From Candidatus Bathyarchaeota archaeon (lineage in GTDB: Archaea > Thermoproteota > Bathyarchaeia > 40CM-2-53-6): a stretch of DNA of 64,000 bases. Under the pieces are notes generated by a model. The model saw only the letters and a list, made by a program, of their open reading frames with translations. It made no database searches and had not been told where the DNA came from. Location of the stretch: the NCBI GenBank assembly GCA_963706285.1, contig CAVPLU010000004.1, positions 288,001 to 352,000 of the forward strand. The letters run 5' to 3'. A program made the position numbers and the translations under genes. Positions 1 through 64,000 of this stretch are shown here, one piece after another. Positions within the stretch are counted from its first letter, which is position 1; each line of letters starts with the position of its first letter.

Positions 1-59
1 TTGACAATAGGTAAATCTGACCCGCATGAAACAAGGACTCTGGTGGAGAGCGAGTTCTG

Positions 60-1088
60 ATGAAGGCGGTGGTCTTTCACGAGCATGGAGGAATCGACAA
101 ACTCAGATACGAAGACCGACCGGAGCCTGTGGTGCGGGACAATGAGGTCCTAGTCCGGGTGAAGGCTTGTGCGCTCAATCATCTTGACATCTGGGCTCGA
201 GTAGGCCTTCCGGGCATCCAGATTCCCCTGCCTCACATCTCAGGGAACGACATTTGCGGTGAGGTCGTAAGCACAGGCAGACTGGTGACGCGAGCACGTT
301 CAGGGGACGCTGTAATTGTCTCCCCTGGTCTCAGTTGCGGTGCGTGCGAGTATTGCCTCTCGGGACGAGACAACATGTGCCGATCCTACAAGATCATAGG
401 GTATCTTACAGATGGCGGATACGCTGAACTAGTGAGCGTACCAGAAGTCAACATCATTCCCAAACCAGAGTGGCTGAAACCTGAGGAAGCCGCCGCGATC
501 CCACTCGTCTTCATGACCGCCTGGCATATGCTCGTCACTAGAGCTGGGATTTCTCCAGGAGAATACGTCCTGGTTCTTGGGGCGGGAAGCGGTGTTGGCA
601 GCGCTGCGATCCAGATAGCTAAGCTCTCGGGAGCGCGTGTGATCGCGACGGCGGGAAGTGAAGAAAAACTGAATCTCGCCAAGACGCTGGGAGCCGACGA
701 ACTCATCAACCACAATGAACAGGATATCGCGACAGAAGCGAGAAGAATAACCGAAAAACGAGGCGTCGATGTTGTCTTCGAGCATATAGGCTCAGCGACT
801 TGGGAGAAGAGCATCAAAGCGCTAGCCGTCGGAGGCAGACTCGTCACGTGCGGAGCCACAACCGGCTACGTGGGACAGACAGACATACGATACGTGTACA
901 GCAGGCAACTGTCAATTCTAGGATCATACATGGCCAGCAAAGCAGAACTCCTCAAAGTGATTGAGTTAGTGAGACAGCGGCGACTCAAACCCGTTGTCGA
1001 TAGAGTCTATCCACTAGCCGAAGCGGCGAGAGCACAGGAACGAATGGAGAAAAGAGAACACTTCGGCAAGATTGTCCTACAACCGTAG
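60..1088 (+). CDS. Zinc-binding MDR-family alcohol dehydrogenase / quinone oxidoreductase
   Basis: Structural Zn motif CGACEYC-x7-C, GAGSGVG nucleotide-binding motif, GKIVL C-terminus. Confidence 0.9.
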   Translation: MKAVVFHEHGGIDKLRYEDRPEPVVRDNEVLVRVKACALNHLDIWARVGLPGIQIPLPHISGNDICGEVVSTGRLVTRARSGDAVIVSPGLSCGACEYCLSGRDNMCRSYKIIGYLTDGGYAELVSVPEVNIIPKPEWLKPEEAAAIPLVFMTAWHMLVTRAGISPGEYVLVLGAGSGVGSAAIQIAKLSGARVIATAGSEEKLNLAKTLGADELINHNEQDIATEARRITEKRGVDVVFEHIGSATWEKSIKALAVGGRLVTCGATTGYVGQTDIRYVYSRQLSILGSYMASKAELLKVIELVRQRRLKPVVDRVYPLAEAARAQERMEKREHFGKIVLQP

Positions 1089-1241
1089 AACCAAGACCTC
1101 ATTCGGCGTCTCGGAGGAATGCAGTTACGCATAACGCCCAACGGCGCAAGGTCAATGATGCGTGTTCGACAGAAACTCGCTTTCAATTTGACCCAATGGA
1201 ACCCGAAGCAGGTATTCAATGATTAGGATCAAGATTGTCCT

Positions 1242-2567
1242 CTAGCGTTGAGGAATGCGACGGCGAGGAGTATAGATGGCCAGCATCCCTTTCCAGACTT
1301 CCTCGTATGCGTGACTCATCGTCTCTATGAGCGAGCGACTATTTGTCCAAAACCCTGCATCATCGCCGGTTTCCAAGTTGTCATCGTCCGGAATGCGTTG
1401 ATAGTAGAGCAGGTTATCATGGTCAGCTATTACGATACGAGCAGGCCCTATCGCTTCTGAGTGCCTGAGTTCGGCGACTGGCAGGAGCATTCTCGCACTT
1501 CGCGTGGTCTCCTTCGTAATAGGTGCGATTATTCGTATCCGAACATTTCTCTTATGGAGCATACCTAGGTCCTCAAGCCGATGATCTGCAAGGATCTCGA
1601 TTCCCTTCATCGTCGTCCAGAAATCGACGGTCTCTCGACAATTCTTCAGCATCTCAGACAGCTTGTGCCGGACTTCAACCCTGCCTTTCAAGATCGTCAA
1701 TTCCTCTTCGGTCTTCCCGGCCTTGATCGCTTCGAGCCGAGCCAATGCAGGGGTTGCGCTGCTCCAGATCTCGTTGAAGTACGCGCGAAGGCTCCGCACA
1801 AACGAGCGACTACTTATCCACGACGACACCTGTTCCGACCCGCGTCCGGCACCTTCCTCGATGCCCCCCATTCTGAAAAGGGCCTCCGCATCGTCAATGA
1901 TTGATACTCTCGGGATTGGTCTCTGATCCAGATCCAAGTGCCTGAATCCGATCAGGTTCTGAAATGGCTCCACGAATCGTGCGGTGGAAGTGTTGATGTC
2001 TGTGATCACTCGGACCTTGCGTCCCCGTTTCGCCAGCATTGACAAAGTGCCGAGCCCCACACGGCCGTTTCCTCCAGCAAGATCTGAAGCCTCCATAATC
2101 AAATCGATCTGGAGCTTCGAGTTCTCGCACATGAAAAGCAGCTTCTGCCCTATCCTTGCTCGTCCTTCAATGACCTGAAACCTCTCAAACTCTGGAGTTC
2201 CAATCTCAATGCCAATGCTCTCGAACGTACGCTCAAGAATGCCACTTCGCTCTTCTAGCACTGCAAGCCGGTTCTTCCGTTCTGCAATGAGTAATTCGAG
2301 ACATCGCGAGAAGGGGGCAGCTTGGAATCTGACCGGTTGTTCCAGACTGGACTCAACTAGGCCCCTGCGTTGCAGGTTTCTGAGGGTTCGGTAGGTTTCC
2401 GTCCGGTTTAGTTTAAGCGATCGTGCAACAATACTTGCTCTTTCAACACCGCGCTTCGCGAGAAAGGTAACAACCTTGGCCTCGTTCTTGCTCAATCCGT
2501 ACTCGGTGAGTTGGTCGACGATTTCCTCCATCGTTCGAGCGGTGTGGTGATCGAGGCTCATTATCAC
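1242..2567 (-). CDS. TrmB-family transcriptional regulator with two tandem effector-like domains
   Basis: N-terminal TrmB wHTH (YGLSKNEAKV...RTETYRTLRNLQRRGLVE...P), followed by two repeats with KRGRKVRVIT/KRNVRIRII and IID/IAD motifs. Confidence 0.85.
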   Translation of the reverse strand: MIMSLDHHTARTMEEIVDQLTEYGLSKNEAKVVTFLAKRGVERASIVARSLKLNRTETYRTLRNLQRRGLVESSLEQPVRFQAAPFSRCLELLIAERKNRLAVLEERSGILERTFESIGIEIGTPEFERFQVIEGRARIGQKLLFMCENSKLQIDLIMEASDLAGGNGRVGLGTLSMLAKRGRKVRVITDINTSTARFVEPFQNLIGFRHLDLDQRPIPRVSIIDDAEALFRMGGIEEGAGRGSEQVSSWISSRSFVRSLRAYFNEIWSSATPALARLEAIKAGKTEEELTILKGRVEVRHKLSEMLKNCRETVDFWTTMKGIEILADHRLEDLGMLHKRNVRIRIIAPITKETTRSARMLLPVAELRHSEAIGPARIVIADHDNLLYYQRIPDDDNLETGDDAGFWTNSRSLIETMSHAYEEVWKGMLAIYTPRRRIPQR

Positions 2568-2649
2568 GCTGGATCCTGTCTGTTACAAGACAGACACGCT
2601 ATCGAATATAAGAAGCCCGCAGACAGTTCAGATGCTAGGTGCAAACAAC

Positions 2650-2988
2650 ATGCCGATCGACCCGGAATTTATGAAACTGCCAGCAACTCAGAATCACCTA
2701 GGTCACGAAGTGCGAGGCACGATTCAGCCGCCAAGAAAGCTCGGAATCCATGGCATGACTGTTGCAGTGGACTTTGATGTCTGCGTTGCAGACGGAACCT
2801 GCATCTCAGTCTGCCCGGTGAACGTTTTCGAGTGGTTTGCGACGCCAGACTGCGAGACCCCAAACGCGAGCGGACGAGCGATCCTGGCCGCCAAGAAAGC
2901 GGACCCGGCGAGAGAGAATGATTGTATCTTCTGCCGCGCATGCGAGATCCAATGTCCCGTGACCGCGATCAAGATTACAGAACCATAA
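2650..2988 (+). CDS. zfx: Zinc-containing dicluster ferredoxin (Sulfolobus/Thermoplasma Zfx type)
   Basis: MPIDP...HLGH...LGIHG.TVAVDFDVCVADGTCISVCPVNVF...KADP...CIFCRACEIQCP; the His/His/His/Asp Zn ligands are present. Start placed at ATG 2650. Confidence 0.85.
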   Translation: MPIDPEFMKLPATQNHLGHEVRGTIQPPRKLGIHGMTVAVDFDVCVADGTCISVCPVNVFEWFATPDCETPNASGRAILAAKKADPARENDCIFCRACEIQCPVTAIKITEP

Positions 2989-3132
2989 CTGCCAATACCG
3001 GTGCAGTCGTAGTCACCACTCTGTCCTTTCTTTTTGCGCGCACACGGTCCAACTGTGCCAAGGGACCACTGCCACAGGGTAGTAAGGCAAAAATCAGCGC
3101 CCCTATCTCTAGGGTCAGGAGTCGGCGATTAG

Positions 3133-3792
3133 GTGCAGTTCTCTTCGACCTTCCCAACGTTCTTGGCAACAGTGGTGATCGTCACCGCTTCCGGGGCTCT
3201 CATGCCCGGGCCGCTCTTCGCAGCTAACCTGCTGCAGGGGACTAGAGGTGGAGCCAAGTCTGGTTTCATGATCTCAGTCGGACACATGATCGTAGAACTT
3301 CCGCTTGTCATGCTGATAGGTGTGGGCATCTCAAACCTGCTGAATCTTCCAGGCTTCTCCACGATCGTCGGTTTAGTCGGAGGATCCGCTTTGATACTTT
3401 TCGGAGCGTTCCAGATTAGAGATGTGACACGTAGCTCCTTCAACATTGAACCGGCTAAGGATGCCAAATTGCACAAGAGGTCATTGATGCTCGGCGTTGG
3501 GCTAACCGGGCTAAACCCGTTCTTCATCGTGTGGTGGCTAACGGTTGGCTTAGGACTCGTAGTTCAAGCAGTAGAGCTCGGTGCACTTCTAGGCGTCTTC
3601 ATAATGTACATCTCGCACGTATGGATGGACTACGCTTGGCTGACTGGCACTGCATACCTCTCAGCCAGAGGCAAGACACTACTCAAGGCGAGAGGATACA
3701 GACTACTGCTCGCCGGGTTAGCTCTGCTCCTTGTATACTTTGGAATAGGATTTGTTGCACGTGCCATATTCCAAATCAACATATTGCCATGA
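3133..3792 (+). CDS. LysE-family translocator
   Basis: SGALMPGP, GH.IVE and NPFFIVWWL motifs; hydrophobic. Confidence 0.9.
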   Translation: MQFSSTFPTFLATVVIVTASGALMPGPLFAANLLQGTRGGAKSGFMISVGHMIVELPLVMLIGVGISNLLNLPGFSTIVGLVGGSALILFGAFQIRDVTRSSFNIEPAKDAKLHKRSLMLGVGLTGLNPFFIVWWLTVGLGLVVQAVELGALLGVFIMYISHVWMDYAWLTGTAYLSARGKTLLKARGYRLLLAGLALLLVYFGIGFVARAIFQINILP

Positions 3793-3932
3793 AATCTGAA
3801 TGCCAAACGTGCAACGCACGAAGCCTATGGCAGAAGAATGTTACAGTAGACTTCTCATCAAGAACAATCGTCCGACAATTGAAATCAATACCGGATCTGC
3901 GAGCGATCTACGGCCTTTGGAACGCTCGATTC

Positions 3933-4508
3933 CTATTCTAGTTCCGGTGCAATGGTCTCTGTCGATGTCGTCGTGAACACATCATTTCCTAAATGAAGTA
4001 AGGGCTTGAATCGCTTGAGGTCATACACACCCTTGAATGCTTCTTTTTCAGCGTAGGCTGTCAATACATCGCCTATGACGAGAACATGATCGCCTCTCGG
4101 TATCATCTCTCTGACCCTGCATTCCACGTGAGCCACGCACTCATTGATGATTGGAGCGCCAACTCTCTTCGCCTTTCCAACGGTCAAACCGGTTTCTTTG
4201 AACTTATCTACGTCCTTTCCGGATTTGCGCCCGCAGTAGAGCACCTGATGCACCAAGTCGAACCCTGGAATGTTGACGACAAATTCAGCCGCTTGCTCCA
4301 GCAGCTTGTATGAGTGGCGCTCCTTCCTGATTGAGAAGACCAGCATTGGCGGGTTCAGGCTAACCGGCATGATCCATGCTATCGCCAAAGCGTTGGGTGG
4401 ACCGTTCTTTCCTTGACAAGTGACAAGAGTCGAAGTGAATGGACTCAAGAGTCGAGAAAATTCACCAAGTGGAACATCTATTGACGACATCGTAACGCAG
4501 CTCTTCAA
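3933..4508 (-). CDS. Flavin reductase-like FMN-binding protein
   Basis: PVSLNPP, CG.KSG.DVDKF and ECRV...GDH motifs. Confidence 0.9.
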   Translation of the reverse strand: MKSCVTMSSIDVPLGEFSRLLSPFTSTLVTCQGKNGPPNALAIAWIMPVSLNPPMLVFSIRKERHSYKLLEQAAEFVVNIPGFDLVHQVLYCGRKSGKDVDKFKETGLTVGKAKRVGAPIINECVAHVECRVREMIPRGDHVLVIGDVLTAYAEKEAFKGVYDLKRFKPLLHLGNDVFTTTSTETIAPELE

Positions 4509-4874
4509 CTAGGGTTTCTTGTTCATCTTCGCTCGCGCTTTGGTCAATCGCTTTGCGAGCACGGTCAGTTTGGCAAGTGGAAATGGTCGCTGAGTCGTCA
4601 CCAGAATGAAGCCGTCTTCTAGGTAGAGGATCATCACGATCAGTTTCTGATGGACGAGAATTGAATACTCTGAGGCACCGAAAAACACCGCTCTTGTTTC
4701 CGCAGATTCACGAGCGATGAGTTGCGAAATCAATTCGGGGGTCTTCTCAAGAGGCTCAATAGGTTCGATTTCAGCACGCATTCCCCCTTCAAGTATTCTT
4801 CCCTCGCCGTCGACAACTGCTGCAAACCTGACCCTCTTGTCGAACCGCATCGCAGACTCGTAGACCCCGACCAA
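4509..4874 (-). CDS. Roadblock/profilin-like small protein (DUF6659-like)
   Basis: VRFAAVVD.EG.ILEGGMR pattern typical of TACK roadblock-like proteins. Confidence 0.6.
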   Translation of the reverse strand: MVGVYESAMRFDKRVRFAAVVDGEGRILEGGMRAEIEPIEPLEKTPELISQLIARESAETRAVFFGASEYSILVHQKLIVMILYLEDGFILVTTQRPFPLAKLTVLAKRLTKARAKMNKKP

Positions 4875-4938
4875 TCGAAACGCCTTGTCAACCCGCTATG
4901 TTCGCAAGGTAAAACAGTTGTGGAATAACAGGAGTGCC

Positions 4939-5472
4939 TTAGTTCCTGGCGAAGTTTTCGGGAGTCTGATTCTCGAAGAGTCCGCGATAGTGACCCGTTC
5001 CAATCGTTCTCTGAAGAATGAGTTGGCAGACTGCAGTATGCGGAAATATCTCAAGCGGAGATGGACCAAAGTTGCTTAACTCGAGAACCTGATGATTCGA
5101 TATACCCGGCTGCACAAAACTCGCAGAAATGTGAACTAGCAATCCCAGTCTTGAGAACCGGCTGCGCCCTTCGAGCCACCCGCACACGTTGTCTGGCAGT
5201 GTCACCTTCTCTTCAGTTATGCCCAGGACAGTCTCGCTGGGACTTAGTTGGATCCCCGACCCACGTGGAACGCGAATCCCCCGGGTTGCCCTCCTAAAGT
5301 CGGTCAGGTCGGTAACTGGAAGAACCTTGTGCGGCGACTGAAAAACTCGAAACGCATTCGCTAGGTGCAAGTCGATTGAGGCAGCTCTGACGCAACTTGA
5401 CCGGAACGGTTCAATCTTGACCTTTCGAGCTTTGATTTCCCGTAGAATCTCACTTCTCGCCAGAACACTCAC
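4939..5472 (-). CDS. dcd: dCTP deaminase
   Basis: ASIDLHL, EGRSRFSRLGLLVH, LELSN and CQL motifs; GTG start at 5472 inferred. Confidence 0.92.
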   Translation of the reverse strand: MSVLARSEILREIKARKVKIEPFRSSCVRAASIDLHLANAFRVFQSPHKVLPVTDLTDFRRATRGIRVPRGSGIQLSPSETVLGITEEKVTLPDNVCGWLEGRSRFSRLGLLVHISASFVQPGISNHQVLELSNFGPSPLEIFPHTAVCQLILQRTIGTGHYRGLFENQTPENFARN

Positions 5473-5559
5473 ACATGATACCTCTAATTGAAAGCCCGCT
5501 TGAGCCACTGATGGCAGTAGGGCTATTTCAAACAAGCGCGGTTGTGGGCGAATTTGGTT

Positions 5560-5700
5560 GCGTTTGATAATCGCGCAGTTAGAAAAGCAATCCTTAGCCT
5601 GACGCAGGCAGAGGCGAAGAGGTTTGGTGTTGGAAAGAGCACACTACATTATCTGAGGAAGCACGCGAGAGAAGAGAAACCATTCAGAATCTACAACGCA
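5560..5700 (+). pseudogene. C-terminal HTH remnant of a stand-alone (non-CRISPR) Cas1
   Basis: DNRAVRKAILSLTQAEAKRFGVGKSTLHYLRKHAREEKPFRIY resembles the tail of archaeal Cas1-solo proteins (recalled pattern). No catalytic domain and no array. Confidence 0.6.
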
Positions 5701-5854
5701 CGTCCTGTTGAAACTGAACAGCTGACCTATTCTCTCTCGTCGTTCAATATGAATTGCATTTAACGCCAATCTCAGGATCGTAGTGTAGTGTCGATTGCTT
5801 TTACCTGCAATCAGCCTAAGTAGATGAATATCAAGAGTTATTCTTCGAAGAAGA

Positions 5855-6041
5855 ATGAAAAGAATAAACATTGAGGTTCCAGATGATGTTGGCATGCGCG
5901 TATTGAAGGATGCTTGCGTCAGCTGAGGGCAAAGGATTCTACGAATGGCTCAAAGATGACCTCACTCAGATATGCCCTGACGAACGAACGCTTCTCGAAA
6001 TGCTCAGGACGTCAGAAATGATCGTACTCGCTACGCGGTGA
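5855..6041 (+). CDS. Small ribbon-helix-helix protein split by a +1 frameshift
   Basis: MKRINIEVPDDVGMRVLKDAC, then the +1 frame gives SAEGKGFYEWLKDDL...; span 187 = 3n+1. Confidence 0.5.
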
Positions 6042-7274
6042 GAGTAGCATATTCAACACGGCTACTGGTAAGACAAATTCAAGAAACCGCGTCTAGCGTT
6101 GATGTCTGAGACGAGAAGGGTTTAAGCAAGAAGCCGAATGACTCACCCGTGAGCAGTGCTGGACAACTATAGCGGCGAACGAAGAGCAACGTGCAGGACT
6201 TAACTCTCGTAGAATGGGACGAAGATCGAGAAAACCAAGATGGCGAATCTACAAGAGCAGACGCCTGATGCGCATGGTCGATACAGAGAAGTATACAAAG
6301 AAACCATCCGACGAGATAGTGAAAATTCGCTGAAGCTATAGCGGCAACAACTTCGAAGCGAGATCGGATCGCTGTCCACACTTCTGTCGGATGTCCTTGC
6401 TGTCGATAGAAGAATCTATCTGAATCTTGTCAGGAGACTGTGTTACCGACGTCGTGAGTAGGACACAGCGAAATCACTGAGATATTGAATCATGAAGGTG
6501 ATTGCTCGGCAGTGTCTGCACCGTCGTCCCTCGCGGAGTCATAACATGCTCGAATCTTCGCGGTTTTCTGAAAACTCGCCACAGCGGTTCGACGCAACCT
6601 GCCGTTTATTCGAAGTTGTTCGGATCGACTAACGACTAGCTCGCGAGAACTCGAAGCGGAACATTTGCGTTTCAGCGGATAACTGGACCCGAGCAAACGC
6701 AATCCTGAACCGGCAATAATCCGTCAAGATGAGACGGCTACGAGACATGAGGAGTCTTATCCGTTGACAAGACTCAGCCGAAGTCTGGCGCGTTGGGATT
6801 ATGTTGCTCGAACGAGACTGCGTGTATGACCGCCTAAGTTCGCGAAGATACGCTGTCGAATCTGACTGACGGGATATCACGCGCAACAGGAACAGGGCTG
6901 CGACAAGCTTCTGTTGACTACGACAAGCTTCAATCGTTGTCATGGAGTTCGGGCCGATCGTGTCTCAGTTCTGAAGGAGTCTCGGAACCGTTACCGGAGT
7001 CCGTCATTTTCGGCAAAGCTCGCGAATGGCAAGATACGTCCAAAGATCTCGGTGAGGTAACGTTTGACAAAGACCACTTGTTTGGGGGACTTCGATACTT
7101 CCTCGAACGAAAGCGAGATCTTCGACGCGCCCGAAGATGTCGCAACAGAACTGCGGAAGTACTTTGTCTGATCTATCTTTGTTGCACGAAGAGAGCGATT
7201 GGATTATTCAGGAAAGGAGATAAACCCGCGGATCTGACATCGTGCTCCTCTCTGGCATATGAGGCATCGGAAGC

Positions 7275-8474
7275 TTGACGGCGAAGAACATTACATCGAA
7301 GACAGAGTTGCCTAAAGAACTTGGAATGAAGAATGTTGCTAATCTTGGCATCGTGAGTATGTTCACGGACATCTCAACGGAGATGATCTTAGGCATCCTG
7401 CCTATCTTTGTAATTACTCAACTCGGCGCGACAAAGGAATTGCTTGGCCTAATGGAAGGCACGGCAGATTTCCTCAACTACATGTTTCGTGTATTCTCAG
7501 GAGCAATGTCCGATCGACTCGGTCGCCGAAAACCGCTAGTGTTCCTTGGCTACGGGCTTTCGACGCTCGCCAAACCTCTCTTCGCTCTTGTGACGAGTTG
7601 GAGCGGCGCGTTCGTCGTAAGACTAGCCGACAGAACCGGGAAGGGCATCCGAACATCACCACGTGACGCACTCATCAGCGAATCCGTAAAAGAGGCAAAG
7701 AGCGGAACAGCGTTTGGGCTCCATCGTTCCGCTGACCAAGTCGGAGCCGTCGTAGGCCCGATCCTCGCCTTTATGCTCGTGCCATTGTTCGGATTCAAGG
7801 GAATTTTCTGGATTTCGCTGATTCCGGGTGCATTGTCGCTGATCGTTCTCATATTCTTCGTTCAAGATCGAATAAGACCGAAGAATTCCACACCAATATT
7901 CAAGAACGCTGGGAACGTTCTCACGAGGAGATTCAAAATCTTCCTGGTAGTGATGGGCATCTTCGCGCTTGGTGCCTACAACTTCTCATTCGTGTTGGTG
8001 GAGGCGAGCACTCTGGGCGTTTCGAACGATACCATTGCCTTGGTCTATGCTACCTTGAATGTGGCTACGATCGTAGTGGGATTCCCATCAGGCATACTTT
8101 CCGACAGATTTGGAAAGGATAAGATTCTGGTAGTGGGTTTCGGGGTCTTCTTTGTCGCTTCCCTAGCAGGGGCAATGGCAACCGAAGGTGTCTTGCTGGC
8201 GTTTGGAATCGCCTTCATATATGGTGCGTATATCGGAATCTCAGAGACTCTACAGCGAGCTCTGGTTCCGTCATTCGTCTCGCCCGAGTTGAAGGGAACG
8301 GCATACAGTATCTACTATCTCGTGATCGGCACGGGCTCGTTGGTGGCGAACCTCATATTCGGAGTACTCTCGGATCATTTTTCGATGAGCACGGCGTTTA
8401 CTTACAGCCTCATCACATCTTCGGCGGGAATTCTAGGCATGCTTGCTTTCATCATCTTGAAACCAAAGAGGTAA
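7275..8474 (+). CDS. MFS transporter
   Basis: SDRLGRRK and DRTGKGIRTSPRDALIS motifs; about 12 TM. Confidence 0.93.
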   Translation: MTAKNITSKTELPKELGMKNVANLGIVSMFTDISTEMILGILPIFVITQLGATKELLGLMEGTADFLNYMFRVFSGAMSDRLGRRKPLVFLGYGLSTLAKPLFALVTSWSGAFVVRLADRTGKGIRTSPRDALISESVKEAKSGTAFGLHRSADQVGAVVGPILAFMLVPLFGFKGIFWISLIPGALSLIVLIFFVQDRIRPKNSTPIFKNAGNVLTRRFKIFLVVMGIFALGAYNFSFVLVEASTLGVSNDTIALVYATLNVATIVVGFPSGILSDRFGKDKILVVGFGVFFVASLAGAMATEGVLLAFGIAFIYGAYIGISETLQRALVPSFVSPELKGTAYSIYYLVIGTGSLVANLIFGVLSDHFSMSTAFTYSLITSSAGILGMLAFIILKPKR

Positions 8475-8540
8475 TTTCGCGGATCAATTCGTTAAGAAGA
8501 GTCCTCGAAACCATGTAATCATGACCCCTCAACACTGAAG

Positions 8541-9719
8541 GTGATGCAAATGGATCCCGCAGAGCGCGTAGATCGCACTTACATTGTAGATTTGCTGAAG
8601 GAGTTGGTGGCAACCAACAGTGTGAATCCATCTGTTGGCAGGGGCCCCGGCGAGTCCGCCATTGCCAGCCTCCTCTCTGATCGACTTGACTCCATTGGCG
8701 GTCTAGAGGTTCGAACACAGCCTGTTGCCGACGAGAGAAGCAATGTTATCGCGACTATGAAGGGTTCAGGCGGCGGACGAAGTCTGATGCTGAACGGCCA
8801 TATGGACACCGTCGGCATTGACGGGATGATCATTCAACCATTCACGCCATCGATTCAGGAAGGCCTGCTACGTGGGAGAGGTGCGTGTGATATGAAAGGC
8901 GCACTTGCAGCCATGATCGGTGCGCTGAAATCCATAATGGATTCTGGAATGAGACTACGTGGAGATGTTGTCTTCAGCGCTGTGGTTGATGAAGAGTACA
9001 AGAGTGCCGGGACCAGGAAACTCATCCAAGAGTACAGGACCGACGCGGCTATTGTCGGTGAACCCACGGCTATGAAAGTGGCGACAGCTCACAAAGGGTT
9101 CGCTTGGATCGAGATCGAAGTCAAAGGGAAAGCGGCCCATGGATCAGTCCCTGAAAAAGGAGTAGACGCCATCGCCCACGCCACAAAGATCGTATCAGAG
9201 ATGGACAAACTGCAACAGAAACTCAATGGCAAAGTGCACCCGCTTCTGGGAAGCCCCAAAATTCACACTTCAACAATACAAGGCGGCACTGACTGGAGCA
9301 TAATCCCCGAACGCTGCACTCTTAGACTTGAGAGACGAACGCTCCCAGGAGAGACGATAACCTCCGTAATGGGAGAGATCGAAGACATCTTCAAGATCAT
9401 CAAACAAGAGAATTCTCAATTTAACGCCACGGCCAGAAGCCCATACGACATGCCCCCTCTTGAAACGCCCGAGACGGCACAGATCGTGCAGCTAACACAG
9501 CAAGCTCTTGCCGAAAAGACGGGGACGAGAGGACCTGTGATCGGGGTCCCGTATTGGACCGATGCCGCACTCCTGTCCACGCTGGGCTCAATACCCACCT
9601 GTCTATTCGGGCCCGGAGACATTGGCGTGGCACACTCAGCTGACGAGTACATCAGCCTTGAAGATGTATTGAACTCAGCTCGAGTCTACAGCGCCGTCAT
9701 CCAGAGGTACTGTTCCTAG
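8541..9719 (+). CDS. ArgE/DapE-family M20 deacylase
   Basis: NGHMDTV, GRGACDMKG, DEE, VGEPT and AHSADEY motifs. Confidence 0.92.
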   Translation: MMQMDPAERVDRTYIVDLLKELVATNSVNPSVGRGPGESAIASLLSDRLDSIGGLEVRTQPVADERSNVIATMKGSGGGRSLMLNGHMDTVGIDGMIIQPFTPSIQEGLLRGRGACDMKGALAAMIGALKSIMDSGMRLRGDVVFSAVVDEEYKSAGTRKLIQEYRTDAAIVGEPTAMKVATAHKGFAWIEIEVKGKAAHGSVPEKGVDAIAHATKIVSEMDKLQQKLNGKVHPLLGSPKIHTSTIQGGTDWSIIPERCTLRLERRTLPGETITSVMGEIEDIFKIIKQENSQFNATARSPYDMPPLETPETAQIVQLTQQALAEKTGTRGPVIGVPYWTDAALLSTLGSIPTCLFGPGDIGVAHSADEYISLEDVLNSARVYSAVIQRYCS

Positions 9720-9889
9720 TTTTTCGGCAATTTGAAGGGTATTGTAAGCCATACATGGCAATGCGGTAGCGGTCAACTGAACTTCAACCACGTCTTATGA
9801 TTACTTCTTTGATCGCAAAGACAGACGCCGATTACTTGCTATTTGTCAGGCACCAGTCTGAAACTCTCATTTCTACTGCCATAGACACA

Positions 9890-10180
9890 ATGAAGCGATG
9901 GGCCATGATGAAAAGGGATGATCACTCGCACAGGGCAACACGTCATAGGAGCACACGTCAAGGTTTTGAGAAGACTCTTCACAACCCATGCCCAAGCTGC
10001 GGAAGTCCCGAGTTAGCCGTCTATTTTGAGTCAGGCAGCCCACGGAAGGTAGGAGCACTATGCTACTCCTGCGGTACTGTGGGTTTCTTCGCTCGAAAGA
10101 ACTTCTTTCAGCTAGGTAGGATATCTCTAAGGAACGAGCCACGACTTGCTCAACGACGCCGTAGGCGCACAAGTCACTAG
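9890..10180 (+). CDS. Small Zn-ribbon protein
   Basis: CPSC-x17-CYSC. Confidence 0.5.
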   Translation: MKRWAMMKRDDHSHRATRHRSTRQGFEKTLHNPCPSCGSPELAVYFESGSPRKVGALCYSCGTVGFFARKNFFQLGRISLRNEPRLAQRRRRRTSH

Positions 10181-10380
10181 TCGATGCGTCTCGCTACTGA
10201 GGCCGGGTTGGAAATGCGGTTCAGGAAGCAGCGGTCGATCCGGCTACGTAGTTTTGTTCTTAGAATCCCAACGCGAGTGATAGGCTGGTTGGAAGAAGAA
10301 TGGCGGCCGGTTTCTGGCGTAGGTTCCGGTACACTTCTAAGGTGAGTCAATCTAGCTGAGCACTCGTTCGAAGGATCTGA

Positions 10381-10818
10381 TTGGTGATGTCGGCTAACGA
10401 TCGGCTCATAGCAAAGATCCTAGGAGCACGGATAATTGCTGTGGTCGGTTTGTCTAAAGACCCTGCGAAACCGAGCCATGGTGTCGCAAGCTATTTGCAG
10501 TCTCATGGCTACCGAATCGTACCCATCAATCCAACAATTGACGAAGCTCTGGGTGAAAAAGCATACAAGTCCTTACTTGATCTTCCTGAAGAACTCAAAC
10601 GTCAGATCGATGTCGTGGACATCTTCCGGCGAGCTGAGGATGTTATGCCCATTGTCGAACAAGCCATCGAACTGCACAATAGTTACGGGCATCCCGTTGC
10701 CGTGTGGATGCAATTGGGAATAGTGAATGAAGACGCAGCGAGGAAGGCGAGGGCTGCGGGTCTCGACGTAATTATGGATCACTGCATGAAGATTGAGCAC
10801 GGAAGGTTAGTTCTGTAG
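10381..10818 (+). CDS. CoA-binding protein (YccU-like)
   Basis: IAVVGLS, DVVDIFRR, VWMQLGI and DHCMKIEH motifs. Confidence 0.92.
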   Translation: MVMSANDRLIAKILGARIIAVVGLSKDPAKPSHGVASYLQSHGYRIVPINPTIDEALGEKAYKSLLDLPEELKRQIDVVDIFRRAEDVMPIVEQAIELHNSYGHPVAVWMQLGIVNEDAARKARAAGLDVIMDHCMKIEHGRLVL

Positions 10819-11063
10819 AACTAGACTGATGTCTTGAATTCTTGTCCGTGTAGTTCTCATAGTGTGCACAAATCAACAAACTACGGTCCAGAATACGGTA
10901 ACTCTCACGATAGCTCTGGTCCATTAAGTTGGGTAGAGACCATTTGATGGAAGCATGTAACCCGTCCTTCTCGAAGACAGCGCTTGAGGATACTGAAGAG
11001 AGTCGGTGGCAAAGCTCGCTAGAAAACGGACCTGAGGGGATCTCCTAGACCCTTTTTCGCTAT

Positions 11064-11297
11064 CTACTGTTTTGGCTTGAATGGCCAGCATCTTCTGGAG
11101 TGCAGATAGTAGATTTCCAGAACGCCCGCCAGGTTGATGAAGGTGAATATTATGAACCATGCTTTTTCCCCGTTCTTGGCTGAGAACCAGAGACCGATGA
11201 TCTTCCAAAACGACGACCAGATGGCCAGAGGAATCAATATGGCGATCAACGATAGTAGACTCGTCGGAAAGATCTGAAGAGGAGCCGCATACAACAC
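11064..11297 (-). CDS. Small membrane protein (DUF5652-like)
   Basis: WK.IGLW.SAKNGEKAWFI...INLAGVLEIYY. Confidence 0.75.
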   Translation of the reverse strand: MLYAAPLQIFPTSLLSLIAILIPLAIWSSFWKIIGLWFSAKNGEKAWFIIFTFINLAGVLEIYYLHSRRCWPFKPKQ

Positions 11298-11443
11298 TTC
11301 AACGCCCTCACGAAGAGTCTATGATCAATTCTGACTTGTAAGGCGTTCTCTATCGTCCCGTGCGCAGCCACGCATATGGTACCGGCTTCGTTGCGGCTAC
11401 ACTAGGCAACATTCGCAAGTCAACACTTCACTGAACACCTGAG

Positions 11444-11989
11444 CTAGTGAATCCTGACTCCCCGTCCAGGACCCGATTTCTGTGGCACGTCTATTCCGAT
11501 GTTCTCTGCTAGGCGCCGGACTTCGTCTTCGTCGAGCCACATCACCTTCAAGTATTCAAAAATCTCATCGTCAGACATCCCGAGCCGGCGTGCTTCTTTC
11601 ACTGCGTGTCTATATGCATCCAGCTCGGTCGGGCGCTCAAAATACTCGTAGCTTTCGTCGAAAAGCTGTTTTCCTTCCCTGAACTGTTTGACGTGAACTA
11701 GTTCGTGAATTACATCTAGATAGATGCTTCTTCGGTCTCCTTCCTTTAGGTAACTTGCGCTAACTATCAAGTGACCGTCTTCGTCACTTACCCCCATGTA
11801 GCCAATTCGAGCGCTGAAGAATTCCACCTTGAGCTCCGAAAGGACCTTGTCCGTCGTGTTCCCAAAGATCTCCCGAACCGCCGGAACCTTCTCGAATCCT
11901 TTGAAATAATCTAAGAAGTCGTACTTGACGATTGGGACCTCTCCTGGAACTACCACGTTAGGCAACTCGAACGAATCCTTCTTGGGCAT
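11444..11989 (-). CDS. Hypothetical zincin-like protein
   Basis: HELVH (HExxH) plus a downstream PTELDAY (ExxA) motif. Confidence 0.7.
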   Translation of the reverse strand: MPKKDSFELPNVVVPGEVPIVKYDFLDYFKGFEKVPAVREIFGNTTDKVLSELKVEFFSARIGYMGVSDEDGHLIVSASYLKEGDRRSIYLDVIHELVHVKQFREGKQLFDESYEYFERPTELDAYRHAVKEARRLGMSDDEIFEYLKVMWLDEDEVRRLAENIGIDVPQKSGPGRGVRIH

Positions 11990-12579
11990 CTGTTCATTTC
12001 AGCCTCGAATCTTAAGCAGTTGATCGCCATCTCTGATCGACTAGGCCTATAGACTCTTATTGATTTTCCCAGGTTTTCCCTTTCTATTCGATCCGCTAGC
12101 GGAATCCTGCGAAGTTGTTGAGTCTCTGCGATTTGGAGTTCAGATTTACCTCGCGATTCCTATGCCTTTCGGCTCATAGTGGCCGCCTCTAGACTTGAGC
12201 GGTCATGAGGATAAAGTAAGTTTTGGGCTAGCTGAGGTCTCTCGTCAAATGGGTCGTGTGAAAGAGCGTGCGCTTCTTCGTTTACTTGCCCTCTTCATTT
12301 GATAATACCCATCGACGCCTCTGTAGTAGTCTTCCATGATGATAAGGTGTCGTTAGGCAGGATTATTGCTGTGTGACTCACACGCGTCAACGTGAGTTAC
12401 ATAATCGTGCCTTGTGATTCCAGTATGTGACTAGTCTGCATTGTTTGTAGGGATCACTATCGGACAAGCCTTGGAGTCCAGCGCGGAGAAGTCTTAGGGG
12501 TCCTCCCCTCGCATCGTTAAACGAGTCAGTGCGTACATGTACACAGGAGGGTAGTAGCCTTTCTCAATATGCTCATGGC

Positions 12580-12852
12580 TCAAAGCGCGGGATTGATCGC
12601 TTCCATCGTGTCCTTGGATGACACGACCGGGACGATCTCGAAATCAACGAGATCATGCCACTGGATCACCCATTGCTGAAACTTCTTGGTGTCATCACAT
12701 TCCATGAGCTGGAAGCAACGATCGAAGTTTGCTTCGATCCAGCTAGCGACGTACTTCAGGCCATCTGGCATCATCCGTCCATGCTCTCGAGAGCGACGAT
12801 ACACAGCGAGAGCATCTTTGTTCTTGAACTTCTCAATCACCATGAAAAGCAT
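12580..12852 (-). CDS. DUF3303-family protein
   Basis: MLFMVIE...GRMMPDGLKYVASW...CFQLMECDD...W.DLVDFEIVPV. Confidence 0.85.
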   Translation of the reverse strand: MLFMVIEKFKNKDALAVYRRSREHGRMMPDGLKYVASWIEANFDRCFQLMECDDTKKFQQWVIQWHDLVDFEIVPVVSSKDTMEAINPAL

Positions 12853-13078
12853 AACATTTCCCTTCTGTCGTATTCACTTGTATCTATATTGCGTTTCTTG
12901 TCGGCGCATCTTCCTACTTTCTGTAACCCTCCTAGTTCGTTCAATCATAGTTGACCTATGATGGTGGGTCTGTGTTTGAGCAGAACCGGATCTCTTTCGA
13001 AGTTCGATTCCTGACGACAGCTAGAAATGCTCCGACAAGGACCGCGCCATAGGAGACAAGCGCAAGACGATTGTTCGA

Positions 13079-13669
13079 CTAGACATACAAGCCAACGAAG
13101 ACGATGATCGTTATCACGGTTGAGACGACTGCTCCAGCCAATGCTTGCGAGATCGTGTGAGCGCCCAACTTGACCCTGGCCCAAAACATTACAATCGTAA
13201 ACAGATAGACAACCAACATCCCCCTTCCGAGCACCAACCAAAATGCGGTGGCCATACCTGCAATCGCCGCGACGTGGGCGCTGATCTTCCACGCAAAAGT
13301 GATCAGCATCATTGCGGCCCCGACGCAGAGATATGCCACCGAAAGCACGAACATGATCTCATTGCTAGTCGCCCAAAAGACCGTCGCACCCACTGCATAA
13401 GCGAAGACACTGATGACATAGATGGAACTGCGTTTGTTCTTGTCCGATATGTCTAGATCGGTTCGTCCGGTTCTCACGCTGTAGGCAACCGGAATCAATG
13501 GCCCAATGCACAGAATTAGAATACCAAACAACGCCGAAAGTCCAGGACTCGTAACAGGTCCAACTCCGTTAGGAGAGAACCAGGAGAAGACAATCGATTC
13601 GATCGCGGCAATGCTGAATGGAGTCAGAACCGCAGAATAGACCTCAGCCGCTCGCCTATCAGACTTCAT
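13079..13669 (-). CDS. PAP2-superfamily membrane protein
   Basis: WKISAH and WARVKLGAHT..Q motifs; start uncertain. Confidence 0.75.
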   Translation of the reverse strand: MKSDRRAAEVYSAVLTPFSIAAIESIVFSWFSPNGVGPVTSPGLSALFGILILCIGPLIPVAYSVRTGRTDLDISDKNKRSSIYVISVFAYAVGATVFWATSNEIMFVLSVAYLCVGAAMMLITFAWKISAHVAAIAGMATAFWLVLGRGMLVVYLFTIVMFWARVKLGAHTISQALAGAVVSTVITIIVFVGLYV

Positions 13670-13982
13670 GGTAACGTTTCCTTCGGTCGCTCTCTTGCTG
13701 ATTATGCGCATCCTCTCGATAGTGCGACTGTCTCTCTCCGCGCAGACCATAAGGCTCGCACAAGAACGTTGCGACGATCAGGTAATCTCACAGATCTTGT
13801 GGGGGCGACTATTTCATGGCAGATAATCAGGGATCTCAATGATCGTGTGCGAGTCTGTCAGTTGAGGTTACAGCTGTTGCCAGTCTGACTCGACCGATTG
13901 ACCAGTGTTTACCTGAAGAGTTCGTTTGTAGAGGTCTAATCCCCTGAATGGATGCGTCGCAGAGGTATCGTAGCCATGCCGT

Positions 13983-15446
13983 CTAGGAAGCAGTTGTCCG
14001 AGCCTTGATTTCGTGTCCTCGCAGGGTCGAAACAAACATTCCGACTACTGTAATGACTGCTGCAACAAGGAATGCTCGTCCCATGCCGGTCACGAAACCG
14101 ATCGATTCGTTTGGGGTGAGTGTGGTATATCCGCCGCTGATAATACCGGAGACAACTTGGTACGGGATAGCTGTGGTAATTATGTATGCTACGAGACCGA
14201 TGCTTACCACATTTCCCGTATTGAATAGAGTTGCCCTGACAGCTGATGCGACGCCGCGCCGTTGAGCGGGGACGGATCCCATGATGGAGCTCATGTTTGG
14301 CGACACAAAGAGCCCCAGTCCCACCCCGACTACTATGAGAATGATCTCGATCTGGACTAACGGAGTTGTAGTGGTCATTAGAAATGCGAGAGCAACGTAA
14401 CCGATGGTGCCCACTCCCATTCCCAAAGTGGCAAACACGCGTGTGCCGTATCGGTCAGAAAGTCTACCGCTTATGGGACCTGTACCCACGAAGGCCAAGT
14501 CTAACGGGAGGAAGAGAAGCCCAGCTGTGAGCGGGTCATAACCACGAATGAGTTGGAAGTAAAGAATTACTATCAGGCTTAGAGACCCAAAACCAAGCGA
14601 ATACAAGAGTTGAGTAAGGTTTCCGGCTGAGAAAAGGCGTATCTTGAAAAGCCGCATATCGAGGAGCGGCTCAGATTTTCGTGGCTCGTAGTAGAGGAAC
14701 AATGCAAAAGTTACCAAACTGATCGAGTACAGTATTACGGATTCGGTGTTGTCGATTGCCGCCATTGTTGCGAGGCTTATTGCCAGTAGAAGCGATGTCA
14801 GAGAGGTCGTGAATAAGCAGAGCCCCACGTAATCGAGCCCTGCATGCTTCTCCGTCTGGGTAGCCTCACGAAGACGAAGGTGGGCCCATAGGGTGCCAAA
14901 GATTCCAATGGGAAGGTTTATCGCAAAAATATATCGCCACCCGGCAGCGACGATCAGGGTTCCACCTACTGTCAATCCAAGAACTGCACCCAGTACGAAC
15001 GCGATCTGATTGAACCCAAGGGCAAAGCCAAGCTCCGCGAGTGGTGTCGCATCAGTGACCAGTGCAATACTATTAGCAATCAGCATCGCACCTCCAAGTC
15101 CTTGAATAACCCGGAAGATCACAAGCTGCCATCCTGTTTGCGAAAGAACACATAACCCAGAACCCAGTGTGAAGACTGCGAAGCCGAGATTGTAGACCTT
15201 CACCCTGCCAAAAATGTCGCTAAATCGTCCCAGAAACAGCAGACCAATCGTTATCGCAATCTGGTAGCCTTGAGTCACCCATAGCAGTGTCTCAAGGTCT
15301 GCGCGAAGCGATTCCGCGATCGTTGGAAGCCCAATCAGAACTATACGCGTGTCCAGGCCGGCCATGAAAACGCCGACCGTCGTTACTGAAAGGACGACCC
15401 AGCGATACTGCACCGTAAACGACACAAACTGGCCAAACCAGTTCAC
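13983..15446 (-). CDS. DHA2-type 14-TM MFS transporter
   Basis: GRFSDIFGR, RVIQGLGGA, GWRYIFAINLPIG and EPLLD motifs. Confidence 0.93.
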   Translation of the reverse strand: MNWFGQFVSFTVQYRWVVLSVTTVGVFMAGLDTRIVLIGLPTIAESLRADLETLLWVTQGYQIAITIGLLFLGRFSDIFGRVKVYNLGFAVFTLGSGLCVLSQTGWQLVIFRVIQGLGGAMLIANSIALVTDATPLAELGFALGFNQIAFVLGAVLGLTVGGTLIVAAGWRYIFAINLPIGIFGTLWAHLRLREATQTEKHAGLDYVGLCLFTTSLTSLLLAISLATMAAIDNTESVILYSISLVTFALFLYYEPRKSEPLLDMRLFKIRLFSAGNLTQLLYSLGFGSLSLIVILYFQLIRGYDPLTAGLLFLPLDLAFVGTGPISGRLSDRYGTRVFATLGMGVGTIGYVALAFLMTTTTPLVQIEIILIVVGVGLGLFVSPNMSSIMGSVPAQRRGVASAVRATLFNTGNVVSIGLVAYIITTAIPYQVVSGIISGGYTTLTPNESIGFVTGMGRAFLVAAVITVVGMFVSTLRGHEIKARTTAS

Positions 15447-15527
15447 TGCAACAAATAGTTATCGAAGTTTTTTCTTTCCCTACTACATGAGCTGATGTAT
15501 GATCTACTCTTCAACTGGTTGACGCTT

Positions 15528-16319
15528 TCATTTCAGTCTGGCGAGGTCGGCATGTTGGCGCCAGAAACCGTAACCGGCGCTGACGCATCCGAAGAATAGT
15601 AGGAGATCCATCGGGTGCCCATCATAGTAAAGGCCTGTAACGCTTAGAATGGCGTAGACCAAATCGCCGATGGCTAGAAGCGCGGCCCCAAGCGCCATGA
15701 ATGCGAATGGCTTTTCGAAGATGCCTGCCCTGAATGCAATGAAGAGGGCTAGGGTCAAGAGAACGAATGCCACGTCCAGTGTTGGGTATAGGGCTGTCAC
15801 GAACGCCTCGATCGGACTGTAAAGATCGCTTACAGAGGCGGGGATAAGAAAGACAATGATGAGCATGTACAAGGCGAAGCCTACCGAGGCCACAGTCAAC
15901 CATCCCGCCGTTCTGATCTCTCGGCCGAAGAGTCGAAGCATCCCCATTGCGCCGACAATCCAGGCCGGATACGAAAGGAGGTAGAAAACGTCAGCGATCG
16001 AAATATACGGCAGTCCAGTTCCCGCAACGAAGTACGCGTATGTGTAGATTGACAAGCCCAACGCCCAGGTCAGAAGACCCAGCGCATACCCAAGGGAGAT
16101 GTTGGCCATCTTCGAACGTCCCAACTTCAGATAAGTGCCGATGCCGACCAACGAAGCGGTTCCCATGTATGCTATCAATCCCCAATTAGCAAACAATGCT
16201 AACCCCTCAGTTCCTTGTGCGAATGCGTAGACCGCCACTGATACCATGCAAGCCGCAACAGCCAGGTATTCTCCGCCACGCATCCGGTTCAATTCACTCA
16301 CCTCGGGGTAATTCGGCAC
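15528..16319 (-). CDS. Stand-alone multi-TM sensor-like membrane protein
   Basis: SIADVFYLLSYP, LYPTLDV and IGDLVY motifs as in membrane input domains of signalling proteins; no cytoplasmic output domain. Confidence 0.65.
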   Translation of the reverse strand: MPNYPEVSELNRMRGGEYLAVAACMVSVAVYAFAQGTEGLALFANWGLIAYMGTASLVGIGTYLKLGRSKMANISLGYALGLLTWALGLSIYTYAYFVAGTGLPYISIADVFYLLSYPAWIVGAMGMLRLFGREIRTAGWLTVASVGFALYMLIIVFLIPASVSDLYSPIEAFVTALYPTLDVAFVLLTLALFIAFRAGIFEKPFAFMALGAALLAIGDLVYAILSVTGLYYDGHPMDLLLFFGCVSAGYGFWRQHADLARLK

Positions 16320-16774
16320 TTCATCAAGTTCTTACGCTCGTCGTAGGTGACTTGTTCAATCTTGAACTCCTTGCCAAGAAGCTCACTGAATACGCCGCAC
16401 CAGTACGAGAAGAGAAGAGACTTGGCGGCGCCAGTAGTCCGTTTCACGCATGGGTTTAGAATCTCTAGATCGATAGGCCCAGGAAGACTTTCAGGCAATG
16501 TCACGCTTACTGCACCAACGCCTGAAAGGGTCTCCGCATCAGCTGACATATTGACTATTTCCTGGATCGGTGCCCCGGGCATCTTCTCACGCATGTTTAC
16601 CACATCGGCTTTTCCTTGGCGAGACTCGTGCTGATTCATCACGACTTCGGCAACCTTGGGTCCCAATATGAGATCGAGGTTGTTGCAGAGCCCTTGCACA
16701 TCAACGGCTGTGTGACGCTGCCCCATTATGTGCAGTTCGCCTTTCGCCTTGTCCCAAAGAGGCCTCTCGTTCAA
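16298..16774 (-). CDS. V4R-like domain protein
   Basis: GELHIMGQRH..., G.G helix and SYWCGVFSELLG pattern; overlaps the downstream gene. Confidence 0.6.
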   Translation of the reverse strand: MNERPLWDKAKGELHIMGQRHTAVDVQGLCNNLDLILGPKVAEVVMNQHESRQGKADVVNMREKMPGAPIQEIVNMSADAETLSGVGAVSVTLPESLPGPIDLEILNPCVKRTTGAAKSLLFSYWCGVFSELLGKEFKIEQVTYDERKNLMKCRITPR

Positions 16775-17025
16775 TCGTAGGCCAACTCTCCTGCCACTTG
16801 CTTCAATTCAGCCTTAAGCATGGCGTGATGCATGAGAGCAAACTTGTGAATCTTGTTCGATTCAAGATGCCATATTGAGCTGGAAAAGATCACAGGCAGC
16901 GCACGCGCATCGTCAGATAGGTTCGTCCATCCGTCTAATGTTGAGAATAGAAGAGGTTCTTGGTCCCGGCTTTTCTGTAGCTTAAATTAGCAATCAGCGG
17001 GTAACTGTGGCGAGTTCGATCTAGC

Positions 17026-18075
17026 ATGCGCGTAATCGACCTGAGAAGCGACACGGTAACGCTTCCCACAGAGGAGATGCTTGAAGCGATCAGGACCGCC
17101 GAACTCGGCGACGATGTCTACGGAGAAGACCCAACCGTCAACCGTCTTGAAGAACTTGCGGCCAAAAAGATGGGCAAGGAAGCGGCTCTTTTGGTGACGA
17201 GCGGAACGCAGGCCAACTTGGTCAGTGTGATGAGTCAGACTAAACGAGGAGACGAGATTGTTCTGGAGGCTGAGGCTCACCTGTACTACTATGAGGTCGG
17301 CGCATTTTCGGCACTTGGCGGACTCGTACCACGCCTCGTTGCGGGGCACATGGGCGTCATGACTCCGCAGGAGATCGAGGCTGCGCTTAGACCGCCAAAT
17401 ATTCACTTTCCCCCGACGAGCCTGATCTGTGTCGAGAACACTCACAACCGCGCCGGAGGCACCGTTTGGTCACCATCTCAGATGAGGGCGGTCTATGATT
17501 TCGCGAAGACACGTGGCTTGAATATTCACTTGGACGGCGCGAGGATATTCAACGCCGCCATTGCACAGAATACCGATGTGCGCGAGTTTACGCGCTACGT
17601 GGACTCATTGATGTTCTGCCTCTCCAAAGGCCTGAGCGCTCCGATTGGATCGCTTGTAGTGGGAAGTCGAGAATTTGTCGACCGCGCGAGACGAATCCGC
17701 AAAATGCTCGGCGGAGGCATGAGACAGGCTGGCATAATCGCGGCTGCTGGAATAGTCGCGATTGAGAAGATGGTTGACCGTCTCAAAGACGATCATGAAA
17801 ACGCGAAGCTCCTTGCGAAGGGGCTCTCGAAGATCGACGGAATAACGCTCGACCTTGACCGTGTTCAAACAAACATCGTCTTCTACGATGTCAACAGCCT
17901 GCAAATCGGCGCGAATGAATGGGTCGCCAGAATTGGCGAATTAGGTGTGAAAGCGGGCGCGGTGGACGGCAGACGTGTCAGGATGGTTACCCATAGAGGC
18001 ATCGAAAAAGAAGACATTGAATACTCTCTAGAAGTGGCTGAGAAAGTTGCGAGAGAGATAAGGAAGAAACGATAG
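17026..18075 (+). CDS. ltaE: Low-specificity L-threonine aldolase
   Basis: DLRSDTVT, GDDVYGEDPT, ENTHN, HLDGARIFNA and CLSKGL (PLP Lys) motifs. Confidence 0.95.
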   Translation: MRVIDLRSDTVTLPTEEMLEAIRTAELGDDVYGEDPTVNRLEELAAKKMGKEAALLVTSGTQANLVSVMSQTKRGDEIVLEAEAHLYYYEVGAFSALGGLVPRLVAGHMGVMTPQEIEAALRPPNIHFPPTSLICVENTHNRAGGTVWSPSQMRAVYDFAKTRGLNIHLDGARIFNAAIAQNTDVREFTRYVDSLMFCLSKGLSAPIGSLVVGSREFVDRARRIRKMLGGGMRQAGIIAAAGIVAIEKMVDRLKDDHENAKLLAKGLSKIDGITLDLDRVQTNIVFYDVNSLQIGANEWVARIGELGVKAGAVDGRRVRMVTHRGIEKEDIEYSLEVAEKVAREIRKKR

Positions 18076-18097
18076 CGAAAGCATTCGGTTAACGTTT

Positions 18098-19948
18098 CTA
18101 GTCTGGGATGGCGGCGTGTGTAGTCACTAGAGAATCCGGCAGTACTTCTTTGAACCAGTCAGGGATGAACCGCCAACACTTGCTGGCAAGTCTCTGGAAG
18201 CTTCCATCGACAATGTAGAATCGTGCCCTATCATCCTCCGCTCTTACAGCTCGGCCGTAGGCTTGAATGACTTCCAGCATGGCTTGATTGCTGTACCATT
18301 GCTGGCGCCCTATATCGAGCCGTCTCTTGACTCGCTTGTCACCCAAGTCGGGGAATGGTACTTTGAGGAGGATCTGTGCGTCGCACACGTCATACTTCCA
18401 GTCTTGCCCCTCGTTGAAGGCAACTGAAACGAATACTTTACCGTGCGACTCCATCCATTCCCTCAGCCTCTCCTCGCGATCTCTTCTACCGTGGATGATC
18501 AATCTCTCTTTGAGATCTTCAGGCAGGTTGTCGAACAAAGTTCTCTGATGGTCGTAGCTGTGGCAATGTATCGCTACATTGCCTCTCTCCTCTCTCAGTA
18601 TCTCCTCCACGGCCCGAATCGCTTTGGGCATGTTCTTCTCCCACCCAACCCTAGAGAGTGGGCCCACTGTCCGATCAATCACAGGACGATTCTCCTCAGG
18701 GAATGTGCTTGGGATTTGAGGAAGAACGGAGATCTCGTCTTCTTTAAGCGCGTCCAACAATCCGGTCAACTCAACGTACTCCTTCGGATTCAATATCGTG
18801 GCCGATGAGATGATGAAGTGTTCAGCGCGTTTCCATAACAGCTCCTTCATGAACTCTCTCGCGAAGAGCGGCTGCACTAATAGTTGATCGCCCTTGACCT
18901 GCCATACCCACTCTGATTTCGATGATTTGTAAAGTTGGTATGCTTCGAGGTATCGTCCAATCCGTTCCAAATCCTCCGCCTGAATGACTGAGAGCCCTGT
19001 GTTCTCAGCGATCTTACGTGCCTGCTCGAGCTGAGCCTTTAGACTCAACTCGATGGTTTCTAACAGTTCGCTAAGTTGCTTCTCGTTCTTGACTTGTCGC
19101 AGATGCGGAACAACCTTGCCATAGACTTCGTGCGGGATCGTGAATGGCGTCACATTCACAGACACGTGATTGAGGCATTCTTCTTCGATGTTGTGAGCTT
19201 CATCAAGCACAAGTAGCGTTCTCGTTCCAAGGTAGCTTTCACTGTGACCTTCCGTCTGGCCTTCAGCTACTAGGTAAGCGAAACTCAGCAGCACGCTTGG
19301 AGACTTGATGGCCTTTGCTTTCTGTTTCCAGTATGGGCATGTTTCGAAACGTTCTTTGCACTCGTAGCCTTCAGTCACGCATCTGCCAAGGTTGACTCCC
19401 ATCTGTGAAACATGATAGCATGCGTAATTTCTGCGCCCCTTGATCTCGACAAATCTGTCTCTCAGAGATGGGTCTCTAAGCATTTGATCTATCAGCGCCA
19501 GTTGAGGGGTTGCATAGAATGAACGCGTGACGGATGTGAACGAAGAGTTCACGTACGATTTGCCGAAACCGGTTGGAGCTGTAAGAATCACGCACTTCTT
19601 TCCAGAGTTGAATGCTTCAACGATGCGTTCCACGGTCTTCTTCTGATACGGTCGCAGTGAACTGCTTGGGAAGCGTTTGAGGACCTCACGAGTCGTCAGC
19701 TCCTTCGGTTGCATCATGGGGTTCATGAGACGATTTCGAGTGACTTGCCTCGGCTCTTGGGAAGTTCTCTCTCTGAAGATTCGTCGTCTTGGAGTTAGCA
19801 CATACTCGGATTGCTCGATGTGGAATTGGCAATGCAGCTGATCACAGTTTGCGCAACCACGAGCTCCAACACGAAATGTGGCAGGCCAGCCATTCGTCTC
19901 AGCGTACTCGCAACGTATCAGGTCAGGCTCTTCGATAATACTGGGCAT
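18098..19948 (-). CDS. XPD/DinG-family Fe-S helicase
   Basis: APTGFGKS, DEAH, SAT and QAYGRAVR motifs; four Fe-S Cys ending in CPY. Confidence 0.9.
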   Translation of the reverse strand: MPSIIEEPDLIRCEYAETNGWPATFRVGARGCANCDQLHCQFHIEQSEYVLTPRRRIFRERTSQEPRQVTRNRLMNPMMQPKELTTREVLKRFPSSSLRPYQKKTVERIVEAFNSGKKCVILTAPTGFGKSYVNSSFTSVTRSFYATPQLALIDQMLRDPSLRDRFVEIKGRRNYACYHVSQMGVNLGRCVTEGYECKERFETCPYWKQKAKAIKSPSVLLSFAYLVAEGQTEGHSESYLGTRTLLVLDEAHNIEEECLNHVSVNVTPFTIPHEVYGKVVPHLRQVKNEKQLSELLETIELSLKAQLEQARKIAENTGLSVIQAEDLERIGRYLEAYQLYKSSKSEWVWQVKGDQLLVQPLFAREFMKELLWKRAEHFIISSATILNPKEYVELTGLLDALKEDEISVLPQIPSTFPEENRPVIDRTVGPLSRVGWEKNMPKAIRAVEEILREERGNVAIHCHSYDHQRTLFDNLPEDLKERLIIHGRRDREERLREWMESHGKVFVSVAFNEGQDWKYDVCDAQILLKVPFPDLGDKRVKRRLDIGRQQWYSNQAMLEVIQAYGRAVRAEDDRARFYIVDGSFQRLASKCWRFIPDWFKEVLPDSLVTTHAAIPD

Positions 19949-20129
19949 GTTGAAGCGTCTCCAACAGATCGCTTTCTAGGACTAATATGTTTCGAACAAT
20001 CCTCACGAATGAGTAGACCAGTCCTTTCTTGCAGTCGTTGCGGATATTGAGAGTCGTTTGGTGAATCCTGAGAATCTACGTCATTCTAAATACAGTGCCT
20101 TTGGCTTGTGTTAAGCAGGGTAACAGACA

Positions 20130-20636
20130 ATGGTCAAGAAAGCGATGTTCATGGAAGGACAGATTCCGAAAGGCGGCGTCTGCATTTCCAGCTTCATCGT
20201 CGCCGAAAAGGATGGAGCGATTCTGGCCGGGAAGATGAGTAATCCTGAGATCTGGGTGGAAAGATTCCTAGTGGGTAGCGCTTTTGCGCCCAAGTACGCG
20301 GCTTCAGGAAAGTGGATGCTGCCAGCGTCGCACCTGAAGTTCGGCGAATCCCCTGACGAATCAGCCCATAGAATCATGCGAGACCAACTGCTCGTTGAAG
20401 TGCAAGATCTCAAACTTGCAGGAATCCAATCGCATCTTTCAGGAGAACCTACAGATCTTGAGAATAATCACTGGGATTTGTGTCTCATCTATAAGGCAAC
20501 GATCCCCGAGCCTTCAAGCGTGCCCAAATGGTTTTCCGAACTTCGATACATTCCAGTCAAGAATCTGAACCCAAGTGATTTCACGCGTGGTCACGGAGAC
20601 ATCCTAGAACGGCTAGGGCTCATAGGGAACCAATGA
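20130..20636 (+). CDS. NUDIX hydrolase
   Basis: WMLPASHLKFGESPDESAHR (variant Nudix box). Confidence 0.75.
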   Translation: MVKKAMFMEGQIPKGGVCISSFIVAEKDGAILAGKMSNPEIWVERFLVGSAFAPKYAASGKWMLPASHLKFGESPDESAHRIMRDQLLVEVQDLKLAGIQSHLSGEPTDLENNHWDLCLIYKATIPEPSSVPKWFSELRYIPVKNLNPSDFTRGHGDILERLGLIGNQ

Positions 20637-20688
20637 AATAATCGATCACAAATCAACATATCCACGGTCGTCAAAAAACAACCGACTG

Positions 20689-22464
20689 CTAATGACGGAC
20701 GCGTTTTGATAGCAGCTGTGAGATTTCTGCGGGCACTGACGTAGGTGCAAGACAGGTCTTTCCAACGCATACATAGGCACGAGGTTCTTGCTCTGCAGAA
20801 TAACCAAGTCGGCTCATACGTTCCCTGTCAGTGTCAGGATCGAGCGGAACGATCAGTTTCCTAGGATCGTACACTCGAATGCTTGCATTGAGAAGCTCAG
20901 TGGTCAACCGCTCTTTTCTTGACCCGACTATTACGATCCGCGTTGGCTCGTTAAGGAAGAGATCAACTGCTAAGGCGTAAGTCGACGCGACGATGCCGTA
21001 TTTCGAATACTCTTCAGCCTGAGCCTCAAGCGTGGTCTTGGCTCTTTGACGATATGTTTCTTCGCCCGTGGCATGATGAAGTCTCGTTAGAAGCATGGCT
21101 GCGGAGCTGTTCTCGTCAAGCGGCTTCTCAGTTCGTTTCAGGTATCCAGGCAAGTCGGGATTAGGCGGAGAGTCATAATAGCCTCCGTTCTTGGTGTCAA
21201 GAAGTTGTTCGTCAAGATGACGGACTATCGCTTCCGCACGTTCCAGATATTTCACATCCCCTGTCGATTGGTATGCGTGAAGTAGTGCCTCGGCGAATTC
21301 GATCTGATCAGCGAGCAGACCCTGAAGCTGTGGTGTTCCATCTGACAAGCAGTGGTACATCGCAGGGTTTCTCTCATCATAGAGTTGGTTGAGGAGTCTA
21401 TTGATCGTCTTTAGAGCGAACTCTGTCAGTGTGGCGTCTTCGAGTAGCGGAGCCGTTTCTAGATACGCTCTTGTCATCAACCCGTTCCAATTTGTGTAGA
21501 TCGTTCTATCCACTCGCGGTTTATCCGAATTGACTCGCTCACTCTTTGGGAGTCTGTAGTAATTCTCGTCTGCGTCTTGACTTCCATAGAAGCCTCCTGC
21601 AGTCTGGTCGCTAAGCGTCAAATTCACGTACTGCACAATTTCTCCTGCCAGTCTTCGATACGCGTCTCTTCCTGTTGCTTGGTACGCGTGGAGGTACATT
21701 GAAAGAAGCTTTGCATTGTCCTCACACATTTTCTCGTAGTGTGGCGTCGTCCAGTCGCGAGTCGTCGAATACCGGAAGAAGCCGCCCTCCTCATGGTCGT
21801 AAATTCCTCCTCCGGCCATGCGGTCAAGTGTCTTGGTAACAATAGTCAGCAGTCCTTTATCGCCCGTGTTCCAGTGTTGAGTTAGAGCCAACTCTAGCGA
21901 GTCGGTTTGTGGGAATTTTGGGCTATCGCCAAAACCACCATACACTGAATCGAAACTCGCCACTACCAAGCCTAAGATGTCGTCGGTAATAGCGTGCGAG
22001 ATTTGAGTTGCCCCTGGACTCTTGACTGGCTCAGGTATGATGTCTGGGATCTCGGGCTGGCCATGGAGGTAGTGCTCTCTGACATTCCGGAGCATTTCTT
22101 TCATCTGGTCAGGAGGTATGTACGTTCCTCCGGTGATGACTCTGCCCTCTGAATTGAGGAAGGCTGTTGTGGGCCAGCCACCCATGTTGTATCTCCTGTT
22201 GATGTCAGGTCGCTTGTCATTGTCGACTCTGATTGGGACAAAGTATTGGTTGACGGACTGTATCACTTCTGGATCCGAGTAGGTTGTATGATCTTGGACG
22301 TGGCACCAATGACACCAAACAGCACTGATAGCTAGCAGTATCGGCTTCTTCTCAGACTCTGCTTTCTCGAACGCTTCAGTGCTCCACTCGAGCCACTGAA
22401 TTCTGCTATTGAGCGATTTCGACAAGGAGAGAGTCAGCGATTCGATTCGCGATCCGCTGTGCAA
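20689..22464 (-). CDS. DUF255/YyaL thioredoxin-domain protein
   Basis: WCHWCH, GGWPTT, GGFG..PKFP, PHYEKM and GGFYGSQDAD motifs. Confidence 0.92.
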   Translation of the reverse strand: MHSGSRIESLTLSLSKSLNSRIQWLEWSTEAFEKAESEKKPILLAISAVWCHWCHVQDHTTYSDPEVIQSVNQYFVPIRVDNDKRPDINRRYNMGGWPTTAFLNSEGRVITGGTYIPPDQMKEMLRNVREHYLHGQPEIPDIIPEPVKSPGATQISHAITDDILGLVVASFDSVYGGFGDSPKFPQTDSLELALTQHWNTGDKGLLTIVTKTLDRMAGGGIYDHEEGGFFRYSTTRDWTTPHYEKMCEDNAKLLSMYLHAYQATGRDAYRRLAGEIVQYVNLTLSDQTAGGFYGSQDADENYYRLPKSERVNSDKPRVDRTIYTNWNGLMTRAYLETAPLLEDATLTEFALKTINRLLNQLYDERNPAMYHCLSDGTPQLQGLLADQIEFAEALLHAYQSTGDVKYLERAEAIVRHLDEQLLDTKNGGYYDSPPNPDLPGYLKRTEKPLDENSSAAMLLTRLHHATGEETYRQRAKTTLEAQAEEYSKYGIVASTYALAVDLFLNEPTRIVIVGSRKERLTTELLNASIRVYDPRKLIVPLDPDTDRERMSRLGYSAEQEPRAYVCVGKTCLAPTSVPAEISQLLSKRVRH

Positions 22465-22551
22465 TATAAGGCTCGTGCCTCACATCCTGGTCAGGCGCTA
22501 ATTTCGTTTTTTTGAGCCTCATGGTGGATACTGAATATTTCCAGTTCAGTT

Positions 22552-23259
22552 CTACGTGGTCTCTTCCTGCCGACTGGAAGAAGAAGCCACGGACACTCCA
22601 TGCAGGCACGTTGAGTCGCCGGACAGTTCTTTTTCGATATCTCCAAAGACCTCCCTTGCCCTTTCAATCGTTTTCTGAGACGCTCGATCTTTCTCACTTT
22701 TCAAGAAATCAGCAAGTTCTCGATGTGTTCGTAGCAGATCGTTCCTTCTGTTCTGCTCATCCAAGGGTTTGTCACCTTGAAGTTTCACGTCTCCTTCCGC
22801 GAAACCTTCTGCGAAGTACCAGTCTTTGAACCAGGTGCATCCTGATTTCCAAAGCAGGTATCCGATCTGAGTGGCTGGCGGTGGGTACCCGCGTTCCAGA
22901 CCCTCTCTTGTCTCTTCATGATTATGGTAGACCACCATGAAGTGAGCGCCTGCTGGTAGAAGGCTCGAAAGAGTAGCGAATAGTCTCTTGTCCAATCCTC
23001 TCTCAGAGAGGCTCAAAGTCCCAGATTGGCCGAACGATGCATGATCGAAGTAGTAGATGTCGATCCAAGGCTTGTAGAACTCTCCTCTTCCAGAGAAATA
23101 CTTGCCTCGTACGACGGACTCTTGAGAAACCTCACCATCGATGGTCCTCAAATAGCATTCAAAGTTCGTTTCTTCTTTGAACCGCCCTGGAGTGATATTG
23201 GCTAACTGGATGAGGAAGCCATCCAATTCCATGCCCGTCGATGATGGTGATGGAACCAT
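22552..23259 (-). CDS. DUF1122-family protein
   Basis: FSGRG.FYKPWI and TWFKDWYFAEG..EG..KLQ motifs. Confidence 0.85.
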   Translation of the reverse strand: MVPSPSSTGMELDGFLIQLANITPGRFKEETNFECYLRTIDGEVSQESVVRGKYFSGRGEFYKPWIDIYYFDHASFGQSGTLSLSERGLDKRLFATLSSLLPAGAHFMVVYHNHEETREGLERGYPPPATQIGYLLWKSGCTWFKDWYFAEGFAEGDVKLQGDKPLDEQNRRNDLLRTHRELADFLKSEKDRASQKTIERAREVFGDIEKELSGDSTCLHGVSVASSSSRQEETT

Positions 23260-23537
23260 TTCCAGACATCAGGGCCACTCAGCTAACAATCGAGCTTCGA
23301 TTGCACGTTATGCACGATCCAGCTCCAAAGAGGTGCCGCTCTCCGGGAAAGAGGTGCCGCTTTTGAGGGGTCGGGGAGGATCTCCACGACGCCATCGCTC
23401 TATCTGACGTGTCAGAAGCGGTGCGATGACTAAATCACCGGGGAACGGCCCACTGGGGGGACTTCGCCTATTCTTACTTGCTGGACTTTGATCGAGATGG
23501 GAAGCGTCATAGCTTGATAATTTGCAGGGCTGCATTG

Positions 23538-24650
23538 CTAAGTACTGAGAAGTTCGTGCAGCCTCTTGATGGCCTTGTTCTTCTCGTTCTCTGCAACATT
23601 CGCCTTTTCGGTCGCATTCTGGATGATCTCGATCGTATGGTGGTAGGTTCTCCTGTCCACTGGATACGGTATCCCGTCTTTGCCTCCATGGGCAAAACTA
23701 TACCTTGCCGGGTCCTTCCACGATGGCGCGGTCCCGTAGACCAGTTCGGAGACCAGCGCTAGAGCTCTGATGGCTTTCGGTCCAACGCCTCTAATCGCGA
23801 CCAGCTCCTCGTAATTGCTGGGTTGGAACTCGTATGCTCTGCGAAGTGCCTCAATCGTTGTCTTAGATAGTCCTGCTATGGAGTGCTGAGTCGGCATGAT
23901 GAGAGTCAGCATTCCTTGGTGATCTGGCAGATACTGATCGATAGACGCTTGCTCTGCTTCTCGAGTGAGACCTCGAAGGTGGTCTGGGTTGTCTCGAACA
24001 AGATCGAGGCTGACTTTTCTTGATTCTTCGCTATCCCGAGCGGTCATGTCAAGCACAGATTCTCCTCGACGATCGCTCGCGATGCCTGTGTGAGGTTCCT
24101 CAACGAAACTGCTTACCCCGTCAGATAGCCAGTGGTAGCGTCGGGCCAATCGTTCCTGCATCCCTTGCTGAACAACCGCCCAATCCCCCTCCTCGCTGAG
24201 TATGAAGACGTGGTGATAGAGCTGGTATCCGTCCTGCACGCAACTATTGTCGACTTTAGCTGCCATCCGGCTCGCGTATTTTAGCGACTCAACCTGATGA
24301 GAAGATAGTGAGAACACGTTCGCGAGGTCTTCAATCTCGTCCTGTGTACGTCTTGAGACTCTCCCTTTCCCGCCACATACTGCGATGCCAAAATCATCCG
24401 GCTTAATGCCTTCTTTCAGTGCTCCGCATACTGTGGTGGTTAGTCCTGATGAATGCCAGTCGAAACCGAGCGTACATCCAAAAGCTTGGAAGAAGAATGG
24501 GTCGCTGATTCTTCGGAGAAACTCCTGTCTCCCGTACTCTTGCACGATCAGTTTGGATATGGCTGCGCCTAGATGCTTCATTTCTCGGAAAAGCCAAGGC
24601 GGGCATCTGCCAGGGTGGAGAGGAAGCTGAGCTAGGCCGACTCTGCTCAT
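23538..24650 (-). CDS. DUF763-family protein
   Basis: LPLH.G.CP.WL, DWHSSGLTT and FAHGGKDG.PYPV motifs. Confidence 0.92.
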   Translation of the reverse strand: MSRVGLAQLPLHPGRCPPWLFREMKHLGAAISKLIVQEYGRQEFLRRISDPFFFQAFGCTLGFDWHSSGLTTTVCGALKEGIKPDDFGIAVCGGKGRVSRRTQDEIEDLANVFSLSSHQVESLKYASRMAAKVDNSCVQDGYQLYHHVFILSEEGDWAVVQQGMQERLARRYHWLSDGVSSFVEEPHTGIASDRRGESVLDMTARDSEESRKVSLDLVRDNPDHLRGLTREAEQASIDQYLPDHQGMLTLIMPTQHSIAGLSKTTIEALRRAYEFQPSNYEELVAIRGVGPKAIRALALVSELVYGTAPSWKDPARYSFAHGGKDGIPYPVDRRTYHHTIEIIQNATEKANVAENEKNKAIKRLHELLST

Positions 24651-24771
24651 GGCGTTGCATAGTTCAGTGTTCGCCTAGATTAATCATAGAAGGCCTCGCA
24701 TGACACAAAGCTCAACATAGAGGTAGGTTGAACTCCAGCACGCCTTACAAGCGATCCAAGGTTGGAATCGT

Positions 24772-25650
24772 GTGCGAATCGGTTCAAGCATCGTGCTGAT
24801 CATTGGAATTATCGCCGTTTCAGCTGCATCGATTCTAATTCGCAACGCGCAGACCCAGGCGCCTTCACTAGTCATTGCAGCCTACCGCTTGGCGATCGCG
24901 TCGCTCGTGGTTGTGCCTGTAGCCCTGTGGCGCAACCAGAACGAGTTGCATAGGCTCCGTGCAAAGGAGTGGATCCTAATGATTATCGCTGGTGTATTCC
25001 TTGCACTTCACTTTGCGACATGGGTTACTTCGCTTGAGTACACATCAGTGACGAGTTCAGTTGTGCTGGTCACTACCTCGCCGTTATGGGTTGCCTTGGT
25101 GTCATGGATTATTCTCCGCGAAAGACTGACGCGCCCAATAATCTTCGGATTGATCGTGGCGGTCGTCGGCGGTTTCATCATAGGTTTGGGCGATACAACG
25201 CAAGGATCCAGAAGTGCTCCGCTGCTTGGCGATTCTCTAGCACTTCTCGGCGCTTTCATGGTGACGGGCTACTGGCTGATCGGCAGGCGCATACGCAGCT
25301 CGCAGTCACTGACGTCATACGTAGCGATCGTCTACGGTACAGCCGCCGTAGTCTTGCTCATGATGGTTGGAGCAGCACATCAATCGCTGGCAGGCTATGA
25401 TCCGGTCATCTACCTGTGGTTGGTATTACTTGCGCTGGTCCCTCAACTGATTGGTCATTCATCATTCAATTGGGCGCTCGCGCGTCTACCGGCCGTATCA
25501 GTGGCTGTTGCTACACTGGGCGAACCAATTGGAGCCTCTATCTTAGCATACTTTCTGCTCGGAGAAGCGCCAACAACGCTTACCATGCTAGGCGCCGTGT
25601 TAGTCCTTACCGGTATTGCGTTGACTCTACGCGCTCAACCAAACGCCTGA
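24772..25650 (+). CDS. EamA/DMT transporter
   Basis: Two EamA repeats with LALHF..W and GEPIGA motifs. Confidence 0.92.
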   Translation: MRIGSSIVLIIGIIAVSAASILIRNAQTQAPSLVIAAYRLAIASLVVVPVALWRNQNELHRLRAKEWILMIIAGVFLALHFATWVTSLEYTSVTSSVVLVTTSPLWVALVSWIILRERLTRPIIFGLIVAVVGGFIIGLGDTTQGSRSAPLLGDSLALLGAFMVTGYWLIGRRIRSSQSLTSYVAIVYGTAAVVLLMMVGAAHQSLAGYDPVIYLWLVLLALVPQLIGHSSFNWALARLPAVSVAVATLGEPIGASILAYFLLGEAPTTLTMLGAVLVLTGIALTLRAQPNA

Positions 25651-25730
25651 ACCGGCTACGAATCAAATAACCCGCTGAAAGAGAATCAAGTGAGGGAAGG
25701 TTGAACATTCGTAGTGGGAGAATGTCTAGT

Positions 25731-25893
25731 TGGCGCCGCCGGAAGGATTCGAACCTCTAGTCGCGCCCGCGCGCTTCGACCAACGGGTCGCTGCCATGTG
25801 GCTAACAGCTTCAGCCTCAATCTTCTCGATTGAGTCCGCTGCTCTGCCACTGAGCTATCGTCTATGATCAAAGGATTGATCGTAAACGGCGGC
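25731..25893 (-). tRNA. tRNA-Asn(GTT) with four introns (8/9, 30/31, 37/38, 50/51)
   Basis: Removing 25885-25857, 25835-25810, 25802-25789 and 25775-25757 gives GCCGCCGTAGCTCAGTGGCAGAGCAGCGGGCTGTTAACCCGTTGGTCGAAGGTTCGAATCCTTCCGGCGGCGCCA, a 75-nt cloverleaf with encoded CCA. Confidence 0.92.
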
Positions 25894-25932
25894 TCTATTC
25901 GGCGGCACCGATTTCACGGAGCCTCAAGCCGC

Positions 25933-25940
25933 TTATTTAA
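25933..25940 (-). promoter_or_regulatory. TATA box of tRNA-Asn
   Basis: TTAAATAA on the minus strand, about 40 nt upstream of G1. Confidence 0.6.
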
Positions 25941-26236
25941 GAGTTCATCGTCGACCGAATCCAGACCAAACTCATCAAAAACCGAATTGGGTGACATTCC
26001 GTTCTACCGTAGATCCAAAGAGCTCACGCTCGAGCCGAAGTGGTTGTTGGATAAGGACGGTTGCAGACCTATGATCTTGATTTCACAGATCAGCGATGAA
26101 TTGCTCGACTTCCTAATGGCGAGAGATCGACTAGCCTAACCCTCAATGCAATCATTCTTAACTGCGCTCAAGTCGGAAGAGTTCGCTTCATTACTCAATG
26201 CGAAAGCTCCTGGACTGAGACCGGGAGACTATTCTG

Positions 26237-26552
26237 CTAGCTTGATCCAGACGGCGTCTGTTTTGACCGTCGGATGTTTTGAATTTCTACTGCCAGGCTC
26301 TTCAGCACATTCGATCTAGTTTTGTCTCCTCGCTTGACCACAACATCAGCCGGTCTTCTCCCACCAGCGATAAGGGAGCGCCGAGTGCGGGGAGGGCTGC
26401 GGGTCGTACGATAGTTTCCTTGCCGCTTGCTCCAATTCATCAACTCGGGGCGCTTGAACTGAGTGAGATTTTGCGAGGCTCCTTCCTTGAGATCTGGATT
26501 TTGTCGAGTCGAGCGCTGCGGGCCAGACTACCATCTTTCCGTTCTGTTTCAA
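26237..26552 (-). CDS. srp19: Signal recognition particle protein SRP19, split by a +1 frameshift near 26347
   Basis: VVWPAALDSTKSRSQGR...PYRWWEKTG, then the next frame gives VVVKRGDKTRSNVLKSLA; span 316 = 3n+1. Confidence 0.88.
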
Positions 26553-26606
26553 CCCGTGGACACTCCGCTCTCGTTGGATGCCTCGCGAGTTCAGCCGAGA
26601 AACGAT

Positions 26607-27002
26607 CTAGGCTTGGGCCTTCTGGGTAAGAATTGCGTTGACAACGCCGTGTTGTCCTGGTCGTGAGGTCACACGGGCTTGCCCCAAGGGAGTCTCGAGT
26701 ATGGCGCCTTTCGTTATCACGCCTCGACGTTGATAGTCAACATTGGCTGGGTTCTTGACAACGCTCTTGATCTCGGTCTTCTCTGTCTTCCCAGTTGCTG
26801 GGTCTGTCACGTTTGCGAATTTGGTTGCGAGCACGCTAAGTTTGGTCGTGCCGCCACGTCCTCGTTTCGCTACTATTCGAGGTTCGCCTATCACGGTCGC
26901 TGCGGGGTCGCTGCCCATCTCGTATGCACGCTTACCTCGGAAGATCTTTCTTCGTCCTCCGGAAGGTTTGCGTTTGTGTAGGTCACCATGCCATTGAGGC
27001 AA
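26607..27002 (-). CDS. rps8e: 30S ribosomal protein S8e
   Basis: RKPSGGR, RGRGG and ITKGA..ET.LG.ARVTSRPGQHG motifs. Confidence 0.97.
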   Translation of the reverse strand: MPQWHGDLHKRKPSGGRRKIFRGKRAYEMGSDPAATVIGEPRIVAKRGRGGTTKLSVLATKFANVTDPATGKTEKTEIKSVVKNPANVDYQRRGVITKGAILETPLGQARVTSRPGQHGVVNAILTQKAQA

Positions 27003-27182
27003 TTCAGGGTACGCTCCAAACTAAGACGCGTGCACACCTCTCAGCACGGCATATAAGAATTGCTTGCTCTGGCATGACACCGTTTCGGCGAGAGCCTGAC
27101 CGTTTCCAAAGAGTTTGTGCTATCGGCGGGGGCAGCCGTGCTTCCGTTGTCGCCTGACACGTGGTGATGGATCGAACGTAAC

Positions 27183-27368
27183 TCATCCTCTGGCCACGTA
27201 GCATTTGTCACATGTTCGAATTGCTTCGACGTAGTCCATGTAGGGGCCTCTAGTTGATGTGCCCACGTATCGAATACAATTGAAGCAGACTGATTTCTCG
27301 CAGAATCTGCATTTCGCCCATTTTCGCTCCTCATCCTCACGTAGGAGTAGCGCCCGCATGTAGCGCAC
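27183..27368 (-). CDS. Small Cys-rich Zn-finger protein
   Basis: CRFC, CFNC and CDKC in 61 aa. Confidence 0.65.
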   Translation of the reverse strand: MRYMRALLLREDEERKWAKCRFCEKSVCFNCIRYVGTSTRGPYMDYVEAIRTCDKCYVARG

Positions 27369-27426
27369 TTGAGATCAGAAGTCCTCTCTTCGTCGAATCA
27401 TGACTATGCTTCTCCCTCGTGTTCGC

Positions 27427-27826
27427 TTAGAGGTCCAGAGGCAGTTTGCCTACGGCCTTTGCGAGGTCGGCTGCGGTGAAGACTCCGATCGGCTTTCCAT
27501 CACTCACGACTACAAGTCGTCTCACCTTCATCTCGGCCATGATTCGTGCGGCTTCTTTGACATCCGTGGTTGCTGCGACGGTGATCAATGGTGACGATGC
27601 GTAGGCCCGAACTGTAACCGCGGTCAGGTCTCTTCTTTTCCGGAACAACTCTTGACAATAGATCACGTTCGGTGAAGATTGCGTTAACAACTCCTTTGGA
27701 TGACACCAGAATGCTCCCGACGTGCTTCTCTCCCATAAGCTTGCAGGCGTCAGCTACTGACGTTTCCGAGTCCACGGTCAGCGGAGGTTGACTCATGAAG
27801 TCTCTGACTACGACCAACTCTTTCAC
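27427..27826 (-). CDS. CBS-pair protein, split by a +1 frameshift near 27632
   Basis: First CBS (IFTERDLL) and second CBS (VRRLVVV...GVFTAADL) lie in different frames; span 400 = 3n+1. Confidence 0.85.
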
Positions 27827-27884
27827 AGGTATAGAGTTTCTACTGCTTACGGATAAGTTCTCATGCCGTAACGGTAATTGAATG

Positions 27885-28559
27885 TTAGTTAGTGGTGGCG
27901 TTCGTCTCCGCGGGCGTTGCCACGTTCACGTCCGTTTCTTCCTGTGGAGGGTTGTTTGCATGCGCTTCCTGCGGCTGAGCTGGCGGGGCTCCTCCCGGTT
28001 GAACGGACTTGACATCTTCCATTATCTTCTGAATCTGTTTCTTCATGAGTCGGGAATCCTGACTGAGGTTAAAGTAATCGCAGAAGCTTGGGGTCGTTGT
28101 AAGGACTTTTGATCTACCAAGCTTTTCCTCTGAGATCAATCCCATGTCTCGAAGTTGTTTAACGTGCCCGTAGGCTAGGTTGCCTCTGACCTTCACAACA
28201 TGTGACTGGGCCACGGGTTGGCGTAGAGCGATGTAGGAAAGCGTCTTGAGGGGGCCAGGAGTTAGAAGTTGCCTCGTTGCCAGACGTTTCACACTTTTCG
28301 AGTATTCTGGTTTCAGCTGCATGACGTATCGGCCGTCAGATAGTTCAAGAACCTCGAGCGCTCCCGAGTCCTGTGCATACTTCTCTTTCAGCTCTGCCGC
28401 AAGCTTGCGTATTTTGTCCTCTGAGCGCATGTTGAGAATTGATCCTAAGACGCCAACGTCGAGAGGCTTGCCAGTTACATACAATGCGGCCTCGATCATT
28501 GAGATCTGAGTCTTTGTGCGTTCGTCTGCACTTTTTTCGATCTGCTGGGTCTCAGACAA
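27885..28559 (-). CDS. scpB: Condensin subunit ScpB
   Basis: IEAALY, LKTLSYIA.RQP and TTPSFCDYF motifs; Pro/Gln-rich tail; TTG start inferred. Confidence 0.93.
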   Translation of the reverse strand: MSETQQIEKSADERTKTQISMIEAALYVTGKPLDVGVLGSILNMRSEDKIRKLAAELKEKYAQDSGALEVLELSDGRYVMQLKPEYSKSVKRLATRQLLTPGPLKTLSYIALRQPVAQSHVVKVRGNLAYGHVKQLRDMGLISEEKLGRSKVLTTTPSFCDYFNLSQDSRLMKKQIQKIMEDVKSVQPGGAPPAQPQEAHANNPPQEETDVNVATPAETNATTN

Positions 28560-29223
28560 TTGCAGGCGCAACCTCCGGTAGGCTGATGAGTATGTCACCC
28601 CGGTCTTCTTTCTGGCTCAAGTTCACCTTGTTCTGCATAACTAGAAAGAGGAGCATGATGAAGGTCCTAACAGCATCCAGCAGCGAAGAGTCCTTGGTGA
28701 GTTGCAGGAATGAGAGCGTGGCTTCTGGGCTAGCTTTTCGTAGAAGTGTGGCGTAGAATACCTCGATGTTCTTCTCGATATTAGCGAGGAACTCATCCAT
28801 TTGTTCAAGTATCTCTGGTGGACTGAGCAGGCTCTTTCTCTCAGCGAGAGCTAGGCTCTCACGTTTCAGCACTTCCTCAAGCACTGAGAGAACTTGTTCG
28901 ATGGAAGTTGCGGTGTATTCGAATCGAATAGGGAACGGGAGCGGTGGCGGAACCTCCTCGTTGGGTCTCGGAATCGGAGGCTTCGGTGGTTCCTCCATCT
29001 TGAGCACGAGCTCAGACTTCATTCTGTGGATCATTGAAGATGATAGGAGAGCGGTTCCTGAGGCAGAGAAGTCGATGAAACCTTGTTTCTTCATCTCTGC
29101 TAGGAAGGTGTTGAGTAGGTATGTGATGTTCACATCCCATGGTTTGATGCGATGTAGCTTAAGCAGGTCGAAGAGAATCATGTATGGAGGTCGCAGCCAG
29201 AATGGCTTCTCGGTTATGTCCAT
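28552..29223 (-). CDS. scpA: Condensin kleisin ScpA
   Basis: IKPWDVNI, SGTALLSSS and FIMLLFL motifs; lies between smc and scpB. Confidence 0.9.
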   Translation of the reverse strand: MDITEKPFWLRPPYMILFDLLKLHRIKPWDVNITYLLNTFLAEMKKQGFIDFSASGTALLSSSMIHRMKSELVLKMEEPPKPPIPRPNEEVPPPLPFPIRFEYTATSIEQVLSVLEEVLKRESLALAERKSLLSPPEILEQMDEFLANIEKNIEVFYATLLRKASPEATLSFLQLTKDSSLLDAVRTFIMLLFLVMQNKVNLSQKEDRGDILISLPEVAPAIV

Positions 29224-32200
29224 TAGGCCTTCACCTCAGCCATCGGCATCTCCACAATCTGCGAGACCCCCTCCTGGATGAAGACGCCGTAGACTCTGTT
29301 TCCTCTAGATATCGCAGTGTCTTTCAGTGACACGACCAGGAACTGTGATCCCTTCGATCGCTCGCGGAGCAATTCGGCGAGTCTCTGCGAGTTGACCACG
29401 TCCATGTGAGCGTCGATCTCGTCGAACATGTAGAATGGCATGGGGTGTATTGCCTGAAGTGCTAGCAAGAAGCAGACCGTGCTGACTGATTTCTCCCCGC
29501 CGCTTGCGCTGCTGATTGTCATCATAGATTTGCCCGGGAATTCGAGCATGACGTCGACTCCGCCTTTGAATGGGTCCTCAGGGACCTCAAGTATCATTTT
29601 GCCTCTTCCCGTGCCCGTGACCTTGGTAAAGATCTCTTGGAACGTTGCGTCGACTTGGTTGAATGCCCGCATGAACATGTCGTACTTCTTCTTGTCAAGT
29701 TCGTTCATGAATTCAATGATCGAGTGTCTTTCCTTCTCGATCTCGTAGATTCTCGTCGCTAGCTGTTTGTAGTTGCTCTTCTGATCCTCATATTGGTTGA
29801 CCGCGAGCGCGTTGACTGCTCCGATTCGTTCAAGTTCTCGCTTGAGGGCGTTCAGTGAAGTTTCTATTGATGTAAGTTCTTTAGGATCTACTTCGGCGAG
29901 CTCATTGTACCCTAGCTGCTTGATCTCGCTCCAGAAAAGCGAGGCACGCATTTCTTTCTCTTTCACTGAGGAGTTGAGATCTGCGACTTCCCGATTCAGC
30001 GGTTCAAGTTGATTGATGATCTTCATCAGTTGGGTTTCGAGGCTCTTGAGGGTCTGCTCAAACTCGCTCCGTTTTGCCTTAGCGGAGCTTACGTTCCTCT
30101 GAATCTCATCTCTCTGTTCTTTGAGACCATTTATGGTCGCAACATGGTCGGCCATGGTTTGGTTTGATGTTTCGATCTTTGACTGTATCTCCACGGTTTG
30201 TTTCTCGATCGATGCGATCTGAGCTTTCATTTGGTCTTGGTTCTGTTCGAATGTTGAAATGTAGGTTTCCAATGCAGCGATCTTGGATTCGAGTTCCAGT
30301 TTTTTCTGAAGTAGTGTGTTCACTTCATCATACAGGATTGCGTGTGTGCTCTCCAGTCTGGCTAGTTCGTCGGATTTTGCCTTGAGCAGATGAGATGATT
30401 TATCTTTCATGAGTAGGTCGAGCTTGTTCTGGAGGCCCTGTCTTCCTTCCTGCGACGAGTGGAGACTGGACTTTTCATGTTCGATGTCTTCGCCGAACGT
30501 TGCGACGCGTTTGTCGGAGTTTTCAATGGCCTTTATGGTTCGCTCGAGGTCATGTCCTATTGTGGTGGCTTCTCGTTCCATCGCTTCGATTAGGTTCTTG
30601 CTCGCTGACTTGCTCTCGTTTAGGTTCAGGATCTCCTCTCTGAGTCTCTCAAGGTCTTTCTTGCAACGTTCTAAGAGGTCCTCTAATGATGTGACCGCGG
30701 ATGCCACGTCTGCAAGAGTTGATTCCTTAGGTGCGAATCTTCTGGCGTCCAGTGGCTCACGGTAGTATCCGATCTCCATGCCTCCTCCTGGCTCGTACAG
30801 GTCACCCGCAATCGACACTGCTCGACATCCTTCAAGCGAGACCAGAAATGCGGCCCTTTGGTTTGCGGTGAGTATCGTGTCACCAAAGACGAAGTTGATT
30901 GCATGATCGAATGGCCCTAAGGGCTCGATGAAGTCCTCGATCTTGCCAAGTATGCCCTCGATCTGCGTGGGAGGCTCGATCTTGCTCGTAGGATAGAGAT
31001 TCTCGATGGGGATCAGTTTGACGCGTCCTAGTTTTGTTCTCTTGAGGCTTTCTATGCATGCAATTGCGCTTTCGATGTTCTTGACGGCGATTGATTTCAT
31101 CCATCCTGCTGAAGCCGCCTCGATAGCTTTGCGATGTTCTTCTCTGAATTGGATCAAGTCACATAGGCGTCCGTAGACGCCAGCGATGGCGCCTGACTGG
31201 CCCATCTCCTCGATCAGCTGGAGCGCGGAGTCATCGGATGCCATGGCCTCGGCTACGGTCTTCTGAGTTTCGACTTCCGCTAGGGTGAGTCTTGCTTTCT
31301 TTGAGACCTCTGCTGCATGAGCTACCTCTACTTCCTTCTCGACCTCAACCTTTGTGTACTCGGCGAGGTTTGCTTCGATCGTATCGAGCCTCGACTGTTC
31401 TTGTGCGAGAAGCTTCGCAAGCTCTTCGACTCTACTCTTGATGCTCGTTGATAGTTCTTCAAGTTCTATTCGTCTTGACTTTAGTGTCTGGATATGGCCT
31501 TCTAGAAGCGTGATCTTTGAACTGCTTCCTTTTGCCTCTGCATCGATCTCAATGAGTTGGCTCGTGAGTGCGCTGATCTGTTCGTCTACTACGTTTGCCT
31601 CGCCTGATTCCTCTCCAATCTTCTTTCTGAACTCTGCAATGGATGCTGAGAAAACTTCTCGTTCCTTTCGCTTGGCATCGAGAACGGTAGTGAGCTCCGA
31701 AAATCTGCCTCTGCAATCGGCTAGATTCGAGTCGGATTGTGCGACCGACTGAACTGCTTGGTCCATGCGCTTCTCGAGATCAGCTTTCTGGAGTTGGAGC
31801 GATCGTATGGTTTCCTTGGATGATTCGATCTCAGCCTTCAAACCTGCAACGTTTGCATTGACATCTCCGATGGCGCGTTCGATCCTGAAAAGCTCACTGC
31901 TGCCCCTGTCAACAACGGTCTCCTCGTAGCTCTGCCGATCCAACTCGATCTTTTGTCTTTGTTTCGAGATCTCGTCTTTCTTGGCTTTGGTCTGTTCAAT
32001 TGTCTGCTGTCTCTCAAGAATCTCATTTCTGAGATCAGCTATCTGAGTCTGGATTTCAGATATCTTGCAAGAAGTGAGTTGGACTTGGAGTCTGCCGGTC
32101 TCCTTCTTGAGCTGCTGCGATCTGAGGTAATCGTTTCTCTCTTTCTCCAAAGATTCGACTCTAAGGCGAACTTCGTCGGTTCGGGCTGATGCGACCTTTA

Positions 32201-32762
32201 TGTTCAGATCTGCTTGTTGCAGCTGGATCTCTGATTCTGCTTTCTTGGAATCGTAGACGGCTATTCCTATCATGTCCTCGATGATCTTTCGGCGTTCCTC
32301 ATGGGTCACCTCGGCGAGTCTAGTGATTGCGTGTTGTTGAACGATATTGTGTCCGGAAACTTGGATGTCAGCAGATGAAAGAATGTCGGTAAGTTGCTTT
32401 CGTGAAACGCGCCGCCCGTTCATTCGGTAGATGCCTTCCCCGCCTCTTCGAAATTCCCTTGAGATAGTCACAAGGTCAGCATCCACGGGGATGCGTCGAT
32501 CCGCGTTGTCGAATTGGATTCCTACGTAGGCGGATTTCGCTGTGGCATGAGGAGATCCTCTGTGAATGAGGTCGGTGATGTTTCCGCCTCTGAGTTCTTT
32601 GGCACTCAGTTCTCCTAGTGCGAACTTCACCGAGTCTATTACGTTGCTCTTCCCGGAGCCGTTGGGGCCTGTAACTACGGTTAGGCCACGGTCAAGGCTC
32701 AGGGATACTTTCTTCCCGAAAGTCTTGAAACCTCTAAGATCAATCCTGCGAATGTATACCAA
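29223..32762 (-). CDS. smc: Chromosome segregation protein SMC
   Basis: GFKTF, GPNGSGKSN, coiled coils, hinge GVYG, SGGEKS and FDEIDAHMD motifs. Confidence 0.97.
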   Translation of the reverse strand: MVYIRRIDLRGFKTFGKKVSLSLDRGLTVVTGPNGSGKSNVIDSVKFALGELSAKELRGGNITDLIHRGSPHATAKSAYVGIQFDNADRRIPVDADLVTISREFRRGGEGIYRMNGRRVSRKQLTDILSSADIQVSGHNIVQQHAITRLAEVTHEERRKIIEDMIGIAVYDSKKAESEIQLQQADLNIKVASARTDEVRLRVESLEKERNDYLRSQQLKKETGRLQVQLTSCKISEIQTQIADLRNEILERQQTIEQTKAKKDEISKQRQKIELDRQSYEETVVDRGSSELFRIERAIGDVNANVAGLKAEIESSKETIRSLQLQKADLEKRMDQAVQSVAQSDSNLADCRGRFSELTTVLDAKRKEREVFSASIAEFRKKIGEESGEANVVDEQISALTSQLIEIDAEAKGSSSKITLLEGHIQTLKSRRIELEELSTSIKSRVEELAKLLAQEQSRLDTIEANLAEYTKVEVEKEVEVAHAAEVSKKARLTLAEVETQKTVAEAMASDDSALQLIEEMGQSGAIAGVYGRLCDLIQFREEHRKAIEAASAGWMKSIAVKNIESAIACIESLKRTKLGRVKLIPIENLYPTSKIEPPTQIEGILGKIEDFIEPLGPFDHAINFVFGDTILTANQRAAFLVSLEGCRAVSIAGDLYEPGGGMEIGYYREPLDARRFAPKESTLADVASAVTSLEDLLERCKKDLERLREEILNLNESKSASKNLIEAMEREATTIGHDLERTIKAIENSDKRVATFGEDIEHEKSSLHSSQEGRQGLQNKLDLLMKDKSSHLLKAKSDELARLESTHAILYDEVNTLLQKKLELESKIAALETYISTFEQNQDQMKAQIASIEKQTVEIQSKIETSNQTMADHVATINGLKEQRDEIQRNVSSAKAKRSEFEQTLKSLETQLMKIINQLEPLNREVADLNSSVKEKEMRASLFWSEIKQLGYNELAEVDPKELTSIETSLNALKRELERIGAVNALAVNQYEDQKSNYKQLATRIYEIEKERHSIIEFMNELDKKKYDMFMRAFNQVDATFQEIFTKVTGTGRGKMILEVPEDPFKGGVDVMLEFPGKSMMTISSASGGEKSVSTVCFLLALQAIHPMPFYMFDEIDAHMDVVNSQRLAELLRERSKGSQFLVVSLKDTAISRGNRVYGVFIQEGVSQIVEMPMAEVKA

Positions 32763-32930
32763 GTGCTAATCGATCCCGCCGTGCCACGCCAGACCTTCGA
32801 GACTAGACGATCATGTTGTGAGTGGATTGGCCTTGAATCCGTATCGGATGTGAGATAAAGCTTGGCGCGAGTTTATGGTGCTCGCGACCCGCATATTCAG
32901 GCTAGAATGAATGTCAGGGAACCTACGCGG

Positions 32931-33719
32931 CTACTGGCCGTATCTTCTTTTGCGCATCTGGTAAGTTCGTACAGCTCTAAGTAAATCTATTCGCCTGAAT
33001 TCCGGCCAATATACATCTAAGAAGCAAAATTCACTGTAGGCCGACTGCCACAGCAGAAACCCGCTGAGCCTCTCTTCTCCAGATGTTCGTATGACAAGAT
33101 CTGGGTATGGGTTTGGAAGATGGGCTGTGTAAAGGTACTTCATGAAGAACCGTTCATCTATCTCATCCGGCTCAACTGAACCCTCTTGAACATCGCTTGC
33201 GATCTTCCGTGCAGCGTCAATAATCTCAGTTCTTCCGCCATATGCGAGGGCGATGTTGAGGAAGTGTCTGTCATACGATTCTGTGGCGTGCTCGATCTCT
33301 TGGAGAACTTCTTGCAGGTGCTTAGGCAGCAAATCTAGACGCCCAAGCGCTTTGACTCTTACCTGATTCTGATGTAACCTCTCGTCTTTCAGTAGCCTCC
33401 TTGCCTCTTCTTCAATGATCGCAAATATCGTGTCAACTTCTTCTTGTGGCCGATCGAAGTTCTCCATTGAGAAGACATAGAGCGTGATTGTCTTGATATT
33501 GAGGTCGAGACACCAGTCCAGCAGAGCCTCACTGGTTTTTGCCCCATAATGATGGCCTTCATAGACTATGCCTGAACGTGCGATGGCCCACCGCCTGTTT
33601 CCGTCAAGAATGACCCCCAAGTGCTCTGGGATAGGTTGTTTTCTGATCTGCCCGTCAAGCCACCATTCGTAGACAGCGTAGGCCCCGATTGCCCGTAGGA
33701 AACCCTCTAGCATGGTCAA
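32931..33719 (-). CDS. uppS: Polyprenyl (undecaprenyl-type) diphosphate synthase
   Basis: ILDGNRRWA, FSMENF.R and IRTSGEERLSGFLLWQSAYSE motifs. Confidence 0.95.
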   Translation of the reverse strand: MTMLEGFLRAIGAYAVYEWWLDGQIRKQPIPEHLGVILDGNRRWAIARSGIVYEGHHYGAKTSEALLDWCLDLNIKTITLYVFSMENFDRPQEEVDTIFAIIEEEARRLLKDERLHQNQVRVKALGRLDLLPKHLQEVLQEIEHATESYDRHFLNIALAYGGRTEIIDAARKIASDVQEGSVEPDEIDERFFMKYLYTAHLPNPYPDLVIRTSGEERLSGFLLWQSAYSEFCFLDVYWPEFRRIDLLRAVRTYQMRKRRYGQ

Positions 33720-34502
33720 TCACGTCGGGGTGGCCTGTGAGAGAGCCTTCCCACACCGGCAGGTTCTTGCTACTGGAATTCTTGCAATCGTGTCCTTAAC
33801 CAAGGTTTCTACTTCTGGCAGGACCTTCTCGGCCAGCTGCGTCACTTCAGATGCTGTGAGCGATTTCTGAAGCCCCGCCGCCATGTTAGTAACGATGCAA
33901 ACGGCACCGTAGCAGATCTCAAGCTCGCGTGCCAAGAATGCTTCGGGTGCAGATGTCATTCCGACCACATCGCATCCCGCGTTTCTCATCATCATGATTT
34001 CGGCCGGTGTCTCATACCGAGGCCCGTCTGTACACGCGAGAATGCTCTCATTCCACGTTTTTCGAGACGACCGCCCAGAGGCCTCGATGAGCGTCTTTCG
34101 TATCTCAGGGCAGTAGACATCAGTCACGTCTACGTGCACAACCGGTTCAGAATCGTAGAATGTCTGATTCCTCAACCTGGTAAAATCCACGAGGTCCACG
34201 GGGATCACGAGGTTCCCCGGTCGGTAACTTTCTCTCATCGCGCCTACGGCGTTGGTTGCAACTATCCTTTCCACTCCAAGTTGCTTCAGGCTCCAGATGT
34301 TGGCTCTATAGTTCACCTTGTGAGGCGGGAATTCATGGCGGAGTCCGTGCCTTGGTAGGAATGCGACACGTACGTCGTCAATTTGGGTGATCGTAATGTC
34401 CGGAGATGGCCCATAGGGTGTGTCGTTTCGTCTTGTTTCCCCTTGTCCGATCAGCTGCTCAAAGCCAGAGCCGCCGATCAGTCCTATTCTCACGCTAGGC
34501 AA
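33720..34502 (-). CDS. mtnP: S-methyl-5'-thioadenosine phosphorylase
   Basis: IGGSG, PRHG..H..PPH.VNYRAN, GPRYETPAE and VGMT motifs. Confidence 0.92.
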   Translation of the reverse strand: MPSVRIGLIGGSGFEQLIGQGETRRNDTPYGPSPDITITQIDDVRVAFLPRHGLRHEFPPHKVNYRANIWSLKQLGVERIVATNAVGAMRESYRPGNLVIPVDLVDFTRLRNQTFYDSEPVVHVDVTDVYCPEIRKTLIEASGRSSRKTWNESILACTDGPRYETPAEIMMMRNAGCDVVGMTSAPEAFLARELEICYGAVCIVTNMAAGLQKSLTASEVTQLAEKVLPEVETLVKDTIARIPVARTCRCGKALSQATPT

Positions 34503-34581
34503 GAGTCATCCGCCAAAACTATCTCATGACCCTACCGGGACGACAGAGAACGCGGGAATATAAGGTGTGTCAGCGGAGCCG

Positions 34582-35499
34582 CTAGATGGCGCCCTTCTCC
34601 ATCAGCGCCTTGAACTCTTCAAGAGATAGTCTCTTCCCTTGCCCGAGTTTCTCGGCGCCAGATTTCTCAAGCTTCTCACGGACTTCTTGGCCTTTGCGAA
34701 GTTTAACCATCGGACCCGTCTGAGCGATCTGTTGGCGGATCTCTCGGATCTTGACAAGGTTCGTGACATACCCCTTGTGCGCTTCATCAGCCCCTTTCAG
34801 GGCTTCCACAAAAGCCCCATGCGCCTTGTCCGCTTCAGCCTTAGCTGTTGACGCAGATGCGGCCACGTCAATCAGCTTCTTGTGGATTACTTCACTTTCT
34901 TCAACGATCTTTGTCATCTGCTCATGGAATGACTGAGCCTGAAGCCTCTTGCCGCCAATAGTTGCCTTCGTTCCCAGAATCTTGTATCTGAGAGCCTCTG
35001 CCTTCTTCGCAACAAGCACCTGCCCCTCAAGTTCCTTCAGGCGCTTGATCAATTCCTTCTCAGCCTTGGGGGTGAGGGTGCTAGTTTGCATCTTCCATTC
35101 TAGACGATTGAACTCTTCAAGGGCCCTTCGCGGGCTTCCCTCGAGTCGCTCCGAGATCTCTACTGACCTGTTCTTGAGCTTCTCAAGCCTCTCCCTTTCC
35201 GTCACTGCAGCGTCTCGTGCAACGTTTCTGGAAGCCTTGAGTTCCTTGACCTTCCGATTCAGCTCGTCTCTTCTAAGCTTAAGAGCCTTAACTTCGTTGA
35301 TCATGCGCTTGAAATCTTCGTTGAGCTTGTTGCGTTGTTCAAGCAGCTCCTTGGCCTTGTGGTTAAGATTCTCGCGTTGCTCAACAAGGTGGACATTGGA
35401 GTCTCTGAGCGCATTGATTTCCCGGAACAATGCCTCGCTGTTCTCTGACAAGCCGCTCAGTACCTTTTGCCGTCCGTGGGAAGATGCACTATTGCTCAT
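34582..35499 (-). CDS. Archaeal coiled-coil protein (COG1340-like)
   Basis: Long heptad repeats, LEWKMQT..LT...E and GKRLSLEEF motifs. Confidence 0.8.
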   Translation of the reverse strand: MSNSASSHGRQKVLSGLSENSEALFREINALRDSNVHLVEQRENLNHKAKELLEQRNKLNEDFKRMINEVKALKLRRDELNRKVKELKASRNVARDAAVTERERLEKLKNRSVEISERLEGSPRRALEEFNRLEWKMQTSTLTPKAEKELIKRLKELEGQVLVAKKAEALRYKILGTKATIGGKRLQAQSFHEQMTKIVEESEVIHKKLIDVAASASTAKAEADKAHGAFVEALKGADEAHKGYVTNLVKIREIRQQIAQTGPMVKLRKGQEVREKLEKSGAEKLGQGKRLSLEEFKALMEKGAI

Positions 35500-35592
35500 A
35501 AAACTTTCTCGAAACCCTCATTCATAGACTTTGCGTAGATCTGGCGAATTTACCCACGTTCCAACCTGCACAGTAAATGGTTTAACAGCCAT

Positions 35593-36297
35593 CTATGCTG
35601 AAAGTAACATCCTCGCGTCCACGACTAACGCGCCGTGCTCGTAGATTATTGTAGGGTTGAGGTCCATCTGGTCGATTTGAGGGTTCTCCATCACTAGGCG
35701 CGACGCGGACAAGAGTACGTGAACTATTGCGTTCTGGTCAGCAGGCGGAGAACCCCGGTAGCCCTCCAGAACTGCGTACCCTTTGATTTCATGAATCATA
35801 TCACGTGCGTCACGTTCTTCGAGGGGGGCTATGCGGAATGCCACGTCCTTAAGTATCTCGACGAAAACGCCTCCCAAGCCGAACAGGATGGTGTGCCCAA
35901 ATTGAGGATCATTCACCGACCCGACAATGATTTCCGTTGACTCAGGAGCCATCTTCTGAACGAGAATTCCTTTGATTCGTGCATCTGGTCTGCGGGCTCG
36001 CACGCTTTCTAAGATCCGTAGGTAAGCAGACTCCACTGCATCACTCGATGATAACCCGACCACGACTCCGCCCACCTCGGTTTTGTGGATTATATCGGGA
36101 GAAACGACCTTCAAGACAACTGGATATCCGAGTTCACCAGCAAGGGCTGCGGCGCTTGCAGAGTCCACTGCGAGCTTGTAACGCGGCGTGGGAATTTCAT
36201 ATTCGACGCATATGGCTTTGGCCTCAGGTTCCAAGAGGTTGCGACGCCCTTCTGCCAGGGCCTTCTTGATTATCACTTGCGCTTCTGCGGAACCCAT
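35593..36297 (-). CDS. acdB: ADP-forming acetate-CoA ligase beta subunit
   Basis: GYPVVLKVVSPDIIHKTEVGGV, DPQFG...FGLGGVFVE and DLNP...VDAR motifs. Confidence 0.92.
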   Translation of the reverse strand: MGSAEAQVIIKKALAEGRRNLLEPEAKAICVEYEIPTPRYKLAVDSASAAALAGELGYPVVLKVVSPDIIHKTEVGGVVVGLSSSDAVESAYLRILESVRARRPDARIKGILVQKMAPESTEIIVGSVNDPQFGHTILFGLGGVFVEILKDVAFRIAPLEERDARDMIHEIKGYAVLEGYRGSPPADQNAIVHVLLSASRLVMENPQIDQMDLNPTIIYEHGALVVDARMLLSA

Positions 36298-36405
36298 CGT
36301 AATCTTACCGCGAGTTCGGGTAAGGTCCAACCGCTTTAATACAGTTGCTCGGTCTCTTTCCGCCTGCTTGCATTACTGTCTTCGTGCCAGTATCTGGTTG
36401 GAATC

Positions 36406-37113
36406 TTGGAACAAGACCGAAACTCGCAGAGGCTCACAATTCTCGGGACAACACATGTAGACAAAGCGAGCATCGACCGAGTCCGGAGGACAATCTCTGA
36501 ATTGCGTCCATGCGTGGTCGCGGTGGAACTCGACGAGGAGAGATTGTGGGCTCTCAGAGATCCCAACAGAGACAAAATGGATTCTCCAATCCATACCGGT
36601 TTGCTACCGTGGCTAATGGCTTTGCTTGAAAGGTCGGTAGGATCGTTGACCGACGTTTTTCCCGGAAGTGAGATGCTCGAAGCGGTCGATGAAGCTGAAA
36701 GAGTTGGAGCGAAGACGATTATGATTGACAAACCGATTGACTCCATTCTCGCGGGGATCAGAAATATCCCCTGGCTGGAGAGACTGAGGATAGGCTTTGA
36801 CGTACTGGCCGCTCTTTTTGCGATGTCCACCAAAAGGGGGACCACTCAGCTGGCGAAAGGAAAGTTTGATGATCTGATGGCAGAATTCAGAGTCAAGTAT
36901 CCGACGCTCTTCCGAATCCTCGTTGAGGAAAGGGACCTATTCATGGCCTCAAGGCTGCAAGAGATACTTGACCATACGACTGGCCCGGTCGTCGCAGTCG
37001 TGGGCTTGGGTCATGTGAACGGGATCCTGGGGCGTCTCGCCGCGAATCGCGAAGCTCCCAATGCAAACAGTGTTGGCGTGAGATACGAGTGGACTTTGGG
37101 AGCATTCCCTTGA
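36406..37113 (+). CDS. TraB/PrgY-family protein
   Basis: LGTTHV, VAVELD..R, PGSEM, ERD.FMA and VVGLGH motifs. Confidence 0.9.
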   Translation: MEQDRNSQRLTILGTTHVDKASIDRVRRTISELRPCVVAVELDEERLWALRDPNRDKMDSPIHTGLLPWLMALLERSVGSLTDVFPGSEMLEAVDEAERVGAKTIMIDKPIDSILAGIRNIPWLERLRIGFDVLAALFAMSTKRGTTQLAKGKFDDLMAEFRVKYPTLFRILVEERDLFMASRLQEILDHTTGPVVAVVGLGHVNGILGRLAANREAPNANSVGVRYEWTLGAFP

Positions 37114-37122
37114 GATATCTGA

Positions 37123-37695
37123 TTACACTAAAGTCTTGACTGCAGCAAATCCGCCCCTAGCCGCGTCACACCATGTGCTGGCGAAAGCAATCAGGACGAC
37201 ATCTCCTTTCTTCAGGCTGAGTTGGTTCTTGATCTTCTCAAAAGCCGCAGGGTCACGTTTTTGAAGCGATTCCGTCACTCCAGGAAACTTGAGCGTCTTT
37301 CCGTCAAAGAGGAATGTTATGGCGCCGGTTGCACCCGCTTTGATGGCCGCGTCGCGTTGCTCGATTCCTTGACCAAGTTGCCGTGAGCGTCCTGCAACAT
37401 GGAAAATGACGCTCCTAGAGTCCAAACCCAGAAGCTTCTGGTCGGATCTCTTGACCAGCCTCAGGTTGTGATGTTTCATAAGAGCGGTCAATTTGCGTAG
37501 CCCTTTTGAGCTGGCTCTGGTTCCTGCACGGTATCGCACTTGGATCAACCCACTCCTCTTCATATGTCCGAGCATGCCACGCGCGATGCCTTGGGGTACA
37601 CCGAGCATCTCTGCCAGACGATATCTTCCGATTTCTCTCTCAGTTTTCAACAGCCATAGAATGAACAGTTCCTGTTCGGGAGATATCGATTTCAG
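37123..37695 (-). CDS. wHTH regulator (DUF4443-like)
   Basis: IGRYRLAEMLG and GIEQRDAAIKAGATGA motifs. The open frame extends to CTG at 37695; the TTG at 37650 would truncate helix 1. Confidence 0.8.
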   Translation of the reverse strand: MKSISPEQELFILWLLKTEREIGRYRLAEMLGVPQGIARGMLGHMKRSGLIQVRYRAGTRASSKGLRKLTALMKHHNLRLVKRSDQKLLGLDSRSVIFHVAGRSRQLGQGIEQRDAAIKAGATGAITFLFDGKTLKFPGVTESLQKRDPAAFEKIKNQLSLKKGDVVLIAFASTWCDAARGGFAAVKTLV

Positions 37696-37806
37696 CTATG
37701 TTCCCTGCCTTGTGCAGTCAGTAACAACTGTTCGCGATGATGTTGGATAATTGTTCTCTCTGAGGTTGAGAATGTCGGACACTTGTGGCCAATCATGCCC
37801 AGCTGC

Positions 37807-38598
37807 CTAGGGTCGGAGTTCTTCTCCGCCTGAGAGTGCGCGGGTGAGCGATGCGTTCAACTCAAGTAGACCTGCATTCGACTTCGCTGACACGGGTATC
37901 GTTTCGAAGATCAAACCTGCCGAGTGCACTGCAATTGCCAAGTCACGTGCAATAAGTGCGCCTGTGCTACCTGATGTTGTGTCGAACGCGTTTTCCAGTT
38001 GCTCGATTTCGCTGGCCCATCCAACAATCTGGTCCAGTTCTTCTTCGGTGACTAGGTCGGTTTTTGTGAGTGCGTAGACTTGTGGTTGCCCAAGCCGTGT
38101 GTAGACTGCCGCCGCGAGGAACAAGTTGGACACGAAGTTCATCGGGTTTCTACAAAAGGGCGCGTCCAACGTGTACAAGACTGCTTTCGATTCGTCAGTC
38201 ATTGCCTTAGAGAAGTACGGTCCGCTTTCTCTGAATGCAAACAGTTCGATCTGTCCCGGCGTGTCAGCCAGCACAAAATCAGGAGCTTCTGCGTCAAGCT
38301 CACTTCGGATCTCCTCTAGGTGATCTGCTGCAATGTCAGATGCCATGATCAGAGCGCCGTTTGGGCCTAGCTTGTATTTCTCCATTAGTTCATCTATGTC
38401 GACGTATGTTCGGACATCAACGTCAGGATTGTACGGCAGAGCTGTTGCTCCCGGATCGAGATTAAGAGTCACAACATTCTGTTCTGTGGAACGTAAGAAC
38501 TCGGAGAACGACGCGACGAGAAGTGATTTCCCCGATCCAGCCATGCCGACTACGAATATGACGAATATTGTGCTCGCCTTCCTAGGACTCACATTCAT
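37807..38598 (-). CDS. GPN-loop GTPase
   Basis: GMAGSGKS, NLDPG, LGPNG, DTPGQIE and TKTD motifs; ATG 38598 inferred. Confidence 0.93.
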   Translation of the reverse strand: MNVSPRKASTIFVIFVVGMAGSGKSLLVASFSEFLRSTEQNVVTLNLDPGATALPYNPDVDVRTYVDIDELMEKYKLGPNGALIMASDIAADHLEEIRSELDAEAPDFVLADTPGQIELFAFRESGPYFSKAMTDESKAVLYTLDAPFCRNPMNFVSNLFLAAAVYTRLGQPQVYALTKTDLVTEEELDQIVGWASEIEQLENAFDTTSGSTGALIARDLAIAVHSAGLIFETIPVSAKSNAGLLELNASLTRALSGGEELRP

Positions 38599-38851
38599 GA
38601 GCCTTTGAGATATGTCTTGATCGATGTGAAGTGCACAGTGGTAGCGTCTCCTCTCGAGAATGTTCTTGAAGGCCGCTCGCGACCCGGATTCTACAGTCAT
38701 GAAGATCCTGTATCTAGCCTGCCAGTCATTGCGGCCAATCAAGACTATGCCGATAGCGGTTCTTGTGCCTTGCCATTGGCTCTTGCTCGTGAAGAAGAAC
38801 ACCAATAGGCCACCGTACGAGTCATTAGCGAATACCGTGAGCAATGATCCA

Positions 38852-39388
38852 ATGACTCTCCAAATTGATGATGCTGGAGTTGGCGACCTGCTGCATGGAG
38901 TTGTGATAGGGGCATATCGCCCCGAGACCGGCGAATTCAGCTACGACGTGGTAGATGTTGGATTCTTCCAGCAACCAGAATTTGGCAAGAAAGCCTACCT
39001 TGCAGAGGCTTCTGAAGTCATTAAACATGTCATCGAAAAGATGAAACTAGGCGAAAGTGAACCGATATTGATCTGCAGCAGTTTCATCTTCGAAAGAGCA
39101 GTCCATGATCTTGAAGAGAAGTTTGGAAAAGAGAGAGTGACTGTCACCAAGATCACAGGGGAAGCACAGCGTCACGTTGAGACTGCATACTTGGATGAAA
39201 TCCGAAACCTAGGCTACGAACCGCTCGCTGAACGAGAAGAGAAGCGTGCCAGAAGCTTCTTTCATATGCTGCGCTGGCTCAAAAGCGAGCCACATCGATT
39301 CAAACATGCCAAGACTGGGTGGCCACGCCTCAAAAGGTACCACAGAACCGCCAGAAATGGAAGAAATCCTCCCGAAAGATCCAGCTGA
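38852..39388 (+). CDS. Hypothetical RNase HII-like fold protein
   Basis: N-terminal IDDAGVGDL..GVVIG resembles the RNase HII motif IDEAGRG; start inferred. Confidence 0.6.
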   Translation: MTLQIDDAGVGDLLHGVVIGAYRPETGEFSYDVVDVGFFQQPEFGKKAYLAEASEVIKHVIEKMKLGESEPILICSSFIFERAVHDLEEKFGKERVTVTKITGEAQRHVETAYLDEIRNLGYEPLAEREEKRARSFFHMLRWLKSEPHRFKHAKTGWPRLKRYHRTARNGRNPPERSS

Positions 39389-39456
39389 CCCTTTGCGAGT
39401 AGCCAACCCAGTCGCGATCCCAATCCTAACGCAGGAGCTTAAACGGATCAGCGTTC

Positions 39457-40320
39457 ATGTCTATCCCCGAAGATGGGAAGCCGAGGAGCCCTCAGGGATT
39501 GCATGCGAAACAGCTGATATTTGAGATAGTTGCAATCGGAAACGAGTTGTTGATTGGAAAGACACTGGACACAAATTCACATTGGCTAGCAGTGCAGATC
39601 AGCGAGCTCGGGGGAGTGCTTCGGCGAATCACAACAGTGCGAGACAGGCACGAGGAGATTGGAGGCGCAATAAGGGGTGCCCTGTCGAGACATCCCGACT
39701 TCCTGCTTACACTAGGAGGCCTAGGTCCAACACACGATGATATCACACTAGCAAGCATAAGCAGACTCCTCAAGCGCCGACTAGTCCTGAACCCTAGGGC
39801 AGTGGAATTCCTCAGGTCAAGATATTTGACGAGATTTGGACCGCATGTGAAACTCACACCGCCCCGTTTGAAGATGGCGAGATTTCCGTCTGGAGCTACG
39901 CCATTGCCGAATCCTGTTGGCACAGCGCCCGCACCTTGCCTTGTTGTACGCGGAACCACTTTGATCGCTCTTCCCGGAGTTCCGAAGGAAATGCGAGCTA
40001 TTTTCAGAAGTTCAATTAAGCCAATAATCGAAGGTTTCGGGAGCACTTACGCATTCCACGAGCACTCTCTACTACTTCGCGGGATTCCAGAATCGTCATT
40101 GTCGCCGCTGATCGATGAAGTCATGCGAAAGCACCGTTTGGTATTCATCAAATCACACCCACGAGGAATCGAGAGGGACGGATCTGCAAGAATTGAGCTG
40201 CACTTTCGCATCGGTGGGACATCTCGCGATAAGATGGTGAGAGAACTGAAGCTTGCAGTTGCACTGATGAGAAGGAGACTTCGCGGGAAAGCGATTGTTC
40301 GGGACTTGGACCCGTTCTAG
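39457..40320 (+). CDS. CinA N-terminal (molybdopterin-binding-like) protein
   Basis: GNELLIG.TLDTN, GGLGPTHDDIT, NPVGTAP and LPGVP.EM motifs. Confidence 0.9.
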   Translation: MSIPEDGKPRSPQGLHAKQLIFEIVAIGNELLIGKTLDTNSHWLAVQISELGGVLRRITTVRDRHEEIGGAIRGALSRHPDFLLTLGGLGPTHDDITLASISRLLKRRLVLNPRAVEFLRSRYLTRFGPHVKLTPPRLKMARFPSGATPLPNPVGTAPAPCLVVRGTTLIALPGVPKEMRAIFRSSIKPIIEGFGSTYAFHEHSLLLRGIPESSLSPLIDEVMRKHRLVFIKSHPRGIERDGSARIELHFRIGGTSRDKMVRELKLAVALMRRRLRGKAIVRDLDPF

Positions 40321-40401
40321 GCAGTGAAGGACAGCGGGTGTTAGCGCAATCTTTTCGTAACGGTTAGACATCCAATTACCGCCAATGGCGGAAAGCGACC
40401 G

Positions 40402-40560
40402 TTATCGTTTCCAACTGAAGGTTCGACCGCACATCTTGCATTGGTTACGTTGTATCTTGTGCATTCTAGGTCGGGATGCTAGATAGTATCCGATTTTGAT
40501 GGTTCTGCGTGACCCACAGTGAGGACATTTCGGGTTCGGTTTCAGTTTCTTAGCTTTCAT
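40402..40560 (-). CDS. IS1 InsA-like Zn-ribbon peptide (52 aa)
   Basis: Read directly from sequence: MKAKKLKPNPKCPHCGSRRTIKIGYYLASRPRMHKIQRNQCKMCGRTFSWKR. Confidence 0.65.
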   Translation of the reverse strand: MKAKKLKPNPKCPHCGSRRTIKIGYYLASRPRMHKIQRNQCKMCGRTFSWKR

Positions 40561-40886
40561 TCATCCACAAACCTTGTTCTCGCGGTGCGAATGTGTTGTT
40601 GTCGGCACATAGTTTTGGGTTACGTATTTGTTTTTCTCGTGTGTTACCTGACGACGCTGCCGCAGACTAGACTGAGGAAGCTGCTTTCATGCTCGCCCTT
40701 GAATCGAACAGCATCTCAAGCCAAGGATGCTCACACCTGTTCAGTTGCGGAATTGGAGTCATGCGAACCAGAACTGTCTGATTTCAAGAAAAGGGAATGA
40801 GATGACCCAACGTATTGAAGCGTTTGAGGTAGCCCACAGCGAGCGCCTGATCTTAGCCGACAACGTGAGACGCAGAGACAAGCGAG

Positions 40887-41276
40887 TCAATCAGAACTGA
40901 GGGCTTTGGGTTTCCATGTTGGATTCATGAAATCTATGAGATCTTGAAGTTCTTTATCCATCTTATAGTAGATTTCATCGACTTCGAACTCTCGTGCAAT
41001 TTGCTTCAATTCATCCGTAATTTCCTTGACGTGTTCTTTCGGAACTTTGTCGAAGATCACGGCCATGTTGAGATTGCTTGTCGCAGAAGCGATGTCGCCC
41101 CAAATGTGAAAGTCAGACTCCTTGTTGTGCGGAGATCCAAGTTGGCGGTCCGAAAGATGATGCACAACCTTCCCTAGCAGATTCAAGGCATAGTTGACTC
41201 TAAGTCCGACACCGACTTGGGCAGTCCTTGTGATGAGGACGCCTATGTCGTGAACTAGGACGTTAGTTTCGCGCAT
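40887..41276 (-). CDS. Hypothetical protein
   Basis: 129-aa ORF with ATG start and protein-like composition; no motif recognised. Confidence 0.6.
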   Translation of the reverse strand: MRETNVLVHDIGVLITRTAQVGVGLRVNYALNLLGKVVHHLSDRQLGSPHNKESDFHIWGDIASATSNLNMAVIFDKVPKEHVKEITDELKQIAREFEVDEIYYKMDKELQDLIDFMNPTWKPKALSSD

Positions 41277-41723
41277 TCGACCGTCACGCTTGTTTTATTC
41301 AATAAGTAAATGGGTCCTTATTGAATTGACTATTTGGTCAGTCTGGGACACGCACCTACGGTCACGGCTTCGCTTCCTGGCAATTGTGATCCTCAGTTCT
41401 CTGAGGGTTTTGGGGAAGTCGATGTTTGGAGAGGCTGTCCCGGTTGCTTGAGGTCTCTCAGTTTCTTCCGCTTTGTTGCCGGGTTGAGAAGAGACAAGGC
41501 GTCCTAACGTTTTCGGTGTCTAAGTGCATCCTTCTCTGGCTTACGAAGCCATTTGCCGCTCGGATGCTTGTACTTGTAGCCCTCAACAGTCACAAACTCG
41601 GGAGTCCAGGCTCTACCATCATCCTCGTGACTAATGAGTCCAGAGTCGACAATTCTGATTCTCCTGAATAACAGAAAAGATCGGGATAGCCGATGCTAAC
41701 CTAGCACGTTGATAGCGCTCAGG

Positions 41724-41936
41724 CTACTTCTTTGATAGCCACCAGTTCAGGTACTCTTTCTGCTTGCGTCTCTTTTGTTCGTCGCTGGTTTCTCTATCTT
41801 GGAGTTTTCCCTTGCCCTCCAAGAGTTGTTGGGACGTGAATGTGAGGCCGCAGCTCTTGCAATTGTATTGTTTGAAGACTGGGTCGTAGCTAAGCGTTCC
41901 GCCGCATTCGAGACAGTATTGAGTCAAACCCTGCAC
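41724..41936 (-). CDS. Small Zn-ribbon protein
   Basis: CLECGG...CKSCG and a C-terminal EYLNWWL motif. Confidence 0.75.
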   Translation of the reverse strand: MQGLTQYCLECGGTLSYDPVFKQYNCKSCGLTFTSQQLLEGKGKLQDRETSDEQKRRKQKEYLNWWLSKK

Positions 41937-42014
41937 TTTCTAACGAGTCTAACTGCAAGTGGATAGTTAAACATCACGCAGCGCCGACTCCGCATAGGAT
42001 TTCTTGGTCAATTT

Positions 42015-43811
42015 TCAATCGCTTGCACGAGTGTAGTAGTATTCGCCGATCTCCTTTTGCTCACGGTCAAGTTTGCTTCCAAGTTTGTTGACACGAGGTC
42101 TCCCGCTCGTGGGGTCACGTCTGAAAGTCATGTCCATCTGAGTAAGGAAGCTGTTCATTCCTTCTCTAAGTGGTATAGGTTTGCCCGCGTGTCCTGTCAA
42201 GCCGGGTTTTCCATCGAAGATCATCAGTCTGTCAGCAATGAAATCTTGAGAAACGATGTCATGTTCGACGACGAAACCGAAGGCATGCTTCTCTTCGACC
42301 GTGCGCCGGATGGCTTTCGCAGCTGCCAGGCGTTCTTCAACATCTAGGTATGCGCTTGGCTCGTCCAGAAGGTAGACTTGAGAGTCCTTCGCTAAGCAGG
42401 CTATGATCGCTACCCTCTGTAGCTCTCCGCCGCTCAGTTCTTCGATATTTCTGTCCAGCAACTTCGTTAGTCCCAATGGTTTGATGTATTGGTTTGCGAA
42501 TGCTTCGGTTTCGTAGGCTGAGCTTGCGATTGATCGGAAGAGCGCTTCGACCGTCCCCTCGTATTTTGCTGAAATGTATTGTGGCTTGTAGCTGATTGTG
42601 AGGCCTTTCCAGGCAAGTTCGGTTCCATCATCTGACTCTTCCATACCCGCAAGGAGTTTGATGAAGGTGGTTTTGCCGATGCCGTTTGGCCCGAGGATAC
42701 CTACAACCTCTCCTATTCCTGCTGACCCGGCACTCACTGTAAGTCCAAACTGCTTGAATTTCTTAGCCATCTTCGGCCATTCAAGCTGCCAACTCTCGGC
42801 TGGAGCGAAGTCACGGGGCGGTTTCACGTGAAACCTAATCGGTTCGTCGCGGAATCTCATGTTCTCGTCCGGAACGAAGCCGTCCAGGTAGATGTTGACG
42901 CCAACCCGTACCCCATGTATATGAGATACGATTCCATAAACGCCAGGCTCGCCATACAGTACACAGACTTGGTCTGATAGATAGTCAAGCATCGCTAAGT
43001 CATGTTCTGCAATTAGGACAGTCTTCTTTTCTTCGACAAGTCCTCTTATGGCGCGAGCTGCCCTCAGCCTTTGACTGACGTCAAGGTGACTTGATGGTTC
43101 ATCGAAGATGTACACGTCAGCGTCCCGCGCTGACGCAACCGCAATTGCAAGTCTTTGGAGTTCGCCTCCGCTAAGGACGCTCATCTGTCTAGTCTTGATC
43201 TTGTCCAGCTGTAGGAGTTCGACCAGCGGGCGGAGTCTTTCCTCGTTATCGATTTTGTCGAGGGCATCTGAGACCTTGCCCTTCAGATACTCCGGGATTC
43301 GATCTACGTACTGTGGTTTGCTCACTATTGTGAGCTTCTTCTCGCTGAGCTTGTTGAAGTAGTCTTGAAGTATCGAGCCTCGATAGTTTCGAATGATGTT
43401 GTGCCAGTCGGGTGGTCCCTCGAGGTTCCCTAGATTCGGAGCGATCTCACCTGAAAGGATCTTGAGCGCTGTAGTTTTTCCCGTCCCATTTCTGCCGACA
43501 AGTCCGGTAACGGTGCCCTCTTGAGGGACCGGGAGTCTGTACAGCTTGAACGCGTTTACGCCGTAGCGATGGCTGCAATCTCGGTCAAGTTCTGCAGGGA
43601 GGTTGACGATACTGATTGCACCGAACGGGCATTTCTTTATGCATATGCCACACCCAGTGCAAACGTCCTCCACAATAATCGGTTTTTTCTCTCCCTCCAC
43701 GAACTTGATCGCGTATCTCCGGTTCAGGACCTCGGGACAAAATCTGTAGCATGGGATACCGCAGTCATCGGGCTTGCATCTCTCTTTCTCAAGCACAGCT
43801 ACTCTCGTCAT
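42015..43811 (-). CDS. rli: Ribosome-recycling ATPase ABCE1/Rli1
   Basis: N-terminal Fe-S domain (CTGCGICIKKCP) and two ABC domains with LSGGELQR. Confidence 0.97.
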   Translation of the reverse strand: MTRVAVLEKERCKPDDCGIPCYRFCPEVLNRRYAIKFVEGEKKPIIVEDVCTGCGICIKKCPFGAISIVNLPAELDRDCSHRYGVNAFKLYRLPVPQEGTVTGLVGRNGTGKTTALKILSGEIAPNLGNLEGPPDWHNIIRNYRGSILQDYFNKLSEKKLTIVSKPQYVDRIPEYLKGKVSDALDKIDNEERLRPLVELLQLDKIKTRQMSVLSGGELQRLAIAVASARDADVYIFDEPSSHLDVSQRLRAARAIRGLVEEKKTVLIAEHDLAMLDYLSDQVCVLYGEPGVYGIVSHIHGVRVGVNIYLDGFVPDENMRFRDEPIRFHVKPPRDFAPAESWQLEWPKMAKKFKQFGLTVSAGSAGIGEVVGILGPNGIGKTTFIKLLAGMEESDDGTELAWKGLTISYKPQYISAKYEGTVEALFRSIASSAYETEAFANQYIKPLGLTKLLDRNIEELSGGELQRVAIIACLAKDSQVYLLDEPSAYLDVEERLAAAKAIRRTVEEKHAFGFVVEHDIVSQDFIADRLMIFDGKPGLTGHAGKPIPLREGMNSFLTQMDMTFRRDPTSGRPRVNKLGSKLDREQKEIGEYYYTRASD

Positions 43812-44160
43812 TGCAAATCACCATTGGCGGAAAAGCCCGGAATTGAGTTAATCTTCAAGAAAGCGTGTGACGCATCAGAATCGAAGAAAACTAGAAACAC
43901 TGTTGTCCAGAGCGGTCTTCGCCACTCCACTCGTCTTCTTCCCAGTCTTCGTCCTCTTCTTCGTCCCAGTCTTCTTCTTCCTCACTCAAACTTCTTGGCC
44001 TCCAGAACAGCCGCCTATGTTGCGAAATGCGAGTTTCTTTTAAGTCTTTTCTAGGACAGCGGCTGTCAAGTCCTCGTTTGGTCTGAGAGTGCTGTAAAGA
44101 GTCGTTTGGTGGATGTGTTTGCCTACTTTTCGTCAGATTAGACCTTACAACTTTCGGCAC

Positions 44161-44450
44161 ATAGCATCCCAGTTCTCACGAAAACGCTCCAAGTCAATTC
44201 TTTCATATTTGTTTGGAAAGCGTCGTAGCTTGGTGTCTTTATGGTGACGAACACGTTTCCCTTGCGTTCGTAGATGTTTTCGATGAGTTCGTTTCAAGTA
44301 TGGACCTCATTATGGACGACGGGACGATGAAGTACATCTGGATTCTCCATACAATCGACTATTTTGCGTCTTAGATCGACCAAAACATAGAACTTGTTTG
44401 AATCAACTACTGTCATCACGCTCGTGAAGTTTCCAGTCGAACGACTTCTT
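44161..44450 (-). pseudogene. Decayed PD-(D/E)XK nuclease-like fragment
   Basis: Pieces FYVLVDL, YFIVPS and LERFRENW in shifting frames resemble the C-terminal half of small restriction-like nucleases. Confidence 0.35.
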
Positions 44451-44689
44451 TAGGTCGCATGTGGTACTTCACTTGGATTGTTTACCGTGCCCAATTGCCC
44501 ACTAGCGATGATATCTGAAGCTCTCAAGTATTCCGAACCGTCATAAGTGCAAGGTATCCACGTGTCAATAGCTCGGCCGAAGTGTAATGAACTCCAGCAA
44601 TGCCAGCCAGAATGCTTGTCCACCATAGTCTCGCACGGCATCTTTGCGAATGAACAAATCAGCAATCACGGCTAATAATGATTAGCATT

Positions 44690-45070
44690 GCTTCGTCTTG
44701 GTGAGCCGCATTCTGGATTAGGGTTATCCACTTATTCTTGCCCATAATCTTGATTCCTGCCATTTCAGCGGGAGTCTTGCCATCCAGTGCCATGTGTGGA
44801 CGCATGTGGTTGTGGAAGATTTGCATACCTGTAAGGATCGGCGTATCGGTTCGCTTGAGTGATCGCATGGTTTTCTCTCTTGATCTACGGTGCCGTTGAA
44901 TGACTCCATCTTCTGATTGCCCTTGTCTCCTTGCCATGTGATGTGTTCGACTGCTTCGTACGGGGTTCTGGTGAGCGTAGAACTCACGCTTGTACGCCAC
45001 ATGGTAGGCGTGAAGTCCATCGGTGATGAGTGTAAGCGGCCTTTTGCCAGCCACCTCTTTCCTTGCGGAA
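44690..45070 (-). mobile_element. IS6-family DDE transposase remnant (3' part, frameshifted)
   Basis: LITDGL.AY, NQKMESFNG and HNHMRPHMALDGKTPAE.AGI...NKWITLIQNA motifs; 5' half absent; no inverted repeats seen. Confidence 0.85.
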
Positions 45071-45206
45071 CAGTTCACTAGCGTATTCGGGTGCTTCATG
45101 GCTGAACTTGTCTCCCGCGACTTCTTTCGTGGATCGCCTCGAGCGTCGAGGAGTTTTGTTCGCGCTTCCTATTAGGTGGCTACATGCAGTTCACACTCGG
45201 AAGAAG

Positions 45207-45857
45207 ATGTGTGCTGCCCTGCTGACTCTCTCAGTACGCGTCAGAGATATCGAAAAAGCCGCCGCGATAGTGAAGAGAGGCGGCATCGTAGCCTATCCCA
45301 CAGACACTGTCTACGGATTGGGCTGTGACCCCCACAACCCTCGAGCCATAAGAAGAGCCATGGCCGTCAAAGGAAGAAAAGGAAAGAAACCGTTTCCCAT
45401 CTTGGTCCTTTCATCTCGGCTGGCAGACCAGATTGCTGTAATGGATCGTCGAGCAAAGATACTGGCCTCCAAGTTTTGGCCAGGCCCGCTCACCCTAGTT
45501 CTCAAACCGAGGGTTCGGTTTCCTAATGCGCTTACTCTGGGGCGTAGGTCGATAGCGGTGAGATGCCCAAACGACCGGGTGGCATTAGGGCTGATTAGGA
45601 AATGCGGAGGGCTACTCACCGGGACAAGCGCAAACCTCTCAGGAGAGCCTCCCTGCACCAACGCAAAGATGGTCCGCCACTGCTTCGGTGATCGCATAGA
45701 TGCGGTCTTGGACGGTGGGGAGTCTTCGCTGCGGGCTGGATCAACAATCGTTCGTGTCAATTCTCGTGGAGTCAGAATGCTTCGAGAAGGGCCTATACGA
45801 AACGAACAGGTGAAACAAGCACTCTCAGTTGTCTTCCCACATCATGGGAGAAGATAG
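45207..45857 (+). CDS. sua5: Threonylcarbamoyl-AMP synthase (YrdC/TsaC domain only)
   Basis: YPTDTVYGLG, KGR, FWPGPLT, TSANLSG and STIV motifs. Confidence 0.93.
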   Translation: MCAALLTLSVRVRDIEKAAAIVKRGGIVAYPTDTVYGLGCDPHNPRAIRRAMAVKGRKGKKPFPILVLSSRLADQIAVMDRRAKILASKFWPGPLTLVLKPRVRFPNALTLGRRSIAVRCPNDRVALGLIRKCGGLLTGTSANLSGEPPCTNAKMVRHCFGDRIDAVLDGGESSLRAGSTIVRVNSRGVRMLREGPIRNEQVKQALSVVFPHHGRR

Positions 45858-45937
45858 CTTAGGATGCGTGCCCTGGGCCAAACCCTTTTTCAAGCATTAG
45901 CAGTGGTTACTGGGACAATCCAGAGCGGGCGAGTCGT

Positions 45938-46483
45938 TTGCTGAAAGATTTCAATCTGCTAATATCTACATCACGAGGCAACGAGAGAAACACCTGCAGT
46001 GAAATGTGGTATCTGCTCGGCGAGGCGGGCGACCGTACTGCGGTGGTAGAACGAACGCAAGTCATAGGACTTGTCGTGGCACGTACAAGAATCGACCCAG
46101 TGACAGCAATCGACAGACTGCGCTCGCTTCTTCTGGAACGCCCGTGGGAATTTCGCTACACTCTGAAGGTTACTCCGATCACTGGCACCGTGCCATCTGA
46201 TCCACAGGGAATTGAGAATTATGCAGCGAAGTTGGCCGAATCCCTAGCGAAGGATGAGAAGTATCGCGTTACTATCGAGAAACGTAGGACTTCGATCTCA
46301 GGTCGAGAATTGATTGAAGCAGTAGCCAAGCGAATCGATCGAAAAGTTGACCTCAACGGACCGGACAAGGTTGTGCTGATACAGATTCTAGGTGAAGTCA
46401 CTGGAGTGTCTGTGATAGCGCCGGACAAGATTCTTTCTGTTGAGAGAGAGAAGCGGTTGGCTTCGCAAGCACGATCAAAGTAG
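45938..46483 (+). CDS. THUMP-domain RNA-binding protein
   Basis: YRVTIEKR and KVDLNGPDKVVLIQILG motifs. Confidence 0.88.
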   Translation: MLKDFNLLISTSRGNERNTCSEMWYLLGEAGDRTAVVERTQVIGLVVARTRIDPVTAIDRLRSLLLERPWEFRYTLKVTPITGTVPSDPQGIENYAAKLAESLAKDEKYRVTIEKRRTSISGRELIEAVAKRIDRKVDLNGPDKVVLIQILGEVTGVSVIAPDKILSVEREKRLASQARSK

Positions 46484-46501
46484 TGACTCGCACTGCCAAT
46501 G

Positions 46502-47071
46502 TCAGGTTCTTGTTGATAGGAGGGCGACCCGTTCGACGACTGCCTTCTCTATGGCTGTCTTGGCTTCCTGACCAGGCATCCTGATAGCCTCCAACTCCGC
46601 GCTGCCTATCTCATACAGTGCTATCAGTTCGTTCTCCTTCTCCTCAGACCATTCGTCGAGTATACCGTCAATCAACTCTGCCCGAACGAAATGCGCTATC
46701 TTCTTCTCTAGTTCTCGGGCATCTTCCTCCGACCCGGAAAACGCAAGAAGGCCAACTATCTTTGAGTCTTGGGTAACTCCGGCTTTCGATATTGCGGCAG
46801 CGATTTGCCTCTGAGCTGAAGCATAGAGAAGCGTCTCCATTGCGAGGCTTTTTGAGATATTAATGCCTGTCTTGAATGCGTGTAAAGCATTGATGGCTGT
46901 GAACTTCAAGTGTTCCTTGCCGGCGATAAGTCCTCCATCAAAGAACTGAATGTCGTTGTCGGGAATCTTGGCTCTTATCTCCTCTAGAGCTGTGAAGGGG
47001 ACCATGTCCGAAGGTACCCTGAATGCTGAAATCAAAACGAATTTTCCGTATTCAGATAGATCTAGAATCAA
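46502..47071 (-). CDS. cgi121: KEOPS subunit Cgi121
   Basis: H...A..A and NISKSLAMETLLYASAQRQI..AI motifs. Confidence 0.9.
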   Translation of the reverse strand: MILDLSEYGKFVLISAFRVPSDMVPFTALEEIRAKIPDNDIQFFDGGLIAGKEHLKFTAINALHAFKTGINISKSLAMETLLYASAQRQIAAAISKAGVTQDSKIVGLLAFSGSEEDARELEKKIAHFVRAELIDGILDEWSEEKENELIALYEIGSAELEAIRMPGQEAKTAIEKAVVERVALLSTRT

Positions 47072-47074
47072 GAC

Positions 47075-47665
47075 TTATCGATAGAGGCGTGCGTACTCAA
47101 TTAGCTTTTCCACGACGCCGCGACTGATTCCGGCACTGGTGAGTGTGTCTTTGATCGAGCTGATCGATTTTCCCTTCTTCTCGGCTTCATTAAGTAGCCG
47201 CCTTGTGTTCTCAAGTCGTTCCCAGGGGAAAATGATCCATTGTTCAGTTTGAACCATGAAGAAGTCAGGTTTGAAGATGCTCTGCGGTTTGTAATATAAC
47301 GTGGCAGTTTTGATCGCTCTTGCACCGCAGACATCAATGTGCTCGACGGCAACCTTCAAACTCTCGCCAGTGTCTGAGACGTCATCTACAACGAGAACAT
47401 TGGCACCTTTGACGGGAACCATGATCGCTTGGCTTATCACGGGCTTTCTTGCAGTAACGCCAGGCGCAAGATAGAACTCAATCCTGATGCTTGCTGTGTT
47501 TGCATTCTCTAACAGGTCTGACATGACGCGGGCGGGTGCCCATCCACCTCGGCACACTCCGACAATCAAATCAGGTCGGAAACCAGAATCCTTCACCCGT
47601 TTAGCCAGCTCCATGAGCATGTCGTATATCTGATCCCATGACGGCGCAACAAAGGAGACGGGCAA
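47075..47665 (-). CDS. Purine phosphoribosyltransferase
   Basis: RGG..PAR, VLVVDDVSDTGESL and WIIFPWE motifs. Confidence 0.92.
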   Translation of the reverse strand: MPVSFVAPSWDQIYDMLMELAKRVKDSGFRPDLIVGVCRGGWAPARVMSDLLENANTASIRIEFYLAPGVTARKPVISQAIMVPVKGANVLVVDDVSDTGESLKVAVEHIDVCGARAIKTATLYYKPQSIFKPDFFMVQTEQWIIFPWERLENTRRLLNEAEKKGKSISSIKDTLTSAGISRGVVEKLIEYARLYR

Positions 47666-48049
47666 CTAGTCTGGCTCCGAGGCGTACAGCACTCTTGGAC
47701 AGCCGCTATAAGAGTTGTCTCCTTGAGAAAGAAGTGGAAAGAAACAGATTCACTCATCTGAGCTTCTGAAATTACTAGTCATCAAGGCCGAGTTGCATCA
47801 TAGCGTTTGAGAATCTCAAACTCGTCCGGCGTGAAAGTTGCTCAGCGGAGATGCACATTTCACGGGGCAGTCCCCTCAAAGCAGGTCAGTCCACTTCATC
47901 GCAAGTCCTTCGATGTGAACGCTTCCTCTTAAGTGCAATCGTGAGTCCATCACGCACGCGCGTGAAAGCGATCATCTGATTGGCTTTATATTCCAGATAT
48001 CGACCTACGCCACTTTGCCTTTCGCATAACTGAGAAATCCTGAAGGTGG

Positions 48050-48610
48050 ATGAGCATGTCTCGAAGGAAGACAAAACGAAAGCACAACGCAGTCGAGGTT
48101 GTCGGTCTAGTAGCGATAGGTATCTTCGTCGTAGGCATCATCTGGTTGGCATTCTTCACTCAACCACAGACTCCGCAGAATCCAAACCAGACAACGGCGC
48201 TTCTTCCTGCCTCTGATTTCGCATTGACAGATGTGGATGGCAATACCTTTCGGCTTTCAGATCAGCAAGGCAAAATTGTCGTCCTTGAATTCATGCGAAC
48301 TACTTGCTCAGCCTGTGTCACCGAGGGCCCAGCCCTTGCGGACCTCCGAACCAAGTTTGGAGGCGATGTCGTCATGGTAACCCTTACTGTTGATCCGATC
48401 GGCGATACCGACAGTGTTTTTCGAAACTATCGGAATGAGAACATGAAGGGCTGGACTGCAATTAGAGATACGGCGCAAGTGTACCAGAAATATTCAGTGG
48501 ACGCGACTCCCACGATCTTCATCATAGACAAGAATGGAGATATCAGATACCGACACGTGGGAGTGACCGAATCCGCGATTCTAATTGCCGAAATTGGAAG
48601 CTTGGCTTAA
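48050..48610 (+). CDS. Membrane-anchored TlpA/ResA-like thioredoxin
   Basis: N-terminal TM, DFALTD.DG, CSAC and TPT.FIIDK.G motifs. Confidence 0.88.
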   Translation: MSMSRRKTKRKHNAVEVVGLVAIGIFVVGIIWLAFFTQPQTPQNPNQTTALLPASDFALTDVDGNTFRLSDQQGKIVVLEFMRTTCSACVTEGPALADLRTKFGGDVVMVTLTVDPIGDTDSVFRNYRNENMKGWTAIRDTAQVYQKYSVDATPTIFIIDKNGDIRYRHVGVTESAILIAEIGSLA

Positions 48611-48673
48611 TCGAAAACCCTGAGGGCACGTGAACCGGATGATACAGGGCGCTTAACTCGCCCTTCCAACCGC

Positions 48674-49412
48674 GTGCGATTGTCCGGTCTTTCCATTCCA
48701 AACGAGGTTACGGGAGCTGGTTTGCGAGCAAGTCGTGGCTGGAGATGGTGGATCTCTCGCAGGATATTGTGGCTGTTCTTCGTTCTCTTTCGCCAGCGAA
48801 GACAAAGCAGACTAGTCCTTGAAAATGTCAGAGGAATTCCACTAGTCGTATTTCCCGGTGTCTTTCATCCAGTTCTTTTTCTCAGCACATCGCTTCTTCT
48901 TGATGCCATCGAAGAATCCAAGTTGGGAATTGACTCGCTTGTTCTTGACCTCGGTACTGGCACCGGAGTCTGCGCAATAGCCGCCGCCCGGAAGGGCACA
49001 AAGGTGACTGCAACCGACATCAGTCCAATCGCAGTTCGATGTGCAAAAGCGAACGTCCTCGTCAGCAACTTGGAGGATAGAGTCAGAGTCCTTGAGGGCG
49101 ACCTATTCGAACCAGTCGGAAGCGAGAGGTTTGACCTGGTGATCTTCAATCCGCCGTACTTCAAAGGAAGACCGGTAGATTGGGCCGATTACGCTTGGCG
49201 AGGCGAGGGAGTGTTCCAGAGATTCTTGGAAGGCCTGAGTGTTCATCTGACTCGTAGAGGCAAAGTTCTCCTTTCGGTCTCCACCGAGCTTGATTTGGCA
49301 GCCGTTAAGAAGGCACTCTTAGAGAAGGGATTTGTAGTGCGTGAGACTACGCAAGCGGAAGATTCCTGGTGAGACGCTCTACGTCTATGAGTGCGCTCCC
49401 TCTAACCCGTGA
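48674..49412 (+). CDS. HemK2/Mtq2-like methyltransferase, +1 frameshift near 49346
   Basis: LDLGTGTG and FNPPY motifs; the terminal strand RKRKIPGETLYVYE is in the +1 frame; span 739 = 3n+1. Confidence 0.85.
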
Positions 49413-49418
49413 CCCGTT

Positions 49419-50267
49419 TCAGATATGGAGCCATATCTGTAACTGGCTGAAGACTATCATGGCTGCTAGTCCGAAGCATATGGCAAGCGGAAGCCCGGGA
49501 AATACATTCCTTCGTTCCAGCATCTTGAATCCGAGAAAGCTGCCGACCAAAACGCCCGCAAAGGACCCGAAGTATGCGAATGTCCCGAAATTGACCATTG
49601 CATTGCTTACAAGCATAGAGTAGAAGACAAGGTCGCCCATACCGATCGTGAGGTCGCCGACTGTGAAGACTGCTCCTTTGAAATCCTCCAGATCAGCCAT
49701 CTCTGCGATCTTGCCTATTGGACCACGATAAACTGAGACTAGATCATATGCGGCTAGTGCGATCAGTAGCACGATGGCAGTCATGGTGGGGATTGAAGCG
49801 CCAAGAAAGGTTCCGATCAATGACCCAACTATTGTGACCGAGACTAGCCGGACGCCCTCACGTGCTCTATGCATTCCCACGAGCAGCAGTACGGAGATTA
49901 GTCCAGTCAATCCAATCCATCCGTATCCGTAGACATCTATGGTCGAGGACAGCTGCGTCGCATACAGCTCACTGTACCAATTGAGAAGGAAGAATGTGAC
50001 AAGCAGCATCGCTCCGGTAATCAGATACTTCACTACATGTCTTCTACGATACTTCACAAGCAGATAGATCAGAGTAGCAGCAAGCGCCATCATCACGACG
50101 AAAACTGACGCGTTCAAAGTAGCCCCGCTCGGAGTTTCAGGGAACACGGTGATTGACACAACCTCAGCATTCGAGGCTTGCAACCCAAAGGTGAGGAGCC
50201 CGGAGAGTAGAAGCCCAGCTAGGACAGGGACGATTTGGCTGGGGGTTGCTCTGAAAGGTTTAGTCAT
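49419..50267 (-). CDS. Presenilin-family intramembrane aspartyl protease
   Basis: YD, GMGD and PGLP motifs; ATGA overlap with the upstream gene. Confidence 0.9.
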
Positions 50268-50815
50268 TTGGTCATGCCTAGCTTGTTTGAGCATATCTCG
50301 CAGTAATCTTCTCTCTTGCGATCGGTGTCCTCTAGACTGTTCGAGAAACGCATTACACATAGTGGGTCCTTGCAGTGAGTGAGGCCCAATGTGTGCCCAA
50401 GTTCATGCATGCCTTCCTTGACAACTCGAACAGGCAGAAGTTCAGCCTCCCCATAACTGGTACGGCCTTTCAATCTGTATGTCGAGATTATCGCGGTTCT
50501 TCCGGGCAAATGGGCTTCTCCAAAGACGAAGTTCATGCCTGGTACGTACAGGTCTAGGTCCGTCACGCCTAGCAATTTGTCGTTCTGGAGATGTTCTGCG
50601 TTTTTCTCAAGATTCTCAAGGATTCTTGTAGCGTGGTATTGGTTGGTGTTAGGGTTGCGCCATTTCTCTGCGGCGTTCTCCATTTCAACTAGCCGGCAGG
50701 TGGCTCCTGTGAATTTGACCGGAAGTCGCTCAAGGAGAGTGGCAATCGATTCTTCTTGAACTTGGCCCACCGCAACGAGAGCAATGCTCTGGAGCCTAGA
50801 TGTCGTACGATTCAC
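50264..50815 (-). CDS. amzA: Archaemetzincin
   Basis: [12 protein letters not shown]...CVMRFSNS...D.K...CEIC; GTG start inferred. Confidence 0.92.
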
Positions 50816-52052
50816 CGGCTCTGGGAACGAATGATTCAAGTCCCGCTTCTTTCTTCGCCCAGTCGGCAAGAACCGTACAGCTATCCTCGTCTCCGTGAAC
50901 TGCAAAGACTTTCGTCTTCTTACCTACGCTTTCTAAGCATCGGTGCAGTTCGCTTCTTCCGCCGTGAGATGAGAAGTCGAATTTTAGAACCTTCGCGCTT
51001 ACTTTCTGAAGTTTGCCGTGCAGCATGTATTTGCCTTCGTCAAGCAGGACTCTTCCTGGAGAGCCTTCAACTTGGTAGCTCACAAGGATGATGCCATTCT
51101 TCATTCCACGCGCGACGGATTCCATATAGAAGACAGAGGCACCTCCCTTTAGCATGCCAGCGGGTGAAACGATCACGCCGGGACCTTTAACTGCTCGTCG
51201 TCTGTCGTGCCAATTCCTTACCCATTCCGCCGACTTGACAGCGGATCTGAATAGTTGAGGATCGACAAGAGCAGGCTCATGTTCTCCTAAGATTTCGATC
51301 GCCTTTAGCGCCATTCCGTCAACGTAGACGGTATGCTTGAAATTGTGAGCGGCAAGCATGCACATGATTTCTTGTGATCTTCCCACTCCAAACGCGGGAA
51401 TCAGCACGGTACCGCCGTCCTCAACTATCTCGGTGCATGCGGCCACGAGCTGCTTTTCCGCTTCTTCTCGATCAGGATGATCTTCTTTTGCATAGGTACT
51501 CTCTATGATGATGGCATCAAGCTCTCCATACTTGCAGTCTGCTGAGCCTACAAGCCTCGTCGGTTTGAGGTTGAAATCACTTGTATACACAACTCGCTTT
51601 CCCTCGGCTTCTACTAGAGCTTGACAGCTTCCGGGGATATGGCCTGCATTGAGGAGTGTCACTGTTCCCTTTCCAACTTCAAAGGGGTGGCGGTACGGCA
51701 CGTTCACGATATGCTCCATCATGGTTTCGAGATCCATGAACTCGTACGGGAGGTAGTATCCGCTAAGTTTGATCATGTCTCGAATCAGGATATTTGCGAG
51801 TGCAAAGGTCGGTTCCACTCCGTACACTGGGAGCCGGCTCCTAACGAAGAACATGGGAACGAGTCCACTGTGATCAAGGTGGGCGTGAGTGACCACTATG
51901 CCGTGCAGGTCTTTCGGTGAGACGTGCACTGGGAAACCGATCTGGTGGTCAACCATGACGCCGTAGTCAAGCAGGATAGATTTCTCGCCTATCTTGACCT
52001 GGACGCCCGAGCGGCCAACTTCAGCGCATGCGCCTAGGAAGCGTATGTTCAT
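50796..52052 (-). CDS. beta-CASP metallo-beta-lactamase ribonuclease (aCPSF2-like)
   Basis: [29 protein letters not shown] and FSSH motifs. Confidence 0.92.
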
Positions 52053-52126
52053 GCTAATTCATCGACTTGCTTGAGTGCGAAGCGGCGTAACGACCTTTCT
52101 AAGTTTTTTGCAGCAGAGCACCAGAG

Positions 52127-52831
52127 TCATCCATACATGCTCTGCAAGGATTTGGAGGTTTGCTTCATTCTCTTCTCGAATTCCTCCTCAATATCTTTCG
52201 CGCCTTCTTCAAGATCCGTAACGTCGACCTTGATTCCATAGCTCTTGCAGATGATTTTGACTGCTACTGCTGCTGCTGAAGGGTCCGCCGCCGTTGCAGA
52301 CGCGTATGGAAGAATCGCTATCGCAGGGAAGTCATGCATCTCAAATTCGCTCAACATGACCGCAAGCTGTCCATAGACGAATAGGCCAGGCTCGAGGGTC
52401 GGATACTTGAAACTGCTTCTTCTACTCAAGTATGTTCCAGTCGGAACTACTCTGACCTTTTCCTTCCCGGACTTGAGGTTCGAGTCGAGTCCCCCAACTA
52501 AGACTGCATCTTTGAATTTTTGATTCATTGTCCAGCGGGCTAGCACCTTCGCGAATTCAGCTTCTTCGGTTCTATGAGGGGCAAATTCAAGCTTCACAAA
52601 GACCAGTCTGCCTTTTCGAAAGACCTCAAAAGGTGTGACCAAGCCGTCTTCGGAAGTGGATACGAATGGTGGGGGGTGGGTGACATCAACGAAGCCTATC
52701 CGCTTCGCTTGGAGCGAATGGACAAGATACGAGATTGCGATGTATCCGGTCGATCCGATTCCATGAAATCCGGTCATCAGAGTGCAGTTTCTGAAGCTGC
52801 CCCTCCGAACATTCAATGATATGGGCATCAA
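52127..52831 (-). CDS. PAC2-family proteasome assembly chaperone
   Basis: GFHGIG.TGYIA, GGLD and DPSAAA motifs. Confidence 0.88.
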   Translation of the reverse strand: MMPISLNVRRGSFRNCTLMTGFHGIGSTGYIAISYLVHSLQAKRIGFVDVTHPPPFVSTSEDGLVTPFEVFRKGRLVFVKLEFAPHRTEEAEFAKVLARWTMNQKFKDAVLVGGLDSNLKSGKEKVRVVPTGTYLSRRSSFKYPTLEPGLFVYGQLAVMLSEFEMHDFPAIAILPYASATAADPSAAAVAVKIICKSYGIKVDVTDLEEGAKDIEEEFEKRMKQTSKSLQSMYG

Positions 52832-52984
52832 TATCAGCTGTAGACTACGTCAGAGCGCATACGTTAGGAAGTCTGGCTAAAAACCTGTCGAAACCCTAGA
52901 CGAGATCGATTTCACGAGGAATCGGTAAGACTTTTATTAGCGTGTTCTGCGCCTAACATCCCGTTCTATTTGGAGGATGATGAA

Positions 52985-54622
52985 TTGGCGTATCTTGGCG
53001 GACAACAGGTCCTCATCTTGAAGGAAGGTTCCTCGCGAAGCAGAGGTAAAGACGCTCAAAGGTCGAACATGACTGCCGCTCGCATAGTTGCAGAGGTTGT
53101 CAAGAGCACCCTTGGTCCCAGAGGAATGGACAAGATGCTCGTAGACAGTCTAGGCGATGTGACCGTCACCAATGACGGAGCAACAGTCCTAGACGAGATT
53201 GATGTTCAGAACCCAGCTGCAAAAATGATGGTGGAAGTTGCAAAAACGCAAGATGATGAAGTTGGTGACGGCACAACTACCGCGGTCATCATTGCAGGAG
53301 AGTTGTTAAAGCGTGCAGAGGCCCTGCTCGACGATGATATTCACCCCACTGTCATCGTTTCGGGGTACAAGAAGGCCGCCGAGAAGGCCATGCAAGTGCT
53401 CAGCGATATTTCCATCTCAGTCGATCCGGATGACAAAGCCACGCTGAAGAAGGTGGCAATGACGTCGATGCACAGCAAGGGACTGGGCGAGGCGAGGGAA
53501 CACTTTGCAGATATCTCAATCGAAGCTGTTAGACTGGTGGCTGAGAAGCGGGGCACAGAATGGACCGCCGACATCGATAACATACAACTCACAAAGAAAG
53601 AGGGAAAGAGCCTCCTCGATACTGAGCTCGTGAAGGGCATAATTGTGGACAAGGAAGTCGTCCACCCAGGCATGCCCAAGAGCGTGAAGAACGCTAAGGT
53701 TGCACTTCTAGACTCTGCACTGGAGATTGAGAAGACTGAGATCAGCGCCGAGATCAGGATCAACGATCCAACGCAGATGAAAGCATTCTTGGACGAGGAG
53801 ACCAAGATGATGAAGGATATGGTGGACAAGATCAAGGCCGCAAAAGCGAATGTGGTCATGTGCCAGAAAGGAATAGACGATACCACTCAGCACTTTTTGG
53901 CCAAAGAGGGAATCCTTGCGGTCAGAAGAATCAAGAAATCTGACATGGAGAAATTGGCAAGGGCAACGGGTGGCAAAGTCGTTACCAATCTTGAGGATCT
54001 ACGAGAGAGCGACCTCGGATTGGCAGGCCTCGTGGAAGAACGCAAACTGGGTGATGACAAGATGGTCTTCATCGAAGGATGCAAGAACCCGAGATCAGTC
54101 GCGATACTGATACGAGCGGGACTCGAAAGGCTGGTTGACGAAGCCGAGCGTGCCCTAAACGACTCTCTTTCCGTAGTCGCAGACGTCATCACCAAGAATA
54201 AGGTTGTAGCTGGAGGGGGAGCGATCGAGGCTGAACTGTCCAGGAAGACCCGAGACTACGCCAAGAAGGTTGGAGGGAGAGAGCAACTGGCCATCGAGGC
54301 CTTCGCCGATTCTCTCGAAGCCATCCCTAGAACACTAGCGGAGAATGCTGGGCTCGATCCAATTGACATCATGGTTGCCCTTCGATCGGCTCACGAGAAA
54401 AAGGATGGGCTGTGGCAGGGTGTGGATGTCTTCAAGGGTGGAACAAAAGACATGCTCAAGAGCGGAGTTCTCGAACCCATCAAGGTCAAGGAACAAGCAA
54501 TCAAGTCCGCCACCGAAGCTGCTTCGATGATTCTAAGAATCGATGATGTGATAGCTTCCGCAAAGCCCCCGCCAACCCCACCTCCGCAAGGAGGTCCAGG
54601 CGGAGGCATGCCTGACTACTAA
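52985..54622 (+). CDS. ths: Thermosome subunit (group II chaperonin)
   Basis: [16 protein letters not shown] and GDGTTT motifs; GGAGG upstream of TTG 52985. Confidence 0.97.
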
Positions 54623-54750
54623 TCGAACAACACGACAAGAGCGCCGCAATGTTTACGATCGCAGACGACTCTCCAGTGAGACTTGGAATATTCAATACGA
54701 TTTGTCATACAAGCCTTTAAGAAAGGCTGCGAGTTTCGTACACGAACAGT

Positions 54751-54884
54751 GCTCCGGTAGTATAGCCCGGTCATGCGCAAAGCGCCGAGAGTATGCTGGC
54801 CTCTCGCGACACATCGGAGAAAGCCAGCGACGCGGGTTCAAAATGATCAAGAAGACAGATCATGAAAATCCCGCCCGGAGCACC
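54751..54884 (+). tRNA. tRNA-Glu(CTC) with three introns (D-loop, 37/38, 59/60)
   Basis: Removing 54774-54789, 54807-54821 and 54843-54867 gives GCTCCGGTAGTATAGCCCGGTCAAGTATGCTGGCCTCTCGAGCCAGCGACGCGGGTTCAAATCCCGCCCGGAGCACCA (78 nt). Confidence 0.93.
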
Positions 54885-54905
54885 AAGCTAGCACAAACGA
54901 ACTGG

Positions 54906-55500
54906 TTGCCAAGACTCAGAAAAGGAACAGCAGTCATCGTGACAGGGACGCCAGGCACAGGAAAGACAACCATCAGTCGCCTACTCGCGAGAGAGCTCAG
55001 AGCGAGCTACGTCAACCCTCAGAGCCTCATTAGAAGCGAAGGCATGGACTTCACATACGATGATGAACCGGAAAACACGCATAGTCTCTCCCAGACGCCT
55101 TGGCGAGGCAATACGTAGGCGATCCATCCGAGCCGACCATGGATTGGTCATTGACAGCCACATAAGTCCAGAAACCGGTCCTCTGCCTGGACTTGTCAGA
55201 GCGATTGTCCTTCGTTGCGATCCGGTCATCTTGAAGCGCCGACTTGAACGGAAGCGATGGTCGAAATCCAAGATTGGCGAAAACCTTCTGGCAGAGATAC
55301 TTGATATCTGTTTGTGGGACGCAGTGAAGAACTACGGGTGGAAAAGGATCTTGGAGGTCGACACTTCAAAGAAGACCCCCCACAACGTGATCCAGGTGAT
55401 AATGAATGATCTGAAGAAGAAACGACCTCAAGGAAAGCCGAAAGTTGACTGGATGTCGACCTTGAAACGCAGAGAGAATCTTGTCCACTATCTAATGTGA
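54906..55500 (+). CDS. AK6/Fap7-type adenylate kinase, split by a +1 frameshift near 55068
   Basis: GTPGTGKTT is in one frame; IDSH, LRCDP..L..RL and KI.EN..AE are in the next; span 595 = 3n+1. Confidence 0.88.
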
Positions 55501-55509
55501 GGGCCGGAA

Positions 55510-55752
55510 TTGAAGAGGAATTATCTGGTTGTGGCATGCGCGAAATGTAGAGCTCTTCTACTTGCGCAGCAGGGGAAGAAGACTAGACAGTGTCCATACT
55601 GTGGAGCCAAGATTGTCCTCTCAAAGACAGAGATTCTTTGGATAACGAGCGACCTCGAAGAGGCGCGATCGATCCTTCGTTCCAAACGACAGGGTAGCTC
55701 TGAACCCGTAACAGCCAATGAATATCAGAGGCAGATCAGCACAGACTTTTAA
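55510..55752 (+). CDS. DUF1922-like Zn-ribbon protein
   Basis: CAKC...KTRQCPYCG...EEAR. Confidence 0.75.
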   Translation: MKRNYLVVACAKCRALLLAQQGKKTRQCPYCGAKIVLSKTEILWITSDLEEARSILRSKRQGSSEPVTANEYQRQISTDF

Positions 55753-55771
55753 CGTCAATACATGAGTATCT

Positions 55772-56218
55772 GTGGTGATCAGTTTGTCTTCAGCTGCAGA
55801 TAGAAAGTTCTCTGAAGAGCTTGCGCTTCTCCTTCAGAAGACGGTCGTAGTCGAAACCAGCAGTGGAAAGAAGTATACCGGAATTCTCTCCGGAGTGGAT
55901 ACGGACACTCTCACAGTATGTATCTCAGATTGCACCGACGAATCGGGAAAGATTCTCCATAGGCTATTCATCACCGGCCGCTCGATCGCACAGATGTACA
56001 GCATGGAGAAACCGTTTGATCTGCAATCACTTGCCGATAGACTCGAACGAGTGTTTCCGAGAATGGTAAGAGTGGTCGAAGGCTCGGGCGTGATCTTGAT
56101 CATGGACAAGATTAGACTGAGCGAGAAAGGCATTATCGAAGGATCAGGACCAGCCGCAGAAAGAGTCCAGAAGGTCTACGAGGAGTTCATGAAAGAACGG
56201 CCGCCGAAAGGAGCCTAG
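55772..56218 (+). CDS. Lsm protein with C-terminal extension (SmAP3 type)
   Basis: Sm fold (GKKYTGILSGVD) plus an Lsm_C-like tail (E.GIIEGSGP.AERV). Confidence 0.88.
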   Translation: MVISLSSAADRKFSEELALLLQKTVVVETSSGKKYTGILSGVDTDTLTVCISDCTDESGKILHRLFITGRSIAQMYSMEKPFDLQSLADRLERVFPRMVRVVEGSGVILIMDKIRLSEKGIIEGSGPAAERVQKVYEEFMKERPPKGA

Positions 56219-56306
56219 TGCCTCGGAAGAGCCCAGCTTAGGAACCAGATGCATGACCGACCTCGTTCACTGCACTGACGTTATGGATTATGTTGAATGA
56301 TGTGCA

Positions 56307-57932
56307 TTGTCCTTCGAGATTACCCAGAGAGATGTTCTGGGCAGAATAGGAGTCTTTGAGACCAAGAGTGGAAAACTCGAAACGCCAGTTCTTTTTCCCG
56401 TGGTGAACCCGCTCGCCCAAGAGATCTCGCCGCGCATCATGTTTGAGAAACTTGGATGCAGAGCGCTAATCACGAATGCATACCTGATAGGACGGCGAGC
56501 AGGGAACGCTGGAGTCACTGACATTCATAGTTTCTTGGACTTCCCGGGCATCATTGCCACGGACTCGGGGGCATACCAGATTCTTCGTTACGGGGACGTT
56601 GAGATCAGCCCGCTGGAGGTAATCAGATATCAAGAGTCCATTCAAACCGATATCGGCGTTATCCTAGATGTTCCCACGGGATCGAAGGCTTCTAGAGCCC
56701 AAGCAACTGAAACCGTGAAGGAAACCATCAAGAGAGCTGATGAGGCACAGAAAGCGATCACAAAGAGAGACATAGCTTGGGTAGGGCCGATACAGGGAGG
56801 ACAGTTCCCAGATCTGGTCGCTCACAGCGCTCGCGAAATGACGAAGCGAGGATTCGACATATACGCACTGGGAAGCCCAACCAAGATAATGGAGCAGTAC
56901 CTGTTCGCAGACTTGGCCGATATGATATTTGCAGCAAAAACAAACCTCCCCTCAAGCGCACCGTTCCACTTATTCGGCGCCGGTCACCCGTTCATGCTTG
57001 CATTTGCCGTAGCACTTGGATGCGATTTATTCGATTCAGCTGCCTACATTCTCTACGCACGAAGAGGGCGATATCTAACCAATGCCGGAACCCTCCATCT
57101 CGCGCAGATGGAGTACTTTCCATGCCGGTGCAGCGCTTGCCTTAGAATGAAACCAGCAGACGTGAGGTTGCTTCCCACCATCGAGAAGACGCAATTCCTT
57201 GCCGAGCACAACATTTCGGCCTGTTTGCAGGAGATCGCTACCATCAAGGAAGCCATTGTCGAGGGAAGACTCTGGGAACTCGTCGAAGCAAGATGCAGGA
57301 GCCATCCAAGCCTACTGCAAGGCCTTCGAAGAATCAAAGAACATAAACCACAGATAACGCGTGGCGCACCGTCAACAAAACGTAAGGGAATTCTCTTCTT
57401 CGACTCGACGAGTCTCCAACGACCGGAGTATCTCATATATCTTGAGAGACTGGTGGGAGACTACGAGCCCCCGAAAACAGCAACCACCGCGTTGTTGGTA
57501 CCTGCAACTCGGCAAGGTCCTGAAGACAGAGTGGACACCCGCGTGGGACTCAAAGGTCTAGGCCCTGAGACACACGTTTGCCTGTACTGCCCACCATATG
57601 GGATAGTGCCTTCTGAGTTGGAGGATGTCTTTCCATTCATGCACACCGAGATCCCGGAAGAACCTGATCCAGAAATTCTCAAGGCAATGGTGGGAACGGT
57701 TCGTATTTACTTTGCCAGCCACAGAGGGTATCGGTCCTTGGTCGTCGCTCACTCAAGCAGGGACTGGCAGAGACGTTTCGCCAGGATGTGCGGGCACATT
57801 TGCAGGGACATGGGGCTGAGATTCCATAGCTGCAGCGAAGGCAAACTGCGTAACATACGGATAGAAATACTAGGTAGCCAGAAGAAGCATCCATACAAGA
57901 GCCTCAGAAGAACACGGGTCAGAAGGAAATAG
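56307..57932 (+). CDS. tgtA: Archaeosine tRNA-guanine(15) transglycosylase
   Basis: ETP...PVVNP, TDSGAYQ, HLFGAGHP, DLFDSAAY and CRC..C...HN Zn-site motifs. Confidence 0.95.
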   Translation: MSFEITQRDVLGRIGVFETKSGKLETPVLFPVVNPLAQEISPRIMFEKLGCRALITNAYLIGRRAGNAGVTDIHSFLDFPGIIATDSGAYQILRYGDVEISPLEVIRYQESIQTDIGVILDVPTGSKASRAQATETVKETIKRADEAQKAITKRDIAWVGPIQGGQFPDLVAHSAREMTKRGFDIYALGSPTKIMEQYLFADLADMIFAAKTNLPSSAPFHLFGAGHPFMLAFAVALGCDLFDSAAYILYARRGRYLTNAGTLHLAQMEYFPCRCSACLRMKPADVRLLPTIEKTQFLAEHNISACLQEIATIKEAIVEGRLWELVEARCRSHPSLLQGLRRIKEHKPQITRGAPSTKRKGILFFDSTSLQRPEYLIYLERLVGDYEPPKTATTALLVPATRQGPEDRVDTRVGLKGLGPETHVCLYCPPYGIVPSELEDVFPFMHTEIPEEPDPEILKAMVGTVRIYFASHRGYRSLVVAHSSRDWQRRFARMCGHICRDMGLRFHSCSEGKLRNIRIEILGSQKKHPYKSLRRTRVRRK

Positions 57933-57942
57933 GTTCCTGAAT

Positions 57943-58959
57943 TTGCCCGCAGCGAAGAAAGGTGCCTTGGGAAGACTGTTAGGTTCAGATACCCGAGCGG
58001 AGCTCCTCACGTTCTTTCATGGCAATCCGAGAACTGCTGACAGTTTAGAAGGGCTCGCGACTAGGCTCGGGAGAAAGTCTACTGAGATTGAGACTGATCT
58101 GTCAGAGCTTGTCGAGATCGGTCTGCTTCGGGAACGGAGGATCTATTCTCTGGATCCTGACCGAGATGTTACTCTGCAAAGAGAGATTTCGGAGGAGCTG
58201 AAAGAGACTACTGCACAACAAGAGCGGGAACCTCTTGAAGAAGCCACGAAAGATCTAACAGAAATCGAAATCATCGATCATATCGTGCCATCCGGAATCC
58301 CTTCTCCGGCAATGCTGCTTATCATGGGCGACCCTGGAACAGCCAAGAGGGAGCTATGCCTAGAATTCATAGCAAGATGCCTTAGACGCAAGCATCGTGT
58401 CGTCTACTTGGCCTTAGATGAATCTCCCGGAGAAATACGCGCCTCATTAACTCAGGCGAGTAACCTTGAGCCTCCTGCAGGATCTCTTGCCCAAACTGAA
58501 AGACTACGCGATCTCGTGATGATCGACTGTTACTCTTCGCAGATCGGGATGACGAGCGATGAAGAATTGAATGTCGATCCAAACAACCTTTCGGAGCTGA
58601 GCATTACGGTATCGAAAGCTCTAGAGAACAAAACGCAAGGCCTCTTTGCTCTTGATTCCCTTGACACTCTAATTCGCAAGAGGGGACTAGCCTCATCCTT
58701 AGAGTTCATTCGAACACTCCGAGCCAAGACAAGGATCGCCAAATTTGATTCGATAGTCACTTTGAACAGGCAGGCTTTCCCGACGGCGATACTGGCAGCA
58801 GTGCAGGAAAGCGTCGACGGAGTATTCGAGATGAAAGTCGAAGAAGAGCCGTCGGGACTCACACGATACTTCAGAATTCCCAAAATGCGTGGCACTCAAC
58901 ACCATACCGCATGGAGAGCTTACGAGCCAGACTTCAGAGCACCTGTCAAGACCAAATGA
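57943..58959 (+). CDS. wHTH fused to a RAD55/KaiC-like ATPase domain
   Basis: N-terminal wHTH; GDPGTAKR (variant Walker A), IDCYS, LDSL, DGVFEM and KMRG motifs. Confidence 0.8.
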   Translation: MPAAKKGALGRLLGSDTRAELLTFFHGNPRTADSLEGLATRLGRKSTEIETDLSELVEIGLLRERRIYSLDPDRDVTLQREISEELKETTAQQEREPLEEATKDLTEIEIIDHIVPSGIPSPAMLLIMGDPGTAKRELCLEFIARCLRRKHRVVYLALDESPGEIRASLTQASNLEPPAGSLAQTERLRDLVMIDCYSSQIGMTSDEELNVDPNNLSELSITVSKALENKTQGLFALDSLDTLIRKRGLASSLEFIRTLRAKTRIAKFDSIVTLNRQAFPTAILAAVQESVDGVFEMKVEEEPSGLTRYFRIPKMRGTQHHTAWRAYEPDFRAPVKTK

Positions 58960-59078
58960 TGAACCCTCCAATCTCGTCAACAAGCACGGATTTCCATCCA
59001 AACTGTTGACTCTTTTAGACGAGGATCAATAACAAGGATTTTAATTACAGACGATGCAGATCAGAGCAGCGAACCTAG

Positions 59079-60134
59079 ATGAGCCGCCAACGTTTCCTTA
59101 GTCATCCAACGAAATTGTTCGAAATCTCTTCCGGCAAGACAACAGATCAACTGCTTTCTGAAATGGCATCTACGGCCTTCCAAGGAAGAAGACTTGGTGA
59201 GGCCTTTGAGATTTGGACTCGAATGTTGAAGAAACGACAGATAGTCATCTGGATGGGAATCGCAGGCGCAATGGTGCCGGCTGGCATGCGGAAGATCATT
59301 ACGCAGTTGATCAGACGAAGAATGATAGACGTTCTAGTTACAACTGGCGCAACGATCTATCACGACGCCTATGAAGCAACCGGTGGAAAGCACTTCAAAG
59401 GAACCGACAAGGTTGATGACGTGCAACTCAGGAAGTATAAAGTTGACAGAATGTACGATGTCTACGCTGACGAGAAGAAGTTCTATCGCCTAGATAACGA
59501 GATTGACAGAGAGTTCTGCTCTGTCCTTCGAGATAACTATCCATACTCTTCTCGTCAGATCACCGAGAAGCTTGGCGCTTGGCTATCAGAGAGAGCTCGA
59601 GACAGGGACAGCATCTCAATTGCAGCGAAAGAGGCTGGTGTTCCGATCTTCCTTCCGGCCCTCTGCGACAGTTCCCTTGGTTTTGCGATGATGTTCGCGA
59701 ATAGGAGAAGAGGTAGAAAAATCATCGTCGATCACATGAAGGATGTTCATGAGAGCGCTCTGATCACTGAGAAATCATCAAGAAGTGGAGTTGTGATTTT
59801 CGGAGGTGGAGTCCCTAAGAACTTCATACAGCAGTCCGCTGTTGTTGCAAGCTATGCGACGCGGCATGACAGGAAGCACGACTACGCGCTACAAGTTACC
59901 ACGGACGCTGCACATTGGGGTGGTCTTAGCGGAGCCACCCTTGAAGAGGCAAAGAGCTGGGGCAAATACAGCGCAAGGGCACAAATGGTCACATGCTACG
60001 CGGATTCCACCATAGCATTGCCTATGCTAGGTCAGGGTCTTGCTGAAAGGTTCAAGCGGATGAGAAGAGACGTTCCAAGGTTCGATTGGACAGCTGACAC
60101 ACTCAGGATCACGTTCCAGAGGTTCAGGGCATAA
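59079..60134 (+). CDS. dys: Deoxyhypusine synthase
   Basis: AGAMVPAG, GGGVPKNF and WGGLSGATLEEAKSWGK (catalytic Lys) motifs. Confidence 0.93.
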   Translation: MSRQRFLSHPTKLFEISSGKTTDQLLSEMASTAFQGRRLGEAFEIWTRMLKKRQIVIWMGIAGAMVPAGMRKIITQLIRRRMIDVLVTTGATIYHDAYEATGGKHFKGTDKVDDVQLRKYKVDRMYDVYADEKKFYRLDNEIDREFCSVLRDNYPYSSRQITEKLGAWLSERARDRDSISIAAKEAGVPIFLPALCDSSLGFAMMFANRRRGRKIIVDHMKDVHESALITEKSSRSGVVIFGGGVPKNFIQQSAVVASYATRHDRKHDYALQVTTDAAHWGGLSGATLEEAKSWGKYSARAQMVTCYADSTIALPMLGQGLAERFKRMRRDVPRFDWTADTLRITFQRFRA

Positions 60135-60194
60135 GCGTCAGAGCTTGGGGCTACATAGCTAAATAGTTGCGAACGTCGGTCTAGGAATGGGCCC

Positions 60195-60319
60195 GGGCCC
60201 GTAAGGAAATGAGAATCCCGGGAAGCTCAGCCAGGTTGGAGCGACCGTAACACGTCCATGGGACAAAGTTGTCGAAGCTCATAACCGGTTGGTCGGGCGT
60301 TCAAATCGCCCCGGGCCCA
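60195..60319 (+). tRNA. tRNA-Ile2(CAT) with two introns (9/10, 30/31)
   Basis: Removing 60204-60224 and 60248-60276 gives GGGCCCGTAGCTCAGCCAGGTTGGAGCGACCGGCTCATAACCGGTTGGTCGGGCGTTCAAATCGCCCCGGGCCCA. The GGGCCC acceptor favours Ile2 over Met (inference). TAAATA at 60160-60165. Confidence 0.9.
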
Positions 60320-60391
60320 TCACAATGATTCTCAATGAGAGTTCCTGTCTTGCGGCGCAGAAGTCAGCTGCGTCAGCGTACTCATTTGCGC

Positions 60392-60610
60392 CTACTGTTG
60401 GATGCGTTTGATAACTAGTTGGATGTCTTCGGCTTTGACGGTCTTACGTCCTGCATGGGTGGCAAGCGTGGCAGCCTCTTTGCTCACACGCACAGCATAT
60501 TCTTCCAAGATACGGCGCATCTCTTCGACCGCGTCGTCCCCGACTCGCTCGGCACCAGCTTTCTCGATGAGTCTCCGAACTGCGGCCGTAGAAAGTTCAC
60601 CGTTTCGCAT
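60392..60610 (-). CDS. Archaeal histone (HMf family)
   Basis: ELSTAAVRRLIEKAGAERV...HAGRKTVKAEDI. Confidence 0.95.
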   Translation of the reverse strand: MRNGELSTAAVRRLIEKAGAERVGDDAVEEMRRILEEYAVRVSKEAATLATHAGRKTVKAEDIQLVIKRIQQ

Positions 60611-60984
60611 CAAAATAACCAGAAAAAGGTTTGGAATTGCGATTCTATTAAGGTTTGCCACTTCTCGACAGCAAGAGCATGATTAGTGCCTTCTGTGGCG
60701 GCTAGAGGCTGCTTTTGAGCCCTTCTCATCCACTACGCCATGTCAATCGACGCGCCAACGTACACGAAAAAGGAGATGTATATGTGAAGCCCTGTTTCCA
60801 GAAGATTCTTCCCGCAATCATTTCCCTCTGCAGAAGACTGGCAAACCGTCCGTAGGTCGCGCATGAATGATTCATGACACTTCCCTCATTTGCCACGGAT
60901 TGTCGACTGTTTCGGCTCGATGAACCCTAGGTTTTTAGGCGAGACGAATGATTGCAGGCTTCGCACTACGCCGGAGACAAGAGA

Positions 60985-61272
60985 TTGGGAAAAGTTCGCA
61001 CGGAAACCGTAAAGCGGGCTGCAAGGGAATTGATCGAGAGATTCCCTGACAAGTTCACAAACGAGTATGAAGCAAACAAGACAGCGGTCAATGAAACAGT
61101 GAAGGCGCCATCAAAGAAACTCAGAAATCTGATAGCAGGGTACATCACGCGCCTCAAAGTAACGGATTCCAATAAGACAGCCATGATGCAAATGAGCCCA
61201 GAAGCTCAACTAGGTCTAGGCGAAGACGAGGAAGAACAGACTCAAGAGGAAAGCACGCCCGCGGCAGCATAG
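60985..61272 (+). CDS. rps17e: 30S ribosomal protein S17e
   Basis: MGKVRT..VKR.AREL, NK and SKKLRNLIAGYIT motifs; acidic tail. Confidence 0.96.
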   Translation: MGKVRTETVKRAARELIERFPDKFTNEYEANKTAVNETVKAPSKKLRNLIAGYITRLKVTDSNKTAMMQMSPEAQLGLGEDEEEQTQEESTPAAA

Positions 61273-61773
61273 AATTTGTTTTCTCGCTTAGCGTTCGAAC
61301 GACAAGACGAGGTCCCATTTTCATAATCTCATAATTCAAGATCGATAACGAACCGATCGTTATTCGGAATGTTTGTGACTCGTATGGATGTCCAAGTCAC
61401 GTCATGCAGATCCTAGTACTGTGCATGAATTAAGATCTGGACATGCAAGTTGACTAAGATGGCAATCCTCAGTCACGAGCCATTGCTTGAATGCTCAGAA
61501 CGTCATGCCTTGATCCAGACGAGACGTCGGAGCACTCTGTTGTGGCTACCATGTCGAGCGACGATTATCTTCTTAACGAGAAATATGACAAGTTGCAGAC
61601 AATTGTTCCTGAAAGGTAAGCATTGGGATGTCTATTTGTTCGCGTTTTCGAAAATCGGCAAGAAACCCTAGGGGCAGGCGGCTGTGCTGTCCATCCGGCT
61701 GCAATTGGCAAGTTTGCAAAGACTTTTATGGGGACATAATGAGGTAGACTGAAAACGTATTGAAGGGAGGCGC

Positions 61774-61926
61774 ATGCTGATGGTGGAAATGTTCTGTGTC
61801 AAGTGTAAAGAGAAGAAGACAGTTGCCGACAATACTGTGACAAAAGAGAAGACCGCAAAAGGTCGCAACATGATTCGTTCTATCTGTCCAACTTGTGGAA
61901 CCAAGATGGTCAAGTTCGTGAAGTAG
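61774..61926 (+). CDS. DUF5679-like small Zn-ribbon protein
   Basis: Read directly from sequence: MLMVEMFCVKCKEKK...KGRNMIRSICPTCGTKMVKFVK. Confidence 0.85.
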   Translation: MLMVEMFCVKCKEKKTVADNTVTKEKTAKGRNMIRSICPTCGTKMVKFVK

Positions 61927-62053
61927 CTTCCGACTGTCTGAATCTAGCAGGGCACTGGCTGAACGAATTGACCGGCTATGTGCCTGCTTCTACCCATTTC
62001 TAGCTCTCACGGGATTCCATTGAGGCCACCGTTGAAGCAAAGGGTTCAAATCG

Positions 62054-62923
62054 TTGGCTCGAACAACCGAGCAAGATTCATCGGAACTGATCATCAGGCA
62101 TGAGAAGCTCGATCTTCGAATCTATCTGTCATCACTGAGCAAGTTGCTACTGCATGAGGAAACTATTCCCGAAAGAGTTGCTGAGCTAAAACGAGAATTC
62201 TTCCATGATCAAATAGTGAAGGTTCCCATCGTTGTCGACTCCAACACATCTGTTGTTCTTGATGGAATGCATCGTGTAGCGGCGCTGAGAGAACTCAATT
62301 GCGCTTGCGTACCAGTATGTGCGGTCGACTATCAGAATCCAGGTATCAGAGTAGGCGCCTGGTACAGGACGATGTCCGGCGAGTCGAGCCCTGATCAGGT
62401 CAAGTCCACGCTCTCGGCATCGCGTCTAATGCTTGATGCATTCTCGTTTGACAAGACGAGATTCATGGAGAATCCAATGCTCGCAATACTCTTCGCAAAT
62501 GGAGAGTGTTACAAGCTCATGAGCAGTAGTTCACAGACTTTTGACACTCTTAGGATTGCAGAGCAGTGTATTCGAGATCTTGGTTTTGTTATCAAGTTCG
62601 AGACTGAACATGATGCGTTTCAGGCTCTCATCAACAAGGGAACAGGAGCAATAATGACTCTGCCTAAGATAGACAAGGCATCGATCCGGGAAGCAGGACT
62701 CACGGGGCGACTGCTACCTCACAAAGTGACCAGGCATATCATACCCGCTCGACCACTAGGGGTGAACGTACCTCTCAAGACGCTCACAGACCAAACCGTG
62801 AAAATCGAAGAGACAAACCGAAGATTTGTTGCTGATTTGGAGACGAGAACAATAACACGTGAACCTTCCGGAGCGATTATCGAAGGCAGACGCTACGACG
62901 AAGAGACGTTTATCTTCAACTAG
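62054..62923 (+). CDS. ParB/Srx-domain protein (SbnI/SerK-like)
   Basis: LLHEET, PIVVD, VLDGMHR..AL and C-terminal P.KVTRH motifs. Confidence 0.75.
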   Translation: MARTTEQDSSELIIRHEKLDLRIYLSSLSKLLLHEETIPERVAELKREFFHDQIVKVPIVVDSNTSVVLDGMHRVAALRELNCACVPVCAVDYQNPGIRVGAWYRTMSGESSPDQVKSTLSASRLMLDAFSFDKTRFMENPMLAILFANGECYKLMSSSSQTFDTLRIAEQCIRDLGFVIKFETEHDAFQALINKGTGAIMTLPKIDKASIREAGLTGRLLPHKVTRHIIPARPLGVNVPLKTLTDQTVKIEETNRRFVADLETRTITREPSGAIIEGRRYDEETFIFN

Positions 62924-62949
62924 CGGGACTGGCACGAGAAGACCTGACG

Positions 62950-63240
62950 TTGCGAATTCGAGTAAAATTCTACGGAGTCCTGAAGACGGCCGCGAACACG
63001 GAAACACTCGAGCTTGCTTTCGACGGCACCGTCTCTGTCCGACAACTCGTGAGCAGGCTAGTGAATGTGATTGCTCGCCCCGAGTTTGAGTCGTATCTTA
63101 TCGATGCGGACACCAAGGATCCTAGACCGAATGCATTGATTCTGGTATCAGGGACAGAGATTGGAGCGCTGAACGGAACTGACACGATGCTGAGAGACGA
63201 AGACGAAGTCGTGTTCCTTCCTGTCGCACATGGCGGTTGA
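62950..63240 (+). CDS. MoaD/SAMP ubiquitin-like protein
   Basis: VKFYG.L N-terminus and FLPVAHGG di-Gly C-terminus. Confidence 0.92.
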   Translation: MRIRVKFYGVLKTAANTETLELAFDGTVSVRQLVSRLVNVIARPEFESYLIDADTKDPRPNALILVSGTEIGALNGTDTMLRDEDEVVFLPVAHGG

Positions 63241-63352
63241 ACTGCTTTGCTTCGGCATATCTTAAGTTCTGAATACTTACCAGAACCACATCTCACATAG
63301 TTTATATGAACCCCGATATCGCTAGCTTGAGTCTAATCGAGAGCTGAGGATA

Positions 63353-63547
63353 ATGCCCGCCGAGGTCAGCGATATCGAGGAATTTGTTCGGATTTCCGAA
63401 CGAGCAGAAGAGTGCAGAGTGAAACGTCGCGAAGATATAGTCAAGCTAAAACTTAGAACGCCACGCAAACTATACACGATAAAACTAGGTGCTGACCAGG
63501 CCGCAGATGTTCTGAAGCGGGTCAAGTGCGAAGTCATAGAAACATAG
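63353..63547 (+). CDS. rpl38e: 50S ribosomal protein L38e
   Basis: MP.E..D.EEF...ECRVK...VKLKLRT.RKLYT. Confidence 0.9.
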   Translation: MPAEVSDIEEFVRISERAEECRVKRREDIVKLKLRTPRKLYTIKLGADQAADVLKRVKCEVIET

Positions 63548-63592
63548 GCCGCTCTAGGTCGCTATCCGGTCGATTCCTCGGGTTGCGAATAG

Positions 63593-63889
63593 TCATATGG
63601 CATGCAGCTCGAGCGAGGTTTCTCTTTTGAAATAGGCGATATTGTCCATTCTTCTAACAAATCTTGTGCAGCGCCCACACTCGGAAGCCAGTATTGGCTG
63701 CTGATCCTCCGGACAAGTCAGTACTTCCACGCTGATAATTCGGTGTCGCGGCGACGTTGGCATTGCGCCATGTGTCTTCACGAAGTCCTCTACTGTAAGC
63801 TCGGGGGCTAATGGATCCTCCAAGTCAACAACAACATGAATTGACCGAATAGGAACACGAATGAAGCTACCCGAGTTCTCAGCGAGCAA
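63593..63889 (-). CDS. Hypothetical Cys-containing protein
   Basis: CPED...ECGRC.RFVRR; start uncertain. Confidence 0.6.
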   Translation of the reverse strand: MLAENSGSFIRVPIRSIHVVVDLEDPLAPELTVEDFVKTHGAMPTSPRHRIISVEVLTCPEDQQPILASECGRCTRFVRRMDNIAYFKRETSLELHAI

Positions 63890-64000
63890 TTGTTCTCTCT
63901 TCCCTACCTCGCCTTGAAAGAACCTCTACCCATGGGTTTCCTGCGAAGAACGTTGGTAGATCGTCTGGCGCGGTGACTGTGGGCAAAACTCGCACAGGAA

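Follow-up and report, generated by a model that had tools for sequence, protein, structure and literature searches.

We observed that the minus strand of the window (the whole 64,000-nt stretch of archaeal DNA that was analysed) carries a tRNA-Asn(GUU) gene in which four short introns take up 88 of the 163 nt. The best explanation, to which we give a probability of roughly 0.85, is that this is a protein-spliced, four-intron tRNA-Asn gene of soil Bathyarchaeia, with a second copy of the 5′ acceptor strand in the leader that would act as a folding aid, and with introns that would be spliced in order. The gene begins with a 7-base G+C-rich strand followed by T, and it ends with the complementary strand, the discriminator G and CCA. 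The exon and intron lengths were exactly those first proposed by a sequence-only reading of this DNA, to which the strand can now be added. The 7-nt anticodon micro-exon of that proposal is also real, as judged from the sequence and from splice motifs that are in register on both of its sides. The features are listed in Table 1.

Table 1. Positions of the tRNA-Asn gene, its exons and introns, and its upstream elements in the window; helix sizes refer to the predicted splice motifs, and the null fraction gives the proportion of random genome positions (200,000 in all) whose motif score is at least as good.
Feature	Positions	Strand	Details
tRNA-Asn(GUU) gene, 163 nt, 5 exons and 4 introns	25731..25893	minus	CCA encoded at 25733-25731; spliced product called by ARAGORN; recovered blind
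Exon 1, 8 nt, 5′ acceptor strand and U8	25886..25893	minus	no break before exon 2 in uninterrupted relatives
Intron 1, 29 nt, at 8/9	25857..25885	minus	central helix CGCC/GACG, 3/4 pairs; outer h 4 bp; inner h′ 2 bp, mismatch, then 5 bp; null fraction 0.0024
Exon 2, 21 nt, positions 9-30, D arm and 5′ side of anticodon stem	25836..25856	minus	sequence, spliced product
Intron 2, 26 nt, at 30/31	25810..25835	minus	full hBHBh′; central helix CAGC/GCTG, 4/4 pairs; outer h 2 bp; inner h′ 7 bp; null fraction 0.00015
Exon 3, 7-nt micro-exon, positions 31-37 including anticodon GTT	25803..25809	minus	contiguous with exon 4 in the 6 orthologues without intron 3
Intron 3, 14 nt, at canonical site 37/38	25789..25802	minus	central helix CTGT/GCAG, 4/4 pairs; outer h 1 bp, a true outer helix only once intron 2 is out; inner h′ 1 bp; null fraction 0.018
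Exon 4, 13 nt, positions 38-50	25776..25788	minus	sequence, spliced product
Intron 4, 19 nt, at 50/51 in T stem	25757..25775	minus	central helix GGTC/GACT, 4/4 pairs (one G.U); outer h 3 bp; inner h′ 4 bp, G+C; null fraction 0.00006
Exon 5, 26 nt, positions 51-76: T loop, 3′ acceptor strand, discriminator G, CCA	25731..25756	minus	sequence, spliced product
Leader bases -2 and -1 (GA)	25894..25895	minus	lengthen intron-1 outer helix via C13 and U12
Leader copy of 5′ acceptor strand, GCCGCCG	25900..25906	minus	13 to 7 nt upstream of mature 5′ end
TATA-like octamer TTAAATAA (gene strand), candidate promoter	25933..25940	minus	47 to 40 nt upstream of mature 5′ end

When the exons were joined, the 75-nt product was called by ARAGORN as tRNA-Asn(gtt) over positions 1-75 with all stems paired, and the anticodon GUU lay in a 7-nt loop with U33 and A37. 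The product was compared with the uninterrupted Bathyarchaeia tRNA-Asn gene L142. We observed that 71 of 76 positions were identical, with one of the differences being a compensated T-stem pair, and that L142 runs contiguously across all four junctions, which is a test independent of the motif. With six uninterrupted Bathyarchaeia tRNA-Asn genes, 64-71 positions were identical over alignments of 76-77. The ARAGORN call and the match to L142 over all junctions bear out the original claim of a four-intron tRNA-Asn. We also searched 301 genomes of the class for the contiguous exon-1/exon-2 word; many matches were seen outside the order of the window and few inside it. Fourteen of these places were examined, and 13 were tRNA-Asn genes without an 8/9 intron, nine of them fully uninterrupted. 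One locus, L148, is not a tRNA and was left out of the set.

The gene had been expected to escape standard tools, and it does. ARAGORN found no tRNA in the window, and with its intron search on the whole genome it made 26 calls (25 with an "intron") and no Asn gene among them. Rfam at gathering thresholds returned nothing in the window, and the Rfam tRNA model reached only 13.2 bits at the locus, against a cut-off of 29. A blind pipeline was also run on the whole genome, in which motifs are removed stepwise and the products are ranked by cloverleaf and motif quality. At the tRNA-Asn locus it gave the identical four introns and the anticodon GTT. As for a second Asn tRNA, a check that the sequence-only reading had proposed, neither another strong match nor another credible GTT candidate was found in this genome, which is 89% complete with 7.5% contamination. 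By sequence this is the only tRNA-Asn gene detectable here, a result that is provisional given the 89% completeness.

Each junction was examined for the bulge-helix-bulge (BHB) motif, defined in the methods section of a preprint as a central helix of 4 bp flanked by two 3-nt bulges in which both cut sites lie (bioRxiv 10.64898/2026.10.13.758758). In our scoring, the central helix pairs the four exon bases before the 5′ bulge with the four intron bases before the 3′ bulge, and h and h′ are the outer and inner helices. The proposed register had the top motif score among 121 offset combinations for all four introns, with a single tie, at intron 1. The three central helices named at the start, those of introns 2, 3 and 4, were all in register, and the 8/9 helix was added to them. 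The flaw in the latter is one C.A mismatch, which is present here and in 23 of the 37 orthologues described below; the other 14 have four pairs out of four. The outer helix of intron 1 reaches 4 bp by using leader bases -2 and -1. An outer or inner helix of at least two pairs is available to introns 1, 2 and 4 in the primary transcript, and to intron 3 only without intron 2. Self-splicing group I or II introns were considered and rejected: the inserts are 14-29 nt, against a ribozyme core of hundreds of bases, and no Rfam intron family is found in the window. Judged from their sequence, the four introns are of the archaeal, protein-spliced (BHB) kind.

The geometry of the anticodon region also bears on the order of splicing. 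In the outer helix of intron 2, C32 and U33 have G24 and A23 as their partners; in the intron-3 motif they take up the first two positions of the central helix. The two motifs are mutually exclusive, because both need C32 and U33. Once intron 2 has been removed, the outer helix of intron 3 increases from one pair to seven, since it is then the anticodon stem, and the motif becomes 4/7/1 (central/outer/inner). The idea that splicing at 30/31 and 37/38 is ordered was part of the sequence-only reading, and the shared bases and the gain in outer pairs sustain it: removal of intron 2 before intron 3 holds as geometry, read from the sequence.

Forty relatives were searched for the locus. It was present in the nine further members of the genus and in the majority of genomes at the family and order level, and with further places added the set came to 37 orthologues. 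One locus (L038) was not counted, as it is a different tRNA with anticodon CTT, and three relatives (G013, G027 and G040) gave no usable Asn match. Four introns were present in 12 orthologues, three in 19 and two in 6. The four-intron genes were in 7 of 10 members of the window's own genus, 4 of 6 of a second genus (g2) and 1 of 3 of a third (g3). The introns at 8/9 and 30/31 were in 37/37 orthologues, the one at 37/38 in 31/37 and the one at 50/51 in 12/37, always at identical positions. In the three own-genus genomes without intron 4, exons 4 and 5 were contiguous at the predicted point. The exons are near-invariant while the intron loops diverge freely; the gene is conserved and probably essential.

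In 37/37 Asn orthologues, the 5′ acceptor strand was observed to have a copy ahead of the mature 5′ end. This copy was exact in 34, with only the last base changed in 3. (The scripted count was 35, since the anchor fell on the copy itself in L030 and L037; these two were read from the sequence.) The copy starts at -12 to -22 from the mature 5′ end, and the adjoining spacer varies in length and sequence. In control 32-nt windows at the same loci, a 6/7 match was seen in 117 of 3092 (3.8%). The leader copy is probably transcribed, because the TATA-like octamer lies within the promoter distance given for Thermofilum pendens tRNA genes, 30-49 nt upstream of the mature 5′ end, in the accessible text of that report (PMC3218864). 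Two 151-nt contigs from one sequencing run of uncertain kind cover the locus partially; they are unspliced, contain no joints and do not bear on expression.

The copy goes with the position of the first intron. Within this genome, a copy of the gene's own acceptor sequence was found at 5/5 loci whose first intron follows base 7, 8 or 9, namely Asn, Pro(GGG), Met(CAT), Arg(CCG) and Cys(GCA), which differ in their acceptor sequences; it was found at 0/15 of the remaining resolved loci. Across genomes, Asn genes had the copy in 37/37 cases with an acceptor-proximal intron and in 1/13 without, Met(CAT) genes in 7/7 (own genus only) and 0/10, and Arg(CCG) genes in 14/14 and 0/5. Under a single criterion, the three together give 58/58 with the intron and 1/28 without, where related genomes are not independent counts. 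These counts leave aside unparsed loci of Met (L162, L165, L166) and Arg (L187-L191, L194, L198-L200). The lone exception without an 8/9 intron is the Asn locus L147, which has two overlapping 6/7 matches upstream. The pattern thus recurs in three tRNAs with differing phylogenetic distributions, and within family f10 the Arg intron and the copy are both present in three genera and both missing from one. Pairing of the copy with the 3′ strand cannot covary within the Asn set, because the acceptor sequence is invariant there.

The minimum-energy folds were also examined. The 176-nt Asn precursor, 25906-25731 on the minus strand, folds at -82.5 kcal/mol (z = -6.0), with the copy paired to the 3′ acceptor strand and with leader bases -2 and -1 together with G1 and C2 paired to positions 10-13. 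Without the leader, the value was -73.3 kcal/mol, and it was the true strand that paired with the 3′ end. The Met precursor likewise had the copy on the 3′ strand, and the true strand formed the central helix and 5′ bulge of the motif. The BHB register at introns 1 and 2 was absent from the minimum-energy fold of the whole Asn precursor; this fold shows a 3x3 internal loop for intron 1, and for intron 2 a pairing of CAGC with GCUG of exon 3. A fold forced to keep motifs 1, 2 and 4 along with the leader helix lay 28.6 kcal/mol above the minimum (Turner parameters).

These observations suggest that the leader copy most likely occupies the 3′ acceptor strand, and in this way frees the true 5′ strand for the splice motif of the acceptor-proximal intron. 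The copy would hold the 3′ strand until splicing is done, because the central helix of such an intron is built from the acceptor strand itself. The broader proposal, that the copy is a dedicated cis-acting folding helper needed by any BHB intron at 7/8 to 9/10, is one on which we consider the odds to be even. A functionless copy, either a relic of the origin of the acceptor-proximal intron (through a local duplication, for example) or a sequence that is merely tolerated, seems unlikely to us. Copy and intron always occur together, as if they came from one mutational event, and the fold of the Arg(CCG) precursor (z = -1.3) gives no support to a helper role. However, a relic would hardly be expected to stay exact in 34 of 37 Asn orthologues across an order while the spacer and introns diverged. 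Where the copy has changed, in the 3 Asn genes and in 5 Arg genes, only the last base is affected, and six contiguous pairs with the 3′ strand remain. It is also not a target-site duplication of the intron, since the two copies flank only a short spacer and not the intron.

We also considered whether the locus could be a decaying pseudogene or a mis-assembly, with the introns being junk that is never removed. The silence of the standard finders agrees with this, but we regard it as highly improbable. The orthologues come from 37 separately assembled genomes with near-invariant exons and variable introns, no other Asn gene was found, and the spliced product is a clean cloverleaf that matches an uninterrupted relative as described above. 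Furthermore, compensatory changes keep the splice motifs. In intron 1, inner pair 1 is kept in 36/37 orthologues, with 3 pair types, and inner pair 2 in 35/37, with 5. Inner pairs 1 to 3 of intron 2 are kept in all 37, each with 2-3 pair types, and at inner pair 4 of intron 4 ten genes have C-G and two have T-A. Leader bases -1 and -2 are paired in 37/37 and 31/37.

Another reading would take the upstream copy as the true first exon, with one long intron (42-nt) that takes in the downstream copy and leads to exon 2; the intron number would stay at four with another first junction, or the gene would be leaderless. In this gene the copy, the last intron base (T) and exon 2 would indeed give an identical mature sequence, and one variant that the pipeline produced began at the upstream copy. 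However, the junction has no in-register central helix when examined by hand, and all four bases (T, G, A and C) occur ahead of exon 2 among the orthologues, which means that U8 would be lost. In the Arg and Met genes, moreover, only the downstream copy precedes the conserved T-A of positions 8 and 9. On these grounds the 42-nt intron was rejected, and we consider this reading very improbable as well. Least probable of all is an alternatively spliced tRNA with anticodon GAA, in which GCTGAA, the 3′ end of intron 2, would serve as anticodon exon: a relaxed-motif path of the pipeline, ranked by cloverleaf only, did give the loop CTGAAGA with a good score, but this form requires weaker motifs, the motif-weighted ranking chooses GTT, GCTGAA coincides exactly with the strand of the central helix and the 3′ bulge in the intron-2 motif, and the two-intron orthologues keep the GTT exon contiguous with exon 4.

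For the four-intron gene with its leader copy as a folding aid, the following pathway can be proposed. Transcription would start from the TATA-like box and yield a leader of about 13 or more bases carrying the spare 5′ acceptor strand. This spare copy would pair with the 3′ acceptor strand, and the freed true 5′ strand would build the 8/9 splice motif by pairing with the D-stem strand and the 3′ part of intron 1. In the primary transcript, introns 1, 2 and 4 may then be open to cleavage by the endonuclease. The outer helix of intron 3 is the anticodon stem, which would form only once intron 2 is out and its flanking exons are ligated, and splicing there would be ordered for this reason. RtcB would join the exons, the true acceptor stem would displace the leader helix, and RNase P would trim the leader; the CCA is encoded in the gene.

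The host genome comprises 2.13 Mb in 21 contigs with 51% G+C. The closest relatives of its ribosomal protein S8e are almost all from Bathyarchaeia/Bathyarchaeota of soil and peat, and the host is thus not a member of the Thermoproteales, the group with which the sequence-only reading had compared the gene. Twenty tRNA loci were resolved in this genome (a doubtful one, C16:55978, being left out). All of them are interrupted, with 43-45 predicted introns or about 2.2 per gene. At least one tRNA candidate has five predicted introns; at the tRNA-Pro(GGG) locus, the fifth intron and the variable region are provisional.

The genome also encodes the expected processing machinery. One splicing-endonuclease paralogue (186 aa) has matches to chain 2cv8_A (E = 4e-40), 3p1z_B, 3ajv_B and 2zyz_B, which we take to be catalytic subunits of crenarchaeal heterotetramers. 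The second paralogue (174 aa) is divergent. The two lie at C12:149004-149501 and C6:75200-75649 of the genome. By their sequences, the two fit an alpha2-beta2 endonuclease. Two paralogues are likewise a feature of the alpha2-beta2 lineages, and this enzyme type is tied to lineages rich in non-canonical and multiple introns, according to the portion of a review that was accessible (PMC4090602). An RtcB ligase gene and a full-length archaeal RNase P RNA (183.7 bits) are present.

Two reviews, in their accessible portions, put the maximum for archaeal tRNA genes at three introns, and give as multiple-intron examples from the Thermoproteales the tRNA-Glu(UUC) of Pyrobaculum calidifontis and the tRNA-Pro(UGG) of P. 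islandicum (PMC4390854, PMC4033280). The gene described here resembles these in being missed by conventional tRNA finders, and differs from them in having four introns and a Bathyarchaeia host. In Asgard archaea, 228 introns were reported from three genomes in 2024 (PMC11291895, in the text available), and some Asgard families have 2.2 intervening sequences per gene, with up to five in one, according to the available text of an October 2026 preprint (bioRxiv 10.64898/2026.10.13.758758). The present genome is similar to these, as far as their accessible text goes, in that nearly all tRNA genes are interrupted, many by several introns and often in the D arm, and at a comparable density. The Asgard archaea belong to a different phylum, however, and neither Bathyarchaeia nor the word 'leader' occurs in the accessible text of that preprint. 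Four introns had been called exceptional at the outset. Measured by the three-intron maximum of the reviews this holds, but it must be softened by the Asgard genes with up to five, by the five-intron candidate in the same genome and by the 12 of 37 orthologues that have four. Four introns in one archaeal tRNA gene is a notable condition and not a unique one. The full-text literature searched on tRNA introns and four-intron tRNAs yielded no paper on Bathyarchaeia.

Nuclear tRNA genes of the red alga Cyanidioschyzon merolae have up to three BHB-type introns, ectopic and multiple, and RT-PCR showed that those in the D and T regions are removed before the one at 37/38 (PMC3728597, in its accessible part). 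That organism is a eukaryote with three introns at most, and its order was shown experimentally, whereas the order proposed for the Bathyarchaeia gene comes from sequence geometry. The leader copy also has a likeness to the split and permuted tRNAs of Nanoarchaeum equitans, C. merolae and Thermofilum pendens, where sequence from outside pairs with the precursor to make an endonuclease substrate (PMC4090602, PMC4033280, as far as their available text describes it). There the BHB is made by the flanks themselves, which the endonuclease cuts off, while the Bathyarchaeia copy is proposed to sit on the 3′ acceptor strand and to be removed by RNase P. We found no description of a leader copy of the acceptor strand in the full-text literature searched, of which only the accessible text was covered; subscription papers and supplements may hold more.

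These results extend heavy tRNA interruption, so far seen in the Thermoproteales and some Asgard archaea, to an order of soil Bathyarchaeia. As the sole detectable Asn tRNA gene is invisible to ARAGORN and Rfam, genomes of Bathyarchaeia will seem to be short of tRNAs. A gene whose four introns have overlapping motif needs is naturally suited to testing RNA processing that is ordered and depends on refolding. Among the findings, it is the leader copy tied to acceptor-proximal introns that reaches beyond what has been published. How a splice motif can be built from an acceptor strand against a competing seven-pair G+C helix is a puzzle, and the leader copy offers a concrete and testable mechanism for it. 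If true, the folding-helper copy would amount to a general rule for the design of archaeal pre-tRNAs, as yet unpublished. It would account for the ability of introns to colonise the acceptor-D junction, and it would predict an obligatory order of splicing, then strand exchange, then RNase P.

Stepwise motif-based removal of predicted introns resolved 20 tRNA loci in the source genome, less than half the expected number of tRNA genes, and each of them (20/20) carried at least one predicted intron. We counted one predicted intron in six loci, two in eight, three to four in four, four in one and five in one, for a total of 43-45. Of these 20 loci, only the four-intron tRNA-Asn(GUU) was compared with a compact relative. 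Rfam gave 16 tRNA hits that passed the cut-off, all of them in stretches that exceeded, or only partly covered, the 71-position model. No uninterrupted tRNA gene was seen in this genome, either among the 20 loci resolved by the pipeline or among the Rfam hits.

Some identical or near-identical tRNA loci occurred twice, on contigs C4 and C20 and on contigs C1 and C6. The Met and Phe calls at C4:222230/230573 were seen again at C20:1503/9022, and an Arg(TCG) tRNA was present on both C1 and C6. This doubling fits assembly redundancy, or the estimated 7.5% contamination.

The second interrupted tRNA gene of the window is a tRNA-Met(CAT). The intron near its acceptor stem and the leader copy (a spare 5' acceptor strand upstream of the gene) were both present in all seven own-genus genomes in which this tRNA was found, while neither the intron (0/10) nor the leader copy (0/10) was seen in the orthologues from other families. 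The triplet 3' of the discriminator is TCA in the window gene and CCA in some relatives.

Features of the window and of its source genome (G000)
Feature	Location	Strand	Remark
tRNA-Met(CAT), interrupted	60195-60319	+	second such gene of the window; two predicted introns
Predicted intron, tRNA-Met(CAT)	after base 9	+	21 nt
Predicted intron, tRNA-Met(CAT)	anticodon arm	+	29 nt
Leader copy, tRNA-Met(CAT)	60189-60194	+	6 bases; directly adjoins the 5' end of the gene
Last six bases of tRNA-Asn intron 2	25810-25815	-	GCTGAA
tRNA-Asn anticodon micro-exon	25803-25809	-	starts with GCTG
tRNA-Pro(GGG) candidate	G000:C3:165487-165727	-	241 nt; outside the window
RtcB matches, two adjacent open frames	G000:C4:105729-107043	-	outside the window; profile positions in text

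Among the Asn genes, a single locus (L147, on contig C41 of genome G253) lacks the 8/9 intron and yet has upstream acceptor-strand matches. These are two overlapping 6/7 matches about 20-23 bases upstream of the gene, and they could be due to chance (background 3.8%) or represent a decaying leader copy that remained after intron loss.

In the window's own tRNA-Asn, the end of intron 2 repeats the start of the anticodon micro-exon, so that the CAGC at positions 25-28 can pair with either GCTG. In the minimum-energy fold of the precursor it pairs with the exon copy; a relaxed splice path would give an anticodon loop with GAA. The repeat may be a trace of the intron's origin.

The RtcB matches cover profile positions 1-243 in an open frame of 281 aa and 236-426 in the neighbouring frame of 226 aa. 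The gene could be split or frameshifted, or a sequencing error could have produced this arrangement.

The five introns predicted for the tRNA-Pro(GGG) candidate measure 32, 64, 20, 19 and 19 nt, and one base is changed in its leader copy. The variable region of the candidate was still too long, and therefore at least one predicted boundary is provisional. If confirmed, a five-intron tRNA-Pro(GGG) would outdo the four-intron tRNA-Asn.

Follow-up and report, generated by a model that had tools for sequence, protein, structure and literature searches.

A tRNA-Asn(GTT) gene with four introns, located on the minus strand at 25893–25731 of the window (the whole stretch of 64,000 nucleotides that was analysed), is preceded by a leader carrying a second copy of its 5′ acceptor strand. 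This decoy, GGTGCCGCCG (minus strand, 25909–25900), complements nt 66–75, i.e. the 3′ acceptor strand, G73, C74 and C75. It is read here, with a probability of about 0.7, as a surrogate acceptor strand that acts in cis from the 5′ terminus of the primary transcript and would enable the splicing motif of the 8/9 intron to form. The interpretation is supported by the association of the element with early introns, by its sequence conservation and by modelled folding.

Methods

The genome containing the window (G000; 2.13 Mb, 21 contigs, 89% complete) was searched for tRNAs by means of an uninterrupted stretch from the T loop to the 3′ end, together with a complementary 5′ strand upstream; tRNA loci that could not be parsed were left out of the census. 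Introns were assigned with our own parser, which combines bulge-helix-bulge (BHB) motifs with the cloverleaf and reports each motif score as the number of pairs in the central, outer and inner helix, in that order. Pairing of a leader was measured as the longest contiguous run, with at most one G·U pair, between the 45 upstream bases and nt 66–75. For the relatives, the same parser was used; an early intron was defined as a first intron at 7/8 to 9/10, and a leader was taken to carry the element when its run reached 7 bp or more within the 45 upstream nt. Loci that were duplicates, scored low or could not be parsed do not enter the relatives' counts. TATA-like boxes were scored against the loose pattern YTTWAWWR, and since this score is noisy (many tRNAs reach 6/8), spacings were compared only for genes scoring at least 7 of 8. 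Folding was predicted with ViennaRNA using nearest-neighbour energies, the Asn transcript being begun at 25909.

The tRNA-Asn(GTT) gene

The whole gene comprises 163 nt, with introns at 8/9, 30/31, 37/38 and 50/51; all of the following coordinates refer to the minus strand. Exon 1 (nt 1–8, 25893–25886) consists of the true 5′ acceptor strand, GCCGCCG at 25893–25887, and U8 at 25886, and is followed by intron 1 (8/9, 29 nt, 25885–25857; scores 3, 4, 2). Exon 2 (nt 9–30, 25856–25836) holds the D arm and the 5′ portion of the anticodon stem, and intron 2 (30/31, 26 nt, 25835–25810; scores 4, 2, 7) takes its central helix from nt 25–28. Exon 3 (nt 31–37, 25809–25803) contains the anticodon GTT and is followed by the canonical intron 3 (37/38, 14 nt, 25802–25789), which scores 4, 6, 1 after removal of intron 2. 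The parsed exon 4 (nt 38–50, 25788–25776) and intron 4 (50/51, 19 nt, 25775–25757; scores 4, 3, 4) precede exon 5 (25756–25731), which comprises nt 51–73 and an encoded CCA. Its 3′ end, 25741–25731, reads CGGCGGC-G-CCA, with the 3′ acceptor strand at 25741–25735, G73 at 25734 and CCA at 25733–25731.

The introns were parsed by hand, and removal of gene positions 9–37, 59–84, 92–105 and 119–137 left a 75-mer that ARAGORN identified as tRNA-Asn(gtt). The top-ranked solution of our own parser had these four introns as well, with a cloverleaf score of 24, the highest that the parser assigned to any gene. [quoted passage not shown] In its unspliced form the gene escapes both ARAGORN and Rfam (at gathering score), which see no tRNA anywhere in the window; the miss is attributable to the four introns and is not evidence against the gene. 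An alternative parse with anticodon GAA was rejected, both of its middle introns having only 3/4 central pairs; it is also contradicted by four relatives with an uninterrupted Asn anticodon loop (L022, L024, L027 and L028). No real open reading frame spans the gene, and none of at least 50 amino acids lies between the two copies of the acceptor strand. The exons are colinear on one strand within the 163 nt and share one promoter, unlike those of a split or permuted gene. Duplication of an attachment site by an integrated element was likewise considered and rejected: the repeat is the 5′ strand, the copies are 6 nt apart, and there is no open reading frame between them.

The gene has matches in 53 of 61 relatives and, class-wide, in 182 of 251 genomes. 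The same four relatives that contradict the GAA parse lack the 37/38 intron, and the 50/51 intron is precisely absent from L007–L009, a presence/absence polymorphism within the genus; the intron boundaries are therefore confirmed by relatives lacking one or the other. DNA run X1 holds a variant joined exactly across the 50/51 intron (loose end at 25774). The public RNA runs X18 and X19 yielded only unspliced pieces of the contig, with no joints, starts or ends among them; these pieces differ in their flanks and therefore derive from relatives. A further public run, X20, yielded nothing. Both strands of the D stem are borrowed in the pre-tRNA, nt 10–13 by the 8/9 motif and nt 23–28 by the 30/31 motif. 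As the 37/38 motif has its full outer helix only once the 30/31 intron has been removed, an order of splicing is implied.

The 8/9 motif and the acceptor stem

According to the description of the hBHBh′ motif in the part of 10.64898/2026.10.13.758758 that deals with it, the central helix has four pairs, formed by the exon bases before the 5′ bulge with the intron bases before the 3′ bulge. At 8/9, the central helix joins nt 3–6 to intron nt 24–27, and the outer helix joins G-2, A-1, G1 and C2 to nt 10–13, two of these four pairs being supplied by leader bases. The inner helix consists of 2 pairs, a mismatch and 6 pairs, so that both flanking helices have at least 2 pairs. The two bulges are of 3 nt each (G7, U8 and intron nt 1; intron nt 28, 29 and A9), and the predicted cut sites are staggered by the central helix. 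A C5·A mismatch leaves this helix with 3/4 pairs, for which reason the motif was counted as relaxed; the sequence GGCG gives 4/4 pairs in L011, L024, L025, L027, L030 and others. L004 and L006 show compensatory changes in the intron 1 inner helix.

Because the motif occupies nt 3–6 and nt −2 to 2, it is mutually exclusive with the acceptor stem. The first-pass annotation of this DNA had drawn the same layout and the same incompatibility, both of which hold, although it did not mention the C·A mismatch.

The leader decoy

The decoy starts 16 bases upstream of G1 and forms 10 contiguous pairs with nt 66–75. An exact leader copy at 25909–25900 and 10 bp with the 3′ end had been described from the sequence alone, and the minus strand bears out both: the 7-nt copy of the 5′ acceptor strand is exact, and the run is 10 bp long, with the qualification, missing from that description, that one pair is a G·U wobble (T with G73). 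When the 45 upstream bases were shuffled 200 times, the longest run averaged 4.6 bp and never exceeded 9 bp, short of the 10 bp observed. Between decoy and gene lies the spacer AATAGA (25899–25894), whose last bases, G-2 and A-1, pair with C13 and U12 and thereby lengthen the 8/9 outer helix. The two copies are thus distinguished by their flanks, the 5′ flank of the decoy matching nt 73–75 and that of the true strand (−2, −1) matching nt 13 and 12.

With two identical strands so close together, the upstream one might be the real 5′ exon, the spacer and the proximal copy then being part of a longer intron. The parser does also build a cloverleaf from the distal copy, which is explained by the identity of nt 1–7. 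The motifs obtained in this way are weaker (Asn 3, 2, 2 instead of 3, 4, 2; Arg 4, 3, 3 instead of 4, 5, 5), position 8 becomes A or C instead of the near-universal U8, with G after the copy in many orthologs, and pair 7–66 is broken wherever the copy ends in T, C or A. This assignment is regarded as very unlikely.

The Asn decoy is kept in 10 of 10 genus orthologs, its last base being G in seven, T in two and C in one, and it is present in all 43 parsed orthologs that have the 8/9 intron. Across orthologs from many families the 7-mer is exact, while the spacer varies in sequence and in length (5–25 nt) and the flanks cannot be aligned. Of the 41 Asn elements, 37 pair over more than 7 bp. For Asn, Ser and family f20, C74–C75 of the encoded CCA fall within the helix, and discriminator and CC are often included. 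The f20 element, GGCGCCGCC, is a perfect complement of nt 67–75 and is therefore directed at the 3′ end instead of being merely a copy of nt 1–7. In one locus (L098), the 3′ strand is better complemented by the decoy than by the true 5′ strand.

A putative promoter, the TATA-like box CTTAAATA (minus strand, 25941–25934; 8/8 matches), lies 32 nt before the decoy and 48 nt before G1, and is kept in 10 of 10 genus orthologs. Among genes with a TATA score of at least 7, the distance from box to decoy is 32, 38, 32 and 28 nt in four early-intron genes, and that from box to G1 is 30–37 nt in 7 of 10 ordinary tRNAs. From this spacing, transcription is predicted to start at the decoy, in agreement with the start near the copy that had been expected from the TATA box. 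A scan for sigma-70 promoters and terminators gave nothing useful and has no relevance to an archaeon.

Folding predictions

With the decoy in place, the helix between decoy and 3′ strand was predicted for the Asn transcript with p of about 1.0, the acceptor stem with p = 0 and the 8/9 outer helix with p = 0.99. Trimming the leader to 6, 2 or 0 nt raised the acceptor stem to p = 0.93–0.98 and left the outer helix at p ≤ 0.05. Cys and Pro gave the same predicted capture of the 3′ strand by the decoy; at no point did RNAfold return the bulged central helix itself. According to the model, the 3′ strand is bound by the decoy and the splicing motif is left free, and the comparison with and without leader supports the idea, already put forward in the first-pass annotation, that the leader sequesters this strand so that the BHB can fold.

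The second half of that idea, an exchange of stems after splicing, did not emerge from the calculations. When the competing helices were forced in five genes, the decoy state was favoured by 4.4–16.8 kcal/mol before splicing and still by 1.9–12.5 kcal/mol afterwards. Splicing narrowed the gap to the native stem in all five genes and reversed the preference in none; after removal of all introns, the acceptor stem had p = 0–0.02 and the decoy helix was still preferred. In the model, the final strand exchange is not accounted for by thermodynamics alone.

Occurrence in the genome

In this partial census of G000, the first intron lies at 7/8, 8/9 or 9/10 in 6 of 29 recognised tRNAs, namely Pro GGG, Asn, Arg CCG, Cys, Ser and CAT. 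These six have runs of 7–10 bp, each against its own 3′ strand, compared with 2–5 bp in the other 23. The spliced Pro, Arg and Cys genes were confirmed by ARAGORN.

The gene for tRNA(CAT) provides a second instance within the window. Its decoy, ATGGGCCC (plus strand, 60187–60194), adjoins G1 with no spacer and complements 7–8 bp of the 3′ strand. Nucleotides 1–73 occupy 60195–60319 (plus strand), interrupted by introns at 9/10 (60204–60224) and in the anticodon arm (60248–60276), both scoring 4, 3, 3; the cloverleaf score is 24, and the decoy was found in 10 of 10 genus orthologs. This tRNA has no encoded CCA and reads TCA.

A tRNA-Ser(GCT) gene (G000:C4, about 5388–5492, minus strand) has its intron at approximately 12/13, no encoded CCA and no leader copy, and so helps to delimit the intron positions that accompany the element. 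The element is also absent from genes with introns at 15/16. A further interrupted tRNA candidate in the window (54751–54885, plus strand; GCTCCGG ... CCGGAGC-A-CCA) has an insertion in the T loop that holds a hairpin, along with further insertions; its nt 1–13 are uninterrupted, and no copy lies upstream. A 5′-anchored scan for tRNAs with interrupted 3′ parts returned only candidates with T-loop introns. In G000 as a whole, ARAGORN reported 26 tRNAs and the Rfam tRNA model 23. Introns are present in the majority of these hits, and a large fraction of this lineage's tRNA genes must therefore escape standard annotation.

Association across relatives

Over all six tRNA families the element was present in 97 of 105 genes with an early intron and in 2 of 81 without one, figures that overstate the number of independent events because the genomes compared are kin. 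Copies are accordingly not equally common in genes lacking such introns, and the co-occurrence that the first-pass annotation had proposed to look for is borne out, with the exception of eight early-intron genes in two genera that have no copy.

Among the 60 Asn loci, 41 of 41 early-intron genes and 0 of 6 others had the element (6 duplicates, 5 unparsed and 2 junk loci dropped). A further 39 Asn loci at class level gave 2 of 2 and 1 of 22 (L144; 5 junk and 10 unparsed loci dropped), for a combined 43 of 43 against 1 of 28. For Arg CCG (30 loci; 3 unparsed and 2 junk dropped), the parser counted 11 of 12 early-intron genes and 1 of 13 others (L062). In the twelfth early gene (L053) it had used the distal copy, and two exact copies were seen by eye, which brings the count to 12 of 12. 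The corresponding values were 18 of 18 and 0 of 3 for Cys (30 loci; 9 unparsed dropped), 10 of 10 and 0 of 3 for CAT (19 loci; 6 unparsed dropped), and 13 of 19 and 0 of 10 for Ser (30 loci; 1 dropped at a contig end). For Pro GGG, where 7-mer copies only and no runs were counted, they were 1 of 3 and 0 of 24 (30 loci; 1 other Pro gene and 2 geneless loci dropped). The contrast between early and non-early genes thus recurs in six tRNA families. Sister genera with identical exons may have neither intron nor element, as found for Arg in L046–L049 and for Ser in genus g4.

It could be objected that GCCGCCG is of low complexity and might recur by chance in GC-rich sequence, the more so as L144 (genome G113) and L062 (G042) lack an early intron but show a match of 7–8 bp at 28 and 37 nt upstream of G1. 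These two matches could be relics of intron loss or indeed chance. As a general account, a chance repeat is refuted by the counts and retains a negligible probability: no shuffled leader reached the observed run, the six tRNAs each match their own acceptor, and the match is conserved in 97 genes.

The eight early-intron genes (8/105) without a run of at least 7 bp all belong to genera g2 and g3. Six are Ser genes (L182, L183, L187, L188, L189 and L191; runs of 3–5 bp) and two are Pro GGG genes (L229 and L233). In these genera, the Ser and Pro genes keep an intron at 7/8 or 8/9, and the Asn and Cys genes do have the element. Leader positions −2 and −1 (GC) of the exceptional Ser genes lengthen the acceptor stem to 9 bp, with a predicted stem p of 0.76–0.98. 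The same genes carry a small conserved leader hairpin. No other sequestering partner was found for the g2 and g3 Ser genes in 80 nt upstream or in an 80-nt trailer. The decoy is therefore not indispensable.

A possible origin in Pro(GGG)

The tRNA-Pro(GGG) gene of G000 (C3:165454–165807; locus L034/L214) has five introns, the first at 7/8, and its spliced form is accepted by ARAGORN. The tRNAscan-SE 2.0 paper, in the passage concerned, gives "up to three" introns for archaeal tRNA genes (PMC8450103), compared with four in the present Asn gene and five in Pro. The Pro(GGG) leader, GGGGCTGGAGTCTAGAC, resembles nt 1–16 of the tRNA as they stand uninterrupted in L215, and among ten genomes of the genus the 7/8 intron and the copy were seen only in G000. 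Genome G001 has a matching piece on a separate contig. The resemblance points to a duplication origin, and the sequence hints that intron gain was accompanied here by partial duplication of the 5′ exon.

For young cases of this kind, the resemblance also keeps alive the view that the upstream copy is a neutral, functionless scar of intron gain through such a duplication. The apparently recent Pro(GGG) leader is what it would look like, and the exceptions show that an intron can persist without a copy. A scar would be expected to decay along with its surroundings, whereas the 7-mer is exact in many families with diverged spacer and flanks. Copying of the 5′ exon does not yield the extension that pairs with nt 73–75, nor the f20 element, and the promoter has shifted such that the copy now sits at the predicted start. 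A mere scar is held to be improbable.

Proposed mechanism

Transcription would start at or slightly ahead of the decoy, judging from the TATA spacing. The local 8/9 BHB, as laid out from the sequence, could then fold from nt −2 to 13 and the intron, using nt 1–6. The newly made 3′ acceptor strand is predicted by folding to pair with the free decoy (8–10 bp, to G73 and C74–C75), by which the motif would be spared. The intron would presumably be removed by splicing endonuclease and ligase, after which the true 5′ strand would displace the decoy and the leader would be removed by RNase P. The genome encodes an RNase P RNA (183.7 bits). Since folding disfavours the final exchange, an irreversible or protein-driven step is probably needed. 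The BHB is a local structure that emerges over 100 nt earlier in transcription than the 3′ strand; if cleaved co-transcriptionally, it might do without a decoy.

The helix of decoy and 3′ strand, stacked on the T arm, could instead serve as an acceptor-like end for other processing, help to the motif being secondary. Protection or definition of the CCA end, 3′ trimming or modification, and enforcement of the order "splice first, RNase P later" are roles of this kind. Such a function would suit the inclusion of C74–C75 of the encoded CCA in Asn, Ser and f20, the position of the decoy helix next to the T stem like that of a real acceptor stem, the preference for this helix even after splicing, and the eight intron-bearing genes that lack a decoy. 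It leaves unexplained the restriction of the element to genes in which the intron takes up nt 2–7 (97/105 versus 2/81), and its absence with the 12/13 intron of Ser(GCT) and with 15/16 introns. We consider this account possible but unlikely; it overlaps with the motif-enabling one because the physical state is identical in both.

In a more far-reaching form of the motif-enabling reading, which we would put at even odds, the surrogate acceptor strand with which the transcript begins would be selected throughout the class as a folding switch. It would license introns at 7/8 to 9/10, force splicing to precede 5′ maturation, and be born by partial duplication of the 5′ exon at intron gain.

The question of how a BHB forms against a 7-bp G+C-rich acceptor stem has apparently gone unaddressed so far within the literature searched. 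If the proposal is true, archaeal tRNA maturation gains a new cis-acting component, an order of processing is predicted together with its intermediate (spliced, leader-bearing and decoy-paired), and birth by duplication offers a first handle on the origin of such introns. The decoy is also a signature by which gene finders could catch tRNAs that are currently missed.

Comparison with known systems

In the full-text literature searched, which for this subject comprised reviews and methods papers, no description of a leader element of this kind was found. Within that literature, the decoy is supported as an undescribed variant within archaeal tRNA intron processing. In the relevant passages of two papers (PMC4090602, PMC8450103), archaeal non-canonical introns are described as having a 4-bp helix and two 3-nt bulges built from exon and intron bases, with the cloverleaf being sacrificed, and several introns may occur in one tRNA gene, one of which may need removal before the next motif can form. 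The BHB introns treated there, including those at 3/4 in Thermoproteales, follow the same motif logic as the 8/9 intron of tRNA-Asn; those passages mention no pairing of a leader with the 3′ acceptor strand and do not list positions 7/8, 8/9 and 9/10 (PMC4090602, PMC8450103).

The split and permuted tRNA genes of Nanoarchaeum, Caldivirga, Thermofilum and red algae likewise have leaders or trailers selected for splicing-enabling pairing, and in the passages that deal with them compensatory change is read as a mark of such selection (PMC3218864, PMC4033280). As described there, these flanks pair with one another and build the motif itself between two transcripts or permuted ends (PMC3218864, PMC4033280). 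The decoy, in contrast, would act within a single transcript of normal order, its leader pairing with a part of the mature tRNA and keeping the latter off the motif.

In attenuators and riboswitch expression platforms, one strand has two possible partners, and the helix that forms decides the next step of the RNA. The decoy system would share the strand with two partners but involves no ligand, ribosome or terminator; its competitors are identical copies, and it would be reset by cutting and joining of the RNA. In bacterial and eukaryotic pre-tRNAs, a leader paired with the 3′ side of the acceptor blocks 5′ maturation by RNase P until the pairing is resolved. Such pairing is treated as an incidental hindrance, whereas the decoy is conserved and tied to the position of the intron.

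What the first reader, a model, noticed from the sequence alone, without database searches (positions are those of the whole stretch)
60187..60320. Second, independent decoy case: tRNA-Ile2 with a 9/10 intron and duplicated GGGCCC
Seen: the leader ATGGGCCC (60187-60194) directly precedes G1 and pairs 8 bp with GGGCCCAT (60313-60320). The 9/10 intron forms a complete BHB: central helix CCCG/CGGG, bulges TA^A and AA^G, inner helix GGA/TCC, outer helix G1-G3 with nt 11-13. This uses the whole 5' acceptor strand. TAAATA at 60160 places the start near the duplicate. tRNA-Glu in the same window has no acceptor-proximal intron and no duplicate, giving an internal control (2 versus 1, small n). Caveat: GGGCCC is palindromic and short.
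Basis: partly seen in the sequence, partly recalled or inferred. Interest (0 to 1): 0.85.

Follow-up and report, generated by a model that had tools for sequence, protein, structure and literature searches.

The report
Leader decoy for tRNA acceptor strand
Just upstream of this archaeal tRNA gene lies a short stretch that mirrors the tRNA's first bases and can hold the tRNA's tail while an oddly placed intron is cut out; the arrangement is conserved across a whole order of archaea, and I found no description of it in the papers I could search.

Summary
Window 60195-60319 (+) is a tRNA(CAU) gene with two strict bulge-helix-bulge (BHB) introns, at 9/10 (21 nt) and in the anticodon stem (29 nt). 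The leader ATGGGCCC (60187-60194) is the exact complement of GGGCCCAT (60313-60320).

It is not chance. In this genome, 6 of 7 solved tRNAs whose first intron lies at position 7-10 have a leader segment forming at least 7 bp with the 3' acceptor strand. None of 22 other solved tRNAs does (Fisher p=1.5e-5).

Relatives of the same order show the same link:
- tRNA(CAU): 10 of 10 genomes with the 9/10 intron have the helix; 7 of 7 without the intron lack it.
- tRNA-Arg(CCG): 13 (plus 2 with an ambiguous start) with intron and helix; 15 with neither.
- tRNA-Asn: 30 of 30 genomes in 6 families have both, with unconserved spacers.

The helix usually runs on into N73 and CCA, which no copy of the 5' strand explains. 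A TATA-like box sits a fixed ~31 nt upstream of the segment.

Exceptions are all in tRNA-Phe: 5 genes with the intron but no helix, and 2 with a helix but no intron.

Best reading: a selected leader 'surrogate 5' strand' clamps the 3' end while the real 5' strand forms the BHB. The mechanism is inferred and no RNA data exist. I found no description in five full-text searches.

The parts
60159..60166 (+). TATA-like box (CTAAATAG) of the tRNA(CAU) gene. It lies 28 nt before the leader segment, which places the predicted transcription start at about 60186-60190.
   Evidence: Sequence. The spacing rule comes: TATA-like 8-mer a median 31 nt upstream of the pairing segment, n=36.
60187..60194 (+). 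Leader segment ATGGGCCC, the 'surrogate 5' acceptor strand'. It is the complement of nt 67-73 plus the first trailer base. GGGCCC is a tandem copy of tRNA nt 1-6.
   Evidence: Conserved as (A/T)TGGGCCC in 10 of 10 genomes of the genus while neighbouring leader bases vary. Paired with the 3' end in the minimum-free-energy (MFE) fold at 25, 37 and 70 C.
60195..60203 (+). Exon 1 (tRNA nt 1-9, GGGCCCGTA). Nt 1-7 are all used by the BHB of intron 1.
60204..60224 (+). Intron 1 (21 nt, position 9/10), strict hBHBh' motif.
   Evidence: outer 3, inner 3, central 4 of 4 pairs. Present at 20-21 nt in 10 of 10 genus members.
60225..60247 (+). Exon 2 (D-arm to the 5' side of the anticodon stem).
60248..60276 (+). 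Intron 2 (29 nt, inside the 5' strand of the anticodon stem, about 30/31), strict hBHBh' motif.
   Evidence: outer 3, inner 3, central 4 of 4 pairs. Also.
60277..60319 (+). Exon 3 (anticodon loop CTCATAA to discriminator A73). No CCA is encoded here; the trailer is TCAC.
60313..60320 (+). 3' partner of the leader segment (GGGCCCAT: nt 67-72, A73, first trailer base).
   Evidence: helix ATGGGCCCG pairing with nt 66-74.
25900..25909 (-). Leader segment GGTGCCGCCG of tRNA-Asn(GTT). It pairs with nt 66-75 (3' acceptor strand, G73, C74, C75). A 6-nt spacer (AATAGA) follows before G1.
   Evidence: A leader helix is present in 30 of 30 solved Asn genes from 6 families.
25734..25893 (-). tRNA-Asn(GTT) gene with four introns: 25885-25857 (8/9), 25835-25810, 25802-25789 (canonical 37/38) and 25775-25757 (T-stem).
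54751..54882 (+). tRNA-Glu(CTC), the internal control. Introns at 54779-54796, 54807-54821 and 54843-54868. None is near the acceptor stem and there is no leader complement.
   Evidence: best leader 7-mer pairs at 6 of 7 positions with two G-U, not contiguous.

Best explanation
The leader segment is a selected cis-acting part of the precursor tRNA: a surrogate 5' acceptor strand. It applies to tRNA genes whose first intron sits at position 7-10.

The problem it solves: in these genes the BHB motif that the splicing endonuclease needs must be built from the real 5' acceptor strand. Nt 4-7 pair with the intron and nt 1-3 pair with the 5' D-stem strand. The acceptor stem therefore cannot exist in the substrate.

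Proposed sequence of events:
1. Transcription starts at, or 1-3 nt before, a leader segment complementary to the 3' acceptor strand and usually also to N73 and C74-C75(-A76).
2. That segment pairs with the 3' end. This removes the strongest competitor of the BHB. It closes the precursor into one domain.
3. After cleavage it keeps the 8-10-nt 5' mini-exon tethered to the tRNA body for ligation.
4. After splicing the real 5' strand displaces the leader by strand exchange.
5. RNase P, whose RNA is present in the genome, removes leader plus spacer.

Shown: the anatomy, the association with intron position, conservation with variable spacers, extension of the helix beyond the copied bases, and promoter spacing.

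Inferred: that the helix forms in vivo, that it is needed for cleavage or ligation, and the order of events.
For: (a) Own genome. 6 of 7 solved tRNAs with a first intron at nt 7-10 have a contiguous leader:3'-end helix of at least 7 bp with at most one G-U: Arg-CCG, CAU, Gln-TTG, Asn, Cys and a Gly/Pro-like gene at C3:165727. None of 22 other rows does; their longest helices are 2-5 bp. Fisher p=1.5e-5.

(b) Paralogue control. Gln-TTG has a 10/11 intron and the leader TGGCCCGG. Gln-CTG has the same acceptor and a shared 3' flank, its first intron is in the D-loop, and it has no leader match.

(c) Relatives of the same order, best model per genome.
- CAU: 10 with intron and helix; 7 with neither, from 6 families.
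- Arg-CCG: 13 with both, in 3 families; 15 with neither. 14 of those 15 are in a sister genus of the same family.
- Asn: 30 of 30 with both, in 10 genera and 6 families.
- Cys: 5 of 5. Lys-CTT: 1 of 1.

(d) In Asn the 7-mer is kept while the spacer is 5-15 nt and unrelated in sequence.

(e) The helix reaches N73, and often C74, C75 and A76 (leader 'TGG' or 'GGT' before the copy), in 14 of 19 tRNA-species-by-genus lineages. A duplication of the 5' strand cannot supply those pairs.

(f) The three differences seen within nt 1-6 of a copy all keep pairing as G-U: Gln A1>G, Lys C5>T, C3-tRNA C6>T.

(g) A TATA-like box lies a median 31 nt upstream of the segment's 5' end (IQR 29-32, n=36).

(h) Whole-genome replicate in another family (G039). 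Of 24 solved tRNAs, only Asn has a 5'-proximal intron, and it alone has the helix (9 bp). None of the other 23 does.

(i) Folding.
- The MFE at 70 C pairs the leader segment with the 3' strand in all 6 helix-bearing precursors. Phe, which has no match, keeps its acceptor stem.
- Forcing the leader helix rather than the true acceptor stem is favoured by 0.6-13.8 kcal/mol at 25 C in the unspliced RNAs. In-silico splicing reduces the preference in 5 of 6.
- The modelled probability of the first BHB rises 100- to 10,000-fold compared with a deleted leader.

(j) Two EndA-family ORFs and an RNase P RNA at 183.7 bits are present.
Against: - No RNA evidence. No RNA run holds the locus, so the transcription start, the helix and the processing order are all unobserved.
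- tRNA-Phe breaks the rule both ways. Five genomes of the own genus have an 8/9 intron but only a degenerate leader match (4-6 of 7 positions). Two genomes (G032, G037) have a 7-8-bp leader helix but no 8/9 intron.
- In the nearest-neighbour folding model the complete BHB conformers stay improbable (about 1e-7 to 1e-2). For Arg-CCG a shuffled leader does as well as the native one.
- For the CAU precursor the full conformer (leader helix plus two BHBs) is -36.1 kcal/mol against an MFE of -60.8 at 37 C.
- After in-silico splicing the leader helix is still favoured in 4 of 6 cases. Release must then rely on tertiary folding or RNase P, which I did not model.
- Genomes of one order are not independent, and most positives trace to a few ancient events.
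- My solver found only about 28 of an expected ~46 tRNA genes. It returned no model for 8 of 24 CAU loci, 3 of 30 Asn loci, 1 of 30 Arg loci and 8 of 20 Phe loci. Unseen counter-examples are possible.
- The tandem 10-nt repeat in G002 and G008 shows that duplication is at least the origin of some copies.
Confidence: 0.7

Rival explanations
1. The leader copy is a neutral scar of how 5'-proximal introns arise, for example a tandem duplication of exon 1 during intron gain, and has no role in processing.
For: - G002 and G008 carry a perfect tandem 10-nt repeat (nt 1-9 plus the first intron base) at tRNA-Arg(CCG).
- In the own genus the Phe leader match is degenerate (4-6 of 7 positions), as decaying scars would be.
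- Two Phe genes keep a copy without the intron.
Against: - The Asn 7-mer is held in 30 of 30 genomes of 6 families, while the spacer next to it is unrelated in length and sequence.
- The complementarity extends to N73, C74, C75 and A76 in 14 of 19 lineages. These bases are not copies of the 5' strand.
- The three substitutions seen inside nt 1-6 of copies are all G-U compatible.
- The promoter is displaced so that the segment lies at the predicted transcript start.
Confidence: 0.12
2. The leader:3'-end helix is functional, but its main job is end control rather than helping the BHB form. It would hide the CCA end and the acceptor strand of an unfinished tRNA from aminoacylation, the CCA-adding enzyme, RNase P or exonucleases until splicing is done.
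For: - The helix often covers C74, C75 and A76.
- It remains thermodynamically favoured after in-silico splicing in 4 of 6 cases.
- Most genes here encode CCA.
Against: - If quality control were the aim, it should also appear on tRNAs with introns elsewhere. None of 22 such rows in this genome has it, and none of 23 in G039.
- Its presence tracks only introns whose BHB consumes the 5' acceptor strand.
Confidence: 0.12
3. For the CAU gene alone, the match is chance: GGGCCC is a short palindrome in a GC-rich acceptor stem.
For: GGGCCC is its own reverse complement, so a tandem copy automatically pairs with the 3' strand. One intron-less orthologue (G039) has a leader GGGTTTG that pairs at 7 of 7 positions through three G-U pairs by the loosest metric.
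Against: - The segment is conserved in 10 of 10 genus members, while flanking leader bases vary.
- It is not found in 7 of 7 orthologues without the 9/10 intron.
- The same pattern holds for five non-palindromic acceptor sequences.
Confidence: 0.03
4. The upstream copy is the true 5' acceptor strand, and the downstream copy belongs to a longer intron.
For: In the tandem arrangements either copy pairs with the 3' strand. The solver produced alternative starts for G002 and G008.
Against: - The strict BHB motifs use the downstream copy: central helix nt 4-7, outer helix nt 1-3.
- For Asn, a splice from the upstream copy has 0 of 4 central pairs (row C4:313906).
- U8 and A9 follow only the downstream copy, except in the 10-nt repeat.
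Confidence: 0.03

Closest known systems
Non-canonical and multiple BHB introns in archaeal tRNA genes. Reviews: Yoshihisa 2014, PMC4090602, and Fujishima & Kanai 2014, PMC4033280; I read passages only.
   Same: The introns lie outside position 37/38 and are recognised through hBHBh' or relaxed BHB motifs. There are several introns per gene. The genome has two EndA-family genes, which would fit the broad-specificity type.
   Different: Those accounts, in the passages I read, describe the intron and its motif. They do not describe a leader segment complementary to the 3' acceptor end that accompanies introns at nt 7-10. Up to four introns per gene are seen here.
Split tRNA genes of Nanoarchaeum equitans and other archaea, in which complementary leader and trailer sequences hold the halves together (described in PMC4090602, PMC4033280 and PMC3218864; passages read).
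   Same: A GC-rich duplex formed by a non-tRNA extension keeps two tRNA pieces together through endonuclease cleavage and ligation. The 8-10-nt 5' exon here would be tethered in the same way.
   Different: Here there is one transcript, not two. The extension pairs with the tRNA's own 3' acceptor strand, N73 and CCA, not with a partner extension. The duplex is not part of the BHB. The extension would have to be removed later from the 5' end, presumably by RNase P.
Circularly permuted tRNA genes (Cyanidioschyzon merolae, Thermofilum pendens; PMC3728597 and PMC3218864, passages read).
   Same: Leader and trailer pairing is used to present a processing motif in a disrupted tRNA precursor.
   Different: The gene order here is normal. 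The leader helix shows no BHB at its boundary and no circular intermediate is implied.
Leader-trailer or leader-acceptor pairing that modulates RNase P cleavage. Natural eukaryotic and bacterial precursors are recalled from memory. The synthetic RNase P riboswitch (PMC7897497) was seen only in a search listing.
   Same: A 5' leader that base-pairs and so controls when the 5' end can be matured.
   Different: Those cases are not linked to intron position and do not replace the acceptor 5' strand so that it can serve in a splicing motif.

Membership tests
Archaeal intron-containing tRNA gene (BHB-type splicing) | The spliced product folds into a canonical cloverleaf with the conserved nucleotides. 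| tested here: met
   The 75-nt product has stems of 7/4/5/5 bp, U8, A14, GG, U33 and TTCAAAT. ARAGORN calls tRNA(cat). Solver score 52 against noise of at most 44.5.
Archaeal intron-containing tRNA gene (BHB-type splicing) | Bulge-helix-bulge motif (two 3-nt bulges, 4-bp central helix, flanking helices) at each exon-intron junction. | tested here: met
   Both introns have 3 outer, 3 inner and 4 of 4 central pairs.
Archaeal intron-containing tRNA gene (BHB-type splicing) | The genome has a splicing endonuclease able to cut non-canonical positions. | tested here: inconclusive
   Two PF01974 ORFs (200 and 181 aa) were found. Two paralogues fit a two-subunit enzyme, but subunit type and activity were not tested.
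Archaeal intron-containing tRNA gene (BHB-type splicing) | The gene is transcribed and spliced. | not testable with these tools
   No RNA run holds the locus.
tRNA-Ile2 (CAU anticodon, read as Ile after C34 modification) | CAU anticodon, with a body distinct from elongator and initiator tRNA-Met. | tested here: inconclusive
   The anticodon is CAT. It shares 58 of 75 positions with tRNA-Ile(GAT) and 53 of 75 with a Met-like CAT gene whose model still holds an unsolved intron. No isotype-specific model was available.
tRNA-Ile2 (CAU anticodon, read as Ile after C34 modification) | The genome has the C34-modifying enzyme (TiaS). | not tested
   I did not search for it.
Split or permuted tRNA precursors (leader-trailer duplex carrying a BHB) | The tRNA pieces are on separate transcripts or in permuted order. 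| tested here: not met
   All exons are collinear within 125 nt on one strand.
Split or permuted tRNA precursors (leader-trailer duplex carrying a BHB) | The duplex of the extensions forms the BHB that is cut. | tested here: not met
   The leader helix is an uninterrupted 8-9 bp stem with the tRNA's own 3' end. The BHBs are elsewhere.
Attachment-site duplication left by an integrative element in a tRNA gene | A direct repeat of tens of bases of the tRNA (usually the 3' part) flanking an inserted element with an integrase. | tested here: not met
   The repeat is 6-10 nt of the 5' end and lies 0-15 nt upstream. The only neighbouring ORF (59079-60134) ends 53 nt before the leader segment.

The most novel reading that the evidence does not exclude
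Archaeal tRNA genes can tolerate an intron at nt 7-10 only if the primary transcript begins with an 'anti-3'-end' leader. That would make these precursors programmed two-state RNAs. In state 1, leader:3'-end helix plus BHBs, the RNA is the substrate for endonuclease and ligase and holds the mini-exon as in a split tRNA. Splicing then triggers strand exchange to state 2, the cloverleaf, which is the only substrate for RNase P. The element would be a general, predictable rule for annotating disrupted tRNAs, and an evolutionary bridge between intron-containing and split tRNA genes.
Probability: 0.35. Interest if true: 0.85.

Novelty: new variant of a known kind. Interest (0 to 1): 0.78.

Why it matters
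Introns near the acceptor stem pose a known structural puzzle: the splicing motif and the cloverleaf cannot exist together. A leader-encoded surrogate strand would be a simple, testable answer. It would show that the 5' leader of an archaeal tRNA can be a functional, selected RNA element rather than disposable sequence.

The practical use is also direct. Standard tRNA finders see none of the three tRNAs in this window. A rule of the form 'a leader complement of the 3' end predicts an intron at nt 7-10' would help annotate the heavily disrupted tRNA sets of uncultured archaea.

It also gives a concrete model for ordered processing (splicing before 5' maturation) and for how a tRNA gene might move towards a split gene.

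Tried and rejected
- ARAGORN and Rfam at gathering and E-value thresholds found no tRNA in the window. The only Rfam row was a chance 'Plastid-ycf2' match on the minus strand (E=0.054).
- ARAGORN with introns allowed on the genome and RF00005 found 25 and 23 loci, none in the window and several mis-modelled. I therefore wrote my own solver: BHB 'jumps' plus cloverleaf checks.
- No RNA holder is listed for the locus. I did not use read laying, because the two RNA runs offered held next to none of the words.
Only 2 of the first 80 loci were real tRNA-Asn genes. Both are titled Candidatus Bathyarchaeota archaeon. They were selected by the pattern, so they are not independent support.
- A phylum-wide BLAST with the Asn locus matched only 5 of 71 genomes. 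The two loci from other orders (L234, L236) gave no solved tRNA. How far the feature extends beyond this order is therefore unknown.
- A first permissive scan timed out. After caching the rerun found no further tRNA with an intron at nt 7-12. It did find Gln-CTG, whose first intron is in the D-loop.
- The shuffled-leader control was uninformative for Arg-CCG.
- The full two-BHB conformer of the CAU precursor is far above the MFE in the nearest-neighbour model. I do not use absolute probabilities as evidence.
- I rejected a promoter-element reading: the segment differs for every tRNA and matches that tRNA's own end.
- I rejected an integrative-element attachment site: the repeat is too short, at the wrong end, and has no insert.
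- Two paper runs failed on argument format and were resent in corrected form.
- Supplementary files of papers were not available. Tables of intron positions or upstream sequences in supplements of the tRNA-intron surveys could bear on the novelty claim.
Full report
WHAT IS THERE. The window is C4:288001-352000 of a 2.13-Mb, 21-contig assembly with 51% G+C, 89% completeness and 7.5% contamination. Positions 60195-60319 (+) hold a tRNA gene that standard tools miss. ARAGORN finds no tRNA in the whole window. Rfam finds none at gathering or E-value thresholds. A focused Rfam run gives only a chance match on the other strand.

Enumerating BHB motifs over 60195-60319 gives eight candidates, of which exactly two are strict:
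- Intron 1, 60204-60224 (21 nt, position 9/10): outer helix G1-G3 with nt 11-13, central helix CCCG/CGGG, bulges TA^A and AA^G, inner helix GGA/TCC.
- Intron 2, 60248-60276 (29 nt, in the 5' strand of the anticodon stem): central helix CGAC/GTCG and 3-bp flanking helices.

Removing both in a script leaves 75 nt, which ARAGORN draws as a clean cloverleaf with anticodon CAT. The leader ATGGGCCC (60187-60194) is the exact complement of GGGCCCAT (60313-60320), that is nt 67-72, A73 and the first trailer base. TAAATA lies at 60160-60165. The gene sits in the spacer after an ORF that ends at 60134.

Whether the tRNA is Ile2 or Met is open. It shares 58 of 75 positions with this genome's tRNA-Ile(GAT) and 53 of 75 with a Met-like CAT gene.

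OTHER tRNAs IN THE WINDOW. My solver allows BHB 'jumps', any intron at 37/38, and cloverleaf and conserved-base checks. It finds three tRNAs in the window at scores of 49-52, against a noise ceiling of 44.5:
- the CAU gene;
- tRNA-Glu(CTC) at 54751-54882, with three introns, none near the acceptor stem;
- tRNA-Asn(GTT) on the minus strand at 25893-25734, with four introns.

The first Asn intron is at 8/9. Its BHB has a 4-bp outer helix that reaches into the leader, one C-A mismatch in the central helix and a 2-bp inner helix. Six bases upstream of G1 lies GCCGCCG, an exact and non-palindromic copy of nt 1-7. It is preceded by GGT.

IS IT MORE THAN CHANCE? Genome-wide, the solver returns 29 credible rows: 27 distinct genes plus two near-identical second copies on small contigs. 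Seven have their first intron at nt 7-10. Six of the seven have a leader segment forming a contiguous helix of at least 7 bp, with at most one G-U, with the 3' acceptor strand:

| tRNA | Leader segment |
|---|---|
| Arg-CCG | CGGGCGGG |
| CAU | ATGGGCCCG |
| Gln-TTG | TGGCCCGG |
| Asn | GGTGCCGCCG |
| Cys | GCCGGGG |
| Gly/Pro-like gene at C3:165727 | TGGGGCTG |

The seventh, Phe-GAA, has only GCCGA at -32. In the other 22 rows the longest such helix is 2-5 bp. Fisher's exact test gives p=1.5e-5.

A permissive rescan allowed any intron after nt 7-12 without requiring a BHB. It found no further gene of this class. It did recover Gln-CTG, a close paralogue of Gln-TTG with the same acceptor and a shared 3' flank. 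Its first intron is in the D-loop and its leader has no match.

RELATIVES. I searched 40-100 genomes of the same order with four of the loci and ran the solver on the fetched loci. The best model per genome gave these counts:

| tRNA | Intron at nt 7-10, with helix | Intron, no helix | No intron, with helix | Neither | Notes |
|---|---|---|---|---|---|
| CAU | 10 | 0 | 0 | 7 | All 10 are in the own genus; the 7 come from six other families |
| Arg-CCG | 13 | 0 (+2 ambiguous) | 0 | 15 | Positives in three families; 14 of the 15 negatives are in a sister genus of the same family |
| Asn | 30 | 0 | 0 | 0 | Ten genera, six families |
| Cys | 5 | 0 | 0 | 0 | |
| Lys-CTT | 1 | 0 | 0 | 0 | |
| Phe | 3 | 5 | 2 | 2 | See below |

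The two ambiguous Arg-CCG genomes (G002, G008) carry a tandem 10-nt repeat that makes the start ambiguous. Two further Asn cases fall outside the filters.

Phe is the exception. Three genomes have intron and helix. Five genomes of the own genus have the intron with only a degenerate match: TCCCAGC, TCCCAGG or GCCCAGG against GCCGAGG. Two genomes have a helix without the intron, and two have neither.

The solver returned no model for 8 of 24 CAU loci, 3 of 30 Asn loci, 1 of 30 Arg loci and 8 of 20 Phe loci.

As an unbiased replicate I tiled one complete relative from another family, G039. Of 24 solved tRNAs, only Asn has a 5'-proximal intron, and it alone has the helix (9 bp). None of the other 23 does. 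Related genomes are not independent, so these counts show consistency rather than a probability.

SELECTED PAIRING OR A DUPLICATION SCAR? Four observations favour selection for pairing with the 3' end.
- In Asn the 7-mer is invariant across six families, while the spacer that follows is 5-15 nt long and unrelated in sequence.
- The helix runs past the copied bases into N73 and often C74, C75 and A76. Leader 'GGT' or 'TGG' precedes the copy in Asn, Phe and Lys, 'C' precedes it opposite G73 in Arg, and 'T' opposite A73 in CAU, Gln and the C3 gene. This holds in 14 of 19 tRNA-species-by-genus lineages. A copy of the 5' strand cannot provide these pairs.
- The three differences seen within nt 1-6 of a copy all keep pairing as G-U.
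- A TATA-like 8-mer starts a median 31 nt (IQR 29-32, n=36) upstream of the segment's 5' end. Measured from +1 it is at -48, against about -41 (noisy) in other tRNAs. The promoter is therefore displaced so that the transcript should begin at the segment.

The 10-nt tandem repeat in two genomes suggests that duplication is how such segments arise.

FOLDING MODELS. These are supportive but not decisive.
- At 70 C the MFE structure pairs the leader segment with the 3' strand in all six helix-bearing precursors. Phe keeps its acceptor stem.
- Forcing the leader helix rather than the true acceptor stem is favoured by 0.6-13.8 kcal/mol at 25 C in the unspliced RNAs. After in-silico splicing the preference falls in five of six and reverses for CAU and Arg.
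- The modelled probability of the first BHB rises 100- to 10,000-fold relative to a deleted leader. Relative to shuffled leaders the rise is only 1- to 100-fold, and nil for Arg.
- For the CAU precursor, the proposed conformer (leader helix plus two BHBs) is 6 kcal/mol better than the conformer with the true acceptor stem. It is still far above the MFE: -36.1 against -60.8 kcal/mol at 37 C. The MFE keeps the leader helix and the central and inner helices of BHB 1, but not BHB 2.

The DNA occurs in wetland, peat and freshwater metagenomes. These are habitats of moderate temperature, where I would expect a 7-bp G+C-rich acceptor stem not to open readily.

MECHANISM PROPOSED. An intron at nt 7-10 forces the BHB to be built from the real 5' acceptor strand, so the acceptor stem must be absent in the substrate. 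The leader segment takes the 3' strand, and often the CCA end. This has three consequences:
- it removes the main competitor of the BHB;
- it closes the precursor into one domain;
- after cleavage it keeps the 8-10-nt 5' exon attached to the body for ligation, as leader duplexes do in split tRNAs.

After ligation the real strand would displace the leader, and RNase P would cut at +1. The RNase P RNA is present at C4:378576-378861 with 183.7 bits. Two EndA-family ORFs are also present. All steps after 'the sequences can pair' are inferred.

COMPARISON WITH WHAT IS KNOWN. Non-canonical and multiple BHB introns, split tRNAs and permuted tRNAs are well described. In five full-text searches I found no description of a leader complement of the 3' acceptor end tied to 5'-proximal introns.

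What I read:
- passages of PMC4090602, PMC4033280, PMC3728597, PMC3218864 and PMC3241643;
- the abstract and outline of PMC3293823;
- the rest as search listings only.

Key subscription papers on archaeal tRNA introns (Marck and Grosjean 2003; Sugahara and others 2008; Fujishima and others 2010) are recalled, not seen. Supplements were closed. The novelty claim is therefore provisional.

The lineage is probably Bathyarchaeota-like. Two pattern-selected Asn loci with the same architecture carry that title. The window's own taxonomy was not given.

VERDICT. The mechanism is untested. I rate it a new variant of a known kind, at high interest.

Noticed in passing
window 25734-25893 (-): tRNA-Asn(GTT) carries four introns: 8/9, anticodon stem, canonical 37/38 and T-stem. 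The BHB of the canonical intron gains its outer helix only after the neighbouring intron is removed, which hints at an obligatory splicing order.
   Followed up: partly
whole window; G000 genome: ARAGORN and Rfam find 0 tRNAs in 64 kb that hold at least three. Genome-wide they find about half the expected set, several of them mis-modelled. Most tRNA genes here have 1-4 introns, many at non-canonical sites.
   Followed up: yes
G000 C12:127304 (+) and C4:264371 (+): Gln-CTG and Gln-TTG are close paralogues with a shared 3' flank of over 50 nt. They differ in where the first intron lies (D-loop versus 10/11) and in whether the leader complements the 3' end.
   Followed up: partly
L063 (G002) and L062 (G008), tRNA-Arg(CCG): A perfect tandem 10-nt repeat (nt 1-9 plus the first intron base, twice). 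It is a likely snapshot of how leader copies originate, and it makes the true start ambiguous.
   Followed up: partly
L097 (G032) and L105 (G037), tRNA-Phe(GAA): The leader keeps a 7-8-bp complement of the 3' end although the 8/9 intron is not there. This may be intron loss with the leader element left behind.
   Followed up: no
G000 C20:1503-1610 and C20:9025-9127 versus C4:222230-222337 and C4:230576-230678; C1:14037-14186 versus C6:90769-90918: Near-identical tRNA loci occur on small contigs and on large ones. That fits the 7.5% contamination figure or strain heterogeneity in the assembly.
   Followed up: no
window 60320-60323 and relatives L006-L010: This CAU gene does not encode CCA (trailer TCAC), as in four other genus members. 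Five genus members have CCA there. Most other tRNA genes of the genome encode CCA.
   Followed up: no
G000 C4:222230-222337 (+): The Met-like CAT gene is modelled with a 21-nt 'variable arm', which is probably a further unsolved intron near position 45.
   Followed up: no
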